From the NCBI GenBank assembly GCA_965217865.1, contig CBDCJO010000002.1, forward strand, positions 2,400,001 to 2,464,000: 64,000 nt of DNA, in the 5' to 3' direction. The DNA is from Candidatus Latescibacterota bacterium (GTDB taxonomy: Bacteria > Latescibacterota > UBA2968 > SICM01). The translations under genes were made by a program, and so were the position numbers. Shown piece by piece: positions 1-64,000 of this stretch. The notes under the pieces were generated by a model that had not been told where the DNA came from, ran no database searches, and saw only the letters and a list, made by a program, of their open reading frames with translations. Within the stretch, counting starts at the first letter, position 1. Every line of letters begins with the position of its first letter.

Positions 1-1230
1 TATCCGATCTGGTCAGACAGGATGGATACCGGGTCACGAGCGTCTACCGACCCGGGGAGGCCTTGAAACTGATTCTCGAAACCTCTGTAGATATCGTCCT
101 CACCGATCTGATGATGCCAGAGATCAACGGCTGGCAGCTTTTGCAGGCCGTTAAAAAGCAGAACCCCGATATCCCGGTTATCGTTTTCACAGGTTATGTT
201 CCGGAACAGGGGGAAGCCCTGCTGACCAGCAGGGATGCCGACGGTTATCTGATCAAACCGATCGAACACCGGCGCATGCAGGTGATGTTGAGGGCCCTCC
301 TCTTTTCCCATAACCTCGGGAGGCCTTGCAGAGGTGGTGCTGGTCGACGACGACAGCGGCACGTTGAAGGCAGTGGAGGCCGCCCTGAGCGCCAGAGGGA
401 TCTTTGTGGTCCCCTTTTCGGATCCGGATGAAGCCCGCCTCTATATCCACAAGACCCCGCCGGACCTCGTCCTTACGGTCCCCGTCTTCGAGGGCGCGGA
501 CTTCGGCGGATTTATGATCGGCATCTTTCGCGTTCAGGAACTGTTCGACTTCATTCTGCATCAACACGTAGCAGCGGGATACGCGATTGCGGTATACGAC
601 GATGAGGAGGAGATATACAAGCAGTGGGGACATCCCCGAAGAAGGAGAGCGATGGCGTCAGGATTTGAAAATCGACCTGTATGGCGTTTCTTGGACGGTT
701 CGCGTTTGGCCCATGCCGGATACCCTGACCGACGCACAATCCCTTCTCCCTGAAGTCACGTTGGTCAGTGGCCTGCTGATGGCTGTTCTGTTGGCCCTGT
801 CGGTATACCTTTATCAGACCGCGCGATTCCGCGCGGAGGCCCTTCGTGAGAGCGAAGCCAGGTTTCGAGACCTTTATGACGAAGCACCGGTTGGCTTGGC
901 TACCACGAGATCGATACGGAAGGTCGTTTCCGCAGGGTCAACCGAACCGCCCAAACCCTGCTCGGCTACACCGAACAGGAGATGCTGGGGCGACACCCGT
1001 GGGAGTTTATCGTCGAGCAGGAGGCGTCTCGTCGGGCGATCCAGGAAAAACTCGCAGGGTCTGAATCCCCTCGATCATATGGGCGAACCTGGCGGCGAAA
1101 AGACGGCTCCGTGATGAAGGTCCTGATGCAGGACAAGACCCTTCGAGACGCGGATGGGCGAGTTGCCGGCGTTCGAGCAATAGTCCAGGATATTACAGAG
1201 CCGAGGGACGCAGATTCGGATTCCGCTTAA
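1..1230 (+). pseudogene. Fragmented signalling gene: receiver domain(s), partial CHASE-like sensor, TM helix and PAS domain over four frames; start lies outside the window
   Basis: REC motifs (VLTDLMMPEING, GYLIKP; VLVDDD), CHASE-like VPVF..GFMIGIF..YAIAVYD, hydrophobic helix, PAS (EAPVGYHEID..RRKDGS..VQDITE); frameshifts near 326, 630 and 895. Confidence 0.65.
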
Positions 1231-1347
1231 GGACTTTGTCGCGAATAGATGATTCATATATCTCCCCGGAAAGGTGAAAAACTCAATGATGCATCGGGCA
1301 CCGGGATGGGCCGGCACCCTCTGACCTTCTGAATCAGGAGAACTCTA

Positions 1348-2353
1348 ATGCCCACCGATTCAATCCTCGTCGTGGATGACGAAGACGGCGTACGGGATCT
1401 GCTCATGAACTTTCTTAAGCTCAAGGGCTACAGGATGTCTGAGGCCACGAGCGGGGAGGAAGCATTGACCCTTCTTGACCAGAACCCCGACCTGCTGATC
1501 ACAGACTTCAAGATGTCCGGTATGGATGGCCTTGCGCTGGCCAAAAATTCGCTGGCGGTTCAACCGGACAGGCCCGTGATCCTCATGACTGCTTTTGCGG
1601 ACGTGGATAACGCCCGTGAATCGGTCACCATCGGAATCTACGATTTTATCCTGAAACCGTTCGATCTTGTAGACTTTGAAAACGCCGTCAGCAGGGCCCT
1701 TAAACACCGCCATCTTGTGTTGGAGAACAAAGAGTACCAACGCAACCTGGAGCAAATGGTGGAAAAACGGACGATGGAGTTGCAGGAAGCCCTGTGATAG
1801 GCTTGATCGGAAGGTCAAAGAACTGGAAGCACGGGACAGGGTAAACCAGCTCCTTTTAACCGTGCATACCCCGGATGAGACCTTTTCTTCGATCATTGAA
1901 GCCGTACAGATTGCCCTCGACGCCGAGCGGGTAGTGCTTTTTCTCCCAGACGCATCGAGAAAGGAATTGGAGCCGGTATGCGGCGTCGGCGTTCGGGAAC
2001 GGGGGGACATGGCCAATCCGGATGTCCTGATGGGCCTCACCGATTCCTGGATAGAGGAAGCCTCTGCCTCCGCGGCTCGGGCATTCCAGGAGGGACGGGT
2101 GGTTTCGGAGGGCGAAAATGAAAGATTAACCCGTGCCGCAGTCCCGATGCTAAGGCTGGGGGAGGGTGTAGGCGTCGTATTCGTGCAGAATCCCTTCAGC
2201 GGAAAGTCCTTTGGAGATGAAGACCTTCACGAGTTGACCGGCCTGACTGCTCAGGCGGCTGTCGCTATCAGCGACGCTTCAATGTACGGCGACAGCGATT
2301 CGTGGAAGGCCATCATAGAGGATCTGGGAGATCTCACATCCAAGCAGGGATGA
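1348..2353 (+). CDS. Response regulator receiver + coiled coil + GAF domain protein, split by one frameshift near 1790
   Basis: ILVVDDE..LLITDFKMSGMDG..FILKPF in ORF 1348-1797; GAF (AAVPML..GVVFVQN..FGDEDLHEL) in ORF 1676-2353; removing one C at GAAGCCCTGTGAT joins them. Confidence 0.75.
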
Positions 2354-2440
2354 TTCAAACCGTTCGACTGATTGAAAGAGGATGGGCGCCGAACAGAGGT
2401 AGGGGTTGTCGGGTGATCCAACACCTTGAGGCACAAGCCC

Positions 2441-4246
2441 ATGGATGACCGGAAGGAACGACCTGAAGAAGATCCGGGTCCGGAGGAATCCCCCTGGGGA
2501 AATGGGGGTCCAGGCTCCGGTGTGGATTTGACCCGGGATATCCTCGCCGAGATGGAGAGGGTCTTCAATGCCTTCCGCGACGGTATCTCCCATTTGCAGA
2601 ATGATCCGTTGCGGGCGTTTCTCGTGGAACCGGGTGATTGTGTTCTCCACATCCTGCCGGAGCTGGAAAAACAATCGAGTTTGAACGAATCCTTTCTGAT
2701 CTGTAACAATCAAAATGAAATCTTCAAGACCGGTCCAAACGTCCGTCTATCCGACAATCATTTGCGCTACCAAGCAGAGATATTCGGATATCCGATCATC
2801 TACAAATCTATGGTGTCGATCTTTTCTCCCATCATCCTCTCCAGAGATAAAATGACCGCCTCCTACCTGAACCTGCCGCTTATGGTCCAGTCTCGCCAGG
2901 TATCCGAATCATTGATTCAGGGAGCCCTTTCACGGTCGGGAATCGTGCACAGAATCGATCACGAGGCGATCGACGAAATTTGCTCGGGGGGGAACGGGAG
3001 GCGGATGGTCGTCGTCGCGCGCGGAACCGAACCCATTTCAGGAACCGCCGGTCAGATGGATCTGAAATGGGCAGGGGTCATCGAGCCCGGGGGGTTGGTC
3101 GGGGAAGACGGGGGAATTGACGTTAAGAAATCCAAGAGTGTCATCAAGGCTGGCCACTGCATCGCTATCTATACCAAAGCCACCAAAGGCACCCCTGGAA
3201 CCACAGTCACGGGCGAATCTGTACCGGCAATCAGCGGAGTGGATGCTCCGCCGAAGGTTGGGAACAACATCGATTGTCCGGAGGACGAAAATACGATTCA
3301 ATACCTTGCAAAAGAGAGCGGACGCGTGCGATTTTCCAAGAACAAGCTACGCGTGCACACGGTTTATCAGGTGCGTGGAGATGTCAACGGAAAAACAGGA
3401 AATGTCCATTTTATCGGCGATGTGGAGGTGATCGGAAGGGTCATGTCGGGCTTCACGGTGAAGGCTGGGGGATCGATCAGGGTCGGGGGGAGTGTGGAGG
3501 CCGGAGCTAAGCTGGAAGCGGGAGAGGATGTGTTCGTGGGAAACGGGATTTCCGGACACAACACTTCGGTGAAGGCTGGGGGCGACCTGTTGGCTCGGTT
3601 TATCGCAAACTCATCCGTCGAGGCAGATGGGGAAATCATCGCCGGGAGTTATATTCAAAAAGCCACGGTCACCGGCGGTTCAAACATCAGGGTCCACGGT
3701 CACGGACGTCTCAGGAGGCAGACCAGCGCTGCGGTAGGTGGGAGCCTGATGGCCGTGGAGGGAATGCGAATCGCCTCGGCCGGTTCTGTCTTCGGGGCTC
3801 AAACGCAGTTGATCGCGGGTATAGACCCCAGAGACTTTGAGCGGATGCAGAAAATCAAGGGGGGAATCGAATTTTGCAACGCAAACGGGGCAAGGATCCT
3901 TCGCACCCTTGGCGTCTCAAGGGTCTCAAACGAAAGCCTTAAACAGGCCATGGAGAATGCCCCCCCCGAAAAACAAAGCATCTATGTCCTCCTGGTGGCC
4001 AAACTTCAGGAACTCGCCAAGCTGCGCGTAAAATTCCTGAATGAGGGAGATCAGATCAGGGAGCACCAGAGTGAAATCCTCCAGGGGGCGATCATTCAGA
4101 TAGATGGGTCGGTTTTCCCAGGTGTCCAGGTGCAGATCGGCGCTCTGGCCTCGCCCGTGATCACCGAACTGGAAGCCGTCAAGTTCCATCTCGATGTCAA
4201 AGAGAGAAAGATCATCCCGAAAGCCATGCTGAAGGAGATGGTATAG
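2441..4246 (+). CDS. FapA / DUF342 family protein
   Basis: VARGTEPISGTAG, GTPGTTVTGE, VRGDVNGKTGNVHFIGDVEVIGRV beta-helix repeats, C-terminal GSVFPGVQVQIG. Confidence 0.8.
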   Translation: MDDRKERPEEDPGPEESPWGNGGPGSGVDLTRDILAEMERVFNAFRDGISHLQNDPLRAFLVEPGDCVLHILPELEKQSSLNESFLICNNQNEIFKTGPNVRLSDNHLRYQAEIFGYPIIYKSMVSIFSPIILSRDKMTASYLNLPLMVQSRQVSESLIQGALSRSGIVHRIDHEAIDEICSGGNGRRMVVVARGTEPISGTAGQMDLKWAGVIEPGGLVGEDGGIDVKKSKSVIKAGHCIAIYTKATKGTPGTTVTGESVPAISGVDAPPKVGNNIDCPEDENTIQYLAKESGRVRFSKNKLRVHTVYQVRGDVNGKTGNVHFIGDVEVIGRVMSGFTVKAGGSIRVGGSVEAGAKLEAGEDVFVGNGISGHNTSVKAGGDLLARFIANSSVEADGEIIAGSYIQKATVTGGSNIRVHGHGRLRRQTSAAVGGSLMAVEGMRIASAGSVFGAQTQLIAGIDPRDFERMQKIKGGIEFCNANGARILRTLGVSRVSNESLKQAMENAPPEKQSIYVLLVAKLQELAKLRVKFLNEGDQIREHQSEILQGAIIQIDGSVFPGVQVQIGALASPVITELEAVKFHLDVKERKIIPKAMLKEMV

Positions 4247-4310
4247 AACTCTTATTCCGCCTCGGGCCGTCCTGGGAACAAGGAAACGCTCATGGTAGCC
4301 CAGACAGGTC

Positions 4311-5333
4311 TCAGCTTGCCCCCCTATCCCCGTGCGACCTGGCATAGTGGCGAGCCAGCAGATCGTCCCCCCAATCGTCCGAAATGTCCCTCCAAACCGT
4401 ATGAATATGGTTGGCCTGGTTCTGGGTGTTGTCGTATTCTACGAAGAAACTGGGCCCATGTAACCGATAATAATGCCCTCGCCCCGGCTCATCTGAGCCA
4501 GCCCAGGCGAAGTGGATATAGGTTTTTCCCTCTTTCTCGATCCGGTTCATTCGGGTATCCGCTACATCTTCGGGCATTCTCGTGATAAATTCCATCACAA
4601 GGTCCATCATTTTTCCTCTCTGATCCTCTGTCATATCCTCTCCGCCAATCCCGTCAGGGGAATCAGGTTTCACGTGTTTTTCTTCGCGGGTCAGGATGTC
4701 CCGGGGCGCAACGTCGGAGATAACCGCCCGCCCGCGTCGGGAGTCGTCCAGGGATCCAAGCAGACTGCGGGCAAGGTCCTCTTCGGCCGCAAGTACACGA
4801 AATCCCAACAGATCACCGTCTGGAACTCTCGCGGGATTCGCCCCGAAGAAATTCGGTGTAGGCGCGATCCTGTTCCCGTCCATAATGAGAAAGTTGACCG
4901 ATATGTGATGGCCTTCCAACCGCCAACCCCAGCGAGACTCAAGCGACGGAGCACCGAATATCGTCGCATAATAGAGGTCCGGATCCCGGATAAAACGACC
5001 ACCGGATCCCTCCAGCCGCGCCAGGGTCGATTCCAGACCCATGATCGAAACGGCCTTTGCATATCCTCGTCGGCTCAAACCACTCGAGAGCAGGACGTGC
5101 AGGAACTTCTGCTGGCTGCTGTCCATCTCCTTCAACGGCAATCCGCAGCGGTCCTTCGGGATATAGTGCCAGTTGAAGCGCTCTTCGTCTTCGACCTGAA
5201 ACAGGACCCGTTCCCGTTGGCCCGGACTTAAAGAAGCCAGAAAGGTCGTGGCAGACTCCACCATCCGCTGTGCGGTCTCAGACTCTAACTCACGGGGTGT
5301 ATCGACCGCCGCCGAGGGTGATCGAATGTCCAT
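4311..5333 (-). CDS. DUF3500 domain protein
   Basis: WHYIP..GLPL, WGWRLEGHHISVN, YYRLHGPSFFVEYDNTQ..NHIHTVWRD..DWG motifs. Confidence 0.85.
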   Translation of the reverse strand: MDIRSPSAAVDTPRELESETAQRMVESATTFLASLSPGQRERVLFQVEDEERFNWHYIPKDRCGLPLKEMDSSQQKFLHVLLSSGLSRRGYAKAVSIMGLESTLARLEGSGGRFIRDPDLYYATIFGAPSLESRWGWRLEGHHISVNFLIMDGNRIAPTPNFFGANPARVPDGDLLGFRVLAAEEDLARSLLGSLDDSRRGRAVISDVAPRDILTREEKHVKPDSPDGIGGEDMTEDQRGKMMDLVMEFITRMPEDVADTRMNRIEKEGKTYIHFAWAGSDEPGRGHYYRLHGPSFFVEYDNTQNQANHIHTVWRDISDDWGDDLLARHYARSHGDRGAS

Positions 5334-5394
5334 CTCAGTACGCTCCACAGGTTTTATTGATTCGAATCCCAACGGAACATCCGTCGATTCTACC

Positions 5395-5424
5395 TTGACA
5401 CCGCAACCACGGTGGGGGTAACTT
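5395..5424 (+). promoter_or_regulatory. Putative sigma70 promoter upstream of a small ORF
   Basis: TTGACA-18 bp-TAACTT. Confidence 0.35.
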
Positions 5425-5529
5425 TAGTTTTAGGTTCCGGATCGGATTCGGTGCTTCAAGCCTGTATTCCTGATTTCCTTATATGGTTTTGCCTTCACTC
5501 TGAATTCTGATTCTGTGTACTATTTATTG

Positions 5530-5631
5530 ATGTCACTCTCTATAATGGAAATCGTACTGACCGCCGTCCTCCTCTTATCCCTCTTTGGGGCGGCATTCGT
5601 GGGTCTCAAGGCGACTCAGAAGAAAAAGTGA
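5530..5631 (+). CDS. Putative 33-aa single-TM small protein (MSLSIMEIVLTAVLLLSLFGAAFVGLKATQKKK)
   Basis: Manual translation: hydrophobic helix and Lys-rich tail; too short for the ORF track. Confidence 0.45.
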   Translation: MSLSIMEIVLTAVLLLSLFGAAFVGLKATQKKK

Positions 5632-5693
5632 AGTCCAATGTCTTACCATCCTGAATTCTGTTTTTGACATCTGCGCGCTTTCGTCTTTTATTT

Positions 5694-5960
5694 TCAATTC
5701 CGGCTTCTGTATTCTGTATTCTTCTTCCCACTCTTCTTCGCCTCACGGAGCCATCCCTCCGGATTCTCCATAAGCGTCAATTGCGATGCGATCCAATGCC
5801 TGAGACGTCGCATTTTAGCCCCTTGAGGGACGAGCGCTGAGGCTTCCCACCGTTCGATATCCCGCACACCTATCTTCAGTTTTCTCGCCAGCTCCCCGCG
5901 ACTGATTCCAGCGAAATTCCGAAGGTAAGGCAGGTCCACAAGACGAAAAGATTTGGACAT
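5694..5960 (-). CDS. XRE-family helix-turn-helix protein
   Basis: LRNFAGISRGELARKLKIGVRDIERWEAS..PQG. Confidence 0.65.
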   Translation of the reverse strand: MSKSFRLVDLPYLRNFAGISRGELARKLKIGVRDIERWEASALVPQGAKMRRLRHWIASQLTLMENPEGWLREAKKSGKKNTEYRSRN

Positions 5961-5966
5961 CGATTC

Positions 5967-5994
5967 AATCTAAGCGGTGTTTTGGATTTGTCAA
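5967..5994 (-). promoter_or_regulatory. sigma70 promoter giving a probably leaderless XRE mRNA
   Basis: TTGACA-16 bp-TAGATT, with the ATG 6 nt downstream and no RBS. Confidence 0.5.
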
Positions 5995-6127
5995 GAACGG
6001 GAATATCGAGTCCCGGTTAGATTCATCGTTTGTCTACGTCCAATTCGTCCGCCGGGACGATTTATACTTTATTATTTGCAATGCTTTTCGAATGCCACTC
6101 ACCCCCTCATCACCTAGCCCATTAAAT

Positions 6128-6176
6128 TGAAAAAGACGGGCGTTCTTCGCCTCCCTGAGACCAAGAATGCCCGTCA
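6128..6176 (-). terminator. Intrinsic terminator downstream of cdaA
   Basis: GACGGGCATTCTT...AAGAACGCCCGTC stem followed by TTTTT on the minus strand. Confidence 0.6.
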
Positions 6177-6283
6177 GGTCCATCACACCCCTGCGGTTGT
6201 CCTAGAAACGCCGTCCCTTTAACCGATCGGATTCCCTATTTGCGATTGCTTTCGTCTTTTATTCTGTATTCTGCTTTTCCCTT

Positions 6284-7741
6284 TCACCCCCGCCCCACGC
6301 TAACGCGCACGAGGACCGTGGTGGGTTCGCCAGGCGTAATTTTGATAGGAAGCGGAGGAGGCTGAACCTCCACGATCCTTTCTTCACCGTCTTGGAGATC
6401 ATTGAGATCGATGTGCTCCGTCGAAATCTCTTTCAATTCCTGAATCTCTGAAGCCCACCCGGATACCTTGAGGCTCTCGGGCTCTACGAGATGCTCGATC
6501 AGACGGAGACCCCGCGAGAGCCGGCCTACAAATCTGATCTTTACCGGAAGCCTCCGTTCAACTTTTTCATCCAGTTTGACCATGATCGTTTGGGGATCGA
6601 TACTGAGCACGTCCACACCCGGAGGCAGATTCAAATTTTGGGAGGTAATCGGAAGGCTATGGATTCCGGCAGAAACGCCCGAAAGCTCGACCTCCGCACG
6701 GGTCTCACCCGGGGCAAGGGAGCGGATCCGGATTCGAGTCCCTTCGATCTGAACGTTCACCCATTTCGTCGGATCAAGCATCGAGAACCTGCGGGACAAA
6801 TTCCTGTACTCCACAGGGGCTTGGATGGAAATGACCAGCGGCTGTCCGAACACGAAGAAATACCACGCCAGGGAGACGATACACAGAACGGCAGCCATCG
6901 TGCCCATGCGGAAAAGGGGGGCCCGAAGGTTGGGGATCGGCGACCGACGAAGGGGTTCTGGCGTCAGCAGGTCCTGGAGCCGAGCCGTCAACACCTCTGC
7001 CGACGGGACTTCACCGATCCGGCCCGCGTAGGCCAGGGAAACCGTGCCTCTTTCCTCGGACACGATGACGGTAACGGCATCTGTCTCCTTTGCTATCCCC
7101 AGGCCCGCGCGGTGCCGGGTCCCGTACATCCCAGGAAGGTCAGCGTCCGGGGCAAGCGGCAAATAACAACCCGCACGCCGGATCCGACCGCCCGTAACGA
7201 TCACGGCCCCATCGTGGAGCGGAGAATTTGGGTAGAAAATCGTGCTCAGCAACTCGGGGCTCAGCCGACCTTCTACCGCGGTCCCCTCCAGGACGTGGCC
7301 TTCCAATTTGTTCTTTCGCTCGAAGACGATCAGCGATCCCACCCGCCGATCCGCCAACTCGAATACCGCCCGAGCCACCGCGGTGAGTTCAGCGACGCCC
7401 GGCGCGGGAGGAGCCCCAAAAAGGATCTGGATAGGGTTTGCCCGGGACAGGGCCTGGTGGATGTCGGACTGGAAGAGGATGATCAGGAGGATGAGCAGGA
7501 CTGCCCAAAGTTCCTCGAACAGCCATGTCGTCGCGATCAGGTCGACCCGACTGGAGATCAAGTAGAGGACGGCCAGGAAACCCAGGCCCAGTAGTGCCTG
7601 CAGGGCCTTGGTATATCTCAACCAGAGATAGAGGCGGTAGGTGAGGTAAGTAACGATCAGGATGTCGACCCCGTCCCGCCATCTGAGAGCGCTCAGGAAC
7701 GCGGCGACATCCTGCCATTGGAATGGCGGAAGTGCACCCAT
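6284..7741 (-). CDS. cdaA: Diadenylate cyclase CdaA fused to YbbR (CdaR) domains
   Basis: Three N-terminal TMs, DAC motifs SPLHDGAV, GTRHRAG and VSEERG, a further TM, then YbbR repeats. Confidence 0.9.
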   Translation of the reverse strand: MGALPPFQWQDVAAFLSALRWRDGVDILIVTYLTYRLYLWLRYTKALQALLGLGFLAVLYLISSRVDLIATTWLFEELWAVLLILLIILFQSDIHQALSRANPIQILFGAPPAPGVAELTAVARAVFELADRRVGSLIVFERKNKLEGHVLEGTAVEGRLSPELLSTIFYPNSPLHDGAVIVTGGRIRRAGCYLPLAPDADLPGMYGTRHRAGLGIAKETDAVTVIVSEERGTVSLAYAGRIGEVPSAEVLTARLQDLLTPEPLRRSPIPNLRAPLFRMGTMAAVLCIVSLAWYFFVFGQPLVISIQAPVEYRNLSRRFSMLDPTKWVNVQIEGTRIRIRSLAPGETRAEVELSGVSAGIHSLPITSQNLNLPPGVDVLSIDPQTIMVKLDEKVERRLPVKIRFVGRLSRGLRLIEHLVEPESLKVSGWASEIQELKEISTEHIDLNDLQDGEERIVEVQPPPLPIKITPGEPTTVLVRVSVGRG

Positions 7742-7763
7742 GGAAGGACAGCCTAAATGACCG

Positions 7764-10640
7764 TTATTTCGATTCTAGGGTATAAACCGAATCCCAATCC
7801 GCCGGGGGCGGATTCAGTTTGTATTCCTGACAGCGTTTTACGAATACATGGGAAGGACCCTCGTTGGGCCGGGCTTTCAATGCCGCCTCGAAATAGGCGA
7901 TGGCCTCGTCCCATTTTTTCTGCGTGTACATCTCGTACCCTTTGGCGAAAACCTCGGATGCCTCCATCCTGGCCGGATCCACCTGCCCTTTTCGACCGAG
8001 GATTTCGAAAACCTTGACGGGCTCCTCCTTGCCCACAACCCGGATCGCATCCAGAAGGCGCGCCTCGATGATCCCTGCGGTTTTTTCGTAGGTCTCCTCA
8101 GAGATCATCGTTAAAACCCCGTACTGCTTCCCGGCCGTCTCCAGACGGGCGGCGAGGTTGACCGCATCCCCCATGACCGTGTAATCCACCCGGGTCTTGG
8201 ATCCCATGTTGCCGACCACCATCCGACCTGTATTGACACCCATCCGGACCTGGAAGAAATCCCCTCGACCCTCTTCAGCCCACTTCTGCCTGAGTTCTGT
8301 CATCTCCCCGCGCTCCTCCCAGCCCTTGCGAAGCTTATCGATCTCGTCCTGCATATCGATGCAGGCCAGAACGGCTCTCTCCGCGTGATCCTCGGTCGGG
8401 ATCGGCGCCCCGTAAAATGCGATGATCGCGTCCCCCTCGAACTTGTCGATGGTCCCCCCCTGCTTGCCGATCAGGTCGCACATCTCCGTGAGGTACTGGT
8501 TGAGCAGAGCGACAAGATCCGTGGGCATAAGGTTCTCGCATATCGTGGAGAAGCTCGCAACGTCTGAGAAAAACACCGTCATCAGTCGTTCTTCTCCACC
8601 CAGCCGATCGACCATTTCGGGATTCTCAACCAGGTTTTCCACGACCTTCGGGTCGAGGTAGTGCCCGAAGGCCCCCTGCACAAAGTCCCTCTCCTTCTCC
8701 TTCTGGATATAGTTGTAGATCGTGATACTCAGGTAGCCGAAGACCAGGGTGCCGACCGGTCCGACCAGATCGATCCAGATGCCCCCGTGCGTGAACAGCA
8801 GGAACGCCCCGACGATATATGAAACCATGAGGATCACCATCCATAACGCGCCGTCCAGAGCCTTGAATCTGGGGACCATAAAACCCATCAAGAGCCCCAG
8901 GCCGAGGACCACCAGGTCATTCATCAAGTCGGATACCCGTTTCAGGAAATTCTCGGTAATGATGGTGTTGAACACGTTGGGGTAGATCCCCACGAGTGGA
9001 TATCCCGCCTCGTAAGGGGTCGGGTTGATGTCGTGTGTCCCCGTGGCGGTCAGACCGTAAAAAAACACCTTCCCTTTTATGTCATCCGGGGTGACCTGTT
9101 GTACTTTCCCCATGGACAGAATCGTGATCGGTTTGAACGGTGGAAAGTAGAGCGGACGATCCGTTGCCTGGACCTTCCCGTCTTGTATGATTTTCCCAAG
9201 GATCTCCACGCTCACGCTTGCCTTCTCCGTCGATACCCCAGGAATCCTGGAAGCGATCTGTTCCGGTGTGGCGATCCCATCCCGGTCCATCTGCTGGGCG
9301 ACAAGATTGTTGATCCGCACCGCATCCAGGGTGGTGAGCAAACCTCTGACCTGGCTCACATACTCCTCTGACGGGGCGAATTGCTCGATCTCGGATGCGG
9401 GGGAATCGGGGCCTAAATCGGCCGGGACCTGTTCCATGGTCAATCCGAAGAGTTGCGCGAAGACCTCGGAGGTTTTGACGTGCGGGTCCGCCCGAACGGC
9501 TTGTTCCATCAACCCTGCGACCTCCAGGGAGGCCTGGTACCCGCCCACAAGTCCGGGGTCGTGGACCCCCTGCTGTTGGGCAAGCGCCACCAGTTGTTCA
9601 AAGTCTCCCTGGGCCTCCGGGTACTCGACGAAGATCCGTTTCACGATCCGCAGGGCTTCTAGCGCCTTCCTGTCTTCGGACAACCGCGAAATCGTGATAT
9701 GCGGAAAGGATTGGAATGTCTCGAGGAACCCGCCCGCCCAGTTCACGAGCAACTGGCCTTTCGGGTCGATGGGGATCTCGATGTCCTTGACACCACCATC
9801 CGTCATGTGGGCGTTTGGAAGACGAATGTAGCCCTCGCCTTCCTCCACCTTAATGTTGGTGAGTGGTACTTGAAGATAGTCGCAGACCATGATCAGGGCG
9901 AGGGAGGGCACGATGCGGCCCTCATAAAAAAGGACCAGGGGAAACTTCCGCCGTGTCCCGTCCACGTCCGGATCCGCCTGTGCAAACCCCACACCTTTGG
10001 CGGCCTCGACGAGGGAGTTCAGGGGAGGATGGATGTCGCGCATCACCTTTAACGTGGTCTCCCTTCCCTCCGGATAGGGAATCAACAGCCCCTTGGACGC
10101 CAGAGTCTCCAGCGCCCCCTCCCGCTCCGGGTCCAGCGGCCTCACCTGATCCCCTTCTTCCATCGCATCCAGGTACTGCCCCAGATAAACTATGCCTGAT
10201 TCCCGGAAGGCCGAGGCCAAGTCTCCGTCATAGTCCATGACAAGGGAAAGGACCTCGTCCCGATTGAAGATTTCAAGACTCAGGAGCTGCTCTTGAGAGA
10301 CCTTGACTTCGCTCGGTTCCAGGAAGAAGACGTCGAATCCGACCATCCGTCCACCGAACTCATGGATCGAGCGAACGATCTTGGCGTGTTTGTCACGTGT
10401 CCAGTCCTGCCATCGCCCTTCGCTGGCCAGGGTCCTGTCGTCCACGTTCACGGTCGCCAGGTTCGGATCCATCCGGATGGGTCCGAAGATGGCCGTCCTC
10501 TGAAGAAACCGCTGATCGTAGGTTTTGAGCTCCGCGATCTCATACAGATTGGTGGAAGACAGCATGATCATAAAGAGGCTGCCACCCAGACCCAGAAAGA
10601 CGTGTGCATAGGATGTTTTATTAGCCTTCTTTTCTTTCAT
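7764..10640 (-). CDS. CHASE2-domain class III adenylate cyclase with C-terminal TPR
   Basis: CHASE2 (GRWQDWTR, GFDVFF, DPDVDGTRR), 3 TMs, FSDVASFS, IDKFEGDA, DYTVMGDAVNLAARLE, VVGKEEPV. Confidence 0.9.
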   Translation of the reverse strand: MKEKKANKTSYAHVFLGLGGSLFMIMLSSTNLYEIAELKTYDQRFLQRTAIFGPIRMDPNLATVNVDDRTLASEGRWQDWTRDKHAKIVRSIHEFGGRMVGFDVFFLEPSEVKVSQEQLLSLEIFNRDEVLSLVMDYDGDLASAFRESGIVYLGQYLDAMEEGDQVRPLDPEREGALETLASKGLLIPYPEGRETTLKVMRDIHPPLNSLVEAAKGVGFAQADPDVDGTRRKFPLVLFYEGRIVPSLALIMVCDYLQVPLTNIKVEEGEGYIRLPNAHMTDGGVKDIEIPIDPKGQLLVNWAGGFLETFQSFPHITISRLSEDRKALEALRIVKRIFVEYPEAQGDFEQLVALAQQQGVHDPGLVGGYQASLEVAGLMEQAVRADPHVKTSEVFAQLFGLTMEQVPADLGPDSPASEIEQFAPSEEYVSQVRGLLTTLDAVRINNLVAQQMDRDGIATPEQIASRIPGVSTEKASVSVEILGKIIQDGKVQATDRPLYFPPFKPITILSMGKVQQVTPDDIKGKVFFYGLTATGTHDINPTPYEAGYPLVGIYPNVFNTIITENFLKRVSDLMNDLVVLGLGLLMGFMVPRFKALDGALWMVILMVSYIVGAFLLFTHGGIWIDLVGPVGTLVFGYLSITIYNYIQKEKERDFVQGAFGHYLDPKVVENLVENPEMVDRLGGEERLMTVFFSDVASFSTICENLMPTDLVALLNQYLTEMCDLIGKQGGTIDKFEGDAIIAFYGAPIPTEDHAERAVLACIDMQDEIDKLRKGWEERGEMTELRQKWAEEGRGDFFQVRMGVNTGRMVVGNMGSKTRVDYTVMGDAVNLAARLETAGKQYGVLTMISEETYEKTAGIIEARLLDAIRVVGKEEPVKVFEILGRKGQVDPARMEASEVFAKGYEMYTQKKWDEAIAYFEAALKARPNEGPSHVFVKRCQEYKLNPPPADWDSVYTLESK

Positions 10641-10644
10641 GGAG

Positions 10645-10938
10645 TTACCCCGCGGTCGGCGATTTCTCGTCCTCCGAGGATTCCTTGCTGAAGATGCCAC
10701 CTAACGTCTTTTGCCAGACGAGCTTCAGGAAAAAGTTAAATGCCTCCCGGACCGTCCCCCAAGTGATATTATTAGAATCGGTCTCCGAGAGGCACCATTG
10801 TAGCAGGTTGATGTTTTCCTCCAGGATGCGATGTTTAACCCGCGCCTCATCGCTCAGTTCACTTCGGTGGGCGTTGGAAAAAAAATAAGCCTGCGTCAGC
10901 ACCCGAAGCCGCTCTTCCAATTCTTCCCGGAGACGCAT
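10645..10938 (-). CDS. Hypothetical protein
   Basis: 97-aa ORF, co-oriented and abutting the cyclase start. Confidence 0.5.
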   Translation of the reverse strand: MRLREELEERLRVLTQAYFFSNAHRSELSDEARVKHRILEENINLLQWCLSETDSNNITWGTVREAFNFFLKLVWQKTLGGIFSKESSEDEKSPTAG

Positions 10939-11206
10939 GGGGGTCCCTTCAAAAAATCAGGAATCAGGGGGCGGTAATCTGGCACCACGATCCCGATCAA
11001 ATCCATAAACCTGATTTTCGGTTCCCGGGCCCCCCCAGCCTGAAGGTTATTTGCTCTTCTTGATCCGCGCCAACACCTCTTTTGCCTTCTTTGCCCATTC
11101 GGTGTCCGCGTGGTTCTGGATGAGGCCTTCGAGATACTTCTGTGCCTGGGCATGTGTATCTATTCTGAGATAACAAGAGAAAAGCAGATAAAGGTCCAAG
11201 CAAGAT

Positions 11207-12238
11207 TCAGGCAGCCTTGTGGATGGTCTGGGATGTTCTTTGCCGATTGATTTCTATGCGGCGCTGCCGAGCCTCCTCCTTTCGACCTTGTCGGTGGTGA
11301 AGAATCTTTTGATGCTGGCCTTTATGCCTCTGAAGAGGCGTGACATACTGTATTGCCCCGTGATAGCGTTCGGCGTTGTAGCTGTGAATGAAGGAATCAA
11401 TCAGGCCTTCCAGTTGATGGAATGTGAAGATGTCCTGGAAGCGCAGCCAGTCGTATTTGAATGTCCGGAAAAAGGCTTCGATCCAGGCGTTGTCCGTGGG
11501 TGTTTGATATCGGGCAAACAGCTGCGAGATGCCCAGGTCCTTGAAGAATTGGGCCATCGATTTGGCCTTCATCTGAGATCCGTGATCTGAGAGGGCTGTC
11601 AAGCTTATGGGCCCAGTGTCCAGGTCCAGCAGTCCTTCGTTGGCAAGGGCTTGATCCCAGGCCTGTTTGACCTGCTCCACGGTCGCGTTGAAGGAGAGCT
11701 TCCATCCTACGATCTTCCTGGAATACACGTCGAGAATGGCGGTAAAATACAGGAACAAACCGAAAAATGGGATGTAGGTCAGGTCCCAGCTCCAGACCTG
11801 ATTAGGACCTTCAGGTTTGACCTGGGGCTTGCTCTGCTTGACCGGCGTCCTCACCTGTTTCCTGCGTGCCAGACGTTCTTTCCTGGCCTGTCGGTAGAAG
11901 CTGGAGGCCGAGGCCTGCACTACCCCCTTCTCTGAGGCTACCACCGCCAGCTGATGGGGAGGCAGATCGGCATAGGTCTCATCCCTTAAGAGGGCCGAGA
12001 TTTGCTCTTTCTCCTCCCTCAGCAATCCGTGTGGGGCCTCATCAGGGGCGGGCCCGGGCTTCCCATCCAAAAGCGGGTCCGACACCCCATCCAGCTTCTC
12101 TTCTCGATCTCGCCGGCTCCAGGCACAATACCGCTGGAGGGGAAGCTGTAGGATCTCGCAAGAACGGGTGAGTTTCACCCCTTTCTCCTTGGCCCGATGG
12201 ACCATTAAGAGGATCTCGCGTTTGACCTCAGCTTGCAC
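11207..12238 (-). CDS. IS3 transposase OrfB (rve integrase core)
   Basis: PNQVWSWDLTY, LDVYSRKIVGW, SDHGSQM, DNAWIEAFFRTFK. Confidence 0.92.
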   Translation of the reverse strand: MQAEVKREILLMVHRAKEKGVKLTRSCEILQLPLQRYCAWSRRDREEKLDGVSDPLLDGKPGPAPDEAPHGLLREEKEQISALLRDETYADLPPHQLAVVASEKGVVQASASSFYRQARKERLARRKQVRTPVKQSKPQVKPEGPNQVWSWDLTYIPFFGLFLYFTAILDVYSRKIVGWKLSFNATVEQVKQAWDQALANEGLLDLDTGPISLTALSDHGSQMKAKSMAQFFKDLGISQLFARYQTPTDNAWIEAFFRTFKYDWLRFQDIFTFHQLEGLIDSFIHSYNAERYHGAIQYVTPLQRHKGQHQKILHHRQGRKEEARQRRIEINRQRTSQTIHKAA

Positions 12239-12261
12239 CCGGTGGCCCTTGATCGGGCCTG

Positions 12262-12597
12262 TCAGATCCCATTCACACTTTTTTTTAGCAGGGAAAGTTC
12301 CACAGATTGCTCAATGATCGTTTGCTCCAGGCGTGCCCGCTCTTTGCGCAGCTGCTCCACCTCCTCAGCCGATACCATCGGCTTGCGGCTCCGGCGACCC
12401 TTGAACTCCTTGAGGGCCCCGGACTTGACCGACTCACGAATACGCTTTAGATCCGAGGAATGAATGCCCCATTTCCGCAGCACCTGTGCAATGGGAACAT
12501 CTCCCCGGCTGGCTTCAAGGAAAATCTCATACTTCTGTTCCGGGGACAAGCTCCTGCGCTTCTTGACCGGGTCACTGTTTGAGGACAGTTGCTCCAT
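12262..12597 (-). CDS. IS3 transposase OrfA (HTH), joined to OrfB by a -1 frameshift
   Basis: HTH and leucine zipper; A8G slippery site at 12278-12286, with the -1 frame reading KKCEWDLTGPIKGHRVQAEVK into OrfB. Confidence 0.88.
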   Translation of the reverse strand: MEQLSSNSDPVKKRRSLSPEQKYEIFLEASRGDVPIAQVLRKWGIHSSDLKRIRESVKSGALKEFKGRRSRKPMVSAEEVEQLRKERARLEQTIIEQSVELSLLKKSVNGI

Positions 12598-13289
12598 CTT
12601 TACTCCTCCTGTGAGGTCAGGGATATCCCAAAATATGTATCCCTTCTCAACCCTACAGGCAACCAGGATCTTGCTTCGACCTTGCCCCCGTTTTTTCGGG
12701 CGATCTCAGACAAAAGATACATTGTCTCCCAGTTGGGTGTAGCACTCAGCGATGAAGTACTTGGACTCTGCGGTCCCCTCCGCATCGGGATCTTCGGCAA
12801 TTGTTCCCTGGAGCAAGGTGATGGCGCTCTTCAACTCCAGGCGACTTGGATATCGATTTCCCCCCTTGTAGTAGAGCTGATTGAGCACGGCATCCTCGGC
12901 CTCGGCCCCGCGCACACCCGCCACCGTTGTGGTTTTCTGCGCCTCGAAGTCCCGCTTCTTCTTGGTCATCTCGTTGATTCGCTTCCACCGGTCGAGGAAC
13001 TTCTTGGAAACCTTGACCTTGGCAGTATCCGAAGCCGCCGCCTTTTTCTCTGGCGCTTTCTTCTTCGTCGCCTTCTTTTCTGGCGCCTTCTTCTCCGAGG
13101 CCTTCTCCTCCTCAGCGGTCACCCCGAATGTTGCGGTGAGAACGAGGGCGAGACCCACGAGGATCGCGTATACCCGTGACATGCTAACCTCCTTGAATGA
13201 TGCGGTTTGAATCCGCACGGAAATCCATCCTGGTTTCACAACCGGAACCGATCTTCACACGAATCCTTATTCCCCCCCCTGCTCTTCCT

Positions 13290-14603
13290 TTAACTCCTGT
13301 GCCTCCCGGGGGTCACGAACGCGGCCGCGCGCGTCGGATCCGACCAGCTCATCTTGTTCTTTCCGAGGATATAGACATTGTCGAGTCGCTTTGTCGTGAC
13401 CTTGGTGGCCTTATCGCGGGTATAACTTACCTTCACCGTCGGCTGGACCAGATTGTCGAAAGCGGCCCCTTCCGAGGTCAGCAGGTCCGGAGGAAAAGTC
13501 AGATGGAACGAGAAGCGCTGGGTCGTCTGAGGGAGAAGGATTATCGATTCCTCGTGGGGGACCTTCGTCAGCGTAGGCACCTCGATGCTTACCGTCACCG
13601 GCAGGGGGGAAGAGGCGGAACTCTTCAACTCCACATCGATGAAGTCACTCTCCTCATAGTGACGGTAGAAGGACTTGAACACAGGCGAGGGACGCACGAG
13701 TGCGTTCTTGATCGAGACCAGGGCGGGGTTGTAGGAGAGGGACATGGCAACATGATGCGTGGCCGGCAGAACCGGGTGGTGTTCATACGCGTAGTCCAAC
13801 CGCATAAACCGGTAGCGAAGCCCGAAACCCATCGTGTAGAGCCATCCTACCTCGGACTCCTGGATGTCCTTCTGAATCCCTGTGCGAAGGGCCAGAGGGG
13901 CGGCCACCTGATACTCCCCGCCTATATACGCTGACTGCCGATCCACATCCACCGCGAAGGTCCCGCCTTCGACCGGTTTGTATGCGACCCCACCCCGGAC
14001 GTTCGTGGACGGCGCGATCTCGTCCGAACGCTGGTTTTGCCTGACCGACGTCCCGCCGATGTCCTGGAACACCAGGCCGACCCGAAGTCGGCGATCCGGT
14101 GAAAACAGCATGCTCGCGTCAAACCCCAAACCCGAAGCGCTCCGCAAGCTGTTCTTGTCCAGTTCGAAAGACTGGCTTACCCGCTTCACCCCGATACCGA
14201 TGTTGAATTTCGGATGGACCCGGTAGCCGTACGACAGGTTGAGGACGCTCTCCGAAAACCCCAACTCGCTGTCTGAGAAACTGTCCCTCCGCAAGTCAAA
14301 CCCGATGGCATGGTCGTCCAGGATGGGAAGGACGTAACCCGTGTAGCTGTTCTGGATCAGATCGAACCGTTTCGCATACGAAAAGGATAACTCCTGCCGC
14401 TGAAGCAGGGGCAATCCCGACGGATTCAGAAGAATCGTGTTGGCGTCGTCCGCAATGGCCGTGAACGCCCCGCCCATCGCAATCGATCGCGCCCCCGCGG
14501 TGACCGTCGGCTGGTCGGACTTCGCAGCCGGAGAGCCCGGAAGTAAGAAAAGATACACGACCCCGAATATGAATATCCGCAGAAAACCCCCGAATTCAAC
14601 CAT
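13290..14603 (-). CDS. PorV/PorQ (UPF0164)-like outer-membrane beta-barrel protein, possibly C-terminally truncated
   Basis: GARSIAMGGAFTAIADDANTILLNPSGL signature, LDYAY, beta-strand pattern. Confidence 0.75.
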   Translation of the reverse strand: MVEFGGFLRIFIFGVVYLFLLPGSPAAKSDQPTVTAGARSIAMGGAFTAIADDANTILLNPSGLPLLQRQELSFSYAKRFDLIQNSYTGYVLPILDDHAIGFDLRRDSFSDSELGFSESVLNLSYGYRVHPKFNIGIGVKRVSQSFELDKNSLRSASGLGFDASMLFSPDRRLRVGLVFQDIGGTSVRQNQRSDEIAPSTNVRGGVAYKPVEGGTFAVDVDRQSAYIGGEYQVAAPLALRTGIQKDIQESEVGWLYTMGFGLRYRFMRLDYAYEHHPVLPATHHVAMSLSYNPALVSIKNALVRPSPVFKSFYRHYEESDFIDVELKSSASSPLPVTVSIEVPTLTKVPHEESIILLPQTTQRFSFHLTFPPDLLTSEGAAFDNLVQPTVKVSYTRDKATKVTTKRLDNVYILGKNKMSWSDPTRAAAFVTPGRHRS

Positions 14604-14648
14604 CCCCAAAAAAGCGTTTTGGAACTTCCCTTTTTCAATCTTCAATTT

Positions 14649-16118
14649 TCAATTTCCTTCCTGAACGATCACGGTCTGCCCTTGTGTGATCCCTTCCTGC
14701 TTCACGGTTCGACCGCTCGGAAAACGCACTTCAACATCGTAGCTGCCCGGTGCCACCCCAAAATGCACCTCGGAGAGCGGTTGCGGTCCTGAGGTCGTAA
14801 ACCGAACCCCCCGCAAATTCTGCGTCCCCGCCGCGAGCAGCCTCACCTTAGCCCCGACACCGTCCCGGTTGCTCAGCGGCGGTCCTGAACCCGCAATTTT
14901 CACCTTGATAAAATTTTCGTCATCCTGATCGTTCCGGAAGAGCCGGCTGATCTCGAATCCCGGAAACTTGTCGTGGACCACAAAAAGATCCAGATCCCCG
15001 TCATCGTCGAAATCCGCCGTGGCTGCGTTCATCGAATATCCGGAGGCCTCCACCCCCGAGCCGTCACTCTGCTCCAAAAAAGTCCCGTCCCCCTGTGCGA
15101 CGTACAGAACGTCCGGCTCTCCATTGGCCGACTCCACGCCTTGCGCGACGAAGATGTCTGGGTGTCCGTCGTGGTTGAAGTCCCCCCATATTCCCGTCCA
15201 GGAGATCCAGCCTGAGGCCGCCTTCCGCACACCCGAGGCCTTGGACACATTCACAAACGACCCAGCGCCCTCGTTCCGATAAAGGACATTCGCACCGATG
15301 TTCGCCAGGAAGCAGTCCATGTCGCCATCGTTGTCGTAGTCCGTCCAGGCCAGATTTCTTCCGACCTCGGTATTGTCCATCCCTACGATTGGACCGACGT
15401 CCTCGAACGTCCCGCTCCCGTCATTTCGATAGAGTCCATTGGCCTGTTCCCGATTGACCACATAGAGGTCCACGTCCCCATCGTCGTCATAATCGACCCA
15501 GGCGGCTTTTTCGCTGTCCCGCTTATCTTCGACGCCTGCATCCACGAGGGAAAACGTTCCATCCCCGTTGTTTCGATAGAGTTCATTCTCCACCCTACCC
15601 TTGCAGAGATACAGGTCAAGCGAGCCGTCCCCGTCGTAGTCCCCCCAGGCTGCGGATATTTTGGTGCCCAAAGGTCCCCCTGCGACCCCAGCGGCCCCCG
15701 TCACATCTGTAAAACGGCCGGCCTGGTTGCGATAGAGAATGTTGGCCCTGAAAAAATTGACCACGTATAGATCCGCGTCCCCGTCGTTGTCATAATCGCC
15801 CCACGCCGAGAAAATACTGTTGACCCCGAGCGGTACAACCCCCGACTGACCGGCAACGTTCGTGAACCTCCCGTTTCCATCGTTCCTGAACAGCGCGTTC
15901 CGGGGATCGCTGACCCCAGTTGCCCAGTTCGTGACGTAGAGGTCCAGGAGACCGTCTCCGTCGTAATCCGCCCAGGTCCCGCTCGTGCCAAGAAGCGCAT
16001 TTACGACCCCTGAGGACTGGGTGACGTCTGTGAACCGTTGCTGTGCCTGAGCTTGCGATGCGGTATCGGAGATCGCGATCGCGGGGATTAAGAGAAAAAA
16101 ACAACGCGCAATTTTCAT
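14649..16118 (-). CDS. FG-GAP/VCBS-repeat CRTAC1-like protein with ASPIC/UnbV domain
   Basis: Repeated W(G/A)DYDNDGDxDLYV; SNRDGVGAKV..VHFG..VRFPSG. Confidence 0.88.
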   Translation of the reverse strand: MKIARCFFLLIPAIAISDTASQAQAQQRFTDVTQSSGVVNALLGTSGTWADYDGDGLLDLYVTNWATGVSDPRNALFRNDGNGRFTNVAGQSGVVPLGVNSIFSAWGDYDNDGDADLYVVNFFRANILYRNQAGRFTDVTGAAGVAGGPLGTKISAAWGDYDGDGSLDLYLCKGRVENELYRNNGDGTFSLVDAGVEDKRDSEKAAWVDYDDDGDVDLYVVNREQANGLYRNDGSGTFEDVGPIVGMDNTEVGRNLAWTDYDNDGDMDCFLANIGANVLYRNEGAGSFVNVSKASGVRKAASGWISWTGIWGDFNHDGHPDIFVAQGVESANGEPDVLYVAQGDGTFLEQSDGSGVEASGYSMNAATADFDDDGDLDLFVVHDKFPGFEISRLFRNDQDDENFIKVKIAGSGPPLSNRDGVGAKVRLLAAGTQNLRGVRFTTSGPQPLSEVHFGVAPGSYDVEVRFPSGRTVKQEGITQGQTVIVQEGN

Positions 16119-16163
16119 GAATTATCCTGAAGGGTATAGAATCGGTCGGTGGTCCAACAAACC

Positions 16164-16922
16164 TTATTTTCGTCTCAAAATCGTCAGGTTATCCGCGCTG
16201 GCCTTCGAAAGCCTCCGTATTCGATCCCGTTCGAACCACCCGATGAACTCGAATTTCTTATTGAACTCGACATAGGCCAGGAATTCCTGGGGGAAAATCA
16301 TCCTGACATCCCCCCGGTCCTCAAAAACCAGCCTTCGGCCGCGGTCCTTAACATCCAACCTCAGGGTATGCGAAAGCATCTGGGTCAGGGCGTCTTTGAC
16401 CTGAACGTCATAAGTCGTCTTGACCTGGACCCCATCCTTCCGCATCGTCCAGTCTCCCGGGCCCAGCATGTTTTTGCCCGACCAATTCAACCGGAAATTA
16501 TCGATCAGATATAATCCGCCTCTTTTCAGGGAACTCGCGACGGAGTCCAAATGGGCCATGAAACCATCCCGACTCTCGATGCACCCGATGGTCCCCATCA
16601 TGATCGAGGCAAAATCCACCTTTTTTTCGAGGCGGAACCGGGTCATGTCACCTTGAATGGTCTCGACCTGGATCCCTTCCTCCCTGGATCTCCTTTTCAG
16701 ATGCCGGAGCATCTTCGGATTTATATCCAACCCGATCGCACCATAACCCCGCTTGGCGATCTCCCGCAACTGCAAACTCGGACCACATCCCATGTCGAGA
16801 AATCGCTTGACCTTTATCTTGGAGAACTTTTGGATAAACCTTTCAAACAGGTCGATCTGTCTTTTGATGTCTATGAAGCCAAAGGCAATCTCATAATAGA
16901 GGGGTTGTTCATACACGCTCAT
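16164..16922 (-). CDS. Class I SAM-dependent methyltransferase
   Basis: FLDMGCGP, GLDIN, QGDM, LKRGGLYLID. Confidence 0.85.
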   Translation of the reverse strand: MSVYEQPLYYEIAFGFIDIKRQIDLFERFIQKFSKIKVKRFLDMGCGPSLQLREIAKRGYGAIGLDINPKMLRHLKRRSREEGIQVETIQGDMTRFRLEKKVDFASIMMGTIGCIESRDGFMAHLDSVASSLKRGGLYLIDNFRLNWSGKNMLGPGDWTMRKDGVQVKTTYDVQVKDALTQMLSHTLRLDVKDRGRRLVFEDRGDVRMIFPQEFLAYVEFNKKFEFIGWFERDRIRRLSKASADNLTILRRK

Positions 16923-16979
16923 CGTCTGGCTTTATCCAGTCAAGATTTCAATCTTCAATCACCAATATTCATTTTCTTT

Positions 16980-18104
16980 TCAATTTCTTAGAACCCCAAC
17001 CGTTCGGGTGGACTTCTGCCCATCCGCCATCAGCACGACGATGTAGAGACCGCTTGGAACCAGTTTTCCGTCGTTGTCCCTACCATTCCACGTGACGACA
17101 TTGTTCTGAAGGAAAAACACGGAGGCATCGGACAGACTCGTCCTGCCTCCGACAACCGCGTCTATCTGTCCTTGATTGTCGTAATCGCCCCAGGCCATCG
17201 CCCCGACGAGCCGGGTGAAATTTCCGGTTCCTTCCCGAAGTGTGCCGGTGGGCCGGTTGTTGTACACGATGAACCTGGCGTTCCAGGTTGCGTCCCGCCC
17301 CGAAGTAAAAAGATCGACGTCCCCGTCAGCGTCGTAATCCGCCCAGGTCGCCGATCCGTTCGAAAGCGCGGTCACGTCCGTCCCCCTGTCGAAACCCAGC
17401 GTCCCCAGGGGCTGGTTCTTGTAAATCCTCGAGAGCCTGACCCCCCCTGCACCGAATCCCGTCAGGACAAGATCGAGGTCGTCATCGTTGTCGTAGTCCC
17501 CCCAGGCCAGCGCCCCCTGTGCGACATTGACCAGGACCTCGGTGTTCTCCTGGTCAATGTCAAAATCCCCGTCCCGATTTCTATAGACGATGGTCCCGGG
17601 ATCGCCGATACGGTCCATCCCCGAGACCACCAGGTCCGGGTCCCCGTCGTTGTCGTAATCCCCCCATGCCAAGGCGGTGTAGCGGACCGGCACGAACGCC
17701 GACTGGTCCGAATCTTCGAGCAGAATACCGTTATCGTTTCGATAAACCCTGAGGATCTCCTGATCAAGGTCGTCCAGGCCGGAAAGGGCAAGGTCCAGGT
17801 CCCCGTCTCCATCGTAGTCAGCCCACCCCACGGACCCATAAGCCACACCTGTAAGGGAACTGCCCGAGTCCGCTATCATGGGCCCGTTTACGTTCCGGTA
17901 GAGACGGGCCAAGCGTCCACCCCCGTCCGCGGGACCGGTCTGACCGGCCAGGACCAGGTCCGGCAGCCCATCCCCGGTATAATCCCCGAAAGCAGCGGCC
18001 GCGGACCACACCCCGGGTAAGGTCTGCATCTGCTCCCACGGCCCCTGGGCGGGTGCCTCGGCAACCGCGAAGAGAACCAGGACAACAGAAACGAAAAGCC
18101 TCAT
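16980..18104 (-). CDS. FG-GAP repeat protein ending in a partial FlgD-Ig domain (internal deletion likely)
   Basis: WGDYDNDGDxDL repeats jump directly to VTWNGRDNDGKLVPSGLY. Confidence 0.75.
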   Translation of the reverse strand: MRLFVSVVLVLFAVAEAPAQGPWEQMQTLPGVWSAAAAFGDYTGDGLPDLVLAGQTGPADGGGRLARLYRNVNGPMIADSGSSLTGVAYGSVGWADYDGDGDLDLALSGLDDLDQEILRVYRNDNGILLEDSDQSAFVPVRYTALAWGDYDNDGDPDLVVSGMDRIGDPGTIVYRNRDGDFDIDQENTEVLVNVAQGALAWGDYDNDDDLDLVLTGFGAGGVRLSRIYKNQPLGTLGFDRGTDVTALSNGSATWADYDADGDVDLFTSGRDATWNARFIVYNNRPTGTLREGTGNFTRLVGAMAWGDYDNQGQIDAVVGGRTSLSDASVFFLQNNVVTWNGRDNDGKLVPSGLYIVVLMADGQKSTRTVGVLRN

Positions 18105-18188
18105 AGCCTCATCGGTCCCACTGGATTCTTTCCCAAAACCCAAAGGCCAAGGGTTTCATTCTGCACTTCGCATTTCCATTTCATTTCT

Positions 18189-21100
18189 TCACTTCAAAAA
18201 CAGCATCTTCTCCGCGTGGACGAACTTACCGGCGACCATCCGATAGAAATAGACTCCGGAGGCCACACCCCGACCGCGGGTGTCCTTCCCGTCCCACCGA
18301 ACGGTGTAGAATCCCGCTTCCTGACGGGCGTCCAGCAGCGTGGCCACCTGCTGACCCAGGATGTTGTAGACCCTTAACGTCACCCGTTCGGCCTGCGGGA
18401 TCGCATACCGGATCGTGGTGATGGGGTTGAAAGGATTCGGGTAGTTGTGGGCGAGGATAAAATCGGACGGAACCAGGTAAAGCCGGGCGTCTTCGAGATG
18501 CACGCCCACCTGTGTTATCCGATCAAGCTCGTGGACCAGAAGGTCCGTCACGGAGACCACCGGTCCCTTCGGATGGTCCTTTTTAAGCCGGAGCCGGATC
18601 TCGGCCACGGACCCTTCCGATGCCCCACTCCCTTCGGTCTGATAGTTGCCGAAGGTGATCCGGTTGTCCTCCTCCCTGACCGACCAGAAGAGCGGTGCAA
18701 CCCCCCCATCCCGGTTCAGTACGTCTTCTCCCGCATCGATCCCGAGCCACTCGACAACATCGCCATCGTAGGTCAGACTGATCCCGAAACCCTTCAGGTC
18801 CGTCACGTTATGGATCCCCAGCCGGGCGACGACCACATCGCCCTTGCCCGCTGAGGTGAGGGCTGTTTCGAAATTCAGCCGGATGGACTCGTTCGGAACC
18901 GTGGTTACAACCGGCTTCGATGAACCCGTACCGACAAGGTATTGAAAATCAAACACCACCTGGAGGACGAAGAGATCTTCAAGCCCCGCCTGCCCGTCGC
19001 CGTCGAAGTCCGCCCTCGGGTCATAACCCGGATCACCGACCTTTGTGTTGAATGCCAGGGCATAGATGAAGAAGTCCTCCAGATTGGCGACCCCATTCCC
19101 GTCGGCATCTCCCGGACGTTCGGGCTGGTTTGCGTTGACCATGAACGACTTGGTCGCGCTGAACGGACCGTCGAAGGTCCCATCGTTGGCGCGTGCGCGC
19201 CAGTAGTAAGTGGTATTTTCAGTCAAAGCCCGGTCTACGGTCCAGGCCGTAAGTCCCGCCGGATCATTCGCACCGATTCCAGCCCCCTCCGCCAAACCGC
19301 TGATGGAGGCGGCGATGTCCGAAAAATCCAATTGGGTGGACACTTGGAAGGTGTAGGGTCAGGGTTCCCTCGGTCGTCGTGGCGTTTGTGACGGCCAGCG
19401 TAGGGGTGAAGGGATTGCCCTGTTTTACGTAAAACCCGGGCGCCGTGATCTCCGATGTTGCAGCCGAGGCCAGGGCATCCTGAGAGGCGTCGCTCAAATT
19501 GCCCGAGGCATCCACTGCGTTTATTCGGTATCGATAGGCCACGTCGGAAAGCAGCCCCGTGTCCGTGAACAAAAGCCCCGACACCTGCGTGGCCACCGCC
19601 TCGAACGATCCGCCATCCTCCGACCGGCTGACATCGTAGCCAATCACATCGACATCCTCGCTGCCGGTCCAGATGACGACGGCCTTGCCGCCGGAGGCCT
19701 GTGCACTTACGGAAGTGGGTGGGGCCGGTGCCGGCTGATCCGGTTCAGAGAGCGTCGTGAAGGTAAGCGCCTCAGCCGGCTCCGGTCCGGCCTTGTTATC
19801 GTTCGGGTCGATCGATTCGACTTTGAAGAAATAGGACTCCCCCGGCGTCAGCTCGGTCAAGGTCACACGGTGGCTCAACACGTTGTCCGAACTCCCGGCG
19901 GTGAGCGCAAGGGTCTGGTCCGTCCCGTACTGCACCGCGCTGTTCGCTGTCTCGTCGGTCATCCACGTGACCGTAGCCGTCGAGTCCGTGGCGAAAAGGA
20001 ATTTCGTGTCGGAAATGTCAGGCGCCGTCAGGTCGGGGGAGGAATCCGTATCAAACTCCGCATCCTCGTGGGTCGGACCGTTGTTCGAGGGGTCCGTGGA
20101 ACTCACCCGGTAGAAGTACGTTGTCCCAGCCGTCAGGTTGGTCAGGACCACCGAGTGCTCCGTCGCGGGATCCGGGTCCGTGAACGTCAGGTCCAGGTCC
20201 GAGGCCGACGTGCCGTATTCCACCGTGCTGTTGGAGGCTTCATCCGTTTTCCAGACGATCGTGACCGTCCTATCGCTCCGGTAGGAGAGCGACGGCGACT
20301 CGGTGATGACCGGGGAGGTCAGGTCGATATCCGTAGCGGTTTTAGCAAGCCCGGTCCGGCTCTTGGTGGACCCGTTCCCCACCACGTCCGTGGAGCCCAC
20401 CTGGAACTGGCATGAGGCTCCCGGGGACAGGTTGTCCAGCACCACGCAGTGCTTTGTCACGTCGTTCTCGTCCACCGTCATCGCGTCGAGATTGTCCACG
20501 CCCGAGGCGACCTCCGAGTCGCTCCGCTCGTCCGTCTCCCACTCCACCGTAATCGAGCTAGCCGTCGAAGCAATGACCGTCGGGCCATCGAGGATCACCG
20601 GGAACGTCACATCCGCCGTCGTGCTCGTCACGAAGCTCCCGTCCCCCCCAGGCGGCTGGAGGCCCAGGCCCTGCCCGGGTTTGGTCCGGAGGGTCGGATC
20701 CACGCTCACCGCGGTCTTCACGCCGTCCGAGGAGGAAGCCCGGAAGAAGTACTCTGTTCCCGGCACCAGATTCGTGACCCGCACGACGTGATCTCTCACG
20801 AATTCGGGCTTTTCGACAACCTCCTCGTCGGCCGTTCCGAACGTCTCCGGGGTCCCGTAGCTGACCTTGCTGTTCGCGAGCCTGTTCGTCGTCCAGGTCG
20901 CGATGGCCACGATGTCCTTGAATTCGATCAGGGGACCCTGGATGAACTCCAGCTCGAGATCCGAATCCTCCTTCAGGGTTTTAAACGTGTAGTCTCTGCT
21001 GATCTGATCGGTCCCCACCGGGTCCGTCGTGGACACGTTCCCCTCGAAATCCCCGGATCCCACCTTGAAGTGGTAGAGCGTGTCCGGAAGGAGATCGGTG

Positions 21101-23655
21101 ATCCTTTCGACGTGCACCCGGACGGGATCCTCTCGTTGAATGTCCTCCGTATAGTCCGTCGTCAGTCCCCAGGAGATCCGGCTGTCCGCCGGTTCGGTGG
21201 TCCGTCACCCGACCGTCGCGGTCGTCGAGGTCACATTCAGCACCGTCACCGCACGCATTCCCGGAGGGATCGTGTCCCGATCCGCGGATATGGAAAAGCT
21301 GAAGATATCTGTCAGGTTCTGATTTCCGCTGGCATCGGTGTTCCCCGCACGGAAGAAGTAGGTGCCAGGAGCCAGGCCGAGGATCGGGACGCGGTGGGTC
21401 CGGTCAAAATCCGCAAACGTAAGCTCCTGAACCAGACTGTCCGGGTCTGACGATGTCCCGTAGACCACCCTTCGGTCCGCGGGCTCATCCGTGAACCAGC
21501 GGACGATCCCGGACTGCACGATCGGACCTCCGGTAACGATCGGGTCCGAGTTGTCCGGCTTCGCCCGCAGCCGGAACGACAGAATGGCTCCCACGGTCGG
21601 TCCGTTGCCTTCACCGTCGGTCGACCCCACGCGATAGTACACCTTCGAACCCGGGACAAGACCGACCAGGGTCATGTTGTGTCTGACGACGAGTTCGTCG
21701 TCCGTGATCAGGTTGATCAGGCTGTCCGGGTCCTCCGAATTCCCGTATTCCACCTGGCTGTCCGAGGACTCGTTCGTCCCCCAGACGATCTGCGCCTGCG
21801 TGTCCGTCCGGTTCAACACGACCGAAGGAAAGGTGATCTTGGGCAAAAGGTCATCCCGGGAGACCCGGGTCCTGCCTTCGAATGTCTCTGAGGAGATCCG
21901 GATTCCGGCCGGGTCTTCCGAGGCCACCTGGAGATGGAAGACCGTCCCCGGGGGCAGTCCGACGACCGAGACCCGATGGTCCCTCACCAAATCCTCTGAG
22001 GCGACCGAATCCTCAAGAGCGGTCTCACCGAACCGTACGACCGAGGTGCCGGTCACATTCGTCTTCCAGCCGACATCGATGCGGTCAACGGACCGCGCCA
22101 TTACGACCGGTCGGCCCAGGAGCCGGATCGGAGGAACCACCGTGGCGGTCCGGAAAGCCCGAATCGGACTCTCTCGCTTCAGGCCGCCAGCGCCGATCGA
22201 TGCCACCCGGAAAAAGTGACGGGTGCCGGTCGCCAATCCCTTCAACCTCACCCGGTGATCCCGGACGAGGTCCGTGGAGTCAGACGTCTCGGTAAGGGTG
22301 GAATCGATCCCGTAGTTGACCACCCCAACGCTCGCTTCGTCCGACCTCCAGAAAATCAGGACTTCCGTATCCCTGATCTCGAGCGGGGCCGGTCCCTCGA
22401 CGTGAACGGGCGGAAAGTTCCGGATTTCCCGAAGTGTGTTGAAACTGCCGCCTTTGCCCGGGACCGGTTCCCCCCCAAATCCGAAGAATAAACCCGGACA
22501 AAATAGCGCGTACCGAGCGACAAACCCGTGATCTTCTGGCTGTGCTTCCGTACCTTGGCCGTGTCTTTGGGAACGGCCACCGGAGAGGTGAATTCCTTGT
22601 CGATGGCGTATTCGACCTCCGTGTCTCCAGGACGGTCGGTTTCGAACCCCACGTTCACCGATTCGTCCGTGATCCCGAAAAACCCGGGTCCCCGGACGAT
22701 CACGGGCGCATCGGCTGAAATCCTCTGAACGGAGAGGGTGATCGCGGGTTCCAGCAGCTCGTCTCCGGCAGGACCCTTGAAGGTTACCGAGACGATTTGA
22801 AACGTCGCCGTCATCAGCCCGGGCCCTTCCTCTGAATAAAAACCGGCCTAGCAGGCCGTCACCGGACCTGGGCGTTCCCCCCAGCGAAGCCACGGCCACC
22901 TTAACCGAGTCCCCCTGAGCTAAAGGCAGGGGGAGCCCCGGAATCGCGGGTCCGACGGTGAAACCTTGATACGTCACAGCCGAGGTGTCGTAGCGGACCA
23001 CGATCGTGAACCCCGAGGCCTGAACGATCCGGCGGCCGAACACCTGTACCGGTATCAGGGCCAAATCGCCTACCTCCCGCTGCGTCAACCCCTGGAAACC
23101 CGGGTCGGGGTTGAGGTCGCCTAAAACACGGTCCCTGCCCGTCGGTTCCTTCGGGACCTCACCCGCGACGGTCAGGACGATACCGGGGGTGAAGGTGTCC
23201 TTATCGCTGGAGTTGATCTCGACCTGGGTAATCGTAAATTCGGCAGACTGGAAGTCCGGTTTTGCCCTGAAACTTAACGTGGCGAACAATTGATCCCCTG
23301 AAAACGTTCCCCCGAATACCGCCCCTCCGACGGTGACCAAGTCGGGGGCAAGTTGTTGTAGCGGGATGAAACCGGGGATACCTGGAGAAAACCCCTCGAA
23401 CTCCACCTGGGATTCATCGTACTGAACCAAAATCGTATACCCGTTCGACCCGGTCACCCCTTTGGCATATACCTCGATCTTTATGTCGTCCCCTGGCTTG
23501 GTCTCCCGTGCGTGTTGACCTTGATCCCCGGATTCCGGATTCATGTCCGCCGAAAGCATTGTGCTGGCGTTCGGGCCCGCTACTGCGGGGTGGGGAGCCG
23601 CAAAAAGATATGCAAACAAAAAGAGAAATAGCAAAAGCCGAAAGAGCGTTTCCAC
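18189..23655 (-). CDS. Large secreted protein (cohesin-like, multiple FN3/purple-acid-phosphatase N-terminal-type repeats, dockerin/EF-hand, FlgD-Ig/T9SS-type tail), split by at least 4 frameshifts
   Basis: Signal peptide; repeated W.TDE.S.S.V.YG..H.V.L..L.PGT.Y; GDADGNG..DF; NYPNPFNP..WDGKD..GVASGVYFYR..KMLFLK; frame changes near 22815, 22450, 21200 and 19350. Confidence 0.75.
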
Positions 23656-23851
23656 TTCGAAATCCCCACCCGTACCCCGAAAAAGGGCTCGGCCTCCAGA
23701 AAGCCAAAGAAAGCATAACCTTACCTCCTTAAAAATAGAATAGCGTGAATTTTATTTTTGATTAAGTTCGCAACTATAAAACATCGTCTATTATCTTTCC
23801 TCCCTCTGTGTTGTAAATCACACTATTGCCAGATTGCCATGAAATTTCCTG

Positions 23852-24931
23852 CTATCTACTTTGTAGATCGGCCTCTCGCATTTCGGATAGCAGCGCCACG
23901 ATCGACCCCCCATCCATATTATCGACTGTTGATTGTTCGACCACTTTCACGCAGGTGCTGTTCGCTGGAACCCAACGGGGGACGTCCTTTTTTGGCACAA
24001 TCCCTAAGGTGGGAAGCCACTTGGCCACGGAGAGATGGAACAGATCGGTATTCCCCGCAATGAAGCCCTCACACGCCTCCATCAACGCAACGGTTCGGGG
24101 CAGGTCATCGGTCTGAAAAAGGAGCGCCCGAGGACCGAGCATCTCCTTCAACCGGTTGGCCACGTGGCGTTGATCAAAATCGAAAAAGATAATCGCCCGG
24201 CAAGCCTTGTCCACCGCTCGAACGATGTTCACCCACTGTCGAAACGTAAGCGGTGAACCGATTCCGGAGCTGACGTCGATCCCGACAAGGCGTTCAGGAT
24301 TACGCCGATCCCCCAGGTAGCGGTCAAGGATCTTCTTGGCCCCCTCCTGTGGAACGGACCATCCTAGCCCCCCTTCTCCTTCGACGATGTTGAGGGCTTG
24401 GAGCATCAAAGAAAGACGTTCCGCCTCATAGCATGAATCCCTTGCTGGGACGATTCGAAAATTGAAGAACGGTACATCATCATAGTGGAACCCGACACGG
24501 AGTTTACCCCCACTTCGATAGCATAGGTAGGCTGGCAGGAGGCATTCAGGATCCCCGAAACAGAATACCAGATCAAATTCCCTTCGACGTAATCTGCGGA
24601 CCAGTTCCCGGAGTCTTGTCCCGATCGGAAGAACAAAATCGCTGCAGAGGATGACATCATCTATAAATGGCATCTGTCTGGCAATGTATTCCCGGCGTGC
24701 TTCGGTCAACAGGCTGACCTCTGCCCTGGGATATCGGTTCTTGATTGCCTTGAACTTGGACGCACCAAGGAAGAGGCCGCCGGCACGCAAGTCCGGTATA
24801 ATCAGAATGTTTCGCGGATTATCCAGGACATCGGAAACGGAAATGGCAGGACTCCGGCAGATTCGGCCCCTGTAGAAAGACATCAGAGCTCGGGCGAAGA
24901 AACTCCGAAAAATCCCTTTGTTAAGTTTCAC
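23852..24931 (-). CDS. Glycosyltransferase family 9 (heptosyltransferase-like)
   Basis: AIKNRYPRAEVSLL, LRRREFDLV, FIAGNTDLFHLSVA. Confidence 0.75.
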   Translation of the reverse strand: MKLNKGIFRSFFARALMSFYRGRICRSPAISVSDVLDNPRNILIIPDLRAGGLFLGASKFKAIKNRYPRAEVSLLTEARREYIARQMPFIDDVILCSDFVLPIGTRLRELVRRLRRREFDLVFCFGDPECLLPAYLCYRSGGKLRVGFHYDDVPFFNFRIVPARDSCYEAERLSLMLQALNIVEGEGGLGWSVPQEGAKKILDRYLGDRRNPERLVGIDVSSGIGSPLTFRQWVNIVRAVDKACRAIIFFDFDQRHVANRLKEMLGPRALLFQTDDLPRTVALMEACEGFIAGNTDLFHLSVAKWLPTLGIVPKKDVPRWVPANSTCVKVVEQSTVDNMDGGSIVALLSEMREADLQSR

Positions 24932-24938
24932 AGCTCAA

Positions 24939-25961
24939 TCAGTCTCCCCAACGTTTGGCTTCGGCTTTTACGCATTTAGCCATCTTCCGGTACGACCTCT
25001 GATCGAAACGAAGCCGTTGATCCTCGGCCCCAAGACTGAACAGGATGCTGTAAAGATCACCGGCGGCTGGACATTTCGGATTCTCTATTAGATAAGGCCG
25101 CATATGTTCACACGCATCCACCACCTCTTTATCCTCGTGGATTTGACCCGCAAATGTCATGTCCACGCCCAGATAAGCCCCGGACCAGATCAACGAATCG
25201 CACGGCATCCTCGATGTGGTCCCTTTTGCGGACCCGGTTCATGATAAATCTCGGGCGAAATTGCGCCACGGCTAGCTGGGCCGCCTCTCCTGCCGCACTG
25301 TCCCGTTCCGCCAATGCGCGAATGAGATCGTCGATCTTCAATGCCTTTCCGCCCGCGACCGCAAACTGGCTGATCAACAACTGCATCTCCTTATGCTTTG
25401 AAAAAATCCGCATAAGATTTCTGTAGACCGCACTTTTCACGAACGCATAGGCATCGATCTTTGCGTGGGGTTCCGGGTTGGCCACAACAATCCCCTCTTG
25501 GGACATGATGAAAAAGTCCAGGGTGTTGTAGGCCATTCCGGCCCCGAGGTCGACGATTATGTAATCGGCGTTGATCTCTGCGATATGCCGTTTGAGTTTC
25601 TGCTTCGTCTGATACGGAAGGTTCGCAAGCCCCAGCATTTCGCTCCCTCCGCAGATCAACCGGAGGTTTTCATTGGGTGTGGGGAGCAGGACATCCTCCA
25701 AGTCCATGACCCTTCCTTTGATGAAGTCGCTGAGATTTCGTTCAGGATTGGATATCCCGAAGAGGAAATGAAGGTTTGGGGCTCCCAGGTCTCCGTCGAT
25801 CAGGATGACTTTATATCCCAATAAGGAAAGCCCAACCCCAAGGTTGGCTGTCACGACGGTCTTTCCGGTTCCCCCTTTTCCCCCAGCGATTGCCCAGATT
25901 CGTTTTTCGGGCTCTTCCGCCTCTAAAAGGACTTCCCCTGGTCTGCACGCATGGTTGCCAT
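24939..25961 (-). CDS. FlhG/MinD-family P-loop ATPase with two homopolymer frameshifts
   Basis: IWAIAGGKGGTGKT, LIDGDLGAPNL, IVDLGAG, MNRV; shifts near 25937 and 25178. Confidence 0.8.
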
Positions 25962-26225
25962 AAGACCTCGAAATGTATCATAACACAAAAATTTACACAG
26001 CATTTATCTCCATAATTATCGGGTAATTAATAAATTTCACCTCTCAATGTCAACTGGAATCTCGAATCCGGGTCCATGGCGGGGCTGAATCGTCGTAATT
26101 TCCATATCTATATTCCACTTGCAATATTCATCCGGATATGTTAATTTAGGGAGGTAATTTTTTTGAATTCCGGAATGTATGATGAAATTTATCCCGTACA
26201 TTTGGGGAAATGGGAGGCCACACTT

Positions 26226-27191
26226 ATGAATGGATCAAACGGCAGACCGAGTTCGCTCTACGAGCAGACCCTGGAATGTGCGCGCCGTGAGATTGACGAG
26301 GCCTCCGCAGAGATCGCCCAGATGAGAGATCGCCTGATGGGGCTCGAGGCGCGTATGGAGGCTGCAAAGGCCGTCTACGAAGCAGTCGCCGCCCGTCTGA
26401 ATATCGAAGATGAGATCAATGAGGCCCCACCGGAGGAAGTCGAAGAGCAAATCCCCGAACCTTCCACTCCTCCCCTCTCCCAGGAAGAAATTTCCAGGCT
26501 CCTCCATGCCCAGAAGTCTGTGCAACCCCCTATTCGCGAAGCACCGACCGCCCCTCAAGCACCGGCTCCGCAACCCAATCCGGTCGCCCAGGAGCCTATT
26601 GGCCTACCCTCATCCGAAAGCGATCTGATTCGACAGCACCTCCAGGCTCGGTCGGGTGCGGAGACCGCCCCCCAGGCACCGGCGACGCAACCTCAAGCAC
26701 CGGCTCCGCAGCCCAATCCGGTCGCCCAGGAGCCTACTGGCCTACGCTCATCCGAAAGCGATCTGATTCGACAGCACCTTCAGGCTCGGGCGGGTACAGG
26801 GACCGCCCCCCAGGCACCGGCAACGCAACCTCAAGCACCGGCTCCGGCCGCTCAAGAGCCTGCCGGTCTACCCTCATCCGAAAGCGATCTGATTCGACAG
26901 CACCTTCAGGCACGGGCGGGTGCAGAGACCGTCCCCCAGACACAGGCGACCCAACCTCAAGCACCGGCTCCGGCCGCTCAGGAGTCTTCCGGCCTGCCCC
27001 CATCCGAAAGCGATCTGATCCGGCAGCACCTCCAGGCACAGTCGGGTGCGGAGAGCGCTTCCCCGAAAGCATCGGTCGCCGAACCAAAACCCTCGACACC
27101 CGCCCCGGCGGGCGGACTCAATGAAGAGGATCGAAAGCTAATCGAGGAACATCTCCGCCGTCGGATAGAGAGCGAAAGCCACAACACCTGA
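26226..27191 (+). CDS. Hypothetical coiled-coil protein with Pro/Gln/Ala-rich tandem repeats
   Basis: GGGAGG RBS; N-terminal coiled coil; four SESDLIRQHLQA motifs. Confidence 0.75.
   Translation: MNGSNGRPSSLYEQTLECARREIDEASAEIAQMRDRLMGLEARMEAAKAVYEAVAARLNIEDEINEAPPEEVEEQIPEPSTPPLSQEEISRLLHAQKSVQPPIREAPTAPQAPAPQPNPVAQEPIGLPSSESDLIRQHLQARSGAETAPQAPATQPQAPAPQPNPVAQEPTGLRSSESDLIRQHLQARAGTGTAPQAPATQPQAPAPAAQEPAGLPSSESDLIRQHLQARAGAETVPQTQATQPQAPAPAAQESSGLPPSESDLIRQHLQAQSGAESASPKASVAEPKPSTPAPAGGLNEEDRKLIEEHLRRRIESESHNT
26545..27060 (+). repeat. Intragenic tandem repeat, four units with periods 138, 126 and 126 bp
   Basis: CATCCGAAAGCGATCTGAT at 26611, 26749, 26875 and 27001. Confidence 0.9.
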
Positions 27192-27247
27192 CCATCGCTC
27201 GATAAGCCATTCCAAAATTCGATCTGGCCTCCCAGACGTCGAGGGCC

Positions 27248-27798
27248 TTGGCCAGATCGATTTTTTTTGATGGGTCAGTGTCCTCATTAAAAAAGGTTCG
27301 CGCCTACTCGGTCATCCAGGATCGGATTCATGCCGTCTTGGCCGGGGATCGATCCTGGAACCTGACCCAAATCGCCCTCCTGTCTTATCCCCCCCATCAC
27401 TATCCCCTTATCGCCCTTTGTCGTTCCTCAACGGAGGAAGCACCTCAACTCAGCATCTCCGCTGGAATTCACGGAGACGAACCCGCCGGGGTGGAAGCTG
27501 TGCTTCGCTTTCTCGAATCAGACGCCCACCGGCTACACCCATCGTTAAACCTCATCCTCATTCCTTGCCAGAATCCCTTCGGATATGAACACGACTGCAG
27601 GTTTAACGGGTGCGGCCTGGACCTGAATCGTCAATTCGACAAGCTGGAGACCCAGGCCATCGAGTCCGAACCCCTTAGACGATTTCTTTTAAACCGGCAA
27701 ATCGACTACGTGGTCGAATGCCACCGTTCGAAAAGCGCGTGGCCATGCATCTAACGGCCATTCGCACCGCCATCGAAAACGCAAAGCGTGATGCGTGA
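27248..27798 (+). pseudogene. M14 metallocarboxypeptidase / succinylglutamate desuccinylase family, internal deletion
   Basis: ISAGIHGDEPAG, NPFG, DLNRQF, VVECH, then an out-of-frame C-terminus PFEKRVAMHLTAI. Confidence 0.7.
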
Positions 27799-27818
27799 AG
27801 CAACCCTGCGCTCACGCT

Positions 27819-29165
27819 TCACGAGATGCGCTTTGCGGGTTTATCTTCGAACCCGATCACCCGCTCACACCATCGGGCGACCCGGAACAGGTCCGCTTCA
27901 CCAAAGGGATGTCCCACAAGCTGCACAGCCACAGGGAGACCATTTTTTGCGATTTCAACCGGGATCACCACGGTTGGCAATCCCGAGTAAGACCACGGGG
28001 AATTGAAGATGGGGTCTCCTGTTGTCGTAAGGTCTGGCGCCGTGGTCGGTGTCGCTGGTATCAGGAGGGCATCGAATCCCTTCAGGGAATTTCCGATGGC
28101 CTTCTTGAATTGTAACTGGTGTTCACGAGCAGTTGCATAGGCAGCCGCGGTCAACCCCTGGCCCTCCTCGATGAGCCCGCGAATCTTCGGACGGTATTCT
28201 TCTTTTCGATCCGGGAATTGGGTCTTGTGGACCTTCGCAAGTTCCGCACACATCAGGGTCCGGTGCATCTGATAGGCCTCGCAAAAACCGTCCGGAATCC
28301 TGGCCTCCATTAAGATGGCACCTCCCGATTGAAAATCCCGACCCGCCTTCTCCAGAGCTCGACTAATGTCCGGATCCATCCGGTCCCTGAAGAGATCGCT
28401 TGATCGTCCGATTCGAGGCGGGGAATCCCCCTCCATCCGACACGCCTTCACGTAATCATCGACCTGAATCGGGGATGAAACGGGATCCTCTGGATCGTGT
28501 CCGGAGATCGTTTGCAGCAGAAGGGCAGCGTCCGATACGGACCGGGCAAAGGGGCCGGGATGATCCAGACTGATGCTGACTGGAATGAACCCATTTGTGG
28601 ACACTCGGCCATAGGTCGGTTTACAGCCGACGATCCCACAATAGGCGGCAGGCCGACTGATGGAGCCGCCGGTCTGTGATCCGATGGCTCCGAAACACAT
28701 GTCTGCGGCCACTGCAGCAGCGGATCCGCTGCTGGAGCCACCGGGGGTGTGCGAGAGATCCCATGGATTTCGCGTTTCGGCCGGGTCGAAACAGGCAAAT
28801 TCGGTCGTGACGGTTTTCCCCAGGATCACCGCCCCCGCCTCCCTCAGTTTGGCAACCACCGTGGAATCCCGGTCTGCGGGGGGAATATTCGCCAAGACCC
28901 GGGAACCCGCTCTGGTCGGAAATCCCTCTACGTGGACGATGTCCTTGACGCCCAGAGGGATTCCGTGCAAAGGGCCTTTCCACCCTCCTTCACGAATCTC
29001 CGCCTCCATCCTTGCGGCAGCAGACAACGCCCCCCTTCGATCGACTTCGACCCACGCCCGGATCTCTTGATCCAATGAATCGATCCGTTCCAGGCAGAGC
29101 TGAACAAGGTCCACCGGTGATACCTCGCGGCTCCGGATACGTTCAGACACCCCGGTAATCGTCAT
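27819..29165 (-). CDS. Amidase signature family protein (GatA-like)
   Basis: GPLHGIPLGVKD, TPGGSSSGSAAAV, GSQTGGSISRPA. Confidence 0.92.
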   Translation of the reverse strand: MTITGVSERIRSREVSPVDLVQLCLERIDSLDQEIRAWVEVDRRGALSAAARMEAEIREGGWKGPLHGIPLGVKDIVHVEGFPTRAGSRVLANIPPADRDSTVVAKLREAGAVILGKTVTTEFACFDPAETRNPWDLSHTPGGSSSGSAAAVAADMCFGAIGSQTGGSISRPAAYCGIVGCKPTYGRVSTNGFIPVSISLDHPGPFARSVSDAALLLQTISGHDPEDPVSSPIQVDDYVKACRMEGDSPPRIGRSSDLFRDRMDPDISRALEKAGRDFQSGGAILMEARIPDGFCEAYQMHRTLMCAELAKVHKTQFPDRKEEYRPKIRGLIEEGQGLTAAAYATAREHQLQFKKAIGNSLKGFDALLIPATPTTAPDLTTTGDPIFNSPWSYSGLPTVVIPVEIAKNGLPVAVQLVGHPFGEADLFRVARWCERVIGFEDKPAKRIS

Positions 29166-29270
29166 CGGGATCCCTTCTTGAAATCCTTCGTTAGGTTCTT
29201 AAATCCCCGACTCATAACTTATGGGTATGCAGATTCATACCGGGTGTCAACCGAAAACCGTAAATCAGAA

Positions 29271-29299
29271 TTGACACGTCCCAAAGCGAGTACTATATT
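29271..29299 (+). promoter_or_regulatory. sigma70 promoter
   Basis: TTGACA-17 bp-TATATT upstream of the oxidoreductase. Confidence 0.55.
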
Positions 29300-29346
29300 G
29301 GCCATATCGTTGAAACGAGGTCCTTGAATTCCTGGATTGTTCTGGT

Positions 29347-30561
29347 TTGGACAGGAGTCGTTCCTTGCTTAACCCAAAAAAACTGAACATCGCCCTCGTC
29401 GGTGCCGGAGGCCGTGGCGTGGGAGCACGTCTGCCGAGTATCCTGCGCATGAAAGACCGGTTCAACCTGGTGGCTGTTTGCGATATGGACGAGGAAAAAG
29501 CCGGCAAGGTGGCGTCAGAACACGGTGCCCGGGCTTACAACCGGATCCAGGATCTCGTTAAGAAGGAAACCCTCGACGTCGTGGCCATCAGCACCCCGGG
29601 GGATTCTCACCACGCGATCGGGACATATCTCGCCGAGAATAAGATCAACCTGATCGTGGAAACCCCCCTGGCGATGAGCCTCCCTACTGCGGACCTGTTG
29701 ATCGATGCGGTGGACCGGAATCACGTGAAGCTTGAAGTGGCGGAGCAATATCCCCGGGATCCCCTTCACCACATGAAGCGGACAGTCATCGACAAGGGGC
29801 TCATCGGAGAGGTCCTCCGAATCTACCACCTCTTCAATACCGGAGGCTATCACGTGGTCAGCAGTATCCGAATGCTTGCCGGTGCAAGGGCTACTCGTGT
29901 CACGGGGATCTCTCAGGATCGACCGATCCCGCGCGTGAACAGAAGTTCGGTTCGGCAGTTTACGTCGGAGGAGTGGTCGATGGGGCTGATCGATTTCGAA
30001 AACAATGCCCTGGCCATCACCGCCTATTCCCCGCTCTACCACGCCCGCGCGATTGGCAGAAAAAGTGTGACCCTTTTCCAGGTGGACGGCACGACCGGAT
30101 CCATCGTCGAAGATGAAGTACACCTGACGACGGAGGAACAGCGCCTGAACGGGGGCGTGGCAACCGTTTACCCGATCCGGACCGTCACCAGGATGCTGGA
30201 GGATGTAGAGGTCCTGGAGCGCATGGAGATCGAGACCGAACCGAAAGTCACCTGGGAGAATCCCTGGCCGGACCAGAAGGTTGGTCCATCCCGCCTTTCG
30301 GTCTTCGAAGAGATGGACAGCATCTCACAGGCGGTGCTCAACGATCGGCCCACAAGCTACGACGCCAGGCAGGGGCGGGCGGATCAGGAGATTTGCATCG
30401 CCTGGGAGGAGTCGGGAAGAAGGGGACGGATTCCGATCGACCTTCCCCTGAAGGGGATCACCGGTTACGAGGAAGACCTCCACGGAAAATTCGAGGAAAA
30501 ATACGGCTGTGAGCCCACGGACGTTGAGCGGCTCCTGGACGTCTTTTTTCCAAAAACTTGA
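29347..30561 (+). CDS. Gfo/Idh/MocA family oxidoreductase
   Basis: IALVGAGGRG, VAVCD, IVETPLA. Confidence 0.88.
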   Translation: MDRSRSLLNPKKLNIALVGAGGRGVGARLPSILRMKDRFNLVAVCDMDEEKAGKVASEHGARAYNRIQDLVKKETLDVVAISTPGDSHHAIGTYLAENKINLIVETPLAMSLPTADLLIDAVDRNHVKLEVAEQYPRDPLHHMKRTVIDKGLIGEVLRIYHLFNTGGYHVVSSIRMLAGARATRVTGISQDRPIPRVNRSSVRQFTSEEWSMGLIDFENNALAITAYSPLYHARAIGRKSVTLFQVDGTTGSIVEDEVHLTTEEQRLNGGVATVYPIRTVTRMLEDVEVLERMEIETEPKVTWENPWPDQKVGPSRLSVFEEMDSISQAVLNDRPTSYDARQGRADQEICIAWEESGRRGRIPIDLPLKGITGYEEDLHGKFEEKYGCEPTDVERLLDVFFPKT

Positions 30562-30586
30562 TCTCTCGAACCTTCGGTTTCCGATC

Positions 30587-31817
30587 GTGGATCCAATCGA
30601 AACGCAGACCTTTCAAGCTAGTGCCGATCTCCTTCGCTCCACCTATCATCCGGCACCCTCCGATATCCGCCTGGTTCATTCCCCCTATCGCATCTGCCCG
30701 ATCGGAGCTCACATCGATCATCAGTTGGGATGCGTGTTGGGAATGCCCATAGACCGTGGGGTTTCGCTCGTATTCGCCCCTAACCAGGACAGGCGGGTTC
30801 GCTCTCAGGAGTCTCGATTTTCCCGGAGAGGTATCCTTTTCCCTTGACGATGTACCCGCCAGGAAAAACGGCGATTGGGGGAACTACCCAAGAGGTGCGG
30901 CCAGGGCGCTTGGCGGAGAACATCCCCTTCGCCTGGGGTTCGACGCCGTTCTCGGAGGAAGCTTGCCCATAGGTGGTCTCAGTTCGTCAGCGGCAGTGGG
31001 AATCGCATATCTCATGGCCCTTGCCGATGTGAACCAGCTGACGCTTTCACACGATGACTTCATAGAACTCGACCGGTACATTGAAAACGTTTACCTGGGT
31101 CTGAATAACGGCATACTCGACCAGTCCACGATCCTGGCCGGACAGAGGGAAGGCCTCCTCCACATCGACTGCCTCACGAGGAAACGTCGTGTCCTAACGT
31201 CCCCCGAGGATATGCATCCGTTCGACATCCTGGTGGTCTTCTCCGGGGTATCGCAGCCCCTGGTGACCACCGGCTACAACCAACGGGTCGCCGAATGCGA
31301 GGACGCTGCGCGTCGCCTGCTTGAAATGGCGGGTGAAACCATACCGGTTCGTCCCAAATTTCGGCACGTTTCCCGGAAGGCCTACGAAAACTACCGCTCT
31401 TCTCTTCCCACTTCGATGCGCTTGCGCGCAGCCCACTTTTTCTCCGAAACCGAACGGGTTTCCGAGGGAATAGCGGCATGGACATCAGGAGATGTCATGA
31501 AGTTCGGCGACCTGATGAACGCCTCCGGCAGAAGCTCCATCGGTAACTATGTGTGCGGCAGTCCCCCTCTGATCGCACTCTACGAAATATTATGCGATAC
31601 TCCCGGGGTCTTCGGGACCCGGTTCTCGGGGGCGGGTTTTCGCGGGGCTTGCGTTGCGTTCGTAGACCCCGCGCATCGAGAGGAGATCGAGGATCGGGTA
31701 AGGAATCGATACATCGGACGCTTTCCGGACTATGGAAAGAATTTATCGATCCACACCTGCCGGGCGGGAAACGGGGCGCGAATCCTGGAAGGCGCCCAAG
31801 GGAAGGCTGGCACATAA
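30587..31817 (+). CDS. GHMP sugar kinase, galacturonokinase-like (one frameshift near 30800)
   Basis: SPYRICPIGAHIDHQ, GGLSSSAAV, GILDQ, YNQRVAEC, GTRFSGAGFRG. Confidence 0.8.
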
Positions 31818-31825
31818 ACCGGGGT

Positions 31826-32509
31826 TCAACGCCTTTTGGACATCCACTCGGCAATGGTTTCTGCCAGTTCGGTCTGGGCATCTTCGGTGGTTTTACCGGA
31901 GCGCTTAAGGACTTTGAAACTGTGATCCGCGGAGTCGATAACGTGAAGGGAAACCCTGTCCCCGAGTTTTTGACATAGGGGTTGCAACACCTCAAGATCG
32001 GTGAGCCTATCCCGCGTACCTTGAAGAAACAGCATTGGAATCGTGAGATCTAAAAGGTGCCGGGTGCGCTCTTCCGCCTTGCCTGCCAGGGGAAAGGCCA
32101 GAAACACGATGCCCTCCAGATGTGGGATCGGTGATTCAGCTGCTGCCATCGATGTCATCCGTCCACTCATCGAATGGCCCCCCGCAAAAAGCCGAACCCC
32201 GGGCGCCGTTCCGGCTGCGGCTCCGATCGCGGAGCGCACGGTCTCAAGGAGAATCCCCCGCGAATCAGGGCGCCGTCCGCCGGCCTCCGTGTATGGAAAC
32301 TGGTAGCGAAACGTCCCGATCCCGGCCGGCCCAAGCTTTTGGCTGAGGCCTTCCAGAAGGGGGCTCCGCATGTTGGAACCCGCACCGTGGCCAAGGACCA
32401 GCAGTCCTTTTGCGTCCCCGGGAAGGGTCAACAGCGCGGACACCTCACCTTTCTCCTTGGTCGCGACGAACCTCAGTTCTTTCGGTTTCGGGGCTTTGTG
32501 AAATTCCAT
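31826..32509 (-). CDS. Alpha/beta hydrolase (KANL3/Tex30-like)
   Basis: LGHGAG, GGHSMSGR, LQGTRD, ADHSF. Confidence 0.85.
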   Translation of the reverse strand: MEFHKAPKPKELRFVATKEKGEVSALLTLPGDAKGLLVLGHGAGSNMRSPLLEGLSQKLGPAGIGTFRYQFPYTEAGGRRPDSRGILLETVRSAIGAAAGTAPGVRLFAGGHSMSGRMTSMAAAESPIPHLEGIVFLAFPLAGKAEERTRHLLDLTIPMLFLQGTRDRLTDLEVLQPLCQKLGDRVSLHVIDSADHSFKVLKRSGKTTEDAQTELAETIAEWMSKRR

Positions 32510-32523
32510 TGACCTCTCCCCCA

Positions 32524-33111
32524 AGCGATCTGCTCGGAGAGGATTTCAACTACATGGGCAGCGATGGAAACTACTACGTGGGGGATACGGGGTGGCATTC
32601 CGATGGGAGACATCCGGAATTTTTACACATCAAAATTGCTTTTTACCTGGACCGCCTGACCCCGGAAACCGGCAGTCTCCGGGTCATTCCAGGGAGCCAT
32701 CGGATCGGGGATCGCTTTGAGGAAAACCTTCAGGATCAGGTTCGAGCTAGCGATCACAATTGGGGGGTCGGGGGAGCCGACGTACCGTCCTTCGCTTTTG
32801 AGAACGGGCCGGGAGACCTGCTCTGTTTCAACCACAACACCAAGCACGCGGCCTTCGGTGGGGGGATTCGGAGGCGAATGTTTACGATAAACTTGAGCCA
32901 GCGCTATCCCGAAAACCGACTGGAAGATCTTCGATCCTACCTGGCTAAAGCAGCTCGTTTCTGGATCGATCGGAAATACGGTGAGATCATGGTCCGCACC
33001 GCCGGTCCGGAGCGGATGCGTCACCTGGAACAGGTGATGGCCAACGACGGGCATCTGGCCGAACTATCCCGGAAAGCCCGAGAGGAAATGACCGAACCGG
33101 CTCGGGGTTAA
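32524..33111 (+). pseudogene. Phytanoyl-CoA dioxygenase family, 5'-truncated
   Basis: WHSD, GSLRVIPGSH, PGDLLCFNHNTKHA; no start codon; abuts the start of the divergent hydrolase. Confidence 0.7.
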
Positions 33112-33231
33112 AGGGGAAACCGGAGGGGTGGTTGCTAAAAATCCACACCCTTCCTATCCTGTGATCGCGATGGGCCCAAAGAATGTGGCAAACGCGGTCT
33201 TCGGTGGCGGCACAGGCAATTCGGATGAGAA

Positions 33232-34082
33232 ATGATGAACCGCATTTTTGAACCCTTCTTCAACCGGATCTATAAGAAGGTCTTCGATCATCTCTTCGGC
33301 GGTATTCGTCCTCATCGCGGTGATCATCACCGCAGGGGTGATATATTACGCGAGGCAGAAGTACGAGAGCGACCTCAAACGCAAAGTCGCGGAGTTCGCC
33401 ATCATCGCTGCGGAACAGAGCCGGGAAATGTTCATCGATGCCCTGCAACAGCACCATGTCACCCTCGAGGAACTCTTCGATGACGACTACCAGAAGATCA
33501 GTTTGGAAGAATTCAAAGCCACGTATGTTTCCGAGAGTGATCAACACAGAATCTCCGATGACTATATCCGTCTACTGATGGATCGTGTGGTGGAAAAGGA
33601 CGTAGATGAATACTATCGCTACCACACCGCTTATGACCAGATCCCTTTTCTAAACGAGCGGGCTTTGCAGATCGAAGAGCCTTTCCTGAAATTGGAGAAC
33701 ATCGATTTCACCCTGGTGATCGACCGCAACGGCTATATCCCCTTTCACCACGCTGCCAATTCCAAAAAATTAACGGGCGATCTCGAAACCGACATTTTCG
33801 CCAACCGCACCAAACGTATGTGGCGAAAATTTGGGGGAAGAACACAGAATCCTGACGGAGTTTCTTATACTTATTACCGACGCGACACCGGTACTCCCTA
33901 CCTCAATGTCAACGGCCCCATCGTGCTGGAAGGCAGGCACTGGGGGGCCGTTGTAATAGGATACAACGCGACGGAAATCGATACGGCTGTAGCCGAATTA
34001 CAACGAACCGCCGCACTGCTCATCCTCGCCATCGTCCTGCTGACCGTCACCATTTACTCCATCTTCATTCTCTTTTCCCTAG
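33232..34082 (+). pseudogene. Membrane sensor (TM-Cache-like-TM) truncated by IS1182; frameshift near the start
   Basis: DRNGYIPFH..ANRTKR..YRRDTG..GRHWGAV sensor motifs typical of MCP-type domains; ends at the IS. Confidence 0.7.
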
Positions 34083-35506
34083 CAGCCCGTTGAAGAACTA
34101 CCTTTCAACGCACATAAACGGAAAAGACGCCTGGAGTGCGGGTCGGATAAATCAAGGTAAGGAGATTGAGCAGGAGACGCTGATAAGAGGTTAAAAAGGT
34201 GACCGAGGGCAGCAAAGCGTGATTGTAGGACGAGCAGTAGACGCTGCAAGGCCTTGGCCAGGTCCTGGAGGGCCTTCGGAGTACCTACGCCCATCACTTT
34301 GCGCATGAGCAGAGCCAGGTTGCAGCCCCCGATGTGGATCAGCAAACGCTTGAGGATATTGCCGCGGTCTCTCAAGTGCAACCTGCGCATGCCACCGGTA
34401 TCATATGTGTGAGCGATGGTTCTTTCCACCCGTTCTGCACGACTTCGGCGCAAGGCCTTGCCGCGATCTCCCTTGATCCGGCGTCGATTCGCATATACCG
34501 CGGCCTGCTCATCTCGTCGGCCGTTCCACTTGCGGCGTCCCCGATCCGGTTCTGAAATGTAACTCCGGATGCCGCCTTGCTTCAGACTGGTCAATACATC
34601 GTTGCTATGATATCCTTTGTCCGCAACCACCTCCCGTATACGCTGTCTGTGCAAACGTTTGGCAGCTTTTTCGTCCTTCGCGACCTGCTTGAGATTGAGC
34701 TGCGCCTCGAGCAGCGTCCAGGGCAACGACTCGGTATCTCCTTCATCTGCTCCCGACAACGCCACTGCCACAATGGCATTGGTGTCCAGATCCACCGCGT
34801 GCTCCACCTTGTGCGCCATGTGCGTGCGACCGTCCTTCATCTTAGCGATCTTGGCATCCGGGTCGTGCGGGTGCTCCCAGTCCTGGTTCGATCCCTTCTT
34901 CGGTCGCTTCTTATCGATCTTGGACAAGTCCTCGCGGGTAGGCGTTTCAATGCCCGAGGCCTTGGCCAGATTCTCAAGGAATGCCTGGTAGCCTTCACCC
35001 GTGTCACGGCGTACAATGCTGCGCATCGCGGCGTTGGCCTCCAGTGTCGTAGCATCCACGCCCAACGTCTTCCCCTTCACCAGACCCGCTTTGCACAAGA
35101 CCCTCAGGATCCACTTGAAAACCGCTTCGTGAACTTCCAAGGGAAGCCGATGCCGGATGCGAGACAGGCTGGAATGATCCGGGGTCTGTTCGTCAAGGGC
35201 ATACCCCAAAAACCGGCGCAACGTCAGCGAGTCAGATACACGCCATTCGATCCCACGTTCCGAATCAAGTCCCTCGAAATACCCAATCAAAAGCATCCGA
35301 AAATAAACCCCGGGCGGAATGCCCTTGCGACCCATATGAGGAGCGTAATACCGCTGGCAAAGCCCCTCGACGAACTCGTCGAAGCCGTTCGCCCCCAATA
35401 CCTGATTCAGCTTCTCGTAGAACGGATGACCCGGAGATTTCACCAAAGTGTTCGATGCGATGTTCAGGTTTTCCTGTCTCTGTCGTCCTCGTTTTCCCAT
35501 TGCCAT
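34079..35506 (-). CDS. IS1182-family transposase
   Basis: GRKGIPP, TPDHSSLSR, VDATTLEANA, VADKGY, RAERVERTIAH. Confidence 0.9.
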   Translation of the reverse strand: MAMGKRGRQRQENLNIASNTLVKSPGHPFYEKLNQVLGANGFDEFVEGLCQRYYAPHMGRKGIPPGVYFRMLLIGYFEGLDSERGIEWRVSDSLTLRRFLGYALDEQTPDHSSLSRIRHRLPLEVHEAVFKWILRVLCKAGLVKGKTLGVDATTLEANAAMRSIVRRDTGEGYQAFLENLAKASGIETPTREDLSKIDKKRPKKGSNQDWEHPHDPDAKIAKMKDGRTHMAHKVEHAVDLDTNAIVAVALSGADEGDTESLPWTLLEAQLNLKQVAKDEKAAKRLHRQRIREVVADKGYHSNDVLTSLKQGGIRSYISEPDRGRRKWNGRRDEQAAVYANRRRIKGDRGKALRRSRAERVERTIAHTYDTGGMRRLHLRDRGNILKRLLIHIGGCNLALLMRKVMGVGTPKALQDLAKALQRLLLVLQSRFAALGHLFNLLSASPAQSPYLDLSDPHSRRLFRLCALKGSSSTGC

Positions 35507-35609
35507 TTGCTCGTCCTCCCTTCTCAGTTTGAACCTGATATATCATAGGACCAAACCACAAGGAAAGACAACAGTCATCTTGGCATAAACGCACTTTTTC
35601 AACAGGCTG
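34083..35609 (-). mobile_element. IS1182-family element, copy 1 (1527 bp), flanked by CTAG
   Basis: IRs CAGCCCGTTGAAGAA / TTTTTCAACAGGCTG; CTAG at 34079-34082 and 35610-35613. Confidence 0.9.
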
Positions 35610-35809
35610 CTAGTGTCGTGTCCCGGAAATTCCTTCAATAATTTCTCGGATAGCGGTCTGTAAACCCTGAACGGAGCGAAGGATCTCTATGTCCCGAACT
35701 ATCAGACAGTTGGTGCGTTCTTCGCTCGCTCGCTCTCGATCAAAATGACAGCCACCGCTACGTTTTTGGAGGCTTTCTTTTGTAAGGAACTTCTGGGACA
35801 CGACACTAG
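35610..35809. mobile_element. 200-bp MITE with IS630-type terminal IRs and an internal REP-like element
   Basis: CTAGTGTCGTGTCCCGGAAATTCCTT ... AAGGAACTTCTGGGACACGACACTAG; second partial copy at 55003-55090. Confidence 0.75.
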
Positions 35810-35823
35810 GCCTTCGTTGAGCG
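35809..35823 (+). CRISPR. 3' 15 bp of a type I-G CRISPR repeat (remnant)
   Basis: GGCCTTCGTTGAGCG is identical to the 3' end of the repeat at 42384-42420. Confidence 0.7.
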
Positions 35824-35840
35824 CTTACCCCTGCGTGATT

Positions 35841-35945
35841 CCGTTCCCCTGGCAAGCGCATCTGGCTACGCAGGTCGCTGATACCGAGGGATGGCCTGCC
35901 GAAGTAGGCGTACCGACGGGACTGGGGAAGACGGCTTGTCTGGAC
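35841..35945 (+). pseudogene. cas3: N-terminal fragment of type I-G (I-U) Cas3 helicase
   Basis: PFPWQAHLATQVADTEGWPAEVGVPTGLGKTACLD (Q motif plus Walker A). Confidence 0.7.
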
Positions 35946-35995
35946 CGCGGTGCGGAGGTTGTCCTTGGGGGTGAGCATCGTCGTCGGCTGGCCCC

Positions 35996-36080
35996 ATCCG
36001 GCAGATCCGCGTGCCTGCACCACCGCGACACTTCCGCCAAATCGAGGGCGTTTCCGGCGCTCGTGAATCGCCGGAAACGC
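35996..36080 (-). pseudogene. Possible internal fragment of Csb2 (Cas5/Cas6 fusion)
   Basis: AFPAIHERR..LDLAEVSRWCRHADLPD across one frameshift; resemblance recalled, not searched. Confidence 0.45.
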
Positions 36081-36085
36081 CCTCG

Positions 36086-36470
36086 CCAGGATGTGGTCTT
36101 CCCCTGCTGTGCAGAACACAACATCGGTGTAATCAACGTCTTCACGGTACGCAATCTCTTCGGGAATCCCCCACGCCTCAGAGAGGTCATTCAAGATCTC
36201 AAAAGACGGGGAAAGATAGCACCCGAGGCCCTTCCGGACGAAACCCCCTTGGCTTGGCTCCTGGAAGATCCCGAAGTCGGTTCACTGGTGGCAGCGGCCT
36301 ACCGATACGCGTTGCACACCGAGCCGGTAACCGCGGTGATGAGCGGCACCATCGAGCGATCGGAACTGGAAGAAAACGTCGCCACATCCGGACAACCGCC
36401 CTTGCCCGAATACTTGCGAGACAGGCTCAAGGAGATATTCGGCGTTATTGCCGAACCCATCGGGAACTGA
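36086..36470 (+). pseudogene. Aldo/keto reductase, C-terminal fragment
   Basis: VFPCCAEHNIGVI, AAYRYAL..VTAVMSGT...ELEENV. Confidence 0.7.
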
Positions 36471-36624
36471 AGTCTGAAGGAGCGGAATGACCTCTGCCTT
36501 TTGCTTTCCTGCTACTGCCACTTGTTACTGCTACTGCTTCCCTCGACCTCCGACCGCTGACCTCTGACTTTTGCATTTTCCATTTTCCATTTTTCACTTT
36601 GCAATTTCCATCCCCTCTTTCCCC

Positions 36625-36653
36625 TTGACATTGAGGACCTCCAAACCTATCTT
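36625..36653 (+). promoter_or_regulatory. sigma70 promoter of the ABC-F leader
   Basis: TTGACA-17 bp-TATCTT. Confidence 0.6.
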
Positions 36654-36831
36654 TTCACACGTAAGGATAATTGGTGCTTGTCGATAAAGGTTTCCTTGGA
36701 TGAAAGAGCAAGAACCGAAATGTAGAGTCTTACAGGAAATCGAGATGGCTTTTCTGTCTCCTAGCAGGTCATTTCTCTTCGGTATCGCATTTGGCAAGAT
36801 AGCAATCGGCGGTGCCTTAAAGGGGAGAAGT

Positions 36832-36864
36832 ATGCCCATGTCCTTCGAGGGGTTTGATCCTTAA
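36832..36864 (+). CDS. Putative leader peptide MPMSFEGFDP
   Basis: AAGGGGAG RBS; lies upstream of two terminators in the ABC-F 5' UTR. Confidence 0.45.
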   Translation: MPMSFEGFDP

Positions 36865-36896
36865 CTTGCTGTATCATTAAGCGATACAACATACGG

Positions 36897-36926
36897 GTCG
36901 TGAGGAACCTCCTCACGACTTTTTTT
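36897..36926 (+). terminator. Intrinsic terminator 1 in the ABC-F leader
   Basis: GTCGTGAGG-AACCT-CCTCACGAC followed by T7. Confidence 0.75.
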
Positions 36927-36940
36927 ATTCTACTTCCCGA

Positions 36941-36978
36941 AGCCGTGGGCTCTATCTGAATGCTCACGGCTTTTTTTT
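36941..36978 (+). terminator. Intrinsic terminator 2 in the ABC-F leader
   Basis: AGCCGTGGGC...GCTCACGGCT running into a T tract. Confidence 0.75.
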
Positions 36979-36985
36979 AACGGAA

Positions 36986-38851
36986 GTGGTGACGATGACG
37001 ATTCTGGAAGTCAATAACGTAACCAAAAGATTCGGGGCCGATGTGATCCTCGAGAAAATTTCATTCAAGGTCAATGGAGGGGAAAAAATCGGCCTGGTCG
37101 GGGCAAATGGATCCGGTAAGTCCACCTTGCTGAAGATGATCGTTGGAGCGGAGCAAACAACGGCCGGAACGATCATAAGGCAAAAGGGCATCGGGATCGG
37201 CTACCTCGCACAGCATCTGCAGTATTCCCCAGGCAATACGGTCTACCAGGAGATCCTGGACAGCTTCAAGCCGCTGATAAAGCTGGGAGCCGAACTAAGA
37301 GCGCTCGAAGCCAGGATGAGTAGTGCTGAGGAGGAGGAGCTTAAGCCGGCGTTGGATCGATATGGGAGGTTGCAAGACGAATACGAACGGCAGGGAGGAT
37401 TCACATATGAGCAAAGAATTGAGGCCGTGATAGAAGGCCTCAGGATCTCCAAGATGAGGGAGCAAAGCATCGAGTCATTGAGCGGCGGGGAAAAGAATAT
37501 CGTAGCGCTTGCTAAGATCCTACTCGGGGAACCGGACGTGCTTCTCCTGGACGAGCCGGCCAACCACCTGGATTTCGAAGGTATGGCCTGGTTGGAGGAG
37601 TTTCTCGGGAACTACAACAAGACCATTATCCTGGTTTCTCACAACCGTTATCTTCTGGACAGAGTCGTGGATAGCGTACTTGAATTAGAGGATAAGAGGA
37701 TTACCGGCTATCCGGGCAACTATTCGGCCTATCGGGCCGGAAAGATGAGAAACCTGCTCAAGCAAAGAGCCGCGCATGAGAGCCAGCAGAAGGAGATTCA
37801 GCGTATTGAAAAAATGATCGCAAGGTTTGAATTATGGGGGGGGGAGAAAAATGCCATACGGGCTCGAAGCAAGCGGAAAATGCTGGACAGGATGAATCGG
37901 ATTGAGAAGCCAAACCTTGACAGGAAAGGCATCGAACCCCGTTTTTCTGTTAATGAGAGAACCGGTCGAATTGCGTTAGAGCTTAAGGGGTATTCAAGAG
38001 TCTTCGGAGAAGCCGTGCTATTCGACAATGTTCAGTTACATCTATCCTCAGGTGATCGAGTGGGATTGTTGGGCGCGAACGGCACTGGCAAAACCACGCT
38101 TTTCAAGGACATTGTCAAGCATGCTTCCTGGGACAATCCAGCCATTAGAATCGGACCCAAGACAAAGATAGGATACTATGCACAGGAACACGAAACGCTC
38201 AATCCGGAACGTTCAATTACGGAAGAGGTGCAATGGCATAGTGAGGTGTCCAGAGATCAAGCCTTCGCGCTCCTGTCCAAATTCCTCTTCGCGTGGACCG
38301 ATATCGATAAGAAGATCAGGACCTTGAGCGGAGGGGAAAAAAGCCGGGTTCAGATCGCCAGGTTGACGGTCTCCGATTCGAATCTGCTCCTTCTGGATGA
38401 GCCCACAAACCACCTGGATATCCAGTCAAGAGAGCGAATGGAGGAGGCACTCGAAGCATTCGAAGGAACCATCCTGGTCGTCTCACACGACCGGTACTTC
38501 CTGGACCGAATTGTGGACCGGATCGTTGAAATCAGAAATCCCCGTCTGCTGGAGTATCCGGGAAACTTTAGTTACTTCTGGGAAAAACGAAAGGAAGGAA
38601 AGGAGTCTGTTCAAAAGAGGAAGAAAAGGAAACCTGTTTCAAGAAAGAAGAAGCGATCTGTCAAGGCATCAGCTTCATCCGTACCGGAGGAGATCAAGAA
38701 GAAAATAAACCGGCTCGAGGAGGAAAAACTCCGGTGCGAGAAGAGCATGGTTTCTGCATATCGCAACCGAGATTACAAACAGGGGGAAAAGATCAGCCAG
38801 AGACTTCGGAAAATCGAGACACAGATCGAGGAGCTTTATGAAAGCCTGTAA
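36986..38851 (+). CDS. ABC-F family ATPase (ribosome-associated)
   Basis: Two ABC domains (GANGSGKST, LSGGE, LLLDEP, VSHDRY), inter-ABC linker, no TMs. Confidence 0.92.
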   Translation: MVTMTILEVNNVTKRFGADVILEKISFKVNGGEKIGLVGANGSGKSTLLKMIVGAEQTTAGTIIRQKGIGIGYLAQHLQYSPGNTVYQEILDSFKPLIKLGAELRALEARMSSAEEEELKPALDRYGRLQDEYERQGGFTYEQRIEAVIEGLRISKMREQSIESLSGGEKNIVALAKILLGEPDVLLLDEPANHLDFEGMAWLEEFLGNYNKTIILVSHNRYLLDRVVDSVLELEDKRITGYPGNYSAYRAGKMRNLLKQRAAHESQQKEIQRIEKMIARFELWGGEKNAIRARSKRKMLDRMNRIEKPNLDRKGIEPRFSVNERTGRIALELKGYSRVFGEAVLFDNVQLHLSSGDRVGLLGANGTGKTTLFKDIVKHASWDNPAIRIGPKTKIGYYAQEHETLNPERSITEEVQWHSEVSRDQAFALLSKFLFAWTDIDKKIRTLSGGEKSRVQIARLTVSDSNLLLLDEPTNHLDIQSRERMEEALEAFEGTILVVSHDRYFLDRIVDRIVEIRNPRLLEYPGNFSYFWEKRKEGKESVQKRKKRKPVSRKKKRSVKASASSVPEEIKKKINRLEEEKLRCEKSMVSAYRNRDYKQGEKISQRLRKIETQIEELYESL

Positions 38852-38874
38852 CGTTTTTGCGGATAGATCTCCAA

Positions 38875-39606
38875 TTAGGATACAGGCATCCCCACAAATA
38901 GCCTGCTGAAGTCATCAACGAGTGGATCTTCCTCTCCGCTATCTGCAGCTCGTGCAAAAACGACTCCCGGGCGCTTCGCACGTCGCGCCCTTGCCAGCAC
39001 ACCGTAACCCTTTGGCGCGTTTATTTCTTGCACTTCCTGAGCTTTCTCGCGTATCTCGAATTGGACCCGCGCAAGCCCATTTCTCGCCCCGAAAACACGG
39101 GCAAAAACCTCTTCAGGCGTGAGGCCATCCCGCCAACCGTTGGGGATCGGAACAAGCTTTCCTTCCACGTCCGGTACGACCCCGCTGCCGCCCAAGTACT
39201 GACGAAGCTGGTGGACGTTTGCGTGCGCCCCGCATTTCGACATCAGGATCACCTGTCCAATATTGTTGTCATCATACGCGCAAAAACCCATCACCCGAGC
39301 CTCCACCTCCCCGGCATAAGCCAGCCACTGATCAGGGTCGTTCTCCTCAGGCTGGGGAGGAAGATCCAAATCCTCCCCAATGAACGGGCTCACAAATGCA
39401 CCCATCCCCTTTGCGACCTCGAAACCGCGCCGCATCAGCCGTTCTGAAGCATCGAGGGCTTTTTGGGGGCCCTCGTGTTCAACGATGTGTCGCAAAGCCT
39501 TAATAAGGGTGTGCCTCGTGATAATTCCGTCTTTTCTCCCCACCTCGGCGCCCGCGAGTTTCCCGATCTCCCCCCATCCTGTCCGTCGAGACCCGCCTTC
39601 CGGCAC
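38875..39606 (-). pseudogene. 5'-truncated, divergent and reduced RNA polymerase beta'-like gene
   Basis: MSKCGAHANVHQLRQYLG..G..VPIPNGWRDGLTPEEVFARVFGARNGLA resembles the funnel/bridge-helix region; VFARAADSGEEDPL..LFVGMP resembles the beta' C-terminus. Confidence 0.65.
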
Positions 39607-39655
39607 AGCGCCTCGATGCCGGGTGGGCGAAAGGTGACGGTCACAGTCTCGTCGA
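39600..39655 (-). pseudogene. Possible C-terminal remnant of a large serine recombinase
   Basis: ETVTVTFRPPGIEALCR resembles the typical V.ITF.P.GI..L tail. Confidence 0.3.
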
Positions 39656-40411
39656 GAGAGTCGGGAAGGGGATCGAGGTCAGGCTCCAAGGGGATACTTG
39701 CCGGAGGACCTTCCGAAACGTCGAAACCGGCCGCCCGGATGCAACCGGGCTGTTAAACAAGGCCGACGGGAAAAACAGAGAATCAGAGAATCCTGAGGAA
39801 ACATCTCTGCTCAGCGGACGCAACCCCACGGTTGTGCTTGCAATCCCGGGTGGAGCGCTTCGAAACAGAGAATCGGCAGAGAGGGGAAGGAGGTGGCCCA
39901 AGTGTTTGTGAATACGACAGAAACGACAAGACTCCGAAGGGTTGCCCCACGGGGTCTTGCGTTAACGGACGACCGCCGAAGTTGGCGGATGGGAATATGG
40001 CTCCCCAACTGCACCCTTTTCCTAACCGCTCACCGTCACGCCAGAGAGAGAACCCCTTGTATTTGAGTAAGTTGTGGAACAAGGACGCCTGCCGCCTGTG
40101 GCCCACGGCCAGGCACTTCACCTCGTGGCTCCCCTCCCGCACCCCTCTTCAGAACCCTCCTCTGTTCGACTGGAAAGTCGTAACATCCTGTATTGAACTG
40201 TCGTAATCACGCCCGCTACCACAGAGGCGGGAGTCATGTCAAGACCGGTTCCCGTTTTTTCAGCCGGATCAGCGGGGCGGAAACGGCGCCAAGGGCAACT
40301 CCTGGCTGGACCTGGCCAGGGGAGAGCCATGGGCGAGGGACTCAGGGCGCTTCACGTCACCTGGGGAGGACGAAAGGGCCTTTGGAGGGAAGGGGTGAAC
40401 TGTTAATTTTT

Positions 40412-42154
40412 CTACTCAACTGAAGCATTGTCCAAAATGGAATCTAAAGGGTGAGGAACCTTAATCGCGCCTGCTACTTTTTCTGCGAGAATTGGCGGTA
40501 CTGCATCAGCTACCTGCTGCTGCTGAAATCCTATGGAACCCAAAAATTGATAGTCGTCCGGGAAGGATTGAAGTCGGGCAGCTTCTCTAACTGACAGGCC
40601 TCGATTCTGCTCAGGATGGATGAGCATATTTTTACGAAAATTCCCGATGACTTTAGCAGGTTTATTCTTTTCTAGTCTGTAATAGATTCCTGTGTGGCAG
40701 CGTGCGATATCCTTGTAATTATCTATTAATTCAGGTGGTACGGCTTCCCAGTTTTGGCCGGATTTGATATGCCTATATCGCTTGATAATCTTCTCCGCAT
40801 TGTGTGATACAAGATTGCCTTGCACATTGCCCAGTTCTGGCAAATCATTGATTGCCTGCCGCACCTTAACATAAGGTTTTTTTCCAGGGCCCCGAGTAGA
40901 CTCAGGAAAGTTAATGGGCAAACCAAACCGGTTTCCGAGAATAAAAAGCCGCCGCCGGAACTGAGGCACCCCATAATCCGCTGCATTCAATTCTTTCCAT
41001 TTGACTTCGTAACCAAGTGCAGCGCATTCTTCAATGATGCGTTGAAGGATGTAACCCCCAGATAAGGTTCGCAGACCAGCGACATTTTCGAAGACAAACC
41101 ACACCGGCTGCACAGCTTTTAGAAACTTGAGAAATTGTTGATAAAGATGATTTTGGGGATTTGTAAGTGATCTCGTGCGACGGTTTGACTCCGAGAAACC
41201 CTGACACGGGGGGCCATTAATCAGGACTGTAATATCTCCTGGCCTCAATCCCAGACGACTTAGAGAGGCATCAGGATCAAAACTGCAGATATCCTCCTCT
41301 AAAAGATCCGCTTCCGGATGATTGTGTCTATAGGTGGCAGCAGCGTGAGGATCACTCTCAATAGCTTGAACAACCTGGAATCCTGCCTTTTTGAATCCCA
41401 AACTTAATCCTCCTGCGCCCGAAAAGAGGTCTAATGCAAGACGTTTAGGCCTGACTTCAATAGGTAGCGGTTTTGCCGCTGCTGGATGCAAACAGTATTT
41501 TCTTAGAGGACAGCCTTGGCAGTCAGGATCGTGTGCAAAGCAGCGGGTCCGACCGTGAGCAACAGCGTTTACGTGGAAAGCTTTGCGAAGGTGTTGAGGG
41601 ATGCCTTTTTGAAGCAATGTATGTGACTGTTCATAAGATACCCACCGGTGGATGAACCCCAGCCTGACAGCCAGACGGTAAGTGTGCACATCGACTGGGA
41701 GAACTGGGAAATCAAAACAATAAAGGAGAACACAACGCGCTGCCTTACATCCTATGCCAGGAAGGCAGAGAAGTTCCCTCTCTGCTTCCACCGGAGTCAT
41801 TGAGGATAGGGGAGACAAATCCAGCGAACCAAATCTTTGGATGATGCCTTGCAGTATTCGCTTCAGAAGCTCTGCGCGCCTTTTACCAAACCCAGCATCT
41901 TTGATAAGGGATTCAATCTGGGACCTTTTTGCATTAAGTAGCCCTTCCCATTTTAAGAAGTGTGCCTTCAGCCTTCTGAAGGCTTTCAGATATTTCTCCT
42001 CATCTGTCTTTTCCGAAAGTAGGATAAAAACAAGCTCATCCAAAGGATCCCTCTGGTTATTGAGGAGTGGGTCGCCATATTCTCCGGATAAAACTGACGT
42101 GGCACGAGTAACTTTGTAAGCTATGCCAGTTTTTCTACCCATTGGGTATCTCAT
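40412..42154 (-). CDS. Endonuclease III-like HhH-GPD glycosylase fused to a DNA (cytosine-5) methyltransferase
   Basis: LPGIGCKAA, PVDVH, C-X6-C-X2-C-X5-C; then DLFSGAGG, GPPCQGFS, ENV, QFRRR, REAARLQSFPD; AT-richer than the flanks. Confidence 0.9.
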   Translation of the reverse strand: MRYPMGRKTGIAYKVTRATSVLSGEYGDPLLNNQRDPLDELVFILLSEKTDEEKYLKAFRRLKAHFLKWEGLLNAKRSQIESLIKDAGFGKRRAELLKRILQGIIQRFGSLDLSPLSSMTPVEAERELLCLPGIGCKAARCVLLYCFDFPVLPVDVHTYRLAVRLGFIHRWVSYEQSHTLLQKGIPQHLRKAFHVNAVAHGRTRCFAHDPDCQGCPLRKYCLHPAAAKPLPIEVRPKRLALDLFSGAGGLSLGFKKAGFQVVQAIESDPHAAATYRHNHPEADLLEEDICSFDPDASLSRLGLRPGDITVLINGPPCQGFSESNRRTRSLTNPQNHLYQQFLKFLKAVQPVWFVFENVAGLRTLSGGYILQRIIEECAALGYEVKWKELNAADYGVPQFRRRLFILGNRFGLPINFPESTRGPGKKPYVKVRQAINDLPELGNVQGNLVSHNAEKIIKRYRHIKSGQNWEAVPPELIDNYKDIARCHTGIYYRLEKNKPAKVIGNFRKNMLIHPEQNRGLSVREAARLQSFPDDYQFLGSIGFQQQQVADAVPPILAEKVAGAIKVPHPLDSILDNASVE

Positions 42155-42383
42155 CTATAAAGATACGATTAGCCCCTTCAGAATAGTTATCAATGTTATA
42201 CTCACCAGGTACACAATATACGATGTTTCGCAGGCTCAAGAGCGTAACGGAATACGTTTCCATAGAGCACATCATATTGACTACAAGCTGTGGATTCAGC
42301 CCTTATGGCCGAGAGAGCGGACGCACCTCTCCCTGGTTTGGAATAAACTCAGCCAGCATGAAAACGCCGCCGTTCGGGATCCA

Positions 42384-42420
42384 CGCTCAACGAAGGCCGG
42401 GGCGCATACCCCGGCGACAC
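42384..42420 (-). CRISPR. Single 37-bp type I-G-like CRISPR repeat (array remnant)
   Basis: GTGTCGCCGGGGTATGCGCCCCGGCCTTCGTTGAGCG with a GCCGGGG/CCCCGGC hairpin, ~200 bp downstream of cas2. Confidence 0.8.
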
Positions 42421-42624
42421 TGCTAATCCTGGGAAAAGGGGGGTTCAAGGCGAAACATGGCCTTTTCGCAAGGCGGGGAGCCGTCGGAGGTGACGTGTTT
42501 GCGGTAGATTCACAGCCTTACGAACGATACCAGTTAAGAGAAATCGGCACAATCGGGAAAAACCGGCCCTATAGACGCCGCTTGTGACGCGGCTCCCCAG
42601 GATCACCGAGGGTTCGCAGATGAG
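42421..42624 (-). promoter_or_regulatory. CRISPR leader
   Basis: Non-coding stretch between cas2 and the repeat, beginning with a GCGAACCC motif. Confidence 0.6.
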
Positions 42625-42915
42625 TCAAAGCACCCAGGGTTGGCCCAACTCGTGAGGTTGGCTCCGACCGAAGCGCAGTCTGGCCTCCTCCAAGCGCCCG
42701 GGGAAGCGATACACGATCACCGAATCACGATGACTGTCGATGACATCCTGCATCTCGTTGATCATGCGAGCCAACCGCTCATGGGACAGGCGACACTCGA
42801 ATACCGATAGCTGCACCCGTTGACCGTACTTCTCGCAGACTTCGGCGATACGCCTGAGTCGAGACGCTCCCAGACCTTCCGTGTTGGCGATGTCGTAGGT
42901 GACCAGAAGGTCCAT
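42625..42915 (-). CDS. cas2: CRISPR-associated endonuclease Cas2
   Basis: LVTYDI..RLRRIAEVCEKYGQRVQLSVFEC..DSVIVY. Confidence 0.92.
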   Translation of the reverse strand: MDLLVTYDIANTEGLGASRLRRIAEVCEKYGQRVQLSVFECRLSHERLARMINEMQDVIDSHRDSVIVYRFPGRLEEARLRFGRSQPHELGQPWVL

Positions 42916-42918
42916 AGC

Positions 42919-43014
42919 TCACGACATGACGAAGGGTGGATAGGCCGGCAGATCACCGCGCAGATGTCGTGCGAGCAGCGTCGCCTGGGCCGATGGCAAT
43001 GCCCACCTGCCTAT
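42919..43014 (-). pseudogene. cas1: C-terminal remnant of Cas1
   Basis: QATLLARHLRGDLPAYPPF* directly upstream of cas2. Confidence 0.75.
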
Positions 43015-43079
43015 CTGTCGAACTCCAGCGTTTCCGATTCGCCTGTCGCGGCCAGCGCTGTGATTTGATCAGGCGTCAT
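43011..43079 (-). pseudogene. N-terminal remnant of an AlbA_2/Schlafen-domain protein
   Basis: MTPDQITALAATGESETLEF, then a junction with cas1. Confidence 0.55.
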
Positions 43080-43136
43080 AGACCAAAGTCGTCCCTGCGT
43101 TAGTCCGGCACCGATGTCCGCCCGTGACAGATCGGT

Positions 43137-44885
43137 TCATTGGTCAACTCTGCTCGTGCTGGTTTCACCACCGATTTCAACCCATCCGATCAGCTTTGAC
43201 GAGTAGCCTCCGTTCTCAGGGACCAATCCTCGGTGATGAAGCTCGCGCTGGAGCATAGGTTCCAAAGTGTTGTGCAGGAGCTCCCGTCGCTGCTTTGCCG
43301 AAAGGCAAGACTGCCCTGGCGGTCGTTTGAGAAGGTCGCCGCTATTGCGCTCTAACTTCGGGACCCGCCTGCCATCCGCGCCGACGATGAGCGGCTTAAC
43401 AAAGGACCGGTGTTCACCGTTCATGCCTTGAGTGTGAATCAACCACCAAGACGCGACCGCTGGTCCATCGTTCCCGTCCACGGAAACGCCGAGCATCTCC
43501 GGATCAAGACCTTGCCAGCGCTTCAACGCTTCGAGCATCAGTGGGTGGTCAAGCCCCATCAGTTCGAGCCCTGCTTGCTCGCGGGCAAGTTCGCGGTCAG
43601 TGGTGAATTTCCCCTCCGACTTCCCCTCTTGCGAGAGGACGGTAAACGTCTTCTTGTCGAGCCACTTCACTTGCCGTCCGTTTTCCGACATGGCAGCGCC
43701 AAGGAAATGGACAACGCGGTCAAACCCAGCTTCAACGTTGGCGAACGGCTTGTAGTCCTCGAGCGAGAAGCCATCGAGGTCCTGGAACAATTCAAAGACC
43801 ACCTTGCGAGCTTCGGTGGCATTTGACATTGCCGCCTCGAGCTCCTCCTTCGTGCGACGCAGCTCTGGATCGGAGAGTGCTTCCCGGTAAAGCGTGTCGT
43901 AGGTCAAACGCTCCGAAAGCTGCCCGAGGACTTGCAGCCGGAGATCCTCCGCGACGTTGCCAAGCTCATCGACCTTGCCGAGGGTGCGCGCAATCTCCTC
44001 AAGCTTGTCCGTGAGCAGTAGAAAAATCCTGCCCTCGATAGTGTCCGACAACACGAGGTTGTAAACCTGCGCCGTGTGTTTTTGGCCGTATCGGTGGATT
44101 CGCCCGATGCGCTGCTCGACATCCATCGGATTCCAGGGCAGGTCGAAGTTGAAGAGCACGCGTGCAAACTGAAGGTTGATGCCTTCCCGTCCGGCTGCGG
44201 TGCACACAAGCACCCGAGGCCCGTCAGGTCTCTTGAAGCGGCGCTCGGCCGCCAGCTTTGCACCGTGATCTCCACCGCGTAGAACGACCACACCCTGTCC
44301 AGGGTACGAGCCATCAATCTCCCTTCCGAGCAGATCAACTGTGCCGAGATAGGTCGCGAAGATCACGACCTTCTCCATGGGGTTCTGCTCCCACAACGCC
44401 CCAAGGCCACGCAGCAGTTTCTCGACCTTTGTTTCACGTGTCTCTGGAAAGCGCTTCAGTAGGTCACGAATACGCAGTCGTTCCTCTGGCAGCGCCAAGC
44501 TAACCGCCATGACGGCCGCGTCTTCACCTGCCGCTGCAGCTTCCTCACCGGAAGCAGAGTCCGACGCCATGGCGAGTTCCTCTTCGTCCAGTCGCTTGAG
44601 CATGCGGACCTTCAGGTCGGCCAGGATTGCATCGACCTGGCCCTTGGAAACGGCATCGTCTTGAGGGATGCCGTGCTCCTCGTGAATGAGGTCACGCGCC
44701 TCGCCGTAGAGTTCATTGCGGGCATCAATGTCGAGCTGTTGGTCCTTGATGATTGCTTCGTGCAACGTGAGCATCATCAGCCGGCGAGACAGCGTCCGAT
44801 GTACGGCCGCGAAGCTCGATGCCGCGATCTTCTGGAAGATGGTCATCACAAATCCGAGGGCACGCCCCTCGTTGCCCTGGCGCTT
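43137..44885 (-). pseudogene. SNF2-family helicase, C-terminal half
   Basis: KVVIFA, AGREGINLQ, FDLPWNPMDVEQRIGRIHRYGQ; N-terminal ATPase lobe missing. Confidence 0.8.
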
Positions 44886-47529
44886 TGAGCTGTGCGCCGG
44901 TCAAGGACGAAACCCTGAGCGACATGTCTTGGACCTGAGTTCCGGTGCTGATGCCCCACGACTCAACTCTACCGAGCAGGTTCAGTGCGGATGTCGCGTC
45001 CGCTGCGTGCGGTACGAGATCGGAGACCCCTCCGAAAATACCGCCAGCACCACCTTCCGAAGTTGGAGATGTTCCTCCCCCGACACCTTGATCGCCTTCT
45101 TCCTGTTGCCCGCCGCCACCCGTCGCACCTCCGAAGGTCCCTCCCTCTGGATCGGGTGATCCAGAAGGGGTCGAGACGCCTTCTGTTTGTGGTACAGCCT
45201 GTGGCCGAAGCACGTACGTCTCATCGAGGTGCTTCCCAGTGCCGAGCTTGCCCCGCATCCGTCTCCAGGCGCTGTTTTCATCCTCGTCAGGTGGCACCTG
45301 GAGATACTCCATGCCCCGTAGGTTAATAGCGATATCGCCACGTGCGCAGATGTGGATGATCCGTTCTTTCATTGGCGTCTCGCCTAGCCAAGGAATGCAG
45401 GTTTCACCCGATGCGCGGGGTTCCTGTAGCTCTCGCAGGAGCTTGCCGACAGACTCGTTGTTATCCGCCGCGGCACCAACCAGTGCGTCGAAGTCTTCGG
45501 GGATGAAGAGATTAGTGCGAATGTGTTCGTCTACTGCACCGGGAATCTTAGCGCCCAGAGACTTGTGGGCCTCGACGTGAAGAACGCACTTTGCTGGCTC
45601 CTGGAAGTTCCACGTGTCGAGGATGGCGAAACGGTCGAAGCGCCCGTTTAGGATGCCTCGCAGTTCTCGCTGGTACTTGGTGAACAGTCTTCCGTACTCT
45701 GGACTTTGCGTTCTCCATCGTTCAGCCAAGACCACAGCGCGAGAGAGAATCAACAGTTCGTGGTCAAGGAAGATGTCGGTGCTGCCGACCCTTGGAAGGA
45801 GGAATCGCACAGCGTTTCTCCGAGATTGCAGATGGTTTCGAAGCCACGGTCCCAGCGCGGGTCCCACGGCCTCCGGGCTGGCGGGGAGCACCATCAACGG
45901 CAGACGCTCGTCCCAGCTTTGAGGTTTGTCGCCGTCTTCAACGGATTCCCAGGGTGCCGTTGACCAATTCGATGGAAGCACGACCACTCTGAACGCCTGG
46001 GATACACCCTCCTGCCCGCCAATGACGTAGCGGACTTCCTTGGCAAGCTGTTCTTGATCCGCTCCATCCGTGAAGAGTTTGTCGTTGCGCGCGTTGGCGA
46101 TGAGCTTGGCCTGAGGATTCTCCTCTTCTCTGAATACCAGCCGGGTGCCGTCCTGGTGGATGTTGAAGCTGTTCTCCTCGATATTCGCCAGCTCCACTTT
46201 GAACTGGTTGTCGTCAATGCGTTTGCCACGCGTAATATCGACCTGCAACATCTCGGGTTCGGCACCTGCCATGTTCCCCACCGAAAGAGAACGTAACCAC
46301 AAGGCCGCGACAATTTCTGCCAGGTGTGGCACATCGGAATCCGGATTCGCCACTGCATCGAGGACGGCAGACAGGTTGCGTTGCGCCTTCTCTCGCAAGT
46401 CAGTGTGGTGCTGATTCGATACGGAATCGAGAAGTGCCACGATGCCACTCTTCTCATCGTCGAGACGAAAATCAGCAGCGGTAATGACAGGGCTGTCCTT
46501 GTGCTGCTTGAATAGGTCGGTGAGAATGCGGATGAGGTCTCGAGTCTCCTGTGCTTGCGTGGCCACGAGCACCTGATCTTCGAGGAGTTGCATGAGATGT
46601 GGGGCGTATGGCCAACACTCGCGAAATTGCTGTCGGATCTGGCCGTGCTCCGAGGGCGGCACTTTGCGGAGCCGCAGATATTCAGAAACGTGGACACTGA
46701 TTATTAGTTCAATCTGCGACTCTGACACCTGCATGCGGTTCTCGAACAGGCGGTGGAGGAGCAGCTTCTGTCGGTCTTGCTTCGCGGTTGGACTCTTGAA
46801 ATCGACCAGTATTGGCCCCACGCGTTGGATCTGCTGGAAAGCGTCTGTGCTGCCGTCTCTCACCGACACGACCAATACGAGTAGGTCGGGGTGTTCCTTA
46901 GCGATTTCAGAAAGGAGTTGAATGAAGTTGAAGGCCCACGTTCGCCACGGATACTGTTTGGTGTTCGTCAGGCCGTCGTACCAGGTCTGAAATTCGTCAA
47001 GAACCAACGCTGTCGGCGTGTGCCTGAAGAGCTCAATAAGAAGCTCGTAGCTCGGCACTTCCGTCTTTTTCTCACCGAGTCCCTTCCACATGCCGCGAAC
47101 TTCGGGTCCGTAAGGGTGACGTTCGAAGATGAGGTCCCATAGGAACTTGTAGCTTTGGCGGTGAAGGCTCTCACTGACGACGTGCATCCCTTCACGGAGC
47201 GGCAGTTTGCCGAGTTTGGATTTGCCGAGACGATCCTCCCAAGCTCTTAGCCAGTCGTGCGTGGCACCAAAGTTGGTGAATGCGTGATGCAGCATCGCCA
47301 TCAAGTGAGACTTGCCCTGGCCGCGCTCGCCGATGAGGACGAGGGGCCGACCGTGACCCGGTCCCACGGCTTCAATCGCTTCAAGCGCGTCCGCCGACGG
47401 ATAAGTGATCTCCAGAAAGTCCGATGCCGAGATCTGCGTGGCGCCTGTATTACTCGAATTCGCCAGCTCGATAGCGGTGCCTTTTAGGCGGCGACTTTGA
47501 AACTCCTGTCGCAGTGTAAGTTTCAACAT
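44725..47529 (-). CDS. DUF499-type AAA+ ATPase of a restriction-like defence system (extreme C-terminus replaced)
   Basis: IGERGQGKSHL, LVLDEFQ, WPYAPHL. Confidence 0.75.
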   Translation of the reverse strand: MLKLTLRQEFQSRRLKGTAIELANSSNTGATQISASDFLEITYPSADALEAIEAVGPGHGRPLVLIGERGQGKSHLMAMLHHAFTNFGATHDWLRAWEDRLGKSKLGKLPLREGMHVVSESLHRQSYKFLWDLIFERHPYGPEVRGMWKGLGEKKTEVPSYELLIELFRHTPTALVLDEFQTWYDGLTNTKQYPWRTWAFNFIQLLSEIAKEHPDLLVLVVSVRDGSTDAFQQIQRVGPILVDFKSPTAKQDRQKLLLHRLFENRMQVSESQIELIISVHVSEYLRLRKVPPSEHGQIRQQFRECWPYAPHLMQLLEDQVLVATQAQETRDLIRILTDLFKQHKDSPVITAADFRLDDEKSGIVALLDSVSNQHHTDLREKAQRNLSAVLDAVANPDSDVPHLAEIVAALWLRSLSVGNMAGAEPEMLQVDITRGKRIDDNQFKVELANIEENSFNIHQDGTRLVFREEENPQAKLIANARNDKLFTDGADQEQLAKEVRYVIGGQEGVSQAFRVVVLPSNWSTAPWESVEDGDKPQSWDERLPLMVLPASPEAVGPALGPWLRNHLQSRRNAVRFLLPRVGSTDIFLDHELLILSRAVVLAERWRTQSPEYGRLFTKYQRELRGILNGRFDRFAILDTWNFQEPAKCVLHVEAHKSLGAKIPGAVDEHIRTNLFIPEDFDALVGAAADNNESVGKLLRELQEPRASGETCIPWLGETPMKERIIHICARGDIAINLRGMEYLQVPPDEDENSAWRRMRGKLGTGKHLDETYVLRPQAVPQTEGVSTPSGSPDPEGGTFGGATGGGGQQEEGDQGVGGGTSPTSEGGAGGIFGGVSDLVPHAADATSALNLLGRVESWGISTGTQVQDMSLRVSSLTGAQLKAPGQRGACPRICDDHLPEDRGIELRGRTSDAVSPADDAHVARSNHQGPTARH

Positions 47530-47532
47530 TGG

Positions 47533-47769
47533 TCAGTCCTCCCGACTGATGGCCGACGGTTTCGCGCTATCGTTGGCGGGCTGTGCGCCAGCAGCATTGG
47601 TCTTCACCTCGATCCAGGAGTCGATTGCCGTTCGACGGAACCGCCACTGGCCGCCGACCTTGAAGGCAGGCAAGTCGCCCTTTCGGACGAGGCTGTACAC
47701 GGTCTTCTCTGTCACCTTGAGGAGGCTGGCGACATCGGGGATGGTGAGGACATCATCTTGGCTCGTCAT
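47533..47769 (-). CDS. Excisionase-like HTH_17 regulator
   Basis: LTIPDVASLLKVTEKTVY..LPAFKVGGQWRF. Confidence 0.85.
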   Translation of the reverse strand: MTSQDDVLTIPDVASLLKVTEKTVYSLVRKGDLPAFKVGGQWRFRRTAIDSWIEVKTNAAGAQPANDSAKPSAISRED

Positions 47770-47942
47770 AGCTACCCCACCGGAACGATTCTTGGGAAGA
47801 CATGCCCATATTCTAGCAAAATATGGAAAATACGGGAAAGCGTCAAGGAAACTTCATCGACGAGATCAGACCCACATCACGACTGGGACGGATGTTGCGC
47901 TGACAACTTCAGCACCACCGCCGATGAATTCTGGGCCGGCCG

Positions 47943-48280
47943 CTACTCTGGCCAGCAGCCCGACACGATCCTGCGCCGCTTGATGCCGGTTGTTTCGACC
48001 GTGTAGACCTAGGCGAGCTCGTGGGCTCCATTCACCGCGACCAGGACAAGCACCCGCCGATAGAGGCTGGAAGCGCCCGGGCGGAACCCCTCGAGGCGGT
48101 CGATGGCGGGCAGGCGGGACTCAGGGTCGTCGAAGGTGAGCAGCTCCCCGTACACGGCGCCCCAGGCGCCCGTTGTGGCGCATTCGGGCGCCGATCGGGA
48201 GTCTGACCCCACCCAATCGGACAGCCCCGCCTGTGTGGCTACATCAGCCAGATGATTGGCGGTGCCGTAGGCAAGGATAG
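47943..48280 (-). pseudogene. Gamma-glutamylcyclotransferase (AIG2-like), 5'-truncated with a nonsense codon at 48009-48011
   Basis: VYGELL..IDRLEGF..LYRRV..A*VY..IVSGCW. Confidence 0.6.
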
Positions 48281-48289
48281 AGAGAAAGC

Positions 48290-48385
48290 ACGGGTGCCTG
48301 TGTGCTGCGTGCGGACGGCCTGCTCGAGAAGACGGTAGAAGAGCAACCCTCTGGATCGGGAGCTGCGCCGGTTGAAGCGGAACGT
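48290..48385 (-). mobile_element. IS1595-family transposase, C-terminal fragment
   Basis: TFRFNRRSSRSRGLLFYRLLEQAV. Confidence 0.6.
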
Positions 48386-48541
48386 TTTCTTTCCTTACTA
48401 TTTGTCCAATCAATTTATTTCCTTAAGTGGTATATATAAGTTATCAAACAATGTCCAAGGCTCCAGCGTCGTTGTACTTCTCCCAGGGTGCTGCAGCCTC
48501 TAAACCAGAGCGCCAAACATAATATCCCAACCAGCCCCATT

Positions 48542-51088
48542 TTACCGAAGAACGAAGGATGTCTGTCTGCTTACTCCAATCCCACTGTTCAGGTCCGTAA
48601 CGGTCACCTGAAGGGTATGGTCCCCCTTTTTCCCCTTCCTCAAATCCAGCGCTGTGTGGATTATCTCCTGCGTCGTCTCTCCCCTTGACTCGTGGGAGGT
48701 GGTGACCTCGTCCTCCTTCTTACGCCTTCCGATCAGCCGTCCGAGGCCCGACAGGATGGGATTACCGATGCCCCCCTTCAGCCTTCGCAGAGTATAATCG
48801 ACCCGGTAGTGCGTCCGTCCCTGTGCGTCCCGGGTGAGATTGTAAATCTCAAAGTAGAGGAAGACATCTTTATTCCGTTTGAAGGTCAGGGAAGGCATGG
48901 GGATCACCTCCAGCCCCTGTTTCACGAACTTACCTTCCTCTGTAGCCGATTCAATCCTACGGGCCATCTCGATGCCGCTCATCCGGAGGCTTTCTCCCCC
49001 ATAACCCTCCACGCGGAGGCTGTCGCGTATCACCTGCGTTCGTTTGGACTTCAGGTCTCTGACCTTCACCGCCATAAAATAGTCGCCCGGCTGCAAGTTG
49101 AACGCCGTTACATCCAGGAGCTCCTCATCGAACCCCGGCAGAACTTGGAGCGGTGAACGGTCGATGGAGCGGTGAACCTCTCGCCACATCTTGTCGTACA
49201 CGACCACCCACCGCTCCCCCGGCCATCCCTGCTCCGTCGGGGTGATCTCTTCGACGGGCACTTCAAGGTAGATCTCCACGTGTGAGCTGTCGCGGCTCCC
49301 CCGGAAGTCCACTGTGGCCACGTGAGACGTGAGCGGCTCTGTCAGATCCTCAGGCAAGTACAGCGACCGCGCCTTTGATTTGAGAGCGCGAAAGACCTGC
49401 TCGGGAGCCTCTTCGCGCACCTTGGTTCGGAACTTTCCCACTGCTGCCGTTGGAGCCATTGGAGTATAGATCGTGGGAATCGGGGCAAAGTCATAGTCAT
49501 ATCCGTGGAATTCGTCGGTGAACACAAACTCGATCCCCCCCTCGATATGAGGGTAGATCCAACTCTCCCACAACTCAGAGGTGTTTCCACCCGCCGCTAT
49601 AATGGTGTAGCCAGGCCCGTAGGCCTGTAACGGATAGACCGGACCCTGGTGGAGTCCCATGTCCGTAGTCAGATTGTTTGAATTTGAAGGGAAAAACCTA
49701 CTAAGATTATTTTTCGAAGAAAGACTGTCGACCTTGAACCTACCAGAATTACCTTTCAGAAACAAAAGGAGGTCATGGATATCCGTTCTCATTCCGCCGT
49801 AAATGCGGGTCGCTTGTCGCTGCCGCACGGCCTGTACCTTCCGGTCCATCGCCTTTTGGAAGTTGCCCTCCCACGACCGTTGCCGGAAGTATGGTTCCCC
49901 GTAGCGAATGTAGATCTCCCCACGCCGGTCCCACGGTGTCCGTCCCTTGGAGAACTGCGTCCGGGCAACCCACACGCGCCGATAGTGCTCAAGACGCCGC
50001 TTGTTAACCCCAGTTATCAAGTCTATGTCCCGCCGCGCCCAGAACTGCCGCAGAAACTCAGGGGTATCCTCCGGCTTGATGGCATTAAATGCCTCTATCT
50101 CCTCCGGCGACCCCACAAGCGAAATGTCATTGTAGAATGCTCGCTCCTGAGGGTTGACCCGGTCCAGATAGGCTCGAAACACAGCCTCCGCGGGCCCCAA
50201 CCGCTCCTTCTTCAGGTGGGCTTGCCCGATCAGGGGCAAGAGACGGATCTCGTGAGGCCGCTTCTTGAGGTAGGACATTAACACGGTAATCCCAGTGTCC
50301 TCCCCACCCGAGAGAAACTTGAGCTCCTCCCTTCGGACCAGGAGGTCCGGATCATCCGGATTTGCTTTCAGGCCGCGCTCACACCATTCGAGGGCTTCTT
50401 CGAGACCGTAAGGCTTCTGCTCAGCCCACTCGGAGAGGAGGAGGTAGGCCGGTGTGTACTTCGGATCCGCCTTCACAAGGCGCTTGAGCTCGGATCCTGC
50501 GTTCCCCTCTCCCAGGCTGTGCAGGACGAGGGCGAGTCGATAGCGGGCATCTGACATCTTCGGGTCGCGGGCAATGGCCTCCCGGAACCGGTCCGGAGCC
50601 TCCCGCTTCCGGGATCGGTCCCCCGCAGCCGCGACTATCCCCAGGCCAAACCATGACGCCGCGGAATCGTCGAGGTGGCGAGCCCGATCAAACGCCTCCT
50701 CCGCCGCATCGAGCTGTCTTCCGCCCAGATAGATCGCACCCAGAGTCCGTTGTGCGGCAGCGGCCCCTTCTGGATCCCCCGATTCCGACAGCAAGGTGGC
50801 CACCTCCACCAGCGAATCCATGTTCACCGGTTGAACTTCAGGTGACCCTTCACTCGAGGGTTCGACTCCCTGACCAAAGGCCTGGTTGCTCACTTTCACA
50901 GGCGGTGCGACGTTCATCAACGAGTCGAGCTCCGCCTGTAAGGAGTCCAGAGCCACAGCTAATGAGTCCGGGGACTCAGCGCCTGCATTGGGGGCGATGA
51001 AGGCTATCCCTGTGACCGCGAGGCTCAACGAGATGAAAAGATGAGCAATCACTCGTGCGGTTTGAGAAAAGGTGCGTGATGGACACAT
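48542..51088 (-). CDS. GWxTD-domain, TPR-containing secreted protein
   Basis: Signal peptide, TPRs, FWARRD..EHYRRVWVA..PWDRRGEIYIRYGEP, ESWIY, YFEIYNL. Confidence 0.85.
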   Translation of the reverse strand: MCPSRTFSQTARVIAHLFISLSLAVTGIAFIAPNAGAESPDSLAVALDSLQAELDSLMNVAPPVKVSNQAFGQGVEPSSEGSPEVQPVNMDSLVEVATLLSESGDPEGAAAAQRTLGAIYLGGRQLDAAEEAFDRARHLDDSAASWFGLGIVAAAGDRSRKREAPDRFREAIARDPKMSDARYRLALVLHSLGEGNAGSELKRLVKADPKYTPAYLLLSEWAEQKPYGLEEALEWCERGLKANPDDPDLLVRREELKFLSGGEDTGITVLMSYLKKRPHEIRLLPLIGQAHLKKERLGPAEAVFRAYLDRVNPQERAFYNDISLVGSPEEIEAFNAIKPEDTPEFLRQFWARRDIDLITGVNKRRLEHYRRVWVARTQFSKGRTPWDRRGEIYIRYGEPYFRQRSWEGNFQKAMDRKVQAVRQRQATRIYGGMRTDIHDLLLFLKGNSGRFKVDSLSSKNNLSRFFPSNSNNLTTDMGLHQGPVYPLQAYGPGYTIIAAGGNTSELWESWIYPHIEGGIEFVFTDEFHGYDYDFAPIPTIYTPMAPTAAVGKFRTKVREEAPEQVFRALKSKARSLYLPEDLTEPLTSHVATVDFRGSRDSSHVEIYLEVPVEEITPTEQGWPGERWVVVYDKMWREVHRSIDRSPLQVLPGFDEELLDVTAFNLQPGDYFMAVKVRDLKSKRTQVIRDSLRVEGYGGESLRMSGIEMARRIESATEEGKFVKQGLEVIPMPSLTFKRNKDVFLYFEIYNLTRDAQGRTHYRVDYTLRRLKGGIGNPILSGLGRLIGRRKKEDEVTTSHESRGETTQEIIHTALDLRKGKKGDHTLQVTVTDLNSGIGVSRQTSFVLR

Positions 51089-51875
51089 AATCTCACCCCC
51101 TTAGGAATTACAGTCCTTATGTCCAAGAAAGACAATTTTCATCGAACATCTACTACATATACTGAACCGTGCTCTTTCGCCACAAAAAGCTCGACGCTAC
51201 GGATCGATCCAACCTGTTTATGCGTTCATCTACCGTTTTCATGTTGCCCCCCACGCGTTGGATGTGCTTCAAGGCGTGAATCCTTACAGCTCATAATGCC
51301 GCCATCGCCACCTTTACAGCATCCTCAGCTTATCCCGCTCGTACATGAAAAATGTACGGGACGTATTTATGGGGGGGCAATGGTTAACAAGGAAGGAGCG
51401 TCAAGCCTAGAACCAAAAGTTGTACGATATTTAACACTTTGGACGGAAACCGGCACCAAATTGGTATACGACGACAAAGCGCGATGGACCTCTGTCCGGG
51501 GGGGACAAAATTGGGCTTGGAGATCAATGCCAAGGGGTTAACACCCCTTAATTTTTCCTTCTTGTCCCTTTTTAAACCTTGTAAGTCACCAAAAAGTTCC
51601 ATATCTATCTCGCACGGTCGGCCCGGAGAAGAGGGCCCCTTTCACAACCGTCGATTCCAGTCTGAAAACCAACGTAGCCCGCGCAGCGATTGCGGCTAGA
51701 TCACGAATATATTACTGGGCACACATCGGGGTTTTCCAGATCCTCGGTGCAAGGCCAAGGAAGCGTGGCCAGTTGCTGTGATTTTTCCGTGCGCAGATGC
51801 AAAGCAGGGATATCCTCTCGACTCAAAATGCCAAAAGCCAGCATCCTTCAAGACACGTTGACGGGGAATTTTTGT

Positions 51876-51904
51876 TTGATTTCAACCTGTTGAGGGCGTA
51901 TATT
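51876..51904 (+). promoter_or_regulatory. Putative sigma70 promoter of hflKC
   Basis: TTGATT-17 bp-TATATT. Confidence 0.4.
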
Positions 51905-52001
51905 GTTCCGAAGTTCCGGGTGATCTCGACGGTTTTGCGTAGATTTTTCGTCATTGATTCACCAGATCGGTTCAATCAACGGGAAAAGGAGAGTGCTTTT
52001 T

Positions 52002-52985
52002 ATGGCCGATAATATGCCTTTCGATTTAAGAGATTTCAAGCCGCCGAACATTCAAGCCCGGACGTTTGTTTGGATTGTGCTGGGAATCCTGATCCTGATC
52101 CTTCTGTTTTCTTCCTGGTTCACTGTGGACCCTGAAGAGGTGGGAGTGGTTCTGCGCTTCGGAGAGTTTGTCCGCCAGGAGGAGCCTGGTTTACATATCA
52201 AAATCCCCTTCGGCGTCGAAACCGTTACCAAAGTTCCTGTTGAGCGGCAATTAAAGGAGGAATTTGGATTTCGGACCCAACTTGCGCAGATTCAAACCCA
52301 ATATTCTTCCCACCGGAGTTATCAGGAAGAATCATTGATGTTGACGGGAGACCTGAATGCGGCGCAGGTGGAATGGATTGTTCAGTATCGCATCAAAGAC
52401 CCGTATAAATATTTGTTCCGGGTCAGGAACGCACGCAAGACTTTCCGCGACATCAACGAGGCGGTTATGCGTGAAGTGGTCGGAGACCGCACCGTGAATG
52501 AGGTGTTGACGATCGGTCGGCAGGAAATCGAACACGCAGTTGCGGTGAATCTGCAGGCCCTGTGCGACCAGTACGACACGGGGATCAAAGTGGACCAAGT
52601 GGTCCTTCAGGACGTGAATCCTCCCGATCCGGTGAAACCCGCGTTCAATGAGGTGAACGAAGCGCAACAGGAGCGCGAGAAATTGATCAACCAGGCGCGC
52701 TCGGCATACAATCAGGTGATTCCCAAGGCCCGGGGCGAGGCCGCCCGGACAATCGAAGAGTCCAAGGGTTATGCACTGGAACGGGTCAACCAAGCCCGGG
52801 GGGAAGCGTCCAAATTCAACTCCGTATTCAGGGAGTATTTGCGGGCAAAAGATGTCACCCGGCAGCGAATTTACCTGGAGACGATGAATAAAGTCATGCA
52901 AAATGTCGGTCGAAAATTGATTACGGACGAAAAGGCCTCCGGGATTCTCCCTCTGTTCCAGTTCCAAAAGGAGGAAAGAAGATGA
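52002..52985 (+). CDS. hflK: FtsH protease modulator HflK
   Basis: TM and SPFH domain, MLTGDLN, VKPAFNEV, IPKARGEA, RIYLETM; AGGAG RBS. Confidence 0.92.
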   Translation: MADNMPFDLRDFKPPNIQARTFVWIVLGILILILLFSSWFTVDPEEVGVVLRFGEFVRQEEPGLHIKIPFGVETVTKVPVERQLKEEFGFRTQLAQIQTQYSSHRSYQEESLMLTGDLNAAQVEWIVQYRIKDPYKYLFRVRNARKTFRDINEAVMREVVGDRTVNEVLTIGRQEIEHAVAVNLQALCDQYDTGIKVDQVVLQDVNPPDPVKPAFNEVNEAQQEREKLINQARSAYNQVIPKARGEAARTIEESKGYALERVNQARGEASKFNSVFREYLRAKDVTRQRIYLETMNKVMQNVGRKLITDEKASGILPLFQFQKEERR

Positions 52986-53923
52986 AAGCCGTCTGGGGGG
53001 TTCTCGGGCTGATCGTATTGATTGTCGTCATATCATCAGCGTATGTGGTACAAGAGACCGAACAGGTCGTGATTACACAATTCGGAAAACCGGTTGGGGT
53101 TCCGATTACCGATCCGGGGCTTAAGTTTAAAGTTCCGATCATCCAGGTCGCCCATTTTTTTGAAAAGCGGTTTTTAGAATGGGACGGGGATCCTAACCAG
53201 GTGCCGACCCGAGACAAGAGATTTATCTGGGTGGACACCTATGCGCGTTGGCGGATCGCGGACCCTCTGCTGTTCTTTCAGAGGGTTCGGGACGAGCGCA
53301 GGGCCCAGTCCCGGTTGGACGATGTCCTGGACGGAGAGACCCGGAATGCGATCGCAAAGCACGATCTTGTCGAAGTCATCCGTACTTCCAACCGGACACC
53401 AAAGGCCAGCCAAGACCTGACCGAAGGGGAGGAGGCCGAGACCTTTCCTCGTATCGATATCGGGCGTGAAAAGATCACGCGCGGGATTCTGGAAACGGCT
53501 GCTCCGCGTACCGCGGAGCTCGGTATCGAACTGCTGGACCTTCGGTTCAAACGAATCAAGTATGTGGAGGAAGTTCAGAAGAAGATCTTCGAACGGATGA
53601 TTTCGGAGCGACAACGAATCGCGGAAAAATTCAGGTCTGAAGGTCAGGGTGAGGCGAGCAAGATCATGGGCGATAAAGAGCGCGACCTGAAACAGATTCA
53701 ATCCGAGGCCTACAAGACCGCGCAGGAGATCATCGGGAAGGCGGACGGTGAAGCCGTGGCGATCTACGCGAGGGCCTACAATCAGAGCCCAGAGGCGCGT
53801 GATTTTTACGGTTTCTTGAAGACTATGGAGACTTACCAGACGACGTTGCTGGATAAGGACTGGCTGATTTTATCCACCAAGGGAGACTTTTTAAAATACC
53901 TTCAAGACCAAAGGGGGAGATAG
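52982..53923 (+). CDS. hflC: FtsH protease modulator HflC
   Basis: ITQFGKP, RMISERQRIA..RSEG; overlaps the hflK stop (ATGA). Confidence 0.92.
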   Translation: MKAVWGVLGLIVLIVVISSAYVVQETEQVVITQFGKPVGVPITDPGLKFKVPIIQVAHFFEKRFLEWDGDPNQVPTRDKRFIWVDTYARWRIADPLLFFQRVRDERRAQSRLDDVLDGETRNAIAKHDLVEVIRTSNRTPKASQDLTEGEEAETFPRIDIGREKITRGILETAAPRTAELGIELLDLRFKRIKYVEEVQKKIFERMISERQRIAEKFRSEGQGEASKIMGDKERDLKQIQSEAYKTAQEIIGKADGEAVAIYARAYNQSPEARDFYGFLKTMETYQTTLLDKDWLILSTKGDFLKYLQDQRGR

Positions 53924-53967
53924 TCAGAGGCCAGAGTTCGGAGGTCGGATGTCAGGGAAACCAGTTG

Positions 53968-54180
53968 TAGCTCTTGCCCGCCGACACGCGGGGCCTCTTT
54001 CAACAAGAGATCGCGGGCAGCCCGATTAGGCCCTTCTCCACGCAGGCCATGCTGGGCCACATACTCGCCGAGCCGCACGAGAGAATCCTTGAGTACCTGC
54101 GCATTGACGTACGTATGTGCAAAGACGGCTTGCGGGTGGATCGCGACGCTGTCCTGACGCTTCTTGAACCGCGAGCCGAA
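53968..54180 (-). pseudogene. Internal fragment of a TM0106/RecB-like nuclease-helicase
   Basis: HPQAVFAH..LVRLGEYVAQHG..RAARDLLLKEAPR. Confidence 0.45.
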
Positions 54181-54346
54181 CGACCTCCGAGGCTTGCTCG
54201 ATGACGAACCTGCGGATGGCTGCACCGATGGCGGTGTGAGCCTCTTTTCATGTGTGGGGTGACGGGCCTGCCAGCTTCGGAACGAATTTCAGTTTCAACT
54301 ATGGTGGCGGGTTGAAGGTGGCGTTGATCGAACCCGCGGCGAGCAT

Positions 54347-54742
54347 GTGGAGGAGCCGGAAATGAATACGCCCGTGGAAGATCTCGATCCGATACCCGAC
54401 GTGTCCACTCGGGACTGGCGGTACTGGAGGACGCCCGTGCTGTTCGGGGCGGGATTCTGCGCCCTCCAAGTCGCCCTCTTCGTAGTGCGGTTCGGCTTCA
54501 GGGATGCAAGCACGGCTGGTCCCGTCGCTTGGGTCCCGGTCCCTTTTGGCCTCGTCTTATTCTTCGCAGGTGGCTTGTTGGTCGGGTTGCTCGCTCAGCG
54601 GCTGGTGCGAGGATGCCACGGTGCGTGGCGGACCTTCCTGCTTGTGGCGATTGCCATAGCCACTCCCTTCGCCGTCGTGTTGGTCGGGATTCCCGTACTG
54701 ATCCGAAAGGTATGGTTGTGGCGAAAACACAAAGGGACTTAG
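54347..54742 (+). CDS. Hypothetical membrane protein
   Basis: Three hydrophobic segments; GGAGG RBS before the Met at 54362. Confidence 0.5.
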   Translation: MEEPEMNTPVEDLDPIPDVSTRDWRYWRTPVLFGAGFCALQVALFVVRFGFRDASTAGPVAWVPVPFGLVLFFAGGLLVGLLAQRLVRGCHGAWRTFLLVAIAIATPFAVVLVGIPVLIRKVWLWRKHKGT

Positions 54743-55002
54743 GGATTACTGGGGCGGCCCATACGGAACCGCGCTCATCGAAATACAGGCAGCTGATTTG
54801 ACACAACGGTTTGGTCGCGGATTTTCTCGACAAAACATACTGCAAGATGCACCTGTTTTACCTCTCATATCCACCCCCGAGCAGATTCAACGGTAATTAT
54901 ATACTTGATGCAGCCACGGGCTGGGAAATTGAATCGTTATGGGGATGGCTACAGCACTACCAGGTGTAACGCCAATTGAGGTAACAACCCCCATATCCTA
55001 GA

Positions 55003-55090
55003 TCTTCGCTGCTGGCTCTCGATCAAAATGACCGCCACCGCTACGTTTTTGGAGACTTTCTTTTGTAAGGAATTACTGGGACACGACACT
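55003..55090. repeat. Partial second copy of the 35610-35809 MITE (right part)
   Basis: CTCTCGATCAAAATGAC..GCCACCGCTACGTTTTTGGAG..GGGACACGACACT. Confidence 0.8.
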
Positions 55091-55557
55091 GATATGTATT
55101 GACCCCTGTCAAGGGCTCCGAAGGTGGTTAGTATGGGTTTATTCTTTGCATAGGTTGTTGTCCGGGGCAGAAGGGACGCTATAGCGACGGTTGATCCGAC
55201 TGATATTCGCGGGTTGGTTACCGTCTGTCCTGGGTTCGTCGCGGAGCTTCCTCAGTCTAGCGTCGAGGGTCAGCCCACTGGGGGGCGGCTCATAGTGTCG
55301 TCGAGGGTTCTCCTGACCGGCCCCTTCTGTCCCGGTTCATTCTCCATCCGCTTACGGATTCGTTGCCTGGGACGTTGATCGTGTTATGCGGCCTTTCTGA
55401 CGATGCTGCCGGGGTGTTGATGCTCCCAGGCGATGGCCCAGATGAAGCCGAGCAGCTCCCGCGCGATGGCGGTGCAGACCTTGTTCTTGGGCATCCCCCG
55501 CGCGCTCAGACGATGATACCGTCCAGAAAGTCGTTTCTGCGCCTTCCAGGCGATGGC
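55089..55557 (-). mobile_element. IS110-family remnant: transposase C-terminus (55384-55557), downstream non-coding region and right end
   Basis: AWKAQKRL..NKVCTAIARELLGFIWAIA*; end sequence TTGACAGGGGTCAATACATATCAG. Confidence 0.8.
55150..55350 (-). ncRNA. Candidate IS110 bridge/seek RNA
   Basis: Non-coding region closed by GAAGGGG/CCCTTC pairing, with segments matching the target (ACGACACTA, CGACGCTAG) and the donor end (ATATCAG). Confidence 0.6.
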
Positions 55558-55560
55558 CTA

Positions 55561-55765
55561 TATGGCGGGCGCGGTCCGTTCGGCGAGGCGTTGACTCAGC
55601 TAGTTCAGTTGTCCACCCGGCTGATCTGCCAGGAGGGTTTTGAGGCGCATCAGCGGGACCACCTGGGTGTCGATCGGTATAAACGCGGTGAAGGTCGTCG
55701 AGGCTACCGTAGCGGCTATGAGCCGGGCTATCTAGATACTGCCGAAGGCCGCCTCGAGGTCGCAT
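55561..55765 (+). mobile_element. IS256-family transposase, N-terminal fragment
   Basis: EAHQRDHLGVDRYKR..GYRSGY..LDTAEGRLEV. Confidence 0.65.
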
Positions 55766-55807
55766 ACTTTCCTATCCCCCGGAAGGCGGAAGGAAGGGGA
55801 TTGGAAG

Positions 55808-56065
55808 GTGAAACTTCTTGAAGGTGTCGTGATAGGCGTTTCGGCGGGAATTATCTTGAGTCTGTTTTTTTGGGCGAGAGACTTTGTCAAAAGACGTATC
55901 GAGAGACGCGATCAAATACGATATCTCGCCAGTTTGATAGCGAATTTCAGGGAGCTTATATACAGCGCCGAGACGATACATATTTCAGCTATAAGTCAGA
56001 AATTGACAAGAGACCAAATCCGCAAGGCGTATTACGATGACATGCGAAGGCAATTGGATCAATGA
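55808..56065 (+). CDS. Hypothetical protein with an N-terminal TM (possibly truncated)
   Basis: Hydrophobic N-terminus; AT-richer. Confidence 0.35.
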   Translation: MKLLEGVVIGVSAGIILSLFFWARDFVKRRIERRDQIRYLASLIANFRELIYSAETIHISAISQKLTRDQIRKAYYDDMRRQLDQ

Positions 56066-56505
56066 AGTGAAACTGGTATTTTTCACCGACCTCTACCCGA
56101 CCGTTCGTTTGAATGATAAAGCATACGAAGGCATATTCGGGAAATTAGAATCCATCAAATGGCTCAAGCTCCCACCAAGGACTACCTGATTTCCTGAAGA
56201 TGACTGTCTAGAATAACCACTATGCCTAAAGGCATTTCGAATACACGAACCTCCCGAATCGGAAGTTCGCAGGGACGGCGCCGCAAAGCCAAGGTAGCCG
56301 AATCCGACAAGGTCCTTCGTGATATCCTTGAAGAGAGAGAATTCAAGCGGCGCCATCACTGCGGAGGACAGACCTGCCGCAACCATGACAAATCCTTCAA
56401 GCTGCAGAACAAATCTTCGGTGGATTTGAATCATGTCAAAAGCAGAATCTCGTTTATGCGAAGCTTTCGTTCGGATGTGCACTTACACATAACGTTTCCG
56501 CAATT

Positions 56506-57640
56506 GTGCAAGATGGGCGGGAAGGATCAGCAACGACTCGACGACATGCGGCGAAGCGGGCATTGGCCCGCGACGACGCGATCGCCGAACTTCAGCCGAC
56601 GCTGGAAGAGGTCATCGCTGAGCAGGAGCGTAACCGATTGTTCATCATACTCGAAGAATTGGTTCTTTGGAAGAACACCACGAACGAAGAAGTGATCGAA
56701 CGGGCGCGGCGGGAGATCTGGCAGAGTTGGCGGCGAGCGTGCGCTGAGAATGCGGCGCAACCGAGAGCCACAGAGATTTTCGATCGTCACAAGCTCCCGG
56801 CTTTTCACGATCCGTTTGCGGGGGGTGGAGCGCTTCCGCTGGAGGCGCAGCGGCTGGGGCTGGAAGCCCATGCGAGTGACCTGAACCCGGTGGCGGTGCT
56901 GATCAACAAGGCCATGATCGAGATTCCACCGAAATTTGCCGGCCAGGCGCCGGTGAATCCGGCGGTCCGCCAGGAAAAGAACCTGATCGAGCGCGGCTGG
57001 ATGGGTGCCCAGGGACTAGCCGAAGACGTCCGCTACTACGGGCAGTGGATGCGCGAGGAAGCCGAGCGGCGCATCGGGCATCTGTATCCGAAGATCGATG
57101 TCACCGAGGAGATGGTCGCGGAGCGGCCCAACTTGGAACGCTACAAGGGCCGCAAGCTGACGGTGATTGCGTGGCTGTGGGCGCGGACGGTGAAAAGCCC
57201 CAACCCGGCGTTTGCCGATGTCGATGTGCCGCTGGCCTCGACTTTCATGCTCTCGACCAAAAAGGGCAGGGAGGCATACGTCGAGCCGGTGATTGAGGAG
57301 CAGGGCTATCGGTTCACGGTGAAGGTGGGCCAGCCGCCGGATGCGCAGACGAAGCTAGGAACCAAATCTGGTGGTAGTGGTAGTAGCTTCCTTTGTCTGA
57401 TGTCGCATGTGCCAATGCCGTTCGAGTTTTTGCGTTCCGAGGCAAAAGCGGGTCGTATGGGCGCGTGGGGGGGTGGAGCGTGACGCCATCGCCACCGACC
57501 TCCCCGACGACAATCGACCGCTACGTGAGGGCGGGACCGGAGCCACAGCCTACGCCGAGGCCGTGGGGGTGTATCTGGCGTTGGCGGTCGACAAGTGCAG
57601 CGACTACTGGTCATCAATCTGCAGTTGGCACAATTCTAAG
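56506..57640 (+). pseudogene. DUF1156-family adenine methyltransferase fragments
   Basis: [41 protein letters not shown]; jump near 57470 to YAEAVGVYLA..ICSWH; both ends missing. Confidence 0.8.
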
Positions 57641-58045
57641 CGACAGACAGCGGAAAACACCTTTGAGCCAGGAGCGCCAAGCCAGACGGTTCCGTTGAGA
57701 CGCAATCAGCCGCGTCCGTTCGACTTGGGCATACTCCGAATGACGGCCTGGATCGATTCTACGCGCCCAAATGACAGCGTTGTTCCTTATGAAGTAGTGG
57801 CTGCCGCAGCCGGAATTGGCCCACACGGACCCACCCCTAGGACCGTCCAGAGAGACCGACTTGCCATCGAAATGAACGTGCCAGCGGCTTGGGTGGAGAG
57901 ACAGCACTGTCAGATCGCCGCAACCGCAGGGGCAGCGCAGGTTGACAGTCCGGTACTTGTGACTAATCCAGAGCTCACCGGCTTTGATTGCGTCAAAATC
58001 GGGCAATACGTCTACGAAGACGGGGCGGAGTTTCACGGGCGTCAT
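57614..58045 (-). CDS. DUF6527-family protein (BubD-like)
   Basis: CPCGCG, W..FDG..VSL, CGSHYFIRNN..W. Confidence 0.75.
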   Translation of the reverse strand: MTPVKLRPVFVDVLPDFDAIKAGELWISHKYRTVNLRCPCGCGDLTVLSLHPSRWHVHFDGKSVSLDGPRGGSVWANSGCGSHYFIRNNAVIWARRIDPGRHSEYAQVERTRLIASQRNRLAWRSWLKGVFRCLSLRIVPTAD

Positions 58046-58054
58046 TCCTGCGAG

Positions 58055-59236
58055 TCAGTCTGCTGTGACAATGCACGGCGTCTCGAGCCGGAACTTGTGG
58101 AGGAACGAAGCCGACCCCGAAACATACTGTTCCGTGCGACGCCGCCACTCCATCACGGCAAGCGACGCCGCCAACGCGTTCACTTCCGGCAGCTGGACGT
58201 TGCGGTAGCCGGGGACATTGCCCTCGACTCTGGCATTCGGAATGGCATCCTTCCACGCGCGAGAGCCTGCGGCATAGGCGCTCGTCGTCACAGCCCCTCT
58301 GACGGCGTAGTCTTCCAGCGTAATGCTCACACCCGAGTCTATGAACGGGACCTCCGCCGCTGAGAGCGCGCAGTAGACGACGTTCTGACGCGGCGAATCG
58401 CCGTCGGTCAGTTGGTCGATACACACGAAGACATAGTCGACGGGATGCGCCGATAGAAACTCGGCGAACATGGACGGGCTGTCCACTCGAACAGCGTGCG
58501 GGTGGATGCCTTCCCGGAGGGAGGCATACTTGGAATGGTAGTAGTCCACTTTGCGCAGGCGCCCCTTGGGACGCGACTCAATCTCCTCGACAGTAGGTGC
58601 GCCCGGTGAGCGCATGAAGTTGTGCCAGTCAACGTCGTCGGAATCCCAAAGATGGATTTCCGCCACTGGCGTCTTCGCAATAAGGTCTAGGACGTAGGCG
58701 CCCGTTCCGCCCAAGCCGATGATCGCAATGCTCTGATCACGGATGCGATCCTGAACCGAGCCTATCGCCGCTCGTGCCTCGAAAGTGTTCGGGATCTTGA
58801 ACGGACCCCGCCTCCCGAGAGAAGCGGTTTCGGAGTAGCCGGCCGCCGACACGGCCCCGACGATCTGCTTCGCATAGCGGTGGATCAAGTCGCTCGCCGA
58901 CACGTCCTCCTTCGGGCTGTTTTGGCTACCTTTCCGGATGGAGATGTTCGACCAGGTCTTGCCGTCGCCGGCGATGTAGCTCTCAATCGGGTTCCCGTCC
59001 GCGTGGTACACGCGCCCGTCGTGCTCTTCGTCAGCGGTGATCCGCACCGCATGGACTGCGCCACCTATCCGGTCATTCGGTTTCCCGTTCATAGGGTCGT
59101 AGGACTTCTCAATGGTACAAGTGCCAACAACCCCGTCTGCAAGCAGACAAGGAACCCGGACGGCCAAGACGACGTCGGAATCGACCCTGACGGCAAACCC
59201 GGCCTGCTCAGCGAACGTGGAGAGACGGTCCCTCAC
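58055..59236 (-). CDS. ThiF/E1-like adenylyltransferase with a divergent N-terminal DUF6791/E2-like region (BubC-like)
   Basis: IAIIGLGGTGAYVLDLIAKTPV, HNFMRSPGA, KVDY, VFVCID, NVQLPEVNALAASLAV. Confidence 0.8.
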   Translation of the reverse strand: MRDRLSTFAEQAGFAVRVDSDVVLAVRVPCLLADGVVGTCTIEKSYDPMNGKPNDRIGGAVHAVRITADEEHDGRVYHADGNPIESYIAGDGKTWSNISIRKGSQNSPKEDVSASDLIHRYAKQIVGAVSAAGYSETASLGRRGPFKIPNTFEARAAIGSVQDRIRDQSIAIIGLGGTGAYVLDLIAKTPVAEIHLWDSDDVDWHNFMRSPGAPTVEEIESRPKGRLRKVDYYHSKYASLREGIHPHAVRVDSPSMFAEFLSAHPVDYVFVCIDQLTDGDSPRQNVVYCALSAAEVPFIDSGVSITLEDYAVRGAVTTSAYAAGSRAWKDAIPNARVEGNVPGYRNVQLPEVNALAASLAVMEWRRRTEQYVSGSASFLHKFRLETPCIVTAD

Positions 59237-59355
59237 GAGACATGCTCGGGGTCTACCGAGAAGCTCGTGCCGTCCTTGACTTCAACGTCCTTGCCCGGCA
59301 GGAGGACACCGTCCTCGCCTTTCAGGCTGTCTTCGTAGTCGATGCCGGGCGTGCC
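59233..59355 (-). pseudogene. C-terminal part of a (multi)ubiquitin-like protein (BubA-like)
   Basis: GIDYEDSLKGEDGVLLPGKDVEVKDGTSFSVDPEHVS*; the stop overlaps the GTG start of the E1 gene. Confidence 0.6.
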
Positions 59356-59527
59356 TTTGCCGGAAATCTTCCGGATGCAATTTCGGCCAGCATGGTGTTG
59401 TTCTTGTCGCGGTGGTTTCCGAACCTTATACTTATATAAACGAAACCGGGTTACACCCCGGACAAAAGGAACGGCCGCGCTCCCGAGAGTACGCGGCCTT
59501 GTCCCATTAACTAACTAATTTACAAGA

Positions 59528-60019
59528 TTATATGGATGACAACAGCCCTTGGGAAGAGATCCTCCTGAATACCACCTCGGGACTCACGTTGAAATGATTC
59601 GCAAGCTGATCCATATTCTTGCATTGCTTTAATTCGAGTTTCAGATAATGTAGAGGTACAAGTAGCTCACCGGCGAATTCGTTCGCTTCGAGGTTAAAAT
59701 ACTTCACTTCCTCTTCAGATTGCTCGTCTTCCGGAGGATGTTCAAGATAGATGTGGCCGAGTTCGTGGCCTATGGAGAACCTTCTCCTGTGTGAGTGATG
59801 CCTCTTATTCACTCCAATAAGTTTCTCAGACAAGTCCACAATGGCCGAGTGTTTGTCCATCAGGCTTTCAAGGAGCACCACCTTGCAGCCATCAAACTTA
59901 GCTATATCACAGACAGGAATTGGCGGTCTGATATCACCTGCTCCTTTGCTGTATCTCGAAAGCAGACTCCGCGCTGCCGTCCTGCAGTAGCCTGTTCTTT
60001 TCCTTGGAAGTTCTTCCAT
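59528..60019 (-). CDS. ImmA/IrrE-family metallo-endopeptidase
   Basis: PPIPV, RRRFSIGHELGH, EANEFAGELLVP. Confidence 0.9.
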   Translation of the reverse strand: MEELPRKRTGYCRTAARSLLSRYSKGAGDIRPPIPVCDIAKFDGCKVVLLESLMDKHSAIVDLSEKLIGVNKRHHSHRRRFSIGHELGHIYLEHPPEDEQSEEEVKYFNLEANEFAGELLVPLHYLKLELKQCKNMDQLANHFNVSPEVVFRRISSQGLLSSI

Positions 60020-60209
60020 TAGCTCTTTTCCAACATCTCTCTCAGAGCCTGCAGATGCGATTCCAGATCATTATCTCTTTCTTCTGCTCTACCTTTGAGA
60101 AGCAGCTCCTCATAGGCGATTTTCATTGATTGCTCCTTCCCTTTGGCTCCCTCCCTAGAATCATACCTGGCAGCTCCTTTATATCTAGGTCCGATGTTGT
60201 GAAGCCTAT
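60019..60209 (-). pseudogene. 3' remnant of a gene translationally coupled to immA, cut by IS1182
   Basis: Open frame ..IAYEELLLKG..LQALREMLEKS* whose TAA overlaps the immA ATG. Confidence 0.5.
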
Positions 60210-61633
60210 CAGCCCGTTGAAGAACTACCTTTCAACGCACATAAACGGAAAAGACGCCTGGAGTGCGGGTCAGATAAATCAAGGTAAGGAGATTGAGCAG
60301 GAGACGCTGATAAGAGGTTAAAAAGGTGACCGAGGGCAGCAAAGCGTGATTGTAGGACGAGCAGTAGACGCTGCAAGGCCTTGGCCAGGTCCTGGAGGGC
60401 CTTCGGAGTACCTACGCCCATCACTTTGCGCATGAGCAGAGCCAGGTTGCAGCCCCCGATGTGGATCAGCAAACGCTTGAGGATATTGCCGCGGTCTCTC
60501 AAGTGCAACCTGCGCATGCCACCGGTATCATATGTGTGAGCGATGGTTCTTTCCACCCGTTCTGCACGACTTCGGCGCAAGGCCTTGCCGCGATCTCCCT
60601 TGATCCGGCGTCGATTCGCATATACCGCGGCCTGCTCATCTCGTCGGCCGTTCCACTTGCGGCGTCCCCGATCCGGTTCTGAAATGTAACTCCGGATGCC
60701 GCCTTGCTTCAGACTGGTCAATACATCGTTGCTATGATATCCTTTGTCCGCAACCACCTCCCGTATACGCTGTCTGTGCAAACGTTTGGCAGCTTTTTCG
60801 TCCTTCGCGACCTGCTTGAGATTGAGCTGCGCCTCGAGCAGCGTCCAGGGCAACGACTCGGTATCTCCTTCATCTGCTCCCGACAACGCCACTGCCACAA
60901 TGGCATTGGTGTCCAGATCCACCGCGTGCTCCACCTTGTGCGCCATGTGCGTGCGACCGTCCTTCATCTTAGCGATCTTGGCATCCGGGTCGTGCGGGTG
61001 CTCCCAGTCCTGGTTCGATCCCTTCTTCGGTCGCTTCTTATCGATCTTGGACAAGTCCTCGCGGGTAGGCGTTTCAATGCCCGAGGCCTTGGCCAGATTC
61101 TCAAGGAATGCCTGGTAGCCTTCACCCGTGTCACGGCGTACAATGCTGCGCATCGCGGCGTTGGCCTCCAGTGTCGTAGCATCCACGCCCAACGTCTTCC
61201 CCTTCACCAGACCCGCTTTGCACAAGACCCTCAGGATCCACTTGAAAACCGCTTCGTGAACTTCCAAGGGAAGCCGATGCCGGATGCGAGACAGGCTGGA
61301 ATGATCCGGGGTCTGTTCGTCAAGGGCATACCCCAAAAACCGGCGCAACGTCAGCGAGTCAGATACACGCCATTCGATCCCACGTTCCGAATCAAGTCCC
61401 TCGAAATACCCAATCAAAAGCATCCGAAAATAAACCCCGGGCGGAATGCCCTTGCGACCCATATGAGGAGCGTAATACCGCTGGCAAAGCCCCTCGACGA
61501 ACTCGTCGAAGCCGTTCGCCCCCAATACCTGATTCAGCTTCTCGTAGAACGGATGACCCGGAGATTTCACCAAAGTGTTCGATGCGATGTTCAGGTTTTC
61601 CTGTCTCTGTCGTCCTCGTTTTCCCATTGCCAT
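60209..61633 (-). CDS. IS1182-family transposase
   Basis: Protein identical to copy 1 except for the last residue. Confidence 0.9.
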   Translation of the reverse strand: MAMGKRGRQRQENLNIASNTLVKSPGHPFYEKLNQVLGANGFDEFVEGLCQRYYAPHMGRKGIPPGVYFRMLLIGYFEGLDSERGIEWRVSDSLTLRRFLGYALDEQTPDHSSLSRIRHRLPLEVHEAVFKWILRVLCKAGLVKGKTLGVDATTLEANAAMRSIVRRDTGEGYQAFLENLAKASGIETPTREDLSKIDKKRPKKGSNQDWEHPHDPDAKIAKMKDGRTHMAHKVEHAVDLDTNAIVAVALSGADEGDTESLPWTLLEAQLNLKQVAKDEKAAKRLHRQRIREVVADKGYHSNDVLTSLKQGGIRSYISEPDRGRRKWNGRRDEQAAVYANRRRIKGDRGKALRRSRAERVERTIAHTYDTGGMRRLHLRDRGNILKRLLIHIGGCNLALLMRKVMGVGTPKALQDLAKALQRLLLVLQSRFAALGHLFNLLSASPAQSPYLDLSDPHSRRLFRLCALKGSSSTG

Positions 61634-61736
61634 TTGCTCGTCCTCCCTTCTCAGTTTGAACCTGATATATCATAGGACCAAACCACAAGGAAAGACAACA
61701 GTCATCTTGGCATAAACGCACTTTTTCAACAGGCTG
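60210..61736 (-). mobile_element. IS1182-family element, copy 2 (1527 bp)
   Basis: Same IRs and essentially the same sequence as 34083-35609; flanks CTAT / ATAG. Confidence 0.9.
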
Positions 61737-62525
61737 ATAGGCTTGGATGATACCTGACATCGACGCAAACAACCGCTTTTTATCGCGATCCTTCCTGCTG
61801 AGTAAACCGTCAGGTTCTTGCAACCACTTTATAGTATTGTGAAGGAAATAGGCTAGGTCCATCATCGGCGTTCCGTAGCTGAAGTGATCGCAGTCTACGA
61901 TGCCAAGGACGCGGTCTTCGCTGCACACCACGTTGCCAGCGTGAAGATCACGATGTATTAGCTGGAGAGGCAAGTCGGTCAAGGTGGCTCGCATTTCGGC
62001 TTCCACACCATTAACAAACTCTGAGAGTTCATTCGCCTTTCCGACCTCAAGTACTCCCTTAAGACGGGAACTCCGCTCCAAAAACTCCCCCAATGGATCA
62101 TTCTTCCATGTCGTTGCCGCGAGTTCCAGGTTGGGGTAGTTTGCGAGGGAAACATGCAGTTGAGCGAAAGCCTTACCATACGAACGCATAAGATCCTCCG
62201 GCTTCCCAGGCTTTGGATCGTCATCAGAGATAAGACACGGTGAAAGGGTGAATCGCGTTCCTTCAATATCCACAGTCTGCTGACCATCTCTGGCTCGAAG
62301 AGGAACAGCAACCGGAACTCCCTGTGAGGCGAGATGACGTAGCAGGTCGAACTGAAGGTCGAGCCTTTCGTGCGCTCCCTCGCCGACGAGTTTGAGAATA
62401 AGATCATCGCCGTTGGCACGTCTGACTCTGAACACCTTTTCCGGGCTCAGTTCCTCCAGAGAATGGGCCTGCGATATGCCCCATGCCTGGAGAGCCGCTA
62501 ATGCTTTTTCACGAATAATCATCAT
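61737..62525 (-). pseudogene. Aminoglycoside phosphotransferase / type II homoserine kinase family, 3'-truncated by IS1182
   Basis: LILK, QLIHRDLHAGNV, GIVDCD, DLAY. Confidence 0.8.
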
Positions 62526-62540
62526 CAGAGAGGGGCATGG

Positions 62541-62621
62541 CCGCTAACGTTCCCGGCACCCACGAACCTGCCAAAGGCAGGTTGGGTCGGAGGCGTGTAT
62601 GCGCCGGAGCCGGGGGTGCCA
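62541..62621 (-). other. Partial attC-like site upstream of the phosphotransferase
   Basis: GTTAGCG core ~17 bp before the ATG; nested IRs GGCACCC/GGGTGCC and AACCTGCC/GGCAGGTT; inverse core not seen. Confidence 0.5.
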
Positions 62622-62624
62622 TGA

Positions 62625-64000
62625 TATTAATCTAAAGGCCCTCGTTGTCAGGAAAAGTTATTATTTGAGGTCCGGATATCTCAATAACCTTTCCACCACA
62701 GGAGGGCCTTATGCGATACGCGAAGATCGACTCCGACTATTTCTGTGGCATCGATCTCCACGCCAGAACCATGTATGTTTGTGTAATGAGTAAGATGGGG
62801 GAGATTGTGTTCCAGCGCAATCTGAAAAACGACTTCAAACTCTTACTGCAGGTGCTGGAAGCTCACCTCGGTAGCATCGCCGTCGGGGTGGAGTCAACCT
62901 TCAACTGGTACTGGCTGGCTGACGGATGTCACAAGGCCGGAATTCCATTCTACCTGGGACACGCCCTGTATATGAAGGCGATCCACGGGGGCAAAAAGAA
63001 GAACGACCGTCTCGATTCCAGAATGCTGGCAGAGCTGATGCGCTGCAACCTGTTCCCGATGGCCTATGCCTATCCGCAAGAGATGCGGGCAACCCGGGAC
63101 CTGCTCCGGCGAAGGCACCGGTTTGTGGCCTTACGGGCTGAGTGCTACACCCACATCCAGAACACCTTCTCTCAGCAGGCTATCCTGGATCCTCTCAGCG
63201 ACCAGGTCAAAAAGAAGACCAGCAGGAGAAAGCTGTGCGAACGTCTGGCCGACCCAGATCTGGGTATGTCTGTGGGCTGCGATCTGGACCTGGTTGACTC
63301 CCTGGACAAAATGATCTACAAAGTCGAGAAGCAAGTCCTTGCACAGGCCAAACATCACGATCGCAATGCCCTGTCTATCCTGATGACGGTTCCCGGACTT
63401 GGGGAGATGCTGGCCATGACCATCCTGTATGAAATCCACACGGTTGAACGGTTCAAATCCGCTTCAGCCTTCTCCTCCTACAGCCGGCTGATCAAAGTCG
63501 AGAGAGAGTCCGCTGGGAAGAAGACAAAGGACGGGAATAACAAAATCGGAAACTCACACCTAAAGTGGGCCTTCTCGGAAATCATCCTCGTGGCTCAGCG
63601 ATGGTCAGAACCGATCAATAGAAACTACGAGAAACTCAAGAGCAAACACGGTCCGGGAAAAGCCAAGAGCGTCATCGCTCATAAATTCGGCGTGGCCGCC
63701 TACCAAATGCTCAAAAGTGGCCAGGCATTCGACGAGAAACGGTTTGTAGCATAATGGGTGGGGCGGTTAACCCGGCAGCTAACTGGCAGGGCAACGTCCG
63801 GACAATAGCCCAGCTCTCCCGCTGTGATTGGGAAGCCGCCTTCACCCCTTATATAGAACATAGATGAGCGGATCTGAGACAGTCAGTCCGTCTGCCCCCG
63901 CGATGAACCCGAACCTAACCGATGGACCATCCGTCGTGTGAGCAGAGGAGGGCAAACAGGTCCCGCAGGGGAGATGTCATTCCAATTGTCTCCCCAAGGT
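62625..64000 (+). mobile_element. IS110-family element; boundaries approximate and right end possibly outside the window
   Basis: Transposase followed by a non-coding region of more than 240 bp. Confidence 0.7.
62711..63754 (+). CDS. IS110-family transposase (DEDD recombinase)
   Basis: GIDLH, VGVES, KKNDRLDS, TVPGLG, RESAGK, GNSHLKWAF; GGAGGG RBS. Confidence 0.92.
   Translation: MRYAKIDSDYFCGIDLHARTMYVCVMSKMGEIVFQRNLKNDFKLLLQVLEAHLGSIAVGVESTFNWYWLADGCHKAGIPFYLGHALYMKAIHGGKKKNDRLDSRMLAELMRCNLFPMAYAYPQEMRATRDLLRRRHRFVALRAECYTHIQNTFSQQAILDPLSDQVKKKTSRRKLCERLADPDLGMSVGCDLDLVDSLDKMIYKVEKQVLAQAKHHDRNALSILMTVPGLGEMLAMTILYEIHTVERFKSASAFSSYSRLIKVERESAGKKTKDGNNKIGNSHLKWAFSEIILVAQRWSEPINRNYEKLKSKHGPGKAKSVIAHKFGVAAYQMLKSGQAFDEKRFVA

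Follow-up and report, generated by a model that had tools for sequence, protein, structure and literature searches.

What placed the end of one insertion sequence at the very tip of another mobile element? The question is raised by positions 55003-55557 of the window (the 64,000-nucleotide stretch analysed here, from the genome of a Candidatus Latescibacterota bacterium, G000 below), where an initial annotation had seen an IS110-type right end fused to a MITE end and had proposed that the IS carries an RNA programmed against IS630-type ends. We conclude that the locus very probably holds the decayed right third of an IS1111-type element, positioned exactly where an IS630-type MITE ends, and we predict that a seekRNA-like target loop guided the insertion of this element. 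The IS is likely to have been steered by its own guide RNA because a nine-base stretch of that RNA matches the MITE tip. The features at and around the junction are the following.

55003..55090, plus strand: right arm of an IS630-type MITE, left-truncated (positions 110-198 of a ~200-bp element)
55078..55089, plus strand: MITE terminal inverted repeat GGGACACGACAC, followed in intact copies by TAG and in the window by T and the IS
55089..55090, no strand: crossover core, CT on the plus strand and AG in IS orientation
55089..55599, minus strand: remnant of an IS1111-type IS (IS110 family), right-hand ~510 of ~1540 bp
55093..55103, minus strand: subterminal inverted repeat of the right end, GTCAATACATA; relatives and the G000 left-end fragments carry the inverse, TATGTATTGAC, at their left ends
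55384..55599, minus strand: C-terminal remnant of a DEDD transposase, approximately residues 305-375 of 375 (translation, BLASTP)
55600..55794, plus strand: fragment of an IS256/Mutator-family transposase (PF00872, E = 8e-5, residues 80-144 of frame 55363-55818)

All strings listed in the initial annotation were found where it had placed them (TAGTGTCGT at 55293-55301, CTAGCGTCG at 55257-55265, CTGATAT at 55200-55206 and again at 55089-55095), and the junction it described was confirmed: the right end of the IS is joined to the MITE end at a CT core (AG in IS orientation), displacing the CTAG. In GGGACACGACAC/T/GATATG, which spans 55078-55096 (slashes in sequences mark boundaries here and below), the T is followed by GATATGTATTGAC, and the core combines the final base of the MITE repeat with the T from the flanking TA. 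The MITE itself was identified by comparison with a full copy at window 35610-35809, to which 55003-55090 is 93.3% identical over 89 nt; BLAST gave 26 MITE matches in G000, including 19 that cover nearly all of the ~200 bp. The 13-mer MITE end GACACGACACTAG has 38 exact occurrences in G000 with TAG next in 38/38, and there is a single GACACGACACT/GATATG. A 1171-bp element (C2:685135-686305) shares the terminal repeat of the MITE and contains a 380-aa frame with Pfam matches to DDE_3 (1e-20) and HTH_32/23/28/29, which is of IS630 type. MITE ends are flanked by CTA...TAG, as expected for TA duplication within CTAG; the base preceding CTAG at intact ends is A in 11 cases, G in 11, C in 9 and T in 7. 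The identity as an IS630-derived MITE therefore holds, given the termini shared with the DDE_3- and HTH-containing element and the CTA...TAG flanks. The MITE end in the window is flanked by CA, as against the TA left by IS630-type insertion. Of the 44 copies of TAGTGTCGT in the 6.4-Mb genome, 39 are IS630/MITE ends. The short matches exceed chance, and the IS-internal copy occupies the guide position of a conserved RNA (see below).

The IS copy was compared with full elements (L030 and L031), whose positions 1047-1542 and 1034-1550, respectively, match window 55089-55593 in BLAST. Its minus-strand frame 55557-55387 encodes 57 residues, 52 of them identical (91%) to residues 319-375 of P0005, a 375-aa protein with PF01548 and PF02371 domains. 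The window copy keeps ~70 C-terminal codons lying 3' of PF02371, and both domains are absent from it. The natural stop is at 55384-55386, and an in-frame stop interrupts the remnant at 55558-55560. Because 13 further homologous codons continue upstream past this in-frame stop, the remnant extends to ~55599; the initial annotation was right that an IS remnant lies in its interval but ended it too early, at 55557. The IS256-type fragment borders the remnant on its upstream side, on the opposite strand. At the other end, a non-coding region (NCR) of ~295 nt separates the natural stop from the terminus at 55089, with the terminal extension TC at 55091-55092 between GTCAATACATA and the core. Without a left end and ~300 transposase codons, with an in-frame stop and with no intact copy in the genome, the window copy is dead. 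Its own insertion and activity are beyond direct check, because the left junction and the enzyme are lost. A promoter and terminator scan of 55050-55600 returned 0 sites. Contigs from four metatranscriptome RNA runs covered 55585-55700 in the IS256 fragment (in one run, short related pieces as well); none of them reached the guide-RNA region.

With the 469-nt remnant as a BLAST query, three further pieces were found in G000, two of which keep the right terminus (C2:3730527-3730696, 81.5% identical; C1:304974-305072, 72%). Both adjoin a MITE terminus at the identical base (..GACACAATACT/GATATG and ..GATACGACACT/GATATG), so that 3/3 right-end remnants in G000 sit at an IS630-MITE terminus at the same base, in keeping with the expectation in the initial annotation that other copies would be flanked in this way. 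The C2 and C1 remnants lie at the opposite MITE end from the window copy; since both MITE ends were used, at least two separate events must have taken place. BLAST with full relatives recovered seven left-end fragments, several internal fragments and four right-hand pieces of this IS in G000. The left-end fragments all have unrelated DNA on their left, and 4/6 distinct junctions read GCTAG/ACC. No second copy of the transposase C-terminus was detected in G000 by tblastn, and a search of the same order, which covered three genomes, gave no match outside G000. As fragments alone remain, the IS family is extinct in G000.

The anatomy of the intact element was therefore taken from relatives. A protein search gave 827 of them, mostly of 370-376 aa; one genome per species was scanned, yielding 96 encoding stretches, from which a set of 80 loci was retained, including 12 in one Latescibacterota chromosome (G003). 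End alignments in IS orientation gave the plan left flank ..(Y)CT-AG / ACCT-TATGTATTGAC .. tnp for the left part and ~300-nt NCR .. GTCAATACATA-TC-AG / right flank for the right part. Fifteen full relatives and the seven G000 left-end fragments have the left subterminal repeat, AG stands at both junctions in 15/15 aligned full-length relatives, and the left end is short, with ~110-120 nt upstream of the tnp start. P0005 and P0003 contain GLVPSEHSSG, which conforms to the C-terminal-domain motif GL-P----S(T)G given for this group in the available part of PMC11187229; the window copy no longer includes that region. The GL-P----SG motif, the long NCR after tnp and the subterminal repeats with their short extensions are all features of the IS1111 group.

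The NCR was then analysed for a structured RNA. Its predicted elements in the window are:

55158..55333, minus strand: seekRNA/bridge-RNA-like RNA with outer stem, target-binding internal loop and donor-binding loop (predicted roles)
55293..55301, minus strand: guide 1, 5' side of the target loop, RNA ACGACACUA, alignment columns 35-43
55257..55263, minus strand: guide 2, 3' side of the target loop, RNA ACGCUAG (DNA CTAGCGT), columns 75-81
55200..55207, minus strand: donor-loop segment AAUAUCAG, with the same sequence as the right end of the IS (ATATC plus core AG)

The NCR core was obtained from 57 loci by BLAST-anchored extraction (41 distinct sequences, 30 of them aligned, window included), a procedure that replaced a whole-NCR alignment (78 loci, too gappy) and an outer-stem motif scan (too noisy). 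The RNAalifold consensus comprises an outer stem, a GGAG-CUCC stem, an internal loop closed on the outside by CCUC with GAGG and on the inside by a variable hairpin, and a second domain in which CGACG with CGUCG encloses a GCGG-CCGC hairpin with asymmetric loops. In this structure 95.5% of cells were paired and 13 pairs had changed on both sides, compared with 36-50% and 5-9 pairs in a control that shifted the partners by 1-3 columns. Of the six helices, four are invariant and therefore uninformative on covariation in either direction. When 28 relatives, excluding the window, were used to build a covariance model (R1), it gave a single match in the 64-kb window, at 55158-55333 on the minus strand (158.9 bits, E = 4e-39), which covered the full length of the model (positions 1-175); across G000, R1 found one other, partial copy. 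The window RNA folded alone was no more stable than shuffled sequences (z = -0.46), and an Rfam scan of 54700-55900 produced chance-level matches to unrelated families alone, so that no Rfam family fits. The R1 match and the fold kept by compensatory changes support the earlier proposal that the NCR encodes a bridge/seekRNA-like RNA. One gammaproteobacterial locus (L061:3743-4836) has four tandem NCR cores at 335-nt spacing downstream of a single transposase gene.

Guide 1, ACGACACUA, is the reverse complement of TAGTGTCGT and is complementary to TAG plus TGTCGT, the first bases of the MITE repeat. The 9/9 match pointed out in the initial annotation is thus located in the target loop, in columns that vary among relatives and track their right flanks. 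Guide 2 is identical to the predicted left flank ..GCTAG. The accompanying 8/9 match, CTAGCGTCG, had to be shortened: seven of its letters lie in the target loop, but the terminal CG (55264-55265) is scaffold rather than guide, being part of a conserved CCCUCG in which C55264 is in the stem and the invariant G55265 closes the loop. CTGATAT (RNA AUAUCAG), which had been read as a donor match, is on the 3' side of the second domain, in the donor loop. The donor segment is (A/C/U)AUAUCAG where the terminus is ACATATCAG; the alphaproteobacterial relatives have the donor segment CAUCAGAG in the loop CATCAGAG and the terminus CATGAGAG, so that in this group the segment changes with the IS terminus. 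L057 and L059 have one mismatch in this segment (AUCUCAG). For the IS left end, inspection of the alignments by eye gave partial, inconsistent matches alone, none of them convincing. The letters 3' of guide 2 (A, C/G and C/A/U in columns 82-84) often repeat the start of the IS left end (ACC/ACA); they resemble the post-insertion left junction and may represent a handshake-like contact, inconsistently across groups.

Variability was concentrated in the distal guide letters. Mean entropy was 1.62 bits in columns 35-40 (the six distal letters of guide 1) and 1.51 bits in columns 75-78 (the four distal letters of guide 2), against 0.11 and 0.18 bits in scaffold columns 23-34 and 85-101, respectively. 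The core-proximal letters are nearly fixed, CUA in 28/30 and UAG in 29/30 sequences. The initial annotation had reasoned that matching segments within invariant scaffold would speak against guides, and some do belong there, namely the three core-proximal letters, the terminal CG and, among close relatives, the donor segment; the remaining guide letters are variable.

We asked whether the variable letters follow the DNA beside each element. Scaffold anchors were found in 66/81 sources (absent in the 15 L060, L072-L074, L079, L080, L083-L086, L092, L097, L098, L100 and L109), and the right terminus was not located in 7 more (L063, L065, L066, L077, L082, L096 and L107). For guide 1, each of 29 distinct guides contributed one pair, its six predicted letters being set against the six bases that follow the terminus. 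Agreement was observed at 116/174 positions, compared with 54.8 ± 6.2 in shuffles (maximum 81; 0/20000 reached the observed value). The window guide matched its own right flank at 6/6. Most relatives match the right flank at the first four or five bases from the core only, and L037, L042, L054, L095 and L102 matched poorly, at 0-2 of 6. Guide 2 was compared with the five bases before AG for 18 distinct guides, omitting 5 loci without a located left end and scoring one contig-end locus as zero; 51/90 positions agreed (shuffles 32.3 ± 3.6; 0/20000 reached the observed value).

By analogy with characterised elements, the RNA would be produced and would form a complex with the DEDD recombinase. 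The top strand TAGTGTCGT would pair with guide 1 (ACGACACUA), and the left flank, on its bottom strand, with guide 2 (..GCUAG); the joined IS ends would be read by the donor loop (AUAUCAG), and the RNA would in this way hold the recombinase on the joined ends and the target. Strand exchange is predicted at the AG core, and the IS would therefore land between the flanking CT and AG/TGTCG; the IS630 repeat would stay intact, with the flanking TA alone changed to CA. The target is best written 5'-(G)CTAG/TGTCGT-3', the left part being host DNA of the MITE and the right part the MITE itself.

The nearly fixed letters of the loop arms (CTA in 28/30, TAG in 29/30) could instead reflect a requirement of the protein or of the core, as would be expected if the recombinase protein, not the RNA, recognised CTAG plus the repeat and the complementarity in the NCR were a by-product such as traces of past junctions. 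We consider this very unlikely: among relatives with 45-95% protein identity the variable letters of the loops follow the flanks, compensatory changes preserve the fold that contains the guide loops, and the seekRNA was reported, in the portion of the study available, to be essential and reprogrammable in four IS1111-family members, ISEc11, ISKpn4, ISPst6 and ISPa11 (Siddiquee et al. 2024, PMC11187229).

RNA guidance can also be accepted with a different target. In the initial annotation the two guides together predicted a near-palindromic site formed by two abutted IS630/MITE ends, each guide reading one of them, and ACGCUAG does agree with the reversed MITE repeat (ACACTAG) at 6/7 positions. 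The one mismatch (G versus A in the MITE) is at the fifth base, one of the five nucleotides that agree with the flanks in relatives, guide 2 being ~5-7 nt long. The palindrome CGACACTAGTGTCG has 0 occurrences in G000. The four CTAG-type left-end junctions in G000 read GCTAG with unrelated DNA upstream, and 15/15 aligned full copies have unrelated left flanks that share only (G/Y)CTAG. The abutted-ends target is very improbable on these grounds and was abandoned in favour of (G)CTAG followed by a single MITE end.

What the relatives sit in bears on both the order of events and the generality of the target. In G003, the 100 nt to the right of the IS are present at least 40 times. Among 34 ends from 30 fetched loci, 4 carry the IS (..ATATCAG/TGTCCC), 16 read CTAG/TGTCCC, 4 NTAG and 10 other sequences. 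The IS-free CTAG/TGTCCC ends are empty sites, differing from the occupied ones by the IS alone. A junction formed the other way round or by accident, with the MITE inserting beside a resident IS end or a rearrangement joining the two, would suit a locus that is a graveyard of fragments (truncated MITE, truncated IS, IS256 fragment) but is scarcely credible given a MITE end flanked by CA and not by the TA of an IS630 insertion, the same junction base at three loci involving both MITE ends, and the empty and occupied sites of G003.

Guided insertion of the IS into a pre-existing boundary, our preferred reading, also accords with right flanks elsewhere. The right-flank element has 18 copies in G006, where it is ~126 bp long and ends in inverted repeats; G007 has 73 copies, and three alphaproteobacterial genomes have 40, 13 and 20. 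Against this reading, the element has 1 copy in each of G004, G005, G008 and G011, and the two closest relatives, L030 and L043, lie beside single-copy DNA in fragmented assemblies. A multi-copy repeat forms the flank in G000, G003, G006, G007, G009, G010 and G012. Pfam annotation of 97 open frames of at least 200 aa in right flanks gave:

L037, L062, L064, L090: IS630-type DDE_3 gene directly adjacent
L081: HTH part only
L056, L059, L087: other transposase types
Remaining loci: ordinary genes or no Pfam match

In four lineages besides G000 the flank is a multi-copy element or an IS630-type gene. From the multi-copy right flanks and the adjacent IS630-type genes we conclude that targeting the boundaries of repeated mobile elements is common in the clade, though not demonstrated for every member. 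The fixation of UAG and CUA in 28-29/30 RNAs, taken with the IS630-type or multi-copy flanks, suggests a broader reading, which we offer tentatively and hold at somewhat short of probable: this phylum-spanning IS1111-type clade may be a specialised hyperparasite of TA-duplicating transposons (IS630 elements and their MITEs), with loop arms fixed for (C)TAG. If so, (C)TAG would be hard-wired and only the letters reading the terminal repeat of the victim would be re-written between hosts.

Elements that use the repeats of others are not without precedent. IS4321 and IS5075 (IS1111 family) reportedly have the terminal repeats of the Tn21 family as their specific target; like the present family they take the terminal repeat of another transposon, of the Tn3/Tn21 rather than the IS630/MITE kind. 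IS1383 is said, in work attributed to Muller et al. in 2001, to integrate into the inverted repeats of IS1384. IS1111 inserts in QMITE2 of Coxiella, where the site, as described in the part of the source available, is a GTAG REP inside the MITE, different from the element boundary used by the present family (PMC5896051). Both IS1383 and the Coxiella IS1111 resemble the present family in having the repeats of another element or a MITE as their site, in different elements and hosts. In the literature searched, which covered few subscription journals, IS630 ends were not found reported as the target of any IS1111-type element; in the supplements of PMC11187229, so far as available in text form, 'IS630' is absent and neither 'MITE' nor 'CTAG' occurs in a relevant context.

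The core of the present family, AG, differs from that of IS621, which is CT. The bridge RNA of IS621 (IS110 group; Durrant et al. 2024, PMC11208160) resembles the present RNA, in the sections of the report available, in having two internal loops, one of which reads the target, on both of its strands, at a 2-nt core, while the other reads the element ends. In IS621 the RNA is located in the left end upstream of the gene, with guide order reversed relative to IS1111, according to the available text of PMC11187229. With the IS1111 seekRNA elements the present family shares a DEDD transposase, a long NCR that follows tnp and inverted repeats in subterminal position; in both sets of RNAs the match to the top strand comes first, on the 5' side, the match to the bottom strand second, and the two overlap in the target, here at TAG (PMC11187229, same portion). 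The likeness is one of described architecture. The present protein is longer (375 aa versus 330-350 for the IS1111 family), and its conserved RNA unit is ~175 nt including the donor-like loop, as against 82-96 nt for purified IS1111 seekRNAs (both as given in the accessible text of PMC11187229); in IS1111 elements the donor nucleotides are often in a multi-loop, according to the part of PMC11208160 available. The target, CTAG plus an IS630-type terminus, is unlike those of the published IS1111 seekRNA members.

The RNA-guided hit on IS630 ends put forward in the initial annotation is therefore supported by the loop match, the co-variation and the 3/3 remnants, though not as a novel kind of event, since precedents exist: the mechanism and the targeting of other elements' repeats were already known, and IS630-type ends are the new target. 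The family would provide a natural example of an IS110/IS1111 guide RNA set to the boundary of another transposon, which offers a neutral, multi-copy and horizontally travelling landing site. Its compact conserved scaffold of ~175 nt, with 28+ diverse natural guide sets and their targets, could aid modelling of IS1111-type guide reading. For G000 itself, the finding explains a piece of transposon debris only.

Several further observations concern the mobile elements of this genome. The remnant at C2:3730527-3730700 (L111/L152) ends exactly at the CTAG of guide 2, with unrelated AT-rich DNA upstream; the break resembles ending by another CTAG-seeking element or a deletion. A separate, unrelated IS110-family transposase gene lies near the end of the window (63374-63628, plus strand; PF02371 match, 361-aa frame), and G000 has 25 PF02371-type IS110-family matches belonging to several sub-families. 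At window 60125-61805, minus strand, there is a ~1.65-kb element encoding a 474-aa DUF772/DDE_Tnp_1 (IS5/IS1182-type) transposase, present in ~90-97 copies in G000, with one 37-nt stretch exact 91 times.

A second MITE-like repeat, with ends CAGCCYGTTGAARAA, has 191 ends in G000, for example to the right of the MITE at window 35810. CTAG precedes 98/191 of these ends, the others being preceded mostly by TTAG, CTAT, CTAA or ATAG. This repeat often shares one CTAG with the IS630-MITE, and the G006 relatives have a similar repeat as their target. In G003, an IS copy (L032:3936-3975) lies beside a repeat whose first ~35 bases are like those of the G000 MITE (TGTTGTGTCCTGCAAATAACTTCAATAATT versus TGTCGTGTCCCGGAAATTCCTTCAATAATT), a likeness that points to the same MITE family in a different lineage.
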